Assembly (NCBI GenBank): GCA_964016885.1 | Contig: OZ024740.1 | Location: 29,512,001-29,576,000, forward strand | Origin: Eledone cirrhosa | Lineage: Eukaryota | Length of the DNA stretch: 64,000 nucleotides | Reading direction: 5' to 3' | In this document: positions 1-64,000 of the stretch, piece after piece | How the letters are laid out: each line of letters starts with the position of its first letter | How positions within the stretch are numbered: position 1 is the stretch's first letter | The notes under the pieces: model-generated | Database searches by the model: none | The model's input: only the letters and a program-made list of their open reading frames with translations | Told to the model about the DNA's origin: nothing | Translations under genes and position numbers: made by a program

Positions 1-969
<969 letters not shown>

Positions 970-1150
970 ATCAAAGTTCTTTCGTTGCACATCTGCAACA
1001 TCATCAGTGGTACTATTATGTTTCCTTCTATTGTATTGTATTTTATTGTATTGTATGTCTACGCCTATTTTTATTTTTATTTATTTATTTATTTATTCTT
1101 GCCTCTGTCTCTGTGCATGCGTTTGCGTGTATATATGTATATATATATAT

Positions 1151-1227
<77 letters not shown>

Positions 1228-1230
<3 letters not shown>

Positions 1231-1582
1231 AGTTCTACGACAGTTAATTAACCATTGCCGAGGACATTTGTTAATGAACTGTTGTGGAACTACTTCTACC
1301 AAACTGAGAACTCTACACCTTCACAACTTCCACCAAGCGATGCTTCTCCCACCATCTCTCTCTTTCACCACCTCTTCATTATAATCCCCCCCCCCATACA
1401 TATCACACATACCCAAACATTCCTTCTAGCAAAACCAATCAAAACGAACTAAAATTGACCACCATAAATAAATGTGAATCGTTATATATTGTTTCTAAGA
1501 GGTTCAGTCTGTCATTACCACAACAGAAGTCCGACGAGTTTTTTTTATTCCTGAGTTGGGCCAGATCGATACAGATCGAACC
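1228..1582 (+). mobile_element. Penelope-like non-coding remnant: 5' hairpin (1228-1294) and truncated hammerhead-like half (1529-1582) homologous to 15034-15086
   Basis: agtagttctacgacagttaattaac pairs with gttaatgaactgttgtggaactact; gt-ccgacgag...gggccagatcgatacagatcgaacc matches gt-ctgacgag...gggctagatcgatacagatcgaacc at 15035. Confidence 0.55.
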
Positions 1583-1875
1583 GATAAAATAAAGTACCAG
1601 TATACGCTGGGATAATTGCTGGCCTTGTGCGAAAAGTAGAAACAATTATTATTATTATTATTATTGGTTTCTTATATAGGCACAAGGCCAGCAATTTTGG
1701 GGGAGAGCAAAGTCGATTAAATCGACCCCAGTGCATGACTGGTACTTTATTTCATCCTTACGGAGTCGATAAAATAAAGTACCAGTCACGCACTGGGGTC
1801 GATTTAATCGACTTTCTCCTTTCACAAAATTGCTGGCCTTGTGCCTATATAAAAAACAATTATTATTATTATTAT
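1583..1875. mobile_element. SINE family A 3' tail (1583-1660, +) followed by two SINE 3' halves fused as a hairpin (1665-1870)
   Basis: gataaaataaagtaccag...gctggccttgtgc..aagtagaaacaatt tail; 1665-1752 is the reverse complement of 1771-1860. Confidence 0.85.
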
Positions 1876-2126
1876 TTCTTTCTGCTTAATACTACACCTC
1901 TATACTTACAGGAAACTATGCATCGAGTGCTCACTCTGGTGAACCCATAGTAACTGGTCGTTATGATCCCTAAATATATATATACACACACATCGGTCTT
2001 GTGTAGTTTCCATCTACGAAATTCTACTCATAAGGCATTGGTCAAGCCGTGGCTATAGTAGCAGACACAAGATAGCTAAGCGAACTTCTTAATTACAAAA
2101 CCATGTCTGCGGCTATATTATTATAA

Positions 2127-2313
2127 GGCTGTGGATTAACAGTATCGGTAGAAGGTCGGACGCCATGCTTTCCAGCATAGTTACGTCCCTTTACGGTCTG
2201 AGTTAAAATCCCGCCGAGGTTAACTTTGCCTTTCATCCTTACGAGGTCGATAAAATAAAGTACCAGTAATGTACTGGGTAATTGCTAGCCTTGTACCAAA
2301 CGTAGAAACAGTT
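2127..2313 (+). mobile_element. tRNA-derived SINE family A (MetaSINE-like core)
   Basis: Head tggatt..cagtatcggtaga, B-box-like gagtt(c)aaatccc, core gaggttaactttgcctttcatccttacg.ggtcgataaaataaagtacc; more than 10 copies in the window. Confidence 0.85.
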
Positions 2314-3756
2314 GTTTGGGGATTTTTATGAGGTTGGACATATTATTTGATCTGAAGAAAAACATTGTTTCATTATCTACAGTAATATTTCACAGGAAAC
2401 ATTACTGTACAAATATTACAGATTCCGAGGAAGACCAAAATCTTGTTAAAAAAGGTCGTCGGGTTAATATATCTTTTTATACAATTTAATTTTAAAAAAA
2501 CAAATATAATTATACGTTAATATGAATTATTCCTTCTCTAAAACAATTTTTATTTTATTTAATATCCTGTTAGTATTGTGGAGATTTCCATGAAATATAG
2601 GCATGTGTTTTGCGATTTTCTTAGAAGATCGCATAAGGATTCCACGACAAAACAATTTCGGTAACTTCTAATCTACAGTATCCTGAAATTCAGAAATTTG
2701 AAAATGTAGTGTAAACACTTAAAGGACCTTAGGGACTATCTTTAAATAATATTTAGTTAAGAATCTTGGGTGGTTGGTTCATTAATTTACCCAATCTTCA
2801 TCATCATTAATTCATAATGTATTAGGGAATTATCAACTAATCTTGTCTCGGAATTTATGCCATTAATGGCTTGTTGAGGGAAAAACTTGGCAGGTGTAAT
2901 GACAGCTCTCGTGGTACTAATGCCAAAAAGAGAGGAGAATTTGGTAGAAAGGAAGAATCCCTTGAGACATGTCGTTACATCAGCCAAATCTCTCATCCAA
3001 CAAGAGAAGCCATTAGAGTCAATAAGTACCGGAACAAGAATTCTCAATAATCCCTAATATGTCATTAGACAATGACAGCTCTGTAATGTAAGTTAACAGA
3101 CAACTTTCTCGGCCAAATATCTCTTCAAGTAAAGTTCATATTGCCCACCAAATGAATACAGCACATATTTTTTAAGTATTCTTTTCAATTCCTTAATAAA
3201 TAAAAACCTAGATACGATTAGTGTCCTGTTCCCCAGCAGATTACTTTAAATATATAATCTCCACACTGGCACCGAATGTATCTCTCATTCTTAGAACATC
3301 CATTTCAGTTTCGGTGGAATGATTGATTTCCTAGCAATCATCTTATTCCCATTACGGTCGTGTTGTTTAAAACTATTAAGCTTTGATTACTAATATGTGA
3401 AAGCTGAAGGTTTTCCTCTGGGTACTTTCTAAACGTCTGTATTATAATTGTTAGTTTTGCAGTAGTAGTGATGTATTTCACGATGTTAACTGTATTGTTG
3501 AGGGACGGCGATTTGTCATTTAACTTGATTTTAGTGGTCATTAAATTTAGAATGTAATTTTAAGATGTGGTTTGTGTGAGATTTGACTGATGTTTTCAGC
3601 AGTCCTTGACATTCGGTTCTGACGTAAATTCCCTGCGAACCACAGGAACACTAATTCAACCAGCCAGCACAATCTCATTCTAATCTTATTTTACCGTTTT
3701 AAATTGCAAAAGTAACTGGACGTTATGATCCCTAAATGTATATATATATATATATA

Positions 3757-3910
3757 AATTAATAAAAACAATGAATAAAAACAAAGAAACAGTTCATTAT
3801 ATTAAAAAATTCATGATTTTACGATCGTTTCTAGGATATATATCGTAAAATGATGAATTTTTTAATATAAGGAACTGTTTCTTTGTTTTTATTCATTGTT
3901 TTTATTCATT
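3757..3910. repeat. ~150 bp fold-back palindrome next to (TA)n; contains a hammerhead 3' half (minus: GAAA-cgatcg-TA)
   Basis: aataaaaacaatgaataaaaacaaagaaacagtt... vs ...aactgtttctttgtttttattcattgtttttatt. Confidence 0.8.
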
Positions 3911-4076
3911 TATCTTGACTCTGTTTTCCTCTGATTTTCATCGAAAAAATGTTTGAATACATCTTTTCTTTTCATATTTGGATTACATTGAGTTCTTCAT
4001 ACGGATTGGACACTACCGTATATTTTGGTAGATTTATCTACATATATATATACATATAATGTAGATTTATCTACAT

Positions 4077-4134
<58 letters not shown>

Positions 4135-4137
<3 letters not shown>

Positions 4138-4330
4138 AAAAAAGTTAGAACCCCGACGGCAGAGCTCAAGCCGTTTGGACAGATATTTCTGGATTCCATA
4201 AATAGCTGTCGAACGGCTTGAGCTCTGCCGTCGGAGTTCAGACTCTTTTCCTATTACCCACTCTACTACCCAAAGTATCGAGTACTTTGGTGCGTTATGA
4301 TCCACCTGGTTGCTTACCACACTTCCTTCG

Positions 4331-4332
<2 letters not shown>
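4135..4332 (+). mobile_element. Non-autonomous Penelope-like element with 5' inverted arm, flanked by (TA)n; second copy at 34268-34402
   Basis: gaaccccgacggcagagctcaagccgtttggacag pairs with ctgtcgaacggcttgagctctgccgtcggagttc; 3' ~130 bp closely matches 34275-34402; GAA(A)-cggc..gccg-TC resembles hammerhead stem III and cleavage site. Confidence 0.7.
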
Positions 4333-4380
<48 letters not shown>

Positions 4381-4445
4381 ATATATATATATAAGCAAAA
4401 GAATTAATGAGAGAGTTACAAGCAGTTAAAACATATCTTTATATA

Positions 4446-4486
4446 GCTCTTACACGTGTTTCGCCCAATGGGGCTCGTCGGAGGCA
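4446..4486 (-). ncRNA. Type I hammerhead-like motif, CCGACGA core variant
   Basis: Minus strand: gcct-CCGACGA-gccc(catt)gggc-GAAA-cacgtg-TA-agagc; palindromic stem III. Confidence 0.6.
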
Positions 4487-4673
4487 GATATTAAAAGGGT
4501 AAAATAATAGTTTTACATCGCCATGCATATTAAATTTAAATGTTAAAGGTATAAACACGGTGAAAGGAGTATAGTTTGCTAAGAGAGATAATTACCAGTA
4601 CAAGTATAAAGTTTACTGTATCGCACCTCTTTATACCTCTTCTTTCTCTATCCTCTTTAACGATACTTTAACC

Positions 4674-4744
<71 letters not shown>

Positions 4745-5542
4745 TAACTGTCTCGTCGTGTAGTTTCCATCTACGAAATTCTACTCATAAGGCATTGGTC
4801 AAGCCGAAGCTGTAGTAGCTGACACAAGGTAATAAATATAAAATATTGTTTATAAAATGGAGAAATTCTCGAACGCAGGAATAGAAAATCGGGTAAACTA
4901 CTCCTATAGAAGACTGCGTTTTGTCAATTAGGGGTATTTAAACCGATTTTCTATGCTGTGTTCACAGAAATTTTCCTGCGTTTGAGATTTTTTACATTTT
5001 CTAAGCATTTCATCTCACTCAACGCTCCAATATTTTTATTTACAAATAAAATGTATTTTATAAAATGTTGTAGTTGGCTTGAAGCATTGCATATACATAT
5101 TATATAATGTGGAAAGTGATATAAGGTTAAACAATGCAAAATGGACAGTAAGATGAAGGTAACGAAAAATATAATTACTCTGTCATCTCTGTTTTTTTTT
5201 TTGTTTTTTTTTGCTGTTGTTTATTTCGTCCTAAATATTTTATTTTTGTATCATCCTCACGGCTTACCAATTTGCTCTATCCAATTATCTTCAATTTAGT
5301 GCAATAGTTTACTTTTTCTACATTTTGTGGTTTGGTGTGTTGGTGGTGATGTGGGAGTGGGGGTTAATTATTTGCAGACCAAAGTAGAGTATAGTTTAAG
5401 TTCAGTAATGTATTTATGAAAAGAACCATCCATATTAGTCTTTAAAACAAATGATGTAGTGAGATGCTTTGAAGATATCCATCACCACTTCTCACTATAA
5501 ACAGGTTGGGGATGTTTATTGGAAATATTGGGACATCCCATA

Positions 5543-5754
5543 AATAATTATTTCTGATTTAGGCACAAGGCCAGCAGGGGAGGGAAAGTCGATTAAATCG
5601 ACCCAGGTGCGAGACTGGTACTTTATTTATCGACCCTGTGAGGATGAAAGGCAGAGTTAACCTCGGCGGGATTTGAACTCAGACCATAAAGGGCCGTAAC
5701 TCTTTGCTGCAAAGCATGGCAACCGACCCTCTACCGATACTGCCAATCCACCAC
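5543..5754 (-). mobile_element. SINE family A
   Basis: Reverse complement of the family A consensus. Confidence 0.85.
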
Positions 5755-6046
5755 TTCTTTTATTTTTAAAAATTAAAATAAACTGCACTTTTATAATGAG
5801 TACAAGGTGAAGTTAATGCCTGCTTTTAGAGCAAGTTTATGCAGGTCTTTATGACCCACAGTCGACTTTTATAGCTTGTAATTAAAAAAAGTGCCTTATT
5901 TATGGGGTGAAAGAAGAGTACCTGGCTACCTGGTAAAAGAATTCTACTGGAAAACAGACGTTGATTTCATTCTAACCAAACATAACTTCAGTTGTTTTTA
6001 ATGAATATCTCGCCTGACAAACATTTAAATATATTGCATTATATTT

Positions 6047-6275
6047 GGATTGGCAGTATAGGTAGAGGGTCGAACGCCATGCTAGGGTGGTGGATTGGCA
6101 GTATCGGTAGACGGTCGGACGCCATGCTTTGCAGCAAAGAGTTACGGCCCTTTATAGTCTGAGTTCAAATCCCATCGAGGTTATCTTTGCTTTTCATCCT
6201 TACGGGGTCGATGAAATAAAGTCCCAGTAATGTACTGGTATTTGCTGGCCTTGTGCCAAAAGAAGAAACAATTAT
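6047..6275 (+). mobile_element. SINE family A with duplicated head
   Basis: tggattggcagtat..ggtaga..gtcg..cgccatgct occurs twice (6047, 6091), then a full body. Confidence 0.85.
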
Positions 6276-7204
6276 ATTAATATGGGTATGTATGTGCATG
6301 TGTGTGTGTGTGGGTGTGGGTGGGTGTGAGTCAGTGTGTGTGTGTGATCACTTGATCTGCTGGAAATAGGAGGCAAATCTCCTTCAAATCACACTCAGCT
6401 GCCGTTAAAAAACGGCACACTGGATAATGAAGTTCCGGATACATCGAATGTGTGTATGGATTGTAAATGCGTGTCTTGGGCATGCTAAATCTAACGGTGC
6501 CAACCATTTCTCCAGATTTGAACACAGTATATTTATTCCAAAGAAGGAGTAATAGAGAGGAACTGAGATAGAGATATTCAGGAAGTACCGACTTCAGTAT
6601 TCGACTGAAAGTTTTTTTTATCGACGTTGAAAGGTTTAAAGGCAAAGTTCACCACGGCGGATCTTGAACTGGAACGCAGAGAGCCGGAACGAAAACCGAC
6701 TCTATTAATTGTTCGCCTTCCAGATGCTTTATTATATTTGAATAAAAGATGAAAAAGCTACAGCTAGCACCATATGTCTGCTAGATCTAAATTGATCTGG
6801 GATTAAACAGTAACAAAAACATATAATGTATGCTTTCATATGCACGCTCATTATGAACCACGTTATATTAGTGCTTCTTGTAATTAATCCAAACCAGTCA
6901 AATTCGGACTATATGCAAATGAGCATCACCAGCCGGTGATTTATTTACACTATATGGAAATGAGCTTTCTCTCCCGGTGTTTCGTGCGTGAAATTCCTAT
7001 AGTCCTTAGCCTATTCTTATCTCAGTGCCAAGTAAGTGAATGTTATCGATGAAGGATAAAAATCCAGAAATAATTGTCTGTCATTCTTATCGGCTACTGA
7101 GATAGCTGTGACATGATCACAGTTTAAAACATTCATAGCAAGACACTCACATTGTTATTGTACAGAAACATACCTTATATGATTTCCTATAGACACCTGT
7201 AATT

Positions 7205-7597
7205 AATGGTTTCTGATTTAAGCACAAAGCCAACAATTTTTTTTTGGGGGGGGGGGGGGCAGTCGATTAAATCGACTCAGTGTGTTACTGGTACTTCATT
7301 TTATCGACTCGGTAAGGATGAAAGGCACAAAGTTAAAGTCAGCGGGACTTGAACACAGAAAGTATAGGGATGTAACTATATGTCGCAAAGCATGTTGTCC
7401 GACGCTCTTGACGGTATCGGTAGAGGGTCGGACGCCATGCTTTATAGCATAGAGTCATGGTCCTTTACGGTCTGAACTCAAATCCCGCCGAGGTTAAATT
7501 TCCCTTTCATCCTTACCGAGTAGATAAAATAAAGTACCAGTAATGCACTGCGGTAATTGCTGGCCTTGTGCCAAAAGTAGAAACAATTATTATTATA
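7205..7597. mobile_element. Head-to-head inverted SINE pair (minus 7205-7410, plus 7413-7597)
   Basis: Family A core on both strands, heads abutting. Confidence 0.8.
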
Positions 7598-7834
7598 AGA
7601 TGTCACCATCAACTATTTTTATACTTATAGTAAGCCACATAAGCAGCATCTAAGAATTTGTTCATTCAATTAGAAATAGCAGCCAAATCCCCCTCAAATG
7701 ACATCTTTGTCGTCTTACATTTCAAATTCTTTGCGTAGTGTAGTGAGAGTTACTCCTAAAAGAGAGGACAGTCTCTGGTAAAGACCTTTGGATAAGAGAT
7801 GGGAACAGTCAGGGTCAACCAGGGACTAAATGCC

Positions 7835-9978
<2,144 letters not shown>

Positions 9979-10448
9979 TAATCACCACTTACAGCCTGTC
10001 AAATATATCAAACTAATGGCCTGACTTAATGCTGTTTTAATTCCCAGTCCATTGACTTTTAACACTGCCTTATTAAACCTTTCTCTCTAGATCTCTCTCT
10101 CTCTCTTGCTTCTATTTTTCATTTGTACACACACACACACTAACATGCCCCCCCCCCCCACAACAATCCCTCACACACACTAACATACCCCCCCCCCTCC
10201 CCACACACACACAACAAGACCACACATATTTTAGTTTTCTAAACGCAATATAACTTACTCAATATATATCATAGAGTCAGCGGATTCCAAAAGACAGCAG
10301 ACTTGTAGAAAACGTTCTTGAATTCCACAAGATACGTTATATGATTTATATATATATATATACAAATAAAATAGAGAGTTACTAACTCATATTGATACCC
10401 TGTAATTAACAAGCTCAAAGTATAAATACTGAGCATGATATAATAATA

Positions 10449-10733
10449 TAATTGTTTCTACTTTTGACACAAGGCCAGCAATTACCCAGTGCATTACTGG
10501 TACTTTATTTTATCGACCCCGTAAGGATGAAAGGCAAAGTTAAACTAGCGGTGGATGGCAGTATCGGTAGAAGGTCGGACGCCATTCTTTCCAGCATAGT
10601 TACGTCCCTTTATGATCTGAGTTCAAATCCCGCCGAGGTTGACTTTGCCTTTCATCCTTACGGGGTCGATAAAATAAAGTACCAGTAATGCACTGGGTAA
10701 TTGCTGGCCTTGTGCCAAAAGTAGAAACAATTA
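10449..10733. mobile_element. Inverted SINE pair: 5'-truncated minus copy (10449-10545) fused to a full plus copy (10548-10733)
   Basis: 10449-10542 is the near-perfect reverse complement of 10638-10732. Confidence 0.9.
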
Positions 10734-11112
10734 TATAATAATATATGTAGAAATAAACACAGTAAATTGTGTGTCTAAAATTACAAGGGTTGAAAAACCA
10801 CATTGGTTTGATAAATTTAACCTGAAGCAAACGGAAGATATAGATATACAGACCGTCTCAATAACTATTTCATCTCTCGGACAGATTAGAGATTTAATCT
10901 GTTTCGCCCTGAAAATTGTGTTTGTAACAGATAATCCGTAGGCTTTCCTCAGCAAGAGATAAGATAAAATGGAACAAACACATACAACTAAAAGCCACAC
11001 GAATGAATATCTCACCTCGTGCGCTGGACGTTAGAAGTGGTGTGAGTGGATATGTTAAAAACAATAGCCTTAATACACCCAACTTATAAGCTCACCTAGT
11101 TCAGGAGCCGAA

Positions 11113-11211
<99 letters not shown>

Positions 11212-11325
11212 TAAACGGAATAGAAAATGCTGACAAATTGTTCACAGTTGAAAAATGGTTTAATTAGGAATAAAAGAGTATTAGTGATTGTATGGGTTAG
11301 TATTCAGTTGTGGTTTTAAGATTTT

Positions 11326-11370
11326 AAGTTTTTACCGGTTGCGCATTTCTAAATGCTTTTCAAAAATAAT
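11326..11370 (-). ncRNA. Degenerate hammerhead-like motif with U3:A8 core
   Basis: Minus strand: ttt-TTGAAAA-gcattt(ag)aaatgc-GCAA-ccgg-TA-aaa. Confidence 0.5.
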
Positions 11371-11427
11371 TTTGAGATAGAGTGTCCGTGTTGTTTGCTC
11401 TGATCTGATTAGTTTTGGGAATTCTAC

Positions 11428-11797
11428 CTGTTTTTATGTTAAAAAAGTGGCTCCAGCGTTACTTTGGTGTTGCAAAAATTCTTGTGGTCAAAACAATTTT
11501 GATTGGTCGGTAGAGGTCATGTGAATGTAAAAAATTGATTTTGCGCCAAGACTGTTTTTATGTTAAAAAAGTGGCTCCAGCGCTATTTGGTGTTTGCAAA
11601 AATTCTTGTGGTCAAAACAATTTTGATTGGTCGGTAGAGGTCATGTGAATGTAAAAAATTGATTTTGCGCCAAGACTGTTTTTATGTTAAAAAAGTGGCT
11701 CCAGCGCTATTTGGTGTTTGCAAAAATTCTTGTGGTCAAAACAATTTTGATTGGTCGGTAGAGGTCATGTGAATAAAAAATTGGTTTTGCGCCAAGA
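11428..11797. repeat. 3 x 124 bp tandem repeat in the Penelope 3' region
   Basis: ctgtttttatgttaaaaaagtggctccagcg starts at 11428, 11552 and 11676. Confidence 0.95.
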
Positions 11798-12463
11798 TTG
11801 AGAAATGACTCTTTCACAACAAATGTGTGTGTATGTGTGTGTGTGTAGTAGTAGTAAGGTGTTCGATGTTGTGATAATGGTTAGCAGGGATGTGTGTCAA
11901 ATGGCTATTAAGATAAGTGTGTGTGTGTGTCTGTGTGTGTGTGTGTGTGTGCGTGTGTGTGTGTGTGCGTGTGTGTGTGTATATAGTAGAGTAATTCGTG
12001 GTAGCAGGGATGGTCAGTAAGAATGTGTCTGAAAGCAATGGGGTGTATTTTAGCATGGCAAAAGATATTTTTCAGCTTTTGTCTTATACGGAGAAGTGCG
12101 TGTGTGTGTGTGTGTGTGTATAAGTCTCTTTGTATGTTAATGTATGCGTGTGTATGTGTGTGTGTATATATATGTGGGGGGGGGGGGCCAGTATTTTTTT
12201 CCCCCTGGTAAAATGGTGTACATTATTCGATTTTTTCAGTAAAATCGGTTCTCTTAATAGAACATCAAAAATCTTAACAATAAAAGGTGTGAAATGATAT
12301 TCACTACATATATATACACATACATATATTCACTATATATATATTATATTTTTGTGTTGCACCATAGAGCATGTGTGTTTACGTATGTCATTGTGTTTAT
12401 ATGTGGGTGGAGATGTGTGCTGATGTAGGTATTATGTTAACGTGTGTATGTTGTGGGTTCGTC

Positions 12464-14323
<1,860 letters not shown>

Positions 14324-14334
14324 ATATATATAAA

Positions 14335-14520
14335 GGGCGTGTGGTTGAGTGGTTAGAGAATTGGATTCGCAATCGTAAGGTTGTGAGTTCGATTCTTGAG
14401 CAAGACACTTTATTTCACGTTGCTCCTTCTACCTGGAGTTGTGACCGATAGATAGTATTAGCAATTGGAAAGACCAACGGAAACATTGTTCCCTCGGTCC
14501 GATTTGACGAAAGTCGATCG
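14335..14520 (+). mobile_element. tRNA-derived SINE family B
   Basis: gtggttgagtggttagag (A box)...gtgagttcgattc (B box)...ttgagcaagacactttatttcac; homologue on the minus strand at 30597-30810. Confidence 0.8.
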
Positions 14521-14669
14521 TTCCTTTATAACCAAAAGTTAATCAAGGTTCATTGATTAATCAATGAATATAGTTTTACAATAGATTAGAAGCACTCAAC
14601 AGACTGGTTTCTGGAGTGATTAATATTAATTCAAAATTTTAATAAATATAGACATTCATGTAATCAAAT

Positions 14670-14737
14670 ATATTTTATTATATATATTTCGGAGGTAATG
14701 TGCTGTTTCCTAAGTACGTCCTCATCAGATAAAATAC
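14670..14737 (-). ncRNA. Type I minimal hammerhead ribozyme (intact core)
   Basis: Minus strand: tgtattttat-CTGATGA-ggacgta...tacctcc-GAAA-tatata-TA-ataaaatata. Confidence 0.85.
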
Positions 14738-14840
14738 ATAAATTGATGTATGACACACCTCAACTGTGCTGATGGTTCAATTCCAGCCGTGGCAAGAATT
14801 GAACCATCAGCACAGTTGAGGTATACCATACATCAATTTA

Positions 14841-14910
14841 TATATTTTATCTGATGAGGACGTACTGAGGAAACAGCACAGTACCACCGAAATAGATAAA
14901 ATAAAATATA
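14841..14910 (+). ncRNA. Type I hammerhead, cleavage-site mutant copy
   Basis: tatattttat-CTGATGA(14851)-ggacgtactg...cagtaccacc-GAAA-tagata-AA-ataaaatata. Confidence 0.75.
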
Positions 14911-14949
14911 TTTGATTACATGAATGTCTATATTTATTAATATTTTGAA

Positions 14950-15010
<61 letters not shown>

Positions 15011-15033
15011 TTTATTCCATTACCATTGTAAGG

Positions 15034-15118
15034 GGTCTGACGAGCCGCGGATTACAGAGTCGGGCTAGATCGATACAGATCGAACCTTGAGCTGATCAGT
15101 GGCGAAACGCGCGTCACC
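15034..15118 (+). ncRNA. Type I hammerhead with extended stem II, GUC site
   Basis: ggt-CTGACGA-gccgc...gtggc-GAAA-cgcgcg-TC-acc, then aataaa and (TA)n. Confidence 0.75.
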
Positions 15119-16271
15119 AACCAATAAATGTAATGAAGGAGTAACCAATCGTCCTAGTTTTATTTTATTTTTATATATATATATATATATATTTAATATA
15201 GAAATGTCTTCTACAGGACTAGAACTTCTACATGAAGCTGACTGTCCAAGTAATGTGGTAGTATTTATATCTTTTCTGGTGGTTGGAGAGGGTGGTGATT
15301 GGGATGGGTGGAGGTCATTGGTTGATGGATTTTAAGAAAAGGGTATTCTTTAAAAACTATATTTAGAGTAACAAAGGCAGAAAAATTCGCAAAACCAACA
15401 GCCAGGAAACCGCGGGGTCGACCCTGAGCAAAGTAAAACATCCATGAGCTGGGAAAATATATTTGTTAACCACTGTTGTAGAGTATTTTTCTCAGGCTGG
15501 TTCTTTACACTGTGTTACGATTCAAAGTTTCTTCGTTGAAGCCAACTTTAAAGTGAAGACAAAATGAATGTGCTACATTGGATGTCTCTATCCCTTATTC
15601 TTCTTTGGACGCCTCAGACTATGTTACATGTTTGCTCAAGTGTATTTGGAGGTGGTTTGTGATGGGGAACTCATTATTTTTATTAGTCACAGGGCCGATT
15701 TTGTTTAATGGATTATTTCATTATAATTTGAGTCCTTTATTAACCTGGTTGTTCTTATGGCTCACACCTACATAGGGCTAGCCGGCCTCATATGGGGTTG
15801 CAGCTCATAGGAGATTTCTTGGATGTCTTAATGGTAGAGGCCCCAGTTCTACCATGTAAGGATTTTCCCAGTGGCAAGAGGTCATATTGGAACGCAGAAT
15901 ATCCAGGAAAGATACTGCAATCCTATCCGATGCTCTAACAATTTCATCAATCCACCATCCTGAACTGGTATTTTTATTTACCGATTCCGAAAGAATGAAA
16001 GGCATGGTTGACCTCAACAAGATTTGGGTTCAGAACGCAGAGAGCAGAAAGAAATAATGCTGAAGCATTTAATCCGACTCATTAACTCTTCTGCTAGATC
16101 TAACTTGATTCAGATTTTCTTTGTTCTAAGGAGAGATCATATTAGCAGTTTGTTTTAATTTTTTGACAGATCAGTTTAATTCTAGGATTATGAGTTTCCA
16201 ATTTTCTTAGTGGATAATTTTTTCATGCGGAGATATTTTATAAACGACTCATTTCTAGGTTCTAGGTTGTT

Positions 16272-16390
16272 ATGAGTTCAAATCCCGCCAGGGTTAACTT
16301 TGCCTTTCATCCTTCCGGGGTCGATAAAATAAAGTACCAGTAATGCCCTGGGTAATTGCTGGCCTTGTGCCAAAAGTAGAAACAATTATT
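16272..16390 (+). mobile_element. SINE family A, 5'-truncated
   Basis: gagttcaaatcccgcc...gtagaaacaattatt. Confidence 0.85.
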
Positions 16391-17127
16391 TAGGTTGTTA
16401 CATAACGTTGTTACACTGTAAGGAATATTTCTCATCAATACACAAATTGCACCGCACAAAATTATGTGCGGTTTTTGCCCTTTTATTAGAATATTATTCA
16501 TTCTTTTGTGTTTCTACATCCATTGAGATAGTAATGCTGGGTTAATTCACGTGGTATATATACTGGATTTTAGGGATTTTCTTTGGGGGGCTTATATGGA
16601 ACACATCAGTAATATCTGCGGCTGATTTATATACATGCTCCCTCGATGAGTATTTTGTGTTAAGTTGGCATATTGTTGCATTTCTTCTATTGCATTTTGA
16701 CTGTCTGACTTGTGTTCGAGGGTCGCCTGAAAAGTCCGAGTCTAACTGTGAAGGAGTGATACTAGAGCTGTGAAATCTTGCATGCATTAATTTCAACTCT
16801 TCTTATTAATAACTGAATTGTTTTTGTCGATGGACACTGTTGAAAAATAAACCTCATTTGGTCATTCCATGAGAGTAACTTGGTCAGCCTATGTTCCAGC
16901 CTATGAACTCTTCAGCCGCCCCTCATATTATTTCTATGTTTTTTAGTGAGATAGGATATTTGGAGGTCTACCTTAAGTTTATCTGGTCTCAATTCAGCTG
17001 AAAATGAGTACCAGTAATAGACTGCGGCTTAAAACTCTGGTCTCTAGATTCACCTAACGCCAGATGAAACTAGTATAAGCTCCAGCCTGATGAGGCTCTG
17101 TGCTTGAGAAAGACGTTAACCTAATAC

Positions 17128-17303
17128 TTGTTTCTACTTTGGGCACAAGGTCAGCAATTATCCAAGTGTATTACTGGTACTTTATTTTATCGACCCCGTA
17201 ACGATGAAAAGCAAAGTTAAGCTCGGCGGGATTTGAACTCAAATCATAAGGGCCTTAACCCTTTGCTATAAAGCATGGCTTCAGACACTCTACCGATACT
17301 GCC
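17128..17303 (-). mobile_element. SINE family A
   Basis: Reverse complement of the family A consensus. Confidence 0.85.
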
Positions 17304-17461
17304 ATAATATCTAGACAGCTGTAACTATAATTTAAGTTGTTTTTGTTGAAGATATTGTAGTAGTTGCATGCTGTAAGGCAACGTTTACTTGTCAAGGACA
17401 GGAAGATCCAATATATAAGTTAGATTCAAGTTGAATATTAGATACTAGAGTCTATTAACTT

Positions 17462-46152: not shown

Positions 46153-47973
46153 TTTCTTTATTAGCCACAAGGGCACAAAAGAAGGGGACAAATACAAATG
46201 GGGAGTTTACATACAGGTATATGAAAATAAAACTATTAATACAATAACAAATAACAATTGAAATCCCCAATAGGGGTAGCGTTACACAGGGGTTGTACAC
46301 ACCCCGAAAAAATGTACAACCTTCATCTCCAGGAGCACCAAGAGTGAGTACTCCCTTCCCCTCTTCCTCTTTTTCCTCAACCTACAGGCTTATATAGAGA
46401 GAAGGACCAACCACTCGGGCCATCTTTGCCACATTCACCCAGCTTTTATAAAATTTGCTGGGGTACAGCACCTCTCTCTCCATCCTGATTCTTCTTCCAA
46501 AATGATATTTGAAAAAACGAATCAGTTGCTCGCCGGAGAGAAAGTTGTCTGACCTCAGCTCTTTTAACCTCGTCCACCATATAACCTCTTTCACCATAGC
46601 CATAGCACATAGGAAATCTGCCTCTACCTCGTTTTTGAAGGAGGGTGGCGGTTTGATCATGACAATGGACTCGGTGGTCAACGAATGCAGGTGCGACGGT
46701 TTCCTCGTCGCGCACGCATCTCGGACAGATCTTTTTCGAAGGGTCCCTACCCGGGCGCCCGTGTCTGTAGAGCTTGTCTCGAACTGGTAGAGCTCCTCGG
46801 TAGCACTGCCAGGCCAGGCACTTTTGGAAGTTGTCCATTGGCCCCGGGCGGAAGGTCCTACCGAACAGACTGGCCAGTTCGTCTTCCTCTACGCCTAGAG
46901 TTTCTCCGAGCGTGTCGTCGCCCTTGCTGCGGACCAATCCACTATAGAATGTCGAAGTGGAGTCTCCACTGATCGCCGGGTCCGTTTGCCAGAGGACTGT
47001 GAGCGCCTGAGTACATTCGATGTGCCAGTCGCCCATTTTCCTCGGTCTTTGCTTGACCCAGGACTGCAGCTCGGTTAGCGAGACGAGTCGTGGGAAGGCT
47101 CGCCCCACTGACGGGGCCCACACCGGTTGTCTGGTGAGGAATACGTGGAGGTGCCGCAGCCTGAGCGCGTGTTTGCGCATCGTCAGCCCTCCATTTGAAG
47201 TGTGTTGGCAGCAGATAGATCTTCTCACCAAAGGAGTCCGTTTCTTCCAAAGGAATTGGAAGAGCGCGCACTCCAGTTTGGTGAGCGTTTTGGCTGGACA
47301 AGGCACGACGGTGAAGCGGTAGTAGATGATGGACGCTATAAAAGTGTTCGCCACCTCCGCACGACCTTTCAAGGATAGTTTGCACTCGGCCCACTTCTGG
47401 GTGAGCGCAAACACCTTGGCCGTCACCTCGTTCCAGTTCTTCTCCACCTGGAGGTCCGGACTAAACCAGACCCCGAGCAGCTTTACCGGTCCTTCCGTCC
47501 AGCGTCCGACGACGTCATCGGAAGGCATCGGTTTGCCTCTCCACGTTCCGAGTTGCAAACCGACGGATTTGTCCCGGTACAACTTCGCTCTTGTGAACCT
47601 TTCGTATTCCTCCAGAAAGGTGCCGATCGCCCCGATTTGCGAGGTGCTCGACACCATTACTGTCACGTCGTCGGCGTAGGCCGACGCCGCTTTCCGCAGT
47701 CGCGGTTCCAAAGGGATGCCCTGCAATAGTTCCAACTTCCGCAGTAGTGGCTCGAGAGTCAGTACGTACAGAAGGGAGGAGAGAGGACATCCCTGTCGAA
47801 GGGATCGCGTGATATGGAACGGCTCCGAGAGGTAGCCGTTCACCTTATCCCTTGAGCAGATGTTGCTGTTGTGCATTGCAGCAATCCAGCCCCTGAACAC
47901 GGGTCCGAAGGCTGCCGCCTCGAGCACCGCAACCAGGTAACGATGGTCAACCCTATCGAAAGCCTTATACTGA
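46153..47973 (-). mobile_element. Tx1/L1-like copy E4, 5'-truncated in RT, 18 bp TSD
   Basis: KAFDRV, RQGCPLS, AYADD; gatagatagatagataaa at 46135-46152 and 47974-47991. Confidence 0.92.
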
Positions 47974-48214
47974 GATAGATAGATAGATAAATAGATAGAT
48001 TTCTTTATTTACCATAAAGGCATAAAAAGAAGGGACAAATACAAAGGGGGAGTTTACATATAATCGAGTAAAAAGGGTGTAACATGAAAATAATCGAAAA
48101 TAACCTCAAAAGGGAGGGGACGTGATGGGGGTTGCACACACCCCCGAAAAAGTGTGCAATCCTTTGCCCGGGGAGCACATGGAGAAGGTGCTCCCCTCTC
48201 CTTTATTTCTTTAC

Positions 48215-51200
48215 CTACAGGATGGTATACAGAGAAGGCCCATTTACACGAGCCATTCTCGCCACTATCACCCACCTTTCATAAAACTGCCTGTGGCCAA
48301 GCACCTCTCTCTCCATTCTTATCCTTCTTCCGAAGTGATATCGGAAGAAGTAGACCAGACTATGGCCAGAGAGGAAGTTGCCTGACCTCAGACCTTTCAA
48401 TCGTGTCCACCAAACAACCTCTTTCAACATGGCTATTACGCACAGAAAAACCGCCTTTGCTTCCTTTGTGAAGAGGGGAGGCGGTTTGATTATCATCACG
48501 GACTCGGCGGTCAATTTAATCGGCGCCACCCGCGACAGCAGTCGTTCGGCGTAGCCCCACAGATCAGCCACGCCCGGACATTGCACCAATGCGTGCGCAA
48601 CGGTTTCTTCGTGACGCACGCATCTAGGGCAAATCTTTTTTGAGGGATCCCTGCCCGGGCGCCCGTCTGTAGAGCCTCTCTCGAACGGGTAGAGCCCCCC
48701 GGTAGCACTGCCAGGCCAGTGACTTCTGGAAGTTGTCCATTGGTCCTGGGCCGAAAGTCCTACCGAACAGGCTGGCCAGTTCGTCTTCTTCCATGTCCAG
48801 CGACTCTCCAAGGGTGTCATCGCCCCTGCTAGCCACCAGCCCTCTATAGAATGATGAGGTGGATTCTCCACCGATGGCCTGGCCCGATTGCCAGAGAGCC
48901 CTGAGCGCCTGAGCACACTCAGTGTGCCAGTCTCCCAGTTTTCCGGATCTTTGCTTGACCCAGGACTGTAGCTCGGTGAGCGAGACGAGTCTCGGAAAGG
49001 CTCGTTTCACGAACGGAGCCCACACCGGTTGACCAGTGAGGAATACCTGTAGGTGCCGTAGCCTTAATGCGTGCCTACGCATCATCAACCACGGCATCCC
49101 CAGCCCTCCTTTCGAAGGTTGTTGGCAGCAGATGGATCTTCTCACCATAGGAGGACGCTTCTTCCAAAGAAATTGGAAGAGCATGCGTTCCATGGTGGTG
49201 AGTGTTTCCTTAGGGCAAGGCACGACAGTCAGGCGGTAGTAAGTGACGGACGCTATGTAAATGTTCGCCACCTCCGCCCGGCCTTTTAGGGACAGCTTAC
49301 ACTTGGCCCATTTCTGGGTTAGTGCAAACACCTTGTTCGTAACCTCGTTCCAGTTCTTTTCCACCTGGAGGTCCGGTCCAAACCAGACCCCAAGCAACTT
49401 TACCGGGCCCTCCGTCCAGTGTCCGACGACACCGTCAGGAGGCATCGGTCTGCCTCTCCACGTTCCGAGTTGCAGCCCGATGGATTTTTCCCGGTTCAGT
49501 TTCGCTCCTGACAACCTTTCGTACTCCTCCAGTAAGGTACCGATCGCCTCGATCTCCGAGTCGGTCGATACCATTACTGTTACGTCATCGGCGTAGGCCG
49601 ACACCGCTTTGCTCAATCCTGGTTCCAGGGGGATACCCTGCAACAACTCCAACTTCCTCAGTAAAGGCTCGAGAGTCAATACGTACAGAAGGGAGGAGAG
49701 AGGGCACCCCTGTCGAATGGATCGTGTGATTTCGAACGGCTTCGAAAGGTAGCCGTTCACCTTGATCCTAGAACAGATGTGGTTGCTATGTAGGGCAGTG
49801 ATCCAGCCTCTGAAAACAGGACCGAACCCAGCCGCCGCTAGCACCGCATCCAGGTAACCATGGTCGACCCTATCGAAGGCCTTGGACTGATCTAAGTTGA
49901 TCGGGGCCCCACCGAAGCCGGGTTTGTTGCCAACCCTCTCTATGATGTATCGCATGAGGTGGAGGTTATCGTGAATGGACCTGGATGGGATAGCACATGT
50001 CTGCGCATCTCCCACCAGGCCACCCACGACAAGCGCCAACCTCTTTGCTAACAACTTGGCCAAAATCTTTAACTCTGTGTTTAGCAGGGTTATGGGCCGA
50101 AAATTATTTATACTATCCCCTTGTTCTCGTCCTTCCTCACCAGCGTGACTACGCCCTTGGCTACAGAACAAGGAATTCTCCCGTTCTGCTGCCAATTGCA
50201 GTAGACCGCTTCGAGGAGTTCGGAGAAGAAGACCGGCATTGCTAAATAAAGTTCGTAAGGTATACCATCGAGACCTGGAGATTTGCGTCTGCTGCATTGG
50301 CTCAGCGCATCTCCGATCTCATCAGCCGAGATTGGTCCCTCGCAGGACTCTGCCTCTTCGCTCGAGAGACGCGACAGGCCGTCGAGGTATGGACCGAAAT
50401 CCACGCCCCCGCCCGGACCCTCGCCTCCCCCTAACAATCGGGCAAAGTGCCTTTGAAAGGCCTCGCACATCTGCTTAGGCTCCCGGATCACCCGTCCATC
50501 TTCGTCTTGCAACGACCGGATGGTGGATCGATTTCCACTCTTAGCTTCTGTCACGCGGGCCCATCCAACGGCTTTGGCCCCCTCATTACCTAGAGCACGT
50601 ATTTTACTTCGAATGACGCAGCCTTCGTGCTTTGCATCGAAAAACTGGTTCAAGGCCGTCCTCGATGCCAGCACTCTGGCCACATCTTCGCTCTTGATTG
50701 CCTCTTCTAATTTACCTGTTAATTCTTTCTCGTTTCTATTCCTATCGGCAGCTAACATCTTGCTATAACTTATTGATTCTGTTCTAATCTCTCTTTTGAG
50801 AGATGCCCACCATCGGTTGTTGACGATTGCACCCGTCAACCTCTCCTTAACTAATCTGCTAATCCGGTTTCTGTAAGTCTCTTTTGCCGGTAAAGACAAA
50901 TTAAGTTTCCAGTAACCGGGACCCTGTCTATGTGTTTTCTCGAGATTGACCACGCATGTCACTAATTTGTGATCCGTGTAGCCAACCGTGCGCATTTCTG
51001 GACAGCTTAATATGTCCCTATCCTTACTTCTAACTAAGAATCTATCTAAGTACGATCTAGATTGACCACTGTGGTTTCTCCAAGTCCAGGTAGGCACAGT
51101 TGGAAAATCTAGTCGATATCTATCGACCAAGTTAAAGCGGTCGAGTAACCCCTTGAGGCTGTTACAACCCCCTCTATTAGGACATGCTCCTGCATAGTCC

Positions 51201-51649
51201 CAACGTGCATCCAGGATGTCATTCCAATCCCCCGCTAGAAGCAGGGAACGCGACGTTCCCAGAAAAGTCTCCAAACGCTGGAAGAAGTCGGGCCGTTCAG
51301 CTCCGAAAGGGGAGTAGACGGCGACCAGTCTCAAGGCCGCACTTTCACTACTGCCAACGTCTAGCACCAACAAACGACCCTCCGGGTCCGAGTGCACAAC
51401 CTGTACGGCAAGACCCAGGTGTTTTTCCAGCAGTACGACAACCCCACCCCCACCTCCAGGTTGACAGAGAGATGCATGCACCTCAAAGTCATCGAAGGTG
51501 GGGGCCAGCTGCCGCACGACGCTGATTCGAGTCTCACAGATAACCATTACATTTATACTACATGACCTGAGGTCATTTAGAAGCTTTGCTTGCTTCCAAG
51601 TTGAGCCCAGGCCACGTGCATTCAAACATCCTACTCTTAACACATCCAT
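48215..51649 (-). pseudogene. ORF2 of E3: APE endonuclease, reverse transcriptase and C-terminal CCHC; 2 frameshifts (near 50115 and 48665)
   Basis: GCLNARGL, CET, GDWN, YLDRF, TDHK; FRPITLLN, LDQSKAFDRV, RQGCPLS, YADD, LLGV; CPRC..ETVAH...C. Confidence 0.95.
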
Positions 51650-51682
51650 GTGGGCGGCAGAGCCAAAGGAGAGTGTAGAGAC

Positions 51683-53580
51683 CTACCTTTCCGCTTCCCG
51701 GGGTTCGGGTTGCACGACTTCCATGGGGTCGGGGGTGTTGGGTGAAGGGTGTCTTGTGGTGGTGTGGGGTCGTCAGTGTGTGGTGGGGTTGGGGTGTTTG
51801 GAGTTGTGTTGGGGAGGGGAAGGGGAGGGGGAAAGCTTTTTAGTAGGACGCGGTTTATGGGTTTGACAGAGGGTGGTCCTACGTCCTCCTTAAAATCCTT
51901 TTTTAGTTTTTGGTAGAGGTTCATTGGGATCTTTATTAATTTTAAATGTGGGTAGTTTTCTGACGAAACAAAGTTTACACCTTCGGTTTGTACCGAAGGA
52001 TTATTGTATATGAGTTCATTTAATTTATTATTGTTTCTGTTGATGTATAGTGTAATGTCTTTTTTTCGGATGGTGTGAGTGTTTCGAAGAGGGGAGGGGC
52101 AGGTTTGGTTTTGTTTGTTGCTGGAGGGGTGTTTCCTGTTTTGTTGGATTGTGTTGAGATTTGGGTGGGGGTTGTTTGGCCTTGTGTGTTTTGCACATGT
52201 TTTCTTTTTTTCCTTTTAATCTGTCTGAAGGACTCCGTTTCTTCCTCCGAATTCGTTGGGTTATCTTCAGTGTTGGAGGGAAGAGGTATGTTTGCTGGTA
52301 ATGTTTCCGTGTTGGTTTTCTTTGTGGGGGAGATGGATGTCACTATGTTAGACTGTGTTGTGTGTTGTGTCTGCGGTGGTTGTGTTGTTTTATTGAGTGA
52401 GAGGTTGGGTGGGCCTGTATTTTGTTTTGGGGTAATGTGTTGTGACTGTTTGTGTTGTGGTGGTGTTGTGGTTTTACTGAGGGACGGGTTGGGTGGGACT
52501 GAGTTTTGTTGTTTGTTTATCTGTTGTGGTGGTGGTGGTGGTGGAGCTGGTGTTGGTAGCAGGGTTTTCTTTTTGTTGAGTTGGGGACAAGCGGCCTTCA
52601 GGTGCTCTCTGCCTGCACAGATATGGCAGGACGGCCTTCTCCCCTCCACGCTAATGTTTATATACCCGTGGTCCTCTAATAGGATTCTGTCGGGTATTTG
52701 GGCGATGCGTTCAGGCTTCATTTGCACTACCAGCTCTATACCTGTTCCACTGAACGCATTGCCTGTGGTTTTCCCAATGGAAATCACGTTGTCATTCACT
52801 GGATCGATGAAGCCAGCTATGAGCCAGCAGTAGTCCACATCTGGCATCATTGCATCCAGCCATATGCGTTGAGTTCTTTTTCCCATATAAGATGGATAAA
52901 AGGTGAAATTTTTCGAACGAATCGGTGACAAAGCACATTTTTTTGCCGCCGATTCGTTCTTCATGATAATTGCTAGGCTTCCATACAGTCTGTCTTTTCT
53001 TATGAAAGTGGTTTCATTAAGTACTTCTGTGAGTACTGTTTTGATATCTGCTTGAGAAGGCTGTTCAGGTTTTTTTGTACTGTTGTTGATGGTCCGAAAC
53101 TTGACCGTTCGGCTTTCAATGTCTTTGGTGAATTCTTGAGGCATTTTTACCGATAAAATACCATTCTCTCCTTCACTTATGTATTGTTTGGCGTCTGTGA
53201 TCCTTCGTGCCACATCTGAAATATTTTCCGGTATATAAGTCAAAGATTTCTTTGTTTTCTGTGCAAATGAAATCTTGTCGTCTGCTTTGCTTTCTGATAT
53301 GGTTTTATTTTCAAATGTTATTTTTGTGTTTGTTGTGTCTTTGTTTGTGTTATTAGTATTGTCATGCAATTTTTCAAATTTTTTTTTTTTCGTTGTTGGA
53401 ATCCATGTCCAGATTTGTGTTTTCGTCATTTTTTTTCTCCGCAGATTCGTCTGTTTTTATTTTAATTTTTCCTTCCTTCTCTATGACGTTAGTTGGGAAG
53501 GAAGGGGGGACTAAAGCGTGCGAGCTTACAACTCTTACCGCTGTCCCCCCACCACTATTTTCGTTCGCTGCGTTTAACAT
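51683..53580 (-). pseudogene. ORF1 of E3 (zinc-knuckle protein), about 3 frameshifts
   Basis: MLNAANENS...CHICAGREHLKAAC...PREAER*; shifts at poly-A near 53385, near 52025 and near 51745. Confidence 0.85.
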
Positions 53581-53826
53581 TTCTGTTAGACGATTGAAAT
53601 TTTTTTGCCACAAAATTTTTTAAAACAGGTTTTTCACCTCTAGGAGGGGTAAAGATGAGCTGACCCACCGCCTGACAGTTCAGACGGGGGGTCAAGCTAC
53701 ACAATTGTATCAAAATTAAGTTTGAACTCACAAAATTTCCTCAATAAATTTGAACAAAACATCTGCGCGAAGTGAATGACATCAACACTGTAGAACAGAC
53801 GACAGCTAGATTATTAGATAGATATA

Positions 53827-54633
53827 TTTCTTTATTAGCCACAGGGGCACAAAAGAAGGGGACAAATACAACATACCCCCGAAAAAAATGTGCAACCCTC
53901 ATCTCCAGGAGTACGAAGAGCTTGTACTCCTTTCCTCTCCTCCTCCTTTTCCTCAACCTACAGGCTGATATAGAGAGAAGGCCCATTCACTCGGGCCATT
54001 CTCGCCACTTTCACCCACCTTTCATAAAACTTGCTGGGGTACAGCACCTCTCTCTCTATCCTGATTCTTCTTCCAAAGTGGTATTTGAAAAAAAGAATCA
54101 GTTGTTGGCCGGAGAGAAAGGTGTCTGACCTCAGCCCTTTCAACCTTGTCCACCATACAACCTCTTTCGCCATAGCTATCACACAAAGGAAAACCGCCTC
54201 TCCTTCGTTTTTGAAGGAGGGTGGCGGTTTCATCATGACAATGGACTCGGTGGTCAACTGGATTGGTCCCACCCGCGACAATAGTCGTTCTACATAGCCC
54301 CACAGGTCAGTGACGCCCGGGCAGTGTATGAATGCGTGCGCGACGGTTTCTTCGTCTCGCACGCACCTCGGACAGATCTTTTTTGCAGGGTCCCTGCCCG
54401 GGCGCCCATGTCTGTAGAGCTTGTCTCGAACTGGTAGAGCTCCTTGGTAGCACTGCCAGGCCAGGGACTTTTGGAAGTTGTCCATCGGTCCCGGGCGGAA
54501 GGTCCTACCGAACAGACTGGCCAGTTCATCTTCCTCTACGCCTAGAGTTTCACCGAGCGCGTCGTCGCACTTGCTGCGGACCAACCCTCTATAGAATGAC
54601 GAAGTGGAGTCTCCACTGATCTCCGGGTCCGTT
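53827..54633 (-). mobile_element. Tx1/L1-like copy E2, 5'-truncated, 16 bp TSD
   Basis: 208 aa ORF2 C-terminus; ttattagatagatata at 53811-53826 and, with expanded GATA, at 54632-54675. Confidence 0.92.
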
Positions 54634-54635
54634 AT

Positions 54636-54673
<38 letters not shown>

Positions 54674-54675
54674 TA

Positions 54676-55177
54676 TTTCTTTATTTGCCACAGGGGCGTA
54701 CAAAAATGGGACATTACAAGACGTGACGGCGGGGGTTTTACATAAAAATCATATAACTTTAACATTAATAAATAACAATAAACTATATATAATAAAATAA
54801 CAATTGAAATCCCCAAAAGGGGGAAGCGTTACTGCAGGGTTGTTTTACACCCCGTGGATAGAACAACCCTCAACACCAGGAACACGTTTTGTAGGTGTTC
54901 CCGTCTTCCCTCTGTTTATCTTCCTCAACCTACAGGTTTATATACAGAGAACGCCCATTCACCCAGGCCATTTTCGCTACATTCACTCACCTTTCAGCGA
55001 ATTTACTGGGGTGTAGCACCTCTCTCTCCAATCTCACCTTCCTTCTGAAGTGGTACTTAAAGAAGGGGATAAGTTGTTGTCCGGAGAGGAAGGTTTCTGT
55101 CCGCAGTCCTTTTAACCTCGTCCACCATATTACCTCTTTCGCCATAGCAACCAGACAGAGGAAAACCGCCTCTTTAG
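54676..55177 (-). mobile_element. Tx1/L1-like copy E1, 3' fragment
   Basis: KEVIWWTRLKGLRTETFLSGQQL...; 3' end gtggcaaataaagaaa followed by tatat(ctat)n. Confidence 0.9.
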
Positions 55178-55261
55178 CATTACTCCTTCATAGGTTAATG
55201 AAGGTACTCTCGTGTACAATATTTTCTGAGATTTGGATCCACTAATTTCGCTTAATTAAAA

Positions 55262-56057
55262 ATGATGTTTCGCGGCTTTTTGATCGACTTATTCATTTTT
55301 TCCATGGCACGGAAATGGAGTATTTCCATTTCGAATCAAAACTTTTCACTAAAATCGGGCAATTGGACTGATCAAATTCAGATTCATGCCAGTTTTTACA
55401 AATCCATAATTAGAAATGTGGCGAAATCGAATGACCAGAAGGTATAAAAATATTAATTCAATTGTATTTACTTATCATACCAACAAAAATACTTAGATAT
55501 TTTGTATACCTGGGGCCCGTCAGAGCCAGGTAATGTTAATCGCCAACATTGTTATCTGTTGTCCTTTTGTGAAAGTATTGGTGGTTCATGTCGGCTCTAA
55601 TGATCTGAATCCTCGTCGCACCGTTGGCACGACAAAGCTGTGCAAAGTAATACAATAATTTTTGCCCAAGTATTTTTTATTAATCATTTATTTGTAAATT
55701 AAGGATAAAGTGCCCATTCGAGGCACAAAACCGGAAAAACAGGGGAAGAGTCTCTTTGCAAGGCTACAGAAAATAGCGGAAAAGCACCACTGTACACCCA
55801 TTTTCTACAGTGGTGTCATTCCACGTCCACAAAGTGTAATTGAAAATAAAAATGACTTGGGCAAGAGAAATTCTCGTTTGGAAAAGTTTAATTACTGCAT
55901 GAAAGAAATGATTCAAAAATTGAACTTGCCCAATCTTCACATCATTGAAAATTGGTCAAAATTTGACAAATCTGACTTCAAACCAGATATGATTCATTTG
56001 AACAATGTTGGAAATTTTAAATTGACACAAATTTTTGCCAATGTTTTTGCCACCTGA
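55262..56057 (+). CDS. Spliced SGNH/GDSL-hydrolase-like gene (exons ..55441, 55497-55646, 55704-56057); start uncertain
   Basis: Two phase-0 GT-AG introns (55 and 57 nt) join SIIRNV / CIPGA..VVHVGSNDL / YSGVIPR..DMIHLN in one frame; block I lacks the canonical GD before S. Confidence 0.7.
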
Positions 56058-56097
56058 TCCTTGTTCTATGGCTGACTGACTAATTTTGTGACTTAAT

Positions 56098-56869
56098 AAA
56101 ATGTCATCATGCTAGTAATGCACAATGGTCATTTTTAAATTTAAATTTTATTAAATAGTTGTTGCTTGCATTGCCTTAAAATAGTAACAAGAATGTACAC
56201 ATACTTTTTAAAAATACATCATTATCAGTCAAATCAGTCAAATGTCACTAAAAGCCAGGTGGTCGATAACAACTTCTATAAGATTAGTTACATGCTCATA
56301 CATTGGATCACCTCTCATCAAGGGCATTGGGTATCTGAGATAATCATGGAGATAACTGATGAAGTCACAAATGAAGTGATGGTCTTCCAGTGTGAACAAC
56401 TCCCTATATCCATTGATATATGTGATGGCTTCCGATTCATAGGTGCATTTTATGAGGAATTCCATGCATCCTATTTTCAGTGATTCAATGGGCATTTTAT
56501 CAGAGATGATAAGGTATTTGACCACGTTTTGCTTTGTAAGTAAATTGGAGAGAATCACTGCAGTCAAAGTCATTTCTTTGCATGGGTTTTTGTCCATTTA
56601 AAAAAGTTAAAATGATAAAGTATTACTACTATATAACTTACATCTATTGTTGTAACACCATTGAAATGCACAAGTTTCACCAATTCACTATTATGCACTA
56701 ATCATCTCAAATGCATTCATGATTTACTAGCTTTGTCATTAAGCCAGTTGCCTCAACTAGATTGCAATTATACTCAAAAGAACTTTAAAATGTCAATCAC
56801 TTGTCAGTAATTCACTATGATCATTTAATTATTAGATAGTTGTTGCTTGCATTGCCTTAAAAAATAGTA
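56098..56869. repeat. ~85 bp direct repeats (56098-56186, 56787-56869) flanking the 119 aa ORF
   Basis: aaaatgtca...agtaat.cac.atg.tcattt...atagttgttgcttgcattgccttaaaa..tagta occurs twice. Confidence 0.8.
56238..56597 (-). CDS. 119 aa ORF with a BACK-domain-like helical motif
   Basis: ATG-started, non-repetitive; SNLLTKQNVVKYLIISDKMPIESLKIGCMEFL fits the L..NL..eNv..yL..aD......LK..C.eFi pattern of BTB-BACK proteins (pattern recognition only). Confidence 0.45.
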   Translation of the reverse strand: MDKNPCKEMTLTAVILSNLLTKQNVVKYLIISDKMPIESLKIGCMEFLIKCTYESEAITYINGYRELFTLEDHHFICDFISYLHDYLRYPMPLMRGDPMYEHVTNLIEVVIDHLAFSDI

Positions 56870-56870
56870 G

Positions 56871-57930
56871 ACCAGATAGAAAAATGCGTACAGCAAAAAA
56901 AAGTAATATTGTTGGAATATAAACCTTTAAAAATACAGGACAAGAAACTAAAATAAAACTTTAAAAGAATAGGACAAGAAACTAAAATAAAACTTTAAAG
57001 AATTGGACAAGAAATAAAAAATTTTACAATAATATTAGTGGCAACATTTTTTTATTCATTTCCTGTGCTATGCCCCAGTATCTTCTTGATTAGTGCATAA
57101 TAATTGTCATGCTCTCATTGTGCGTTGCCCCTGAGCGGTTGGTTCTGGTTGGGGTTGGTTGGCTAAGCTGTTCTGCTCCGTCAGAATGACCATTGCAAGA
57201 AGAATTGGCCGATGCAGCTGCAGGTCTCCTCCAAGAATGCACTTCTGGTCCCGCAACACCAGACGAAGATGGAGAAGACGACCGGGACAAGATGTCGACT
57301 CTGACCACCGACTACGGCACCTCCCTCAACCACCGGTCCTCCCTCCCTCTGTCCCGTCATCCCTCCAGTCCTCCTGCTCCCCCTTCCTGTACCAGAAAGC
57401 TGTGGCACGCATTCATCTGGACTGCCGGACTTGAACTCAAGGACAAGATGCAAGGAGAAGATGGACGGGTTGGTCAAGATCAAGGATGAGCGGGACGACA
57501 AGACCGTCCGCTGCTGCTCAAGATCTGTGCTCATGGGCCCATGGGTCCATTCACATTATGCATGACACATGAGGCGTGTCGCCGAATGAAGAAATAGGGG
57601 TATGGTTATGGCCCAATTGGTGTTCAAACCAGGATCAAATGATCCCCCCCGGTCTGACGACGACCTCTGAATGTGGAACCCAGAGCCTATGAATGTGGAA
57701 CTCGATTTTTACCTATAAAAATTTTGCCACTAATATTATTGTAAAATTTTTTATTTCTTGTCCAATTCTTTAAAGTTTTATCTTAGTTTCTTGTCCTATT
57801 CTTTTAAAGTTTTATTTTAGTTTCTTGTCCTATTCTTTTAAAGTTTTATTTTAGTTTCTTGTCCTGTATTTTTAAAGGTTTATATTCCAACAATATTACT
57901 TTTTTTTGCTGTACGCATTTTTCTATCTGG
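56871..57930. mobile_element. Inverted-repeat module: arms 56871-57045 and 57722-57930 with internal 34 bp subrepeats, GC-rich core, ends in (TA)n
   Basis: accagatagaaaaatgcgtacagc... vs ...gctgtacgcatttttctatctggt; the right arm has one extra aggacaagaaactaaaataaaactttaaaagaat unit; ggt-CTGACGA at 57651. Confidence 0.85.
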
Positions 57931-58056
57931 TATATATATATGTGTGTGTGTTTGTGTGTGTGTGTCTGAGTGTGTGTTTGTATATATACATGTGTGTGTG
58001 TGTCTGTGTGTGTGTGTGTGTGTGTCAGTGTATGTGTTTCTGTCTGTGTGTTTGTG

Positions 58057-58087
<31 letters not shown>

Positions 58088-58409
58088 CATTGTAAGTGTT
58101 TCTGTCTGTGTGTTTGTGTGTTTGTGTATATATATATATATATATGTGTGTGTCTGTGTGTGTATGTGTGTGTGTGTCAGTGTATGTGTTTCTGTCTGTG
58201 TGTTTGTGTATATATATATCTGTGCGTGTGTCTGTGTGTGTGTGTGTGTGTGTGTCACTGTATGTGTTTCTGTCTGTGTATGTGTGTGTGTGTATATATA
58301 TGTTTGTGCATTATGTGATATGTGTACGTTTGTAAGCGAGGCAGCACATATCTGACTCTCGCCTGGAGAGCGTCATACTGTGTACTACCTGTCAGTCAGT
58401 TGTGTTAAT

Positions 58410-58460
58410 ACTCCACTACTACTACTACTACTACCACTACTACTGCTGCTGCTGCTGCTG

Positions 58461-58500
<40 letters not shown>

Positions 58501-58570
58501 CACTACCACTACCACTACTGCTGCTGCTACTGCTGCTGCTGCTACTACTACTACTACTATTACTACTATT

Positions 58571-58614
<44 letters not shown>

Positions 58615-58655
58615 CACTACCACTACCACTACTACTACTACTACTACTGCTACTG

Positions 58656-58686
<31 letters not shown>

Positions 58687-59254
58687 CAGTACCACTACTA
58701 CTACCACTACTACTACTACCACTACTACTACTACCACTACCACCACTACTACTACCGCTACTACTACTACTGCTACTACTGCTACTACTACTACTGCTAC
58801 TGCTAGTGCTGCAACTGCTGCTACTGCTGCTACTCTACTACTACTACTACTACTACTACTGCTACTACTACTACTATACTGCTGCTGCTGCTGCTACTAC
58901 TACTACTACTGCTACTACTACTGCTACTACTACTGCTACTACTACTGCTATTACTACTACTGCTGTTGTTAGTGCTGCTACGACTGCTGTTACTACTACT
59001 ACTGCTGCTGTTTCTACTACTGCTACTACTACTACTAATGCTGCTACTGCTACTACTACTACAACTACTACCACTAATACTACTGCCATCACTACCACTA
59101 CTACAGCCACCACTACTACTACTACTACTACAACCACCACTGCTACTACTACAACCATCACCACCACTACTACTATTACTACTACTAATACTACTGTCAC
59201 TGCTACTACTACTATAACCACCACTACTACTACTACTACTACTACAGCCACCAG

Positions 59255-59291
<37 letters not shown>

Positions 59292-59312
59292 GTCACTGCC
59301 ACTACTACTACA

Positions 59313-59377
<65 letters not shown>

Positions 59378-60648
59378 CACTACCACACCGTCATATCCGC
59401 TATTATGTTTTGATTTATTTCCCGCCTTCAGTCATGAAAACTCCGGACATCTTCATATTTCGTTTTCATTCCAGTTTACACTCCCCACCACACCCCACCA
59501 CACTACACCACACTACACCACACCACACTACACTACACCACACTAGACCACACTACACTGCACCACACTACACCACACCACACCACACAACATTATACCA
59601 CTACCACCACCACAACCACCACCATCTATAGCAGAACCACAACTACCATTACCACCAACACCACCACCATCATTACCACCACCACCACCACCACCACTAC
59701 CGCCACCACCAACACCACTACCACCACCACCACCACCACCGCTAACACCACCACCACCTACACCACCACCACCACTACTACCACTACCACCACTAAAACC
59801 ACCACCACCACTACATACCACTACCACCACTACCACCATCACCACTACCACCACCACCACAGCTAACACCACCACCACCAGCACTAACAACACTACCACC
59901 ACTACAACCACCACAATCATCACCACCACCAACACCACCACTACCATCACCACCACTACCACCACAACCACCACCACTACCACCACCACCACCACCGTCA
60001 CCACTACTAACAACACCACCACTACCACCAATACTAGCACTACCAGCACCAACACCACCACCACCACCACCACTACTAACACTACCACCACCACCACTAC
60101 CATCCCTACCACTAATATTACCACTACCACCAACACCACTACCACCACTACTACCACCTCTACCACCACCACTACCAACACCACCACCAATACTACCACA
60201 AGCACCACCACTACCACCACTACCAAAACCACAACCACCACCACTACGACCACCACCACCCCACCACCACCCCACCACCACGACACCAGCACCATCACAC
60301 CACTACCACCACCACCACCACTACCACCACCACCACCACTACAACACCACTACACCACCACCACTACCACCACCACTACACCACCAGCACCCCATCACCA
60401 CTACACCACTACCACCATCACTACCACCACCACCACCACTACCACCACCACCACTACACCACCACCACCCCCCCACCGCTACCACCACCACCACCACTAC
60501 ACCACCACCACCCCACCACTACCACCACTACCACTACAACACCACTACACCACCTCCACCACCACCCTCATCACCACCACCACCACCACCAATACCACCA
60601 CCACCACCAATACCACCACCACCACCACCACCACCAATACTACTACTC
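58410..60648. repeat. (CTA/CCA)n compound array
   Basis: Seen directly. Confidence 0.97.
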
Positions 60649-61178
60649 CGTCATTTCTACATATATCTCCCCTTCCCCCTCCATATCTCCTCCTCTTCCG
60701 TCTTCCATCTATTTTCTTCCCCTCTCTCTTCTTATCTTCCCTCATCTGCAGCCCCTTCATCTTATTCTTCTTTTTCTCCAACTTCCCCTTATCTTCACTT
60801 CCCCCTCCCCCCTCCACCTTCACCCCCACCTCTCCTCATCGCCTTCCCCGCTTCTTCTTCTTCCTTCATCGCCTTCACCTCCCCACTCCCTTCTCCCCTC
60901 CCCTCCCCCTCTTCTTCACCTCCGGCAAACCAGGAAGCCAGGAAATTATTATATTCTTGTCTTCGTTTACTTTAACCATCTCTCTCATTCTCTCTCTCAC
61001 TCTCTCTCACTCTCATTCTCACTCTCACCCTCTCTCTCTTACACACTCTCTCTTTTTCTCCCCCCCCCCCACTACCTCTCTCTCTCTCTCTCTCTTTCGC
61101 TCTTTCTATATAACTATATATCTACCTCTCTCTCTCTACATATCTATATATAGGTATATATACATATAGGTATATATA

Positions 61179-61915
61179 CAACTTTTTTTAGCCGTTGCTC
61201 GCACCAACCGGAGGCATATGGTCTTTAAAGCGATGAAATACCAATGATGGTTGGAAGATCACTGATGAAGGACCACTTTATTCATATGTAACCCATTAGC
61301 AACCCCGCAGCACGTTTATTCTCATATTTACACATATATTTTTCCCCCGCTGTTACACGTCTATTTCGTTCTTACTGCTTCCTCTTTCTCTGTATCTTTA
61401 CCCTCTCTAGCAGTCACTCTCTCTGTTAGCCTCTTCCTCACCCTTCCCTCACTCATTCTCTGTTACTACCTCTCTTCCTCCTCCTTCTTCCCGTTTGACC
61501 TGTGCGTAATTCTTTTCTTTCGTACCCTTGGTCTGGCAGATCGCTTTTTTTCTCTCTCTCGTCTACGATTTCACAGAACTTACGTTCACCGAAACCACAG
61601 ACTATATCCCTTCTTCCTCCCGTTAGACCTGTACGGAATTCCTTCCTTGCTCACATTCCAACCAGGTTTGATGGTCTTTATTCTCTCTCGTTCACGATTT
61701 CACCGAATTTAAATTCATAGAAATTTGGGACTTGACTCCTTCTTCCTCATTTTTCGTTGCTTCACCATTTTTGTTTGTTTACACTCGTGTCCCCTTTATT
61801 TACGTGTCCCAACGACTTTTTTTAGCCGTTGCTCGCACCAACCGGAGGGGTATGGTCTTTAAAGCGATGAAATACCAATGATGGTGGGAAGATCATTGAT
61901 GAAGGACTAACTTTA

Positions 61916-61922
<7 letters not shown>
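61179..61922. mobile_element. Non-coding element with ~108 bp terminal direct repeats, abutting (TA)n
   Basis: actttttttagccgttgctcgcaccaaccggagg...tgatgaaggac..ctttattcatat at 61181 and 61816; internal diverged duplication (about 61480-61595 vs 61608-61722). Confidence 0.75.
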
Positions 61923-62007
<85 letters not shown>

Positions 62008-62072
62008 ATATTAACAAATGGAAACTATATTTATAAAACCATATTTATTTCATTATACATATTTCAAGGACA

Positions 62073-62139
<67 letters not shown>

Positions 62140-62149
62140 TATATATATG

Positions 62150-62186
<37 letters not shown>

Positions 62187-62449
62187 GTATATATGTATAT
62201 ATATATATATATGTATGTATATATTTATATATGTATATATATATATGTGTATATATATATATGTATATATATGTATATATATATGTATATATATATATGT
62301 ATATATATATGTATATATATATATGTGTATATATATATATATGTATATATATATGTATATATATATATGTATATATATATGTATATATATATATATGTAT
62401 ATATATATATGTATATATATATGTATATATATATATGTATATATATATG

Positions 62450-62481
<32 letters not shown>

Positions 62482-62493
62482 TGTATATATATG

Positions 62494-62556
<63 letters not shown>

Positions 62557-62563
62557 GTATATA

Positions 62564-62607
<44 letters not shown>

Positions 62608-62609
<2 letters not shown>

Positions 62610-64000
62610 CGATATTAAACAAATGGAAGCTATATTTATAAAACCATATTTATTTCGTTATATATATTTCTGGGATATCATATTAAAAATATGGTATGCC
62701 TTCCTCAGACAAAATACAATACATAAGCTGTTTTATAAATAATTATTGACATACCTTATAATAATGCAACTTCCATTTATAAAGTTGATTTGGCAGTGAA
62801 ACTGTTATGACAGTTATATAGAAAGAAAAACGAAGATGAGAAGAAGAAGATGAAGAGATGTATGTAAATAAAAAAAAGAAGAAGATGAAGAGATGTATGT
62901 AAAGAAAAACAACAGAGCAAGATAGAGAGACAAGGAGATATGGGAGAGAGAAATACATTGAGGAAGTGAAAAAATATAGTAGGCAGCTTTTGGACAGATG
63001 ATCATCGTATATGTGAGAGGTTAAGGAGGGAAGGGATACAGTTAAACTAGCCGACACATAAATCACGTCCAGTGTATAGGAGAAAAAGAAAGAAAGATGA
63101 CATATTTAAAATATATTAAAAATATATTATGTCTCATCCATTTGAATTATCAATTTTTATGAATTAGGTATTATAATGTAAATATCAGTATTCATGAATG
63201 AGACACATATCCATAATGTGTGAAAAAAATGACCACATGCTTAGTTTAAAAATTCTTAGGTCTATAAGCAAAATCTGAGATAAAACTTCAAACATAAGTA
63301 TATATGCATTCTCGTGAAAAAAGAAAAAGAGAAAAGAGAAGCTTATCTCAAATTCAAGTTGATAAATATAGACACACATGTGAACCTACGTGATATGCTC
63401 CACAGATTCTTATATTTCATGAAAAACTTCATTGCGTTACAAAAGATTCCATCCTACATACATTTACATACATATATACATATATATAGACATAAAATAT
63501 ATAAGATATACATTAACATTTAAAATAACATTCCAGCCTCACTTGCATGATTATCGATCAAGCATAGAGTAGACAACAGATATCAATATTAAAAATTAAA
63601 AACGCCAAGAATATCTTCGTCACTCCACAGAGTATCTAGGGACGCAAGAGAACATAGTATGCCACGCATATCGGTCACATAAAATCAGAATCAAAAGCAA
63701 ACAAAACCAAAATTGTTCACCAAGCCTTATTTACCAGAAATCATTCAAAACTTATTCTACAAATGCTCTTATATTTATTATAGAAGTTTATCCAGCTTAA
63801 AAATTTATTCAAAAGATTGGGAACAACGCCAATTTTAGGGTAGTTTATTTAATCTCATTAATTATATATTCATACAGAAAGGTTTTAAAAAAATTGAAGG
63901 AATCGAAAGATTTATCGCCAAGTTTCATAAATATCCTTAACCTCTCACATATACGATGATCATCTGTCCAAAAGCTGCCTACTATATTTTTTCACTTCCT
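62608..64000. mobile_element. Fold-back element of the 33 kb family; left arm 62608-63027, right arm begins at 63934 and runs off the window
   Basis: 62960-63027 is the exact reverse complement of 63934-64000; shared terminus tatatttataaaaccatatttatt; truncated extra terminus at 62001-62075. Confidence 0.85.
62651..62717 (-). ncRNA. Type I minimal hammerhead ribozyme
   Basis: Minus strand: tattttgt-CTGAGGA-aggcataccatatt(ttt)aatatgatatccca-GAAA-tatata-TA-acgaaata. Confidence 0.85.

Follow-up and report, generated by a model that had tools for sequence, protein, structure and literature searches.

An intron-bearing reading frame with the motifs of an SGNH hydrolase is present among transposons in the genome of Eledone cirrhosa, in a 64-kb stretch of DNA (64,000 nucleotides) that was analyzed as a whole and is referred to here as the window. 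The locus raises the question of whether such a frame is a host gene, the cargo of a mobile element, or a structure that only has the appearance of a gene. A first-pass annotation regarded it as the cargo of an unrecognized, intron-bearing mobile element or virus, or else as a domesticated esterase. In the present analysis, the spliced frame is very probably a chimeric open reading frame (ORF) of a non-autonomous Helitron, a 3.6-kb element present here as a truncated copy, in which the frame is probably a non-functional passenger. Briefly, an internal deletion of approximately 9 kb in a long Helitron fused the start of the first ORF to an esterase gene, in frame, and the resulting short element would have been copied in trans by the RepHel of long relatives through rolling-circle transposition. 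New here are the origin of exon 1 and of its FYKS sequence, the set of deletion derivatives, and an empty insertion site.

The Spliced Frame and Its Introns

Three exons and two GT-AG introns were read from the window sequence together with its stop-to-stop frames, and the frame opens with ATGATG at 55262 (Table 1). Both introns (55442–55496 and 55647–55703) and the single motif-bearing frame reported in the first-pass annotation were recovered at the same coordinates, and computational splicing leaves 227 codons open in the window copy. The motifs follow the order KSIIRNV, CIPGA, VHVGSND, SGVIPR, and DMIHLN, which is the order of SGNH hydrolases, and counting along the sequence gives 18 residues from the Ser to the Gly and 29 from the Gly to the Asn of the motif blocks.

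The introns are conserved as GT-AG intervals among homologous copies, a point on which the earlier reading had been made to depend: the donors of both introns are GT in 26/26 aligned copies, and each acceptor is AG in 25/26, so that the gene-like structure is no product of chance. GT..AG introns of 54–55 and 57 nt are also found at the same places in 3/3 long relatives of the element (described below), and, judged by this correspondence of position and borders, both introns are shown to be inherited from the parent NADAR-SGNH gene. Their retention is expected, because a Helitron is a DNA transposon that copies DNA. In the four contigs aligned, both introns are crossed unspliced, as DNA, with no intron-skipping joint, a result that has no bearing on expression.

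TABLE 1. Coordinates of the Helitron copy, its chimeric frame, and adjoining features in the window.
Feature	Position	Strand	Evidence
Longer LINE copy with zf-RVT	53958-54680	opposite to element	Pfam
LINE ORF2 C-terminal fragment adjoining the truncated left edge	54987..55187	-	Stop-to-stop frames, Pfam
5′-truncated Helitron copy, reference 890-3576	55212..57930	+	BLAST of reference against window; copy comparisons
Last 50 bp of the untranslated stretch ahead of the first ORF of the long element	55212..55261	+	Colinear with L073 upstream of the MMFRG start
Exon 1	55262..55441	+	Sequence reading, starts ATGATG
Exon 1, codons 1-48 (MMFRG...ASFYKS), derived from the first ORF of the long element (Rep side, by position), not from the esterase gene	55262..55406	+
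Deletion junction in SGNH block I	55403..55407	+	Three-way comparison of the window, the 5′ site, and the 3′ site in the long copy
Remainder of exon 1, IIRNVAKSNDQK, esterase part after block I	55407..55441	+	Identical to the exon of long copies reading ..KYIVGDSIIRNVAKSNDQK
Intron 1, 55 nt, GT..AG, predicted	55442..55496	+	Sequence; copy alignment; same position in 3/3 long copies
Exon 2, block II CIPGA and block III VHVGSND	55497..55646	+	Sequence; hhalign match at block III (E = 0.00048) with a profile of a LINE ORF1 esterase
Intron 2, 57 nt, GT..AG, predicted, in frame, two TAA codons	55647..55703	+	Sequence; copy alignment; long copies
Exon 3, SGVIPR and block V DMIH; stop codon 56055-56057	55704..56057	+	Lipase_GDSL_3 match; language-model look-alikes
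119-codon ORF with BTB/BACK-like features (candidate lead)	56238..56597	-	Atlas 0.92 to BTB clusters (recognition 2293); no Pfam match at E < 0.01
Internal inverted repeat, left arm, ~217 bp, short tandem units	56872..57088	.	BLAST self-matches; sequence
Inverted repeat, right arm, ending exactly at the 3′ terminus of the element	57714..57930	.	BLAST self-matches; sequence
13-nt subterminal repeat CAACAATATTACT, complementary to full-length positions 27-39	57888..57900	+	blastn-short; left partner missing here
3′ terminus of the CTRR type (..CTATCTGG), with T as the next base (57931)	57923..57930	+	T after 14/14 ends

Assignment to the SGNH Hydrolases

The Gly of block II, the Gly-x-Asn-Asp of block III, and the Asp-x-x-His of block V are present in order (CIPGA, VGSND, and DMIH), in a motif style that we take to resemble that of LINE ORF1 esterases. 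Block I reads FYKS in the window, its Ser being kept and its Gly-Asp replaced via the deletion junction, whereas the parent exon in the long copies has VGDS. Intron 2 is in frame, so that exon 2, intron 2, and exon 3 were read through with the stops (TAA) written as X; the profile and fold scores were obtained with single exons or with this unspliced read-through as the query. Both of the top-scoring Pfam families are of the GDSL type. Lipase_GDSL_3 matched exon 3 (E = 0.0011, 19.7 bits, profile positions 78–176 of 178, below the cut-off of 27), and Lipase_GDSL_2 matched the read-through from block III to block V (E = 0.013, 16.5 bits against a cut-off of 32.9); no Pfam match reaches the curated cut-off for SGNH/GDSL membership. 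Language-model look-alikes of exon 3 in the Atlas include GDSL clusters at 0.90–0.92, and the ten best family-bearing matches all fall in one family or clan, the family-bearing rows shown being GDSL. The sole PF13472 match in the genome is a LINE-type ORF1 esterase (a 466-codon ORF, L061). To esterases of this type, exons 2 and 3 align weakly and yet colinearly by hhalign (E 0.0005–0.06, probabilities 0.9–32%), the alignment pairing SSILPR with SGVIPR and RDGIHLS with PDMIHLN; a profile built from three LINE esterases gave the computationally spliced proteins approximately 1 bit in hmmsearch, which is uninformative. The assignment of the frame as a putative SGNH hydrolase draws on the motifs and on sub-threshold profile matches, the profile support being weak, and is in line with its earlier description as esterase-like.

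Alternatively, an AT-rich transposon ORF might have come to resemble these motifs by chance, the frame being no SGNH hydrolase at all. Besides the position of every Pfam match under its curated cut-off and the range of the hhalign probabilities, this reading can draw on protein searches, in which exon 3 yielded no distant homologues, phmmer against 1.84 billion representatives returned a single repetitive 779-residue match that was judged spurious, and phmmer against the PDB gave no SGNH match; the AlphaFold single-sequence model of the read-through, with a pLDDT of 39.4, is unusable. Chance is nevertheless quite unlikely as the explanation, in view of the colinear matching of both GDSL families from block III to block V, the four blocks in correct order and with the above spacing, the common family or clan of the Atlas matches, the motif pairs in the LINE esterase alignment, and the textbook GDS of block I in the parent exon.

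A Repeat Unit With Helitron-Type Ends

Exon 3 has at least 150 matches in its own 3.0-Gb genome (150 scored of 303 candidates), mostly 91–98% identical and located on many contigs, and comparison of the copies delimits a sharply bounded unit of 3576 bp. The genome-wide check of copy number and shared flanks that had been recommended at the outset therefore points to a repeat with common, sharp limits. A 3576-bp reference copy was built from two loci (L012 and L015) and compared with the window by BLAST; reference positions 1–889, which include the left terminus, are absent from the entire 64-kb window, so that the window copy would be immobile. The more divergent exon-3 matches (79–91% identical) were considered as parent host genes and rejected, as every one of the 20 fetched belongs, as a full copy or a fragment, to this repeat family, with 18 from the short element and 2 from a long type (L024 and L038).

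Full copies start with TCCTAAACGGACGGTAGTCCGTTTAG, which contains a stem of 9–10 bp (−8.6 kcal/mol), and finish with ..GCTGTACGCATTTTTCTATCTGG, the termini being 5′-TCC and CTGG-3′. A 13-nt inverted repeat in subterminal position pairs positions 27–39 with 3534–3546. Near the 3′ end, a short hairpin is only weakly formed (−1.2 kcal/mol), and the terminus coincides instead with the end of a 217-bp inverted repeat. The base preceding TCC is A in 13/15 left ends (one G and one T), and the base following CTGG is T in 14/14 right ends; no duplication of flanking bases (target site) was seen at the ends compared. At one locus (L028), both flanks occur joined to each other 270 nt downstream in a local duplicate, with 31/32 positions matching on the left and 29/30 on the right, and this one paralogous empty site shows insertion precisely between A and T. 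Within the element, Pfam gave no family for the GC-rich ORFs at 57130–57680.

Long Relatives and the Parent NADAR-SGNH Gene

The long partner of the short element was located via a NADAR match and not via the Pfam ranking of RepHel loci, among which the 5 large and 12 small loci with the best Pfam scores have no DNA in common with the 3.6-kb element. A Pfam NADAR search of the genome gave a single match, on contig C12, which precedes an exon-3 match by 0.7–1 kb. In the C12 copy, similarity to the 3.6-kb element begins only at reference position 1081, and the upstream frame, ..LMVVRALLNKNHPQFKYIVGDSIIRNV, represents the end of NADAR running into a canonical block I. The long loci on C12, C2, and C28 comprise reference 1–1095, approximately 9 kb of extra DNA, and reference 1081–3576, the C28 copy measuring 12.6 kb from TCC to CTGG. 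The first ORF in the extra DNA of C2 begins with MMFRGFLIGLFIFSMARKW and continues to ASFYKSKKRN, and an ORF at 607–1578 of locus L073 starts with the same residues as the window codons (MMFRG...). Pfam matches in C2 include Helitron_like_N (7.7e-24), DUF6570 (1.9e-14), REP_ORF2-G2P, PIF1 (1.3e-8), Pif1_2B, UvrD_C_2 (2.7e-7), and UCH (3.2e-7), in addition to the NADAR exons. Relatives with the same terminal regions thus encode both a Rep (HUH) and a PIF1-type helicase, by which the family is recognized as a Helitron. The original idea of mobile-element cargo is borne out to the extent that the frame sits in a Helitron repeat, and the carrier is neither an unrecognized element nor a virus.

The parent gene is located downstream of the Rep, helicase, and UCH regions, contains mini-introns, and carries NADAR in one exon with the SGNH block I, YIVGDSIIRNV. 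Two exons read through with stops as X matched NADAR at profile positions 5–116 (7.5e-8, 33.2 bits against a cut-off of 35.1), and a homologue search among proteins with this read-through found none. At 99–100% identity, the NADAR exon is present in three copies only, plus two partial ones. All 5 long or RepHel-bearing copies examined contain frame breaks; because these differ from copy to copy, the coding region was once continuous. No intact RepHel was found among the 5 copies, and for this reason mobilization in trans by long relatives is something that we infer and did not see.

The frame could alternatively have travelled as cargo of an intron-keeping retroelement, i.e., a CR1/L2-type LINE ORF1, a Penelope-like element, or a Terminon. 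The LINE ORF1-like motif style and the weak alignments are consistent with such an origin, as are the LINE fragments that abut the window copy and the 5′-truncation of some copies, that of the window included. Terminons do carry GDSL esterases, a statement of the first-pass annotation that is found in print in the passages cited here (PMC6431247). A retroelement is extremely improbable, however, as the 12.6-kb parent contains no reverse transcriptase and no GIY-YIG domain among the Pfam matches and ORFs of C2, its ORFs being Rep, helicase, and UCH; internal deletion derivatives retain both ends, no tail and no target duplication were seen, and the neighboring LINE fragments run in the opposite orientation, outside the repeat unit. 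As specific candidates, a CR1/L2 LINE ORF1 esterase was rejected on account of the two introns and of the lack of a reverse transcriptase in either the 3.6-kb or the 12.6-kb element, and a Penelope-like or Terminon identity was rejected because the long relatives contain no such ORF and positions 54000–58500 gave no Rfam family match at E ≤ 0.1.

The Deletion Junction and the Origin of FYKS

Compared base by base, the window tracks the long element's first ORF as far as ..TTTTTACAAATCCA (position 55406) and the esterase exon from ATAATTAGAAATG onward, and the 5′ ORF of the long copy on C2 matches up to ..AAATCCA at 54 of the 55 positions shown. The Ser codon of the window, TCC, is provided by the transposon ORF (K-S-K), whereas the parent esterase has GAT TCA (D-S); the breakpoint displays the microhomology TC..A. 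By this alignment, the short element is shown to correspond to the long element minus approximately 9 kb, with codon 48 of the first ORF fused in frame just after the Gly-Asp. This in-frame deletion, by which Tyr-Lys took the place of Gly-Asp, explains both FYKS and the unusual, hydrophobic character of the 48 residues at the start, and the upstream NADAR exons were lost in the same event. FYKS had first been attributed to a missing exon or to decay. Neither point decay nor a simply lost exon describes it, but the suspicion that something is missing upstream was a reasonable one, as the NADAR exons are gone. Of the 31 loci examined, 26 have the chimeric structure, in which the esterase directly adjoins the 5′ part; the long type accounts for 2 loci, and the remaining 3 are truncated in other ways. 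The prevalence of the chimeric structure indicates a single event that was subsequently amplified.

In formal terms, the chimera keeps the nucleophile Ser, the Gly, the Asn, and the Asp-x-x-His, and the fusion is in frame.

Derivatives, Mobility, and Selection

Further deletion derivatives were amplified, and these retain both termini. One of them joins reference 1–273 to 1553–3576 and is devoid of most of the esterase; it was present at 3/4 loci fetched, the fourth having a further deletion, and at least 22 rows among the exon-3 matches listed belong to this class. Another joins reference 1–1631 to 2280–3532 (2 loci), and a third short class, with a fragment of the NADAR exon only, has approximately 85 matches. 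Such a pattern is consistent with mobilization of a DNA transposon in trans, and because derivatives without the esterase have multiplied, the element has no need of the esterase in cis.

Of 26 aligned copies, 13 retain the full frame; the sample is non-random, as it was drawn from the top 12 matches and from the 20 that diverge most. Diversity amounts to 0.022, 0.015, and 0.024 at codon positions 1–3, to 0.016 in the introns, and to 0.020 in the exons overall, with a pN/pS of 0.73 over 18 gap-free copies. In-frame stops were counted by hand in 22/124 near-full exon-3 matches among those listed, which, as a rough estimate, is what would be expected from 1–2% drift off a master copy. The copies appear to be under neutral or nearly neutral decay. 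Given this neutral drift and the multiplication of derivatives without the esterase, the chimeric protein, which comprises 48 foreign residues and an esterase domain without Gly-Asp, would not be needed and is probably dispensable.

As a side observation, the pN/pS value and the low diversity at second codon positions leave room for weak constraint.

A chimeric ORF that is expressed and useful, with the promoter and start of the Rep side driving a small esterase that helps the element or the host, is unlikely. This possibility would be in keeping with the in-frame fusion and the 227 open codons of the window copy, with the retention of the catalytic-position Ser, CIPGA, GSND, and DMIH, with the position of the esterase-bearing derivative as the commonest class with exon 3 among the matches listed, and with the above pN/pS and the second codon positions as the least diverse. 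However, the exons are no less diverse than the introns (0.020 vs. 0.016), half of the sampled copies are broken, and esterase-less derivatives were amplified too; furthermore, block I no longer has its Gly-Asp, and the partner domain, NADAR, has been lost. Still less can be said for a single-copy or domesticated host esterase among transposons, which we regard as highly improbable. An uninterrupted frame and canonical-looking introns in the window copy would befit a host gene, but near-identical copies, at least 150 in number, are spread over many chromosomes, common and sharply bounded flanks define the 3.6-kb repeat, substitution appears neutral, and the first 48 codons stem from a transposon ORF. 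The initial suggestion of domestication is accordingly abandoned in view of copy number, pN/pS, and an intron diversity no higher than that of the exons. The passenger in a non-autonomous Helitron is thus retained as the preferred explanation.

Position of the Family Among Helitrons

Two groups of Helitrons are relevant here, as characterized in the passages cited of the HELIANO paper (PMC11417382). TC...CTRR ends and A-T insertion are traits of HLE1, whereas DUF6570 and UCH are almost confined to HLE2 (Helentron/Helitron2), which has short terminal inverted repeats and T-T insertion; in "HLE2-reverse" forms, the left repeat is preceded by a stem-loop at the 5′ end. The Eledone element resembles HLE1 in its TCC start, CTGG end, and A-T target, its short 3′ hairpin being weak. 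It resembles HLE2, as described in the same passages, in the DUF6570 and UCH of the long relatives beside RepHel, and HLE2-reverse in the 5′ stem-loop and in the 13-nt inverted repeat near both ends, but it differs from HLE2 in its TC...CTGG ends, in the A-T insertion at the sole empty site, and in the subterminal position of the repeat. The family combines HLE1-type ends and target with HLE2 marker domains.

According to the passages cited of the same source (PMC11417382), non-autonomous Helitrons arise from autonomous ones by internal deletion and have both termini in common with them. The short element conforms to these deletion-derived Helitrons in its common terminal regions, in the loss of the transposase, and in a copy number far above that of the long form; it differs from them in that the deletion fuses two frames into an ORF that mimics a small spliced gene.

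Observations that count against the explanation as a Helitron passenger include the single and paralogous empty site, the weak 3′ hairpin, the frame breaks in all 5 long or RepHel-bearing copies, and the association of HLE2-typical domains with HLE1-like ends.

Comparison With Known SGNH and NADAR Systems

The association of texim genes with Helitrons in fish appears, by analogy, to be the closest precedent. As reported in the passages cited of Tomaszkiewicz et al. (2014; PMC4021074), texim are intron-bearing SGNH genes located beside Helitron coding regions in several teleost fishes and are related to CR1 esterases; the association is absent in amphioxus, sea urchin, and Oikopleura, with none outside fish, and a role in transposition and the capture of a spermatogenesis gene were both considered possible by the authors. 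The likeness, drawn from the genomic arrangement alone, consists of an intron-bearing SGNH gene in or beside a RepHel Helitron with which it is multiplied. Unlike the texim genes described in those passages, the present gene belongs to another phylum (Eledone cirrhosa), and its parent is a NADAR-SGNH fusion downstream of RepHel-UCH; moreover, the window copy is a deletion chimera with a transposon-derived N-terminus. The CR1/L2 LINE ORF1 esterases (L061) are similar in block order and in the pairs SSILPR/SGVIPR, DGIHLS/DMIHLN, and HAGANDL/HVGSNDL, but they are intronless and located after a coiled coil and upstream of a reverse transcriptase, and the similarity is weak.

NADAR enzymes strip ADP-ribose from nucleic-acid bases (passages in PMC11543638 and PMC11125620), and NADAR has been described in Gypsy and Tx1 retroelements (passage in PMC12477816). 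The N-terminal half of the parent gene is akin to these hydrolases by its match to Pfam NADAR, at a score just given as below the cut-off; the domain is absent from the window. A NADAR-SGNH fusion inside a Helitron was not found among the papers listed for Helitrons together with NADAR, SGNH, or GDSL (for the latter two, 15 of 393), and the terms SGNH, GDSL, NADAR, and esterase have 0 occurrences in the main text of the HELIANO paper (PMC11417382). Terms for Helitrons and for SGNH/GDSL co-occur in papers on tuna sulfotransferase genes (PMC12273014) and on a plant transposable-element landscape (PMC11939994), in the latter once each.

The main interest of the locus resides in the parent, a non-fish Helitron family with an SGNH esterase fused to NADAR, beside a ubiquitin hydrolase. 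This second, independent association of SGNH genes with Helitrons renders testable the question raised by texim, namely whether the esterases serve the transposon. The removal of ADP-ribose from bases by NADAR prompts the idea of counter-defence: the parent NADAR-SGNH protein might be a true accessory enzyme of the Helitron, as opposed to a random capture, acting against DNA ADP-ribosylation by the host. We put this forward tentatively, as an unlikely reading. Speculatively, NADAR would strip ADP-ribose from the bases of the single-stranded transposition intermediate, an acyl or ester-linked component of this mark would, equally as a speculation, be taken off by the esterase, and the in-frame chimera, abundant as it is, could represent an esterase-only derivative that has kept its activity. 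If so, texim, LINE ORF1, the GDSL esterases of Terminons, and the present family would be instances in which unrelated mobile elements repeatedly recruited SGNH esterases for a common purpose. For annotation, the locus teaches that a clean spliced gene with catalytic motifs can be the deletion scar of a transposon, and gene finders could call the chimeric ORF more than 100 times in this genome.

Ends and 3′ Module of the Helitron Family

The Helitron family of the window copy has ends and a target of the HLE1 type, i.e., TC...CTGG and A-T, and is additionally characterized by a 5′ stem-loop and a subterminal pair of 13-nt inverted repeats; these features come from the long copy L073 on contig C2 and from the reference ends (L012:119-160; 57888-57930 of the window). 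In L073, DUF6570 and UCH are carried alongside the HLE1-type ends, and both domains are reported as HLE2 markers in PMC11417382. In contigs from three runs of organism A, the summed word depth of the inverted-repeat arms (56787-57008 and 57675-57896) is roughly 10-30 times that of the esterase part, and that of 57120-57674 is roughly 3-6 times; the 3′ module of the element is probably common to far more abundant relatives. Furthermore, short contigs from run X5, labelled as organism B, match stretches of the element (window 55213-57221) at 98-100% identity, and one of these contigs diverges from the window at 55404, exactly at the deletion junction.

Open Frames of the Element and Its Long Relative

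In the long element, LLIIGCVELNPGPEF occurs in the first ORF, approximately 73-81 residues past the ORF start (L073:829-855), and resembles the pattern of 2A-type ribosome-skipping motifs (D/x-V-E-x-NPGP). LLIIGCVELNPGPEF looks like a candidate motif of this type, and it is absent from the window because its position lies beyond the deletion junction. Within the element, the minus-strand ORF has a score of 0.92 for likeness to BTB/BACK proteins based on language-model features, recognition being borderline, and the Pfam family search gave no match; this ORF may be a further captured gene piece. For the GC-rich island, neither a Pfam nor an Rfam match was found.

Features in and around the window copy and the LINE-type esterase locus
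Feature	Position	Strand	Remarks
LINE ORF2 C-terminal fragments (two, related)	53958-54680, 54987-55187	minus	directly left of truncated Helitron copy
ORF inside element	56238-56597	minus	119 codons, Met start
GC-rich island in otherwise AT-rich element	57130-57680		open frames of 86-124 codons, both strands
TG/TA-type microsatellite and other low-complexity DNA	57931-62750		several kb, 3′ of element
LINE-type ORF1	L061:1417-2814 (contig C18)	minus	466 codons, PF13472 match

Flanking DNA and the LINE-Type Esterase

The longer LINE ORF2 fragment contains a zf-RVT match (E = 5.4e-7), and the shorter one ends approximately 25 bp from the truncated copy. On the 3′ side lies low-complexity DNA, and (TA)n tracts also host many element copies elsewhere in the genome. 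The LINE-type ORF1 at L061 is the only PF13472 match in the genome search; it comprises a coiled-coil-like middle and an esterase with GCS instead of GDS in block I, and its relatives in the database share 82-93% identity.
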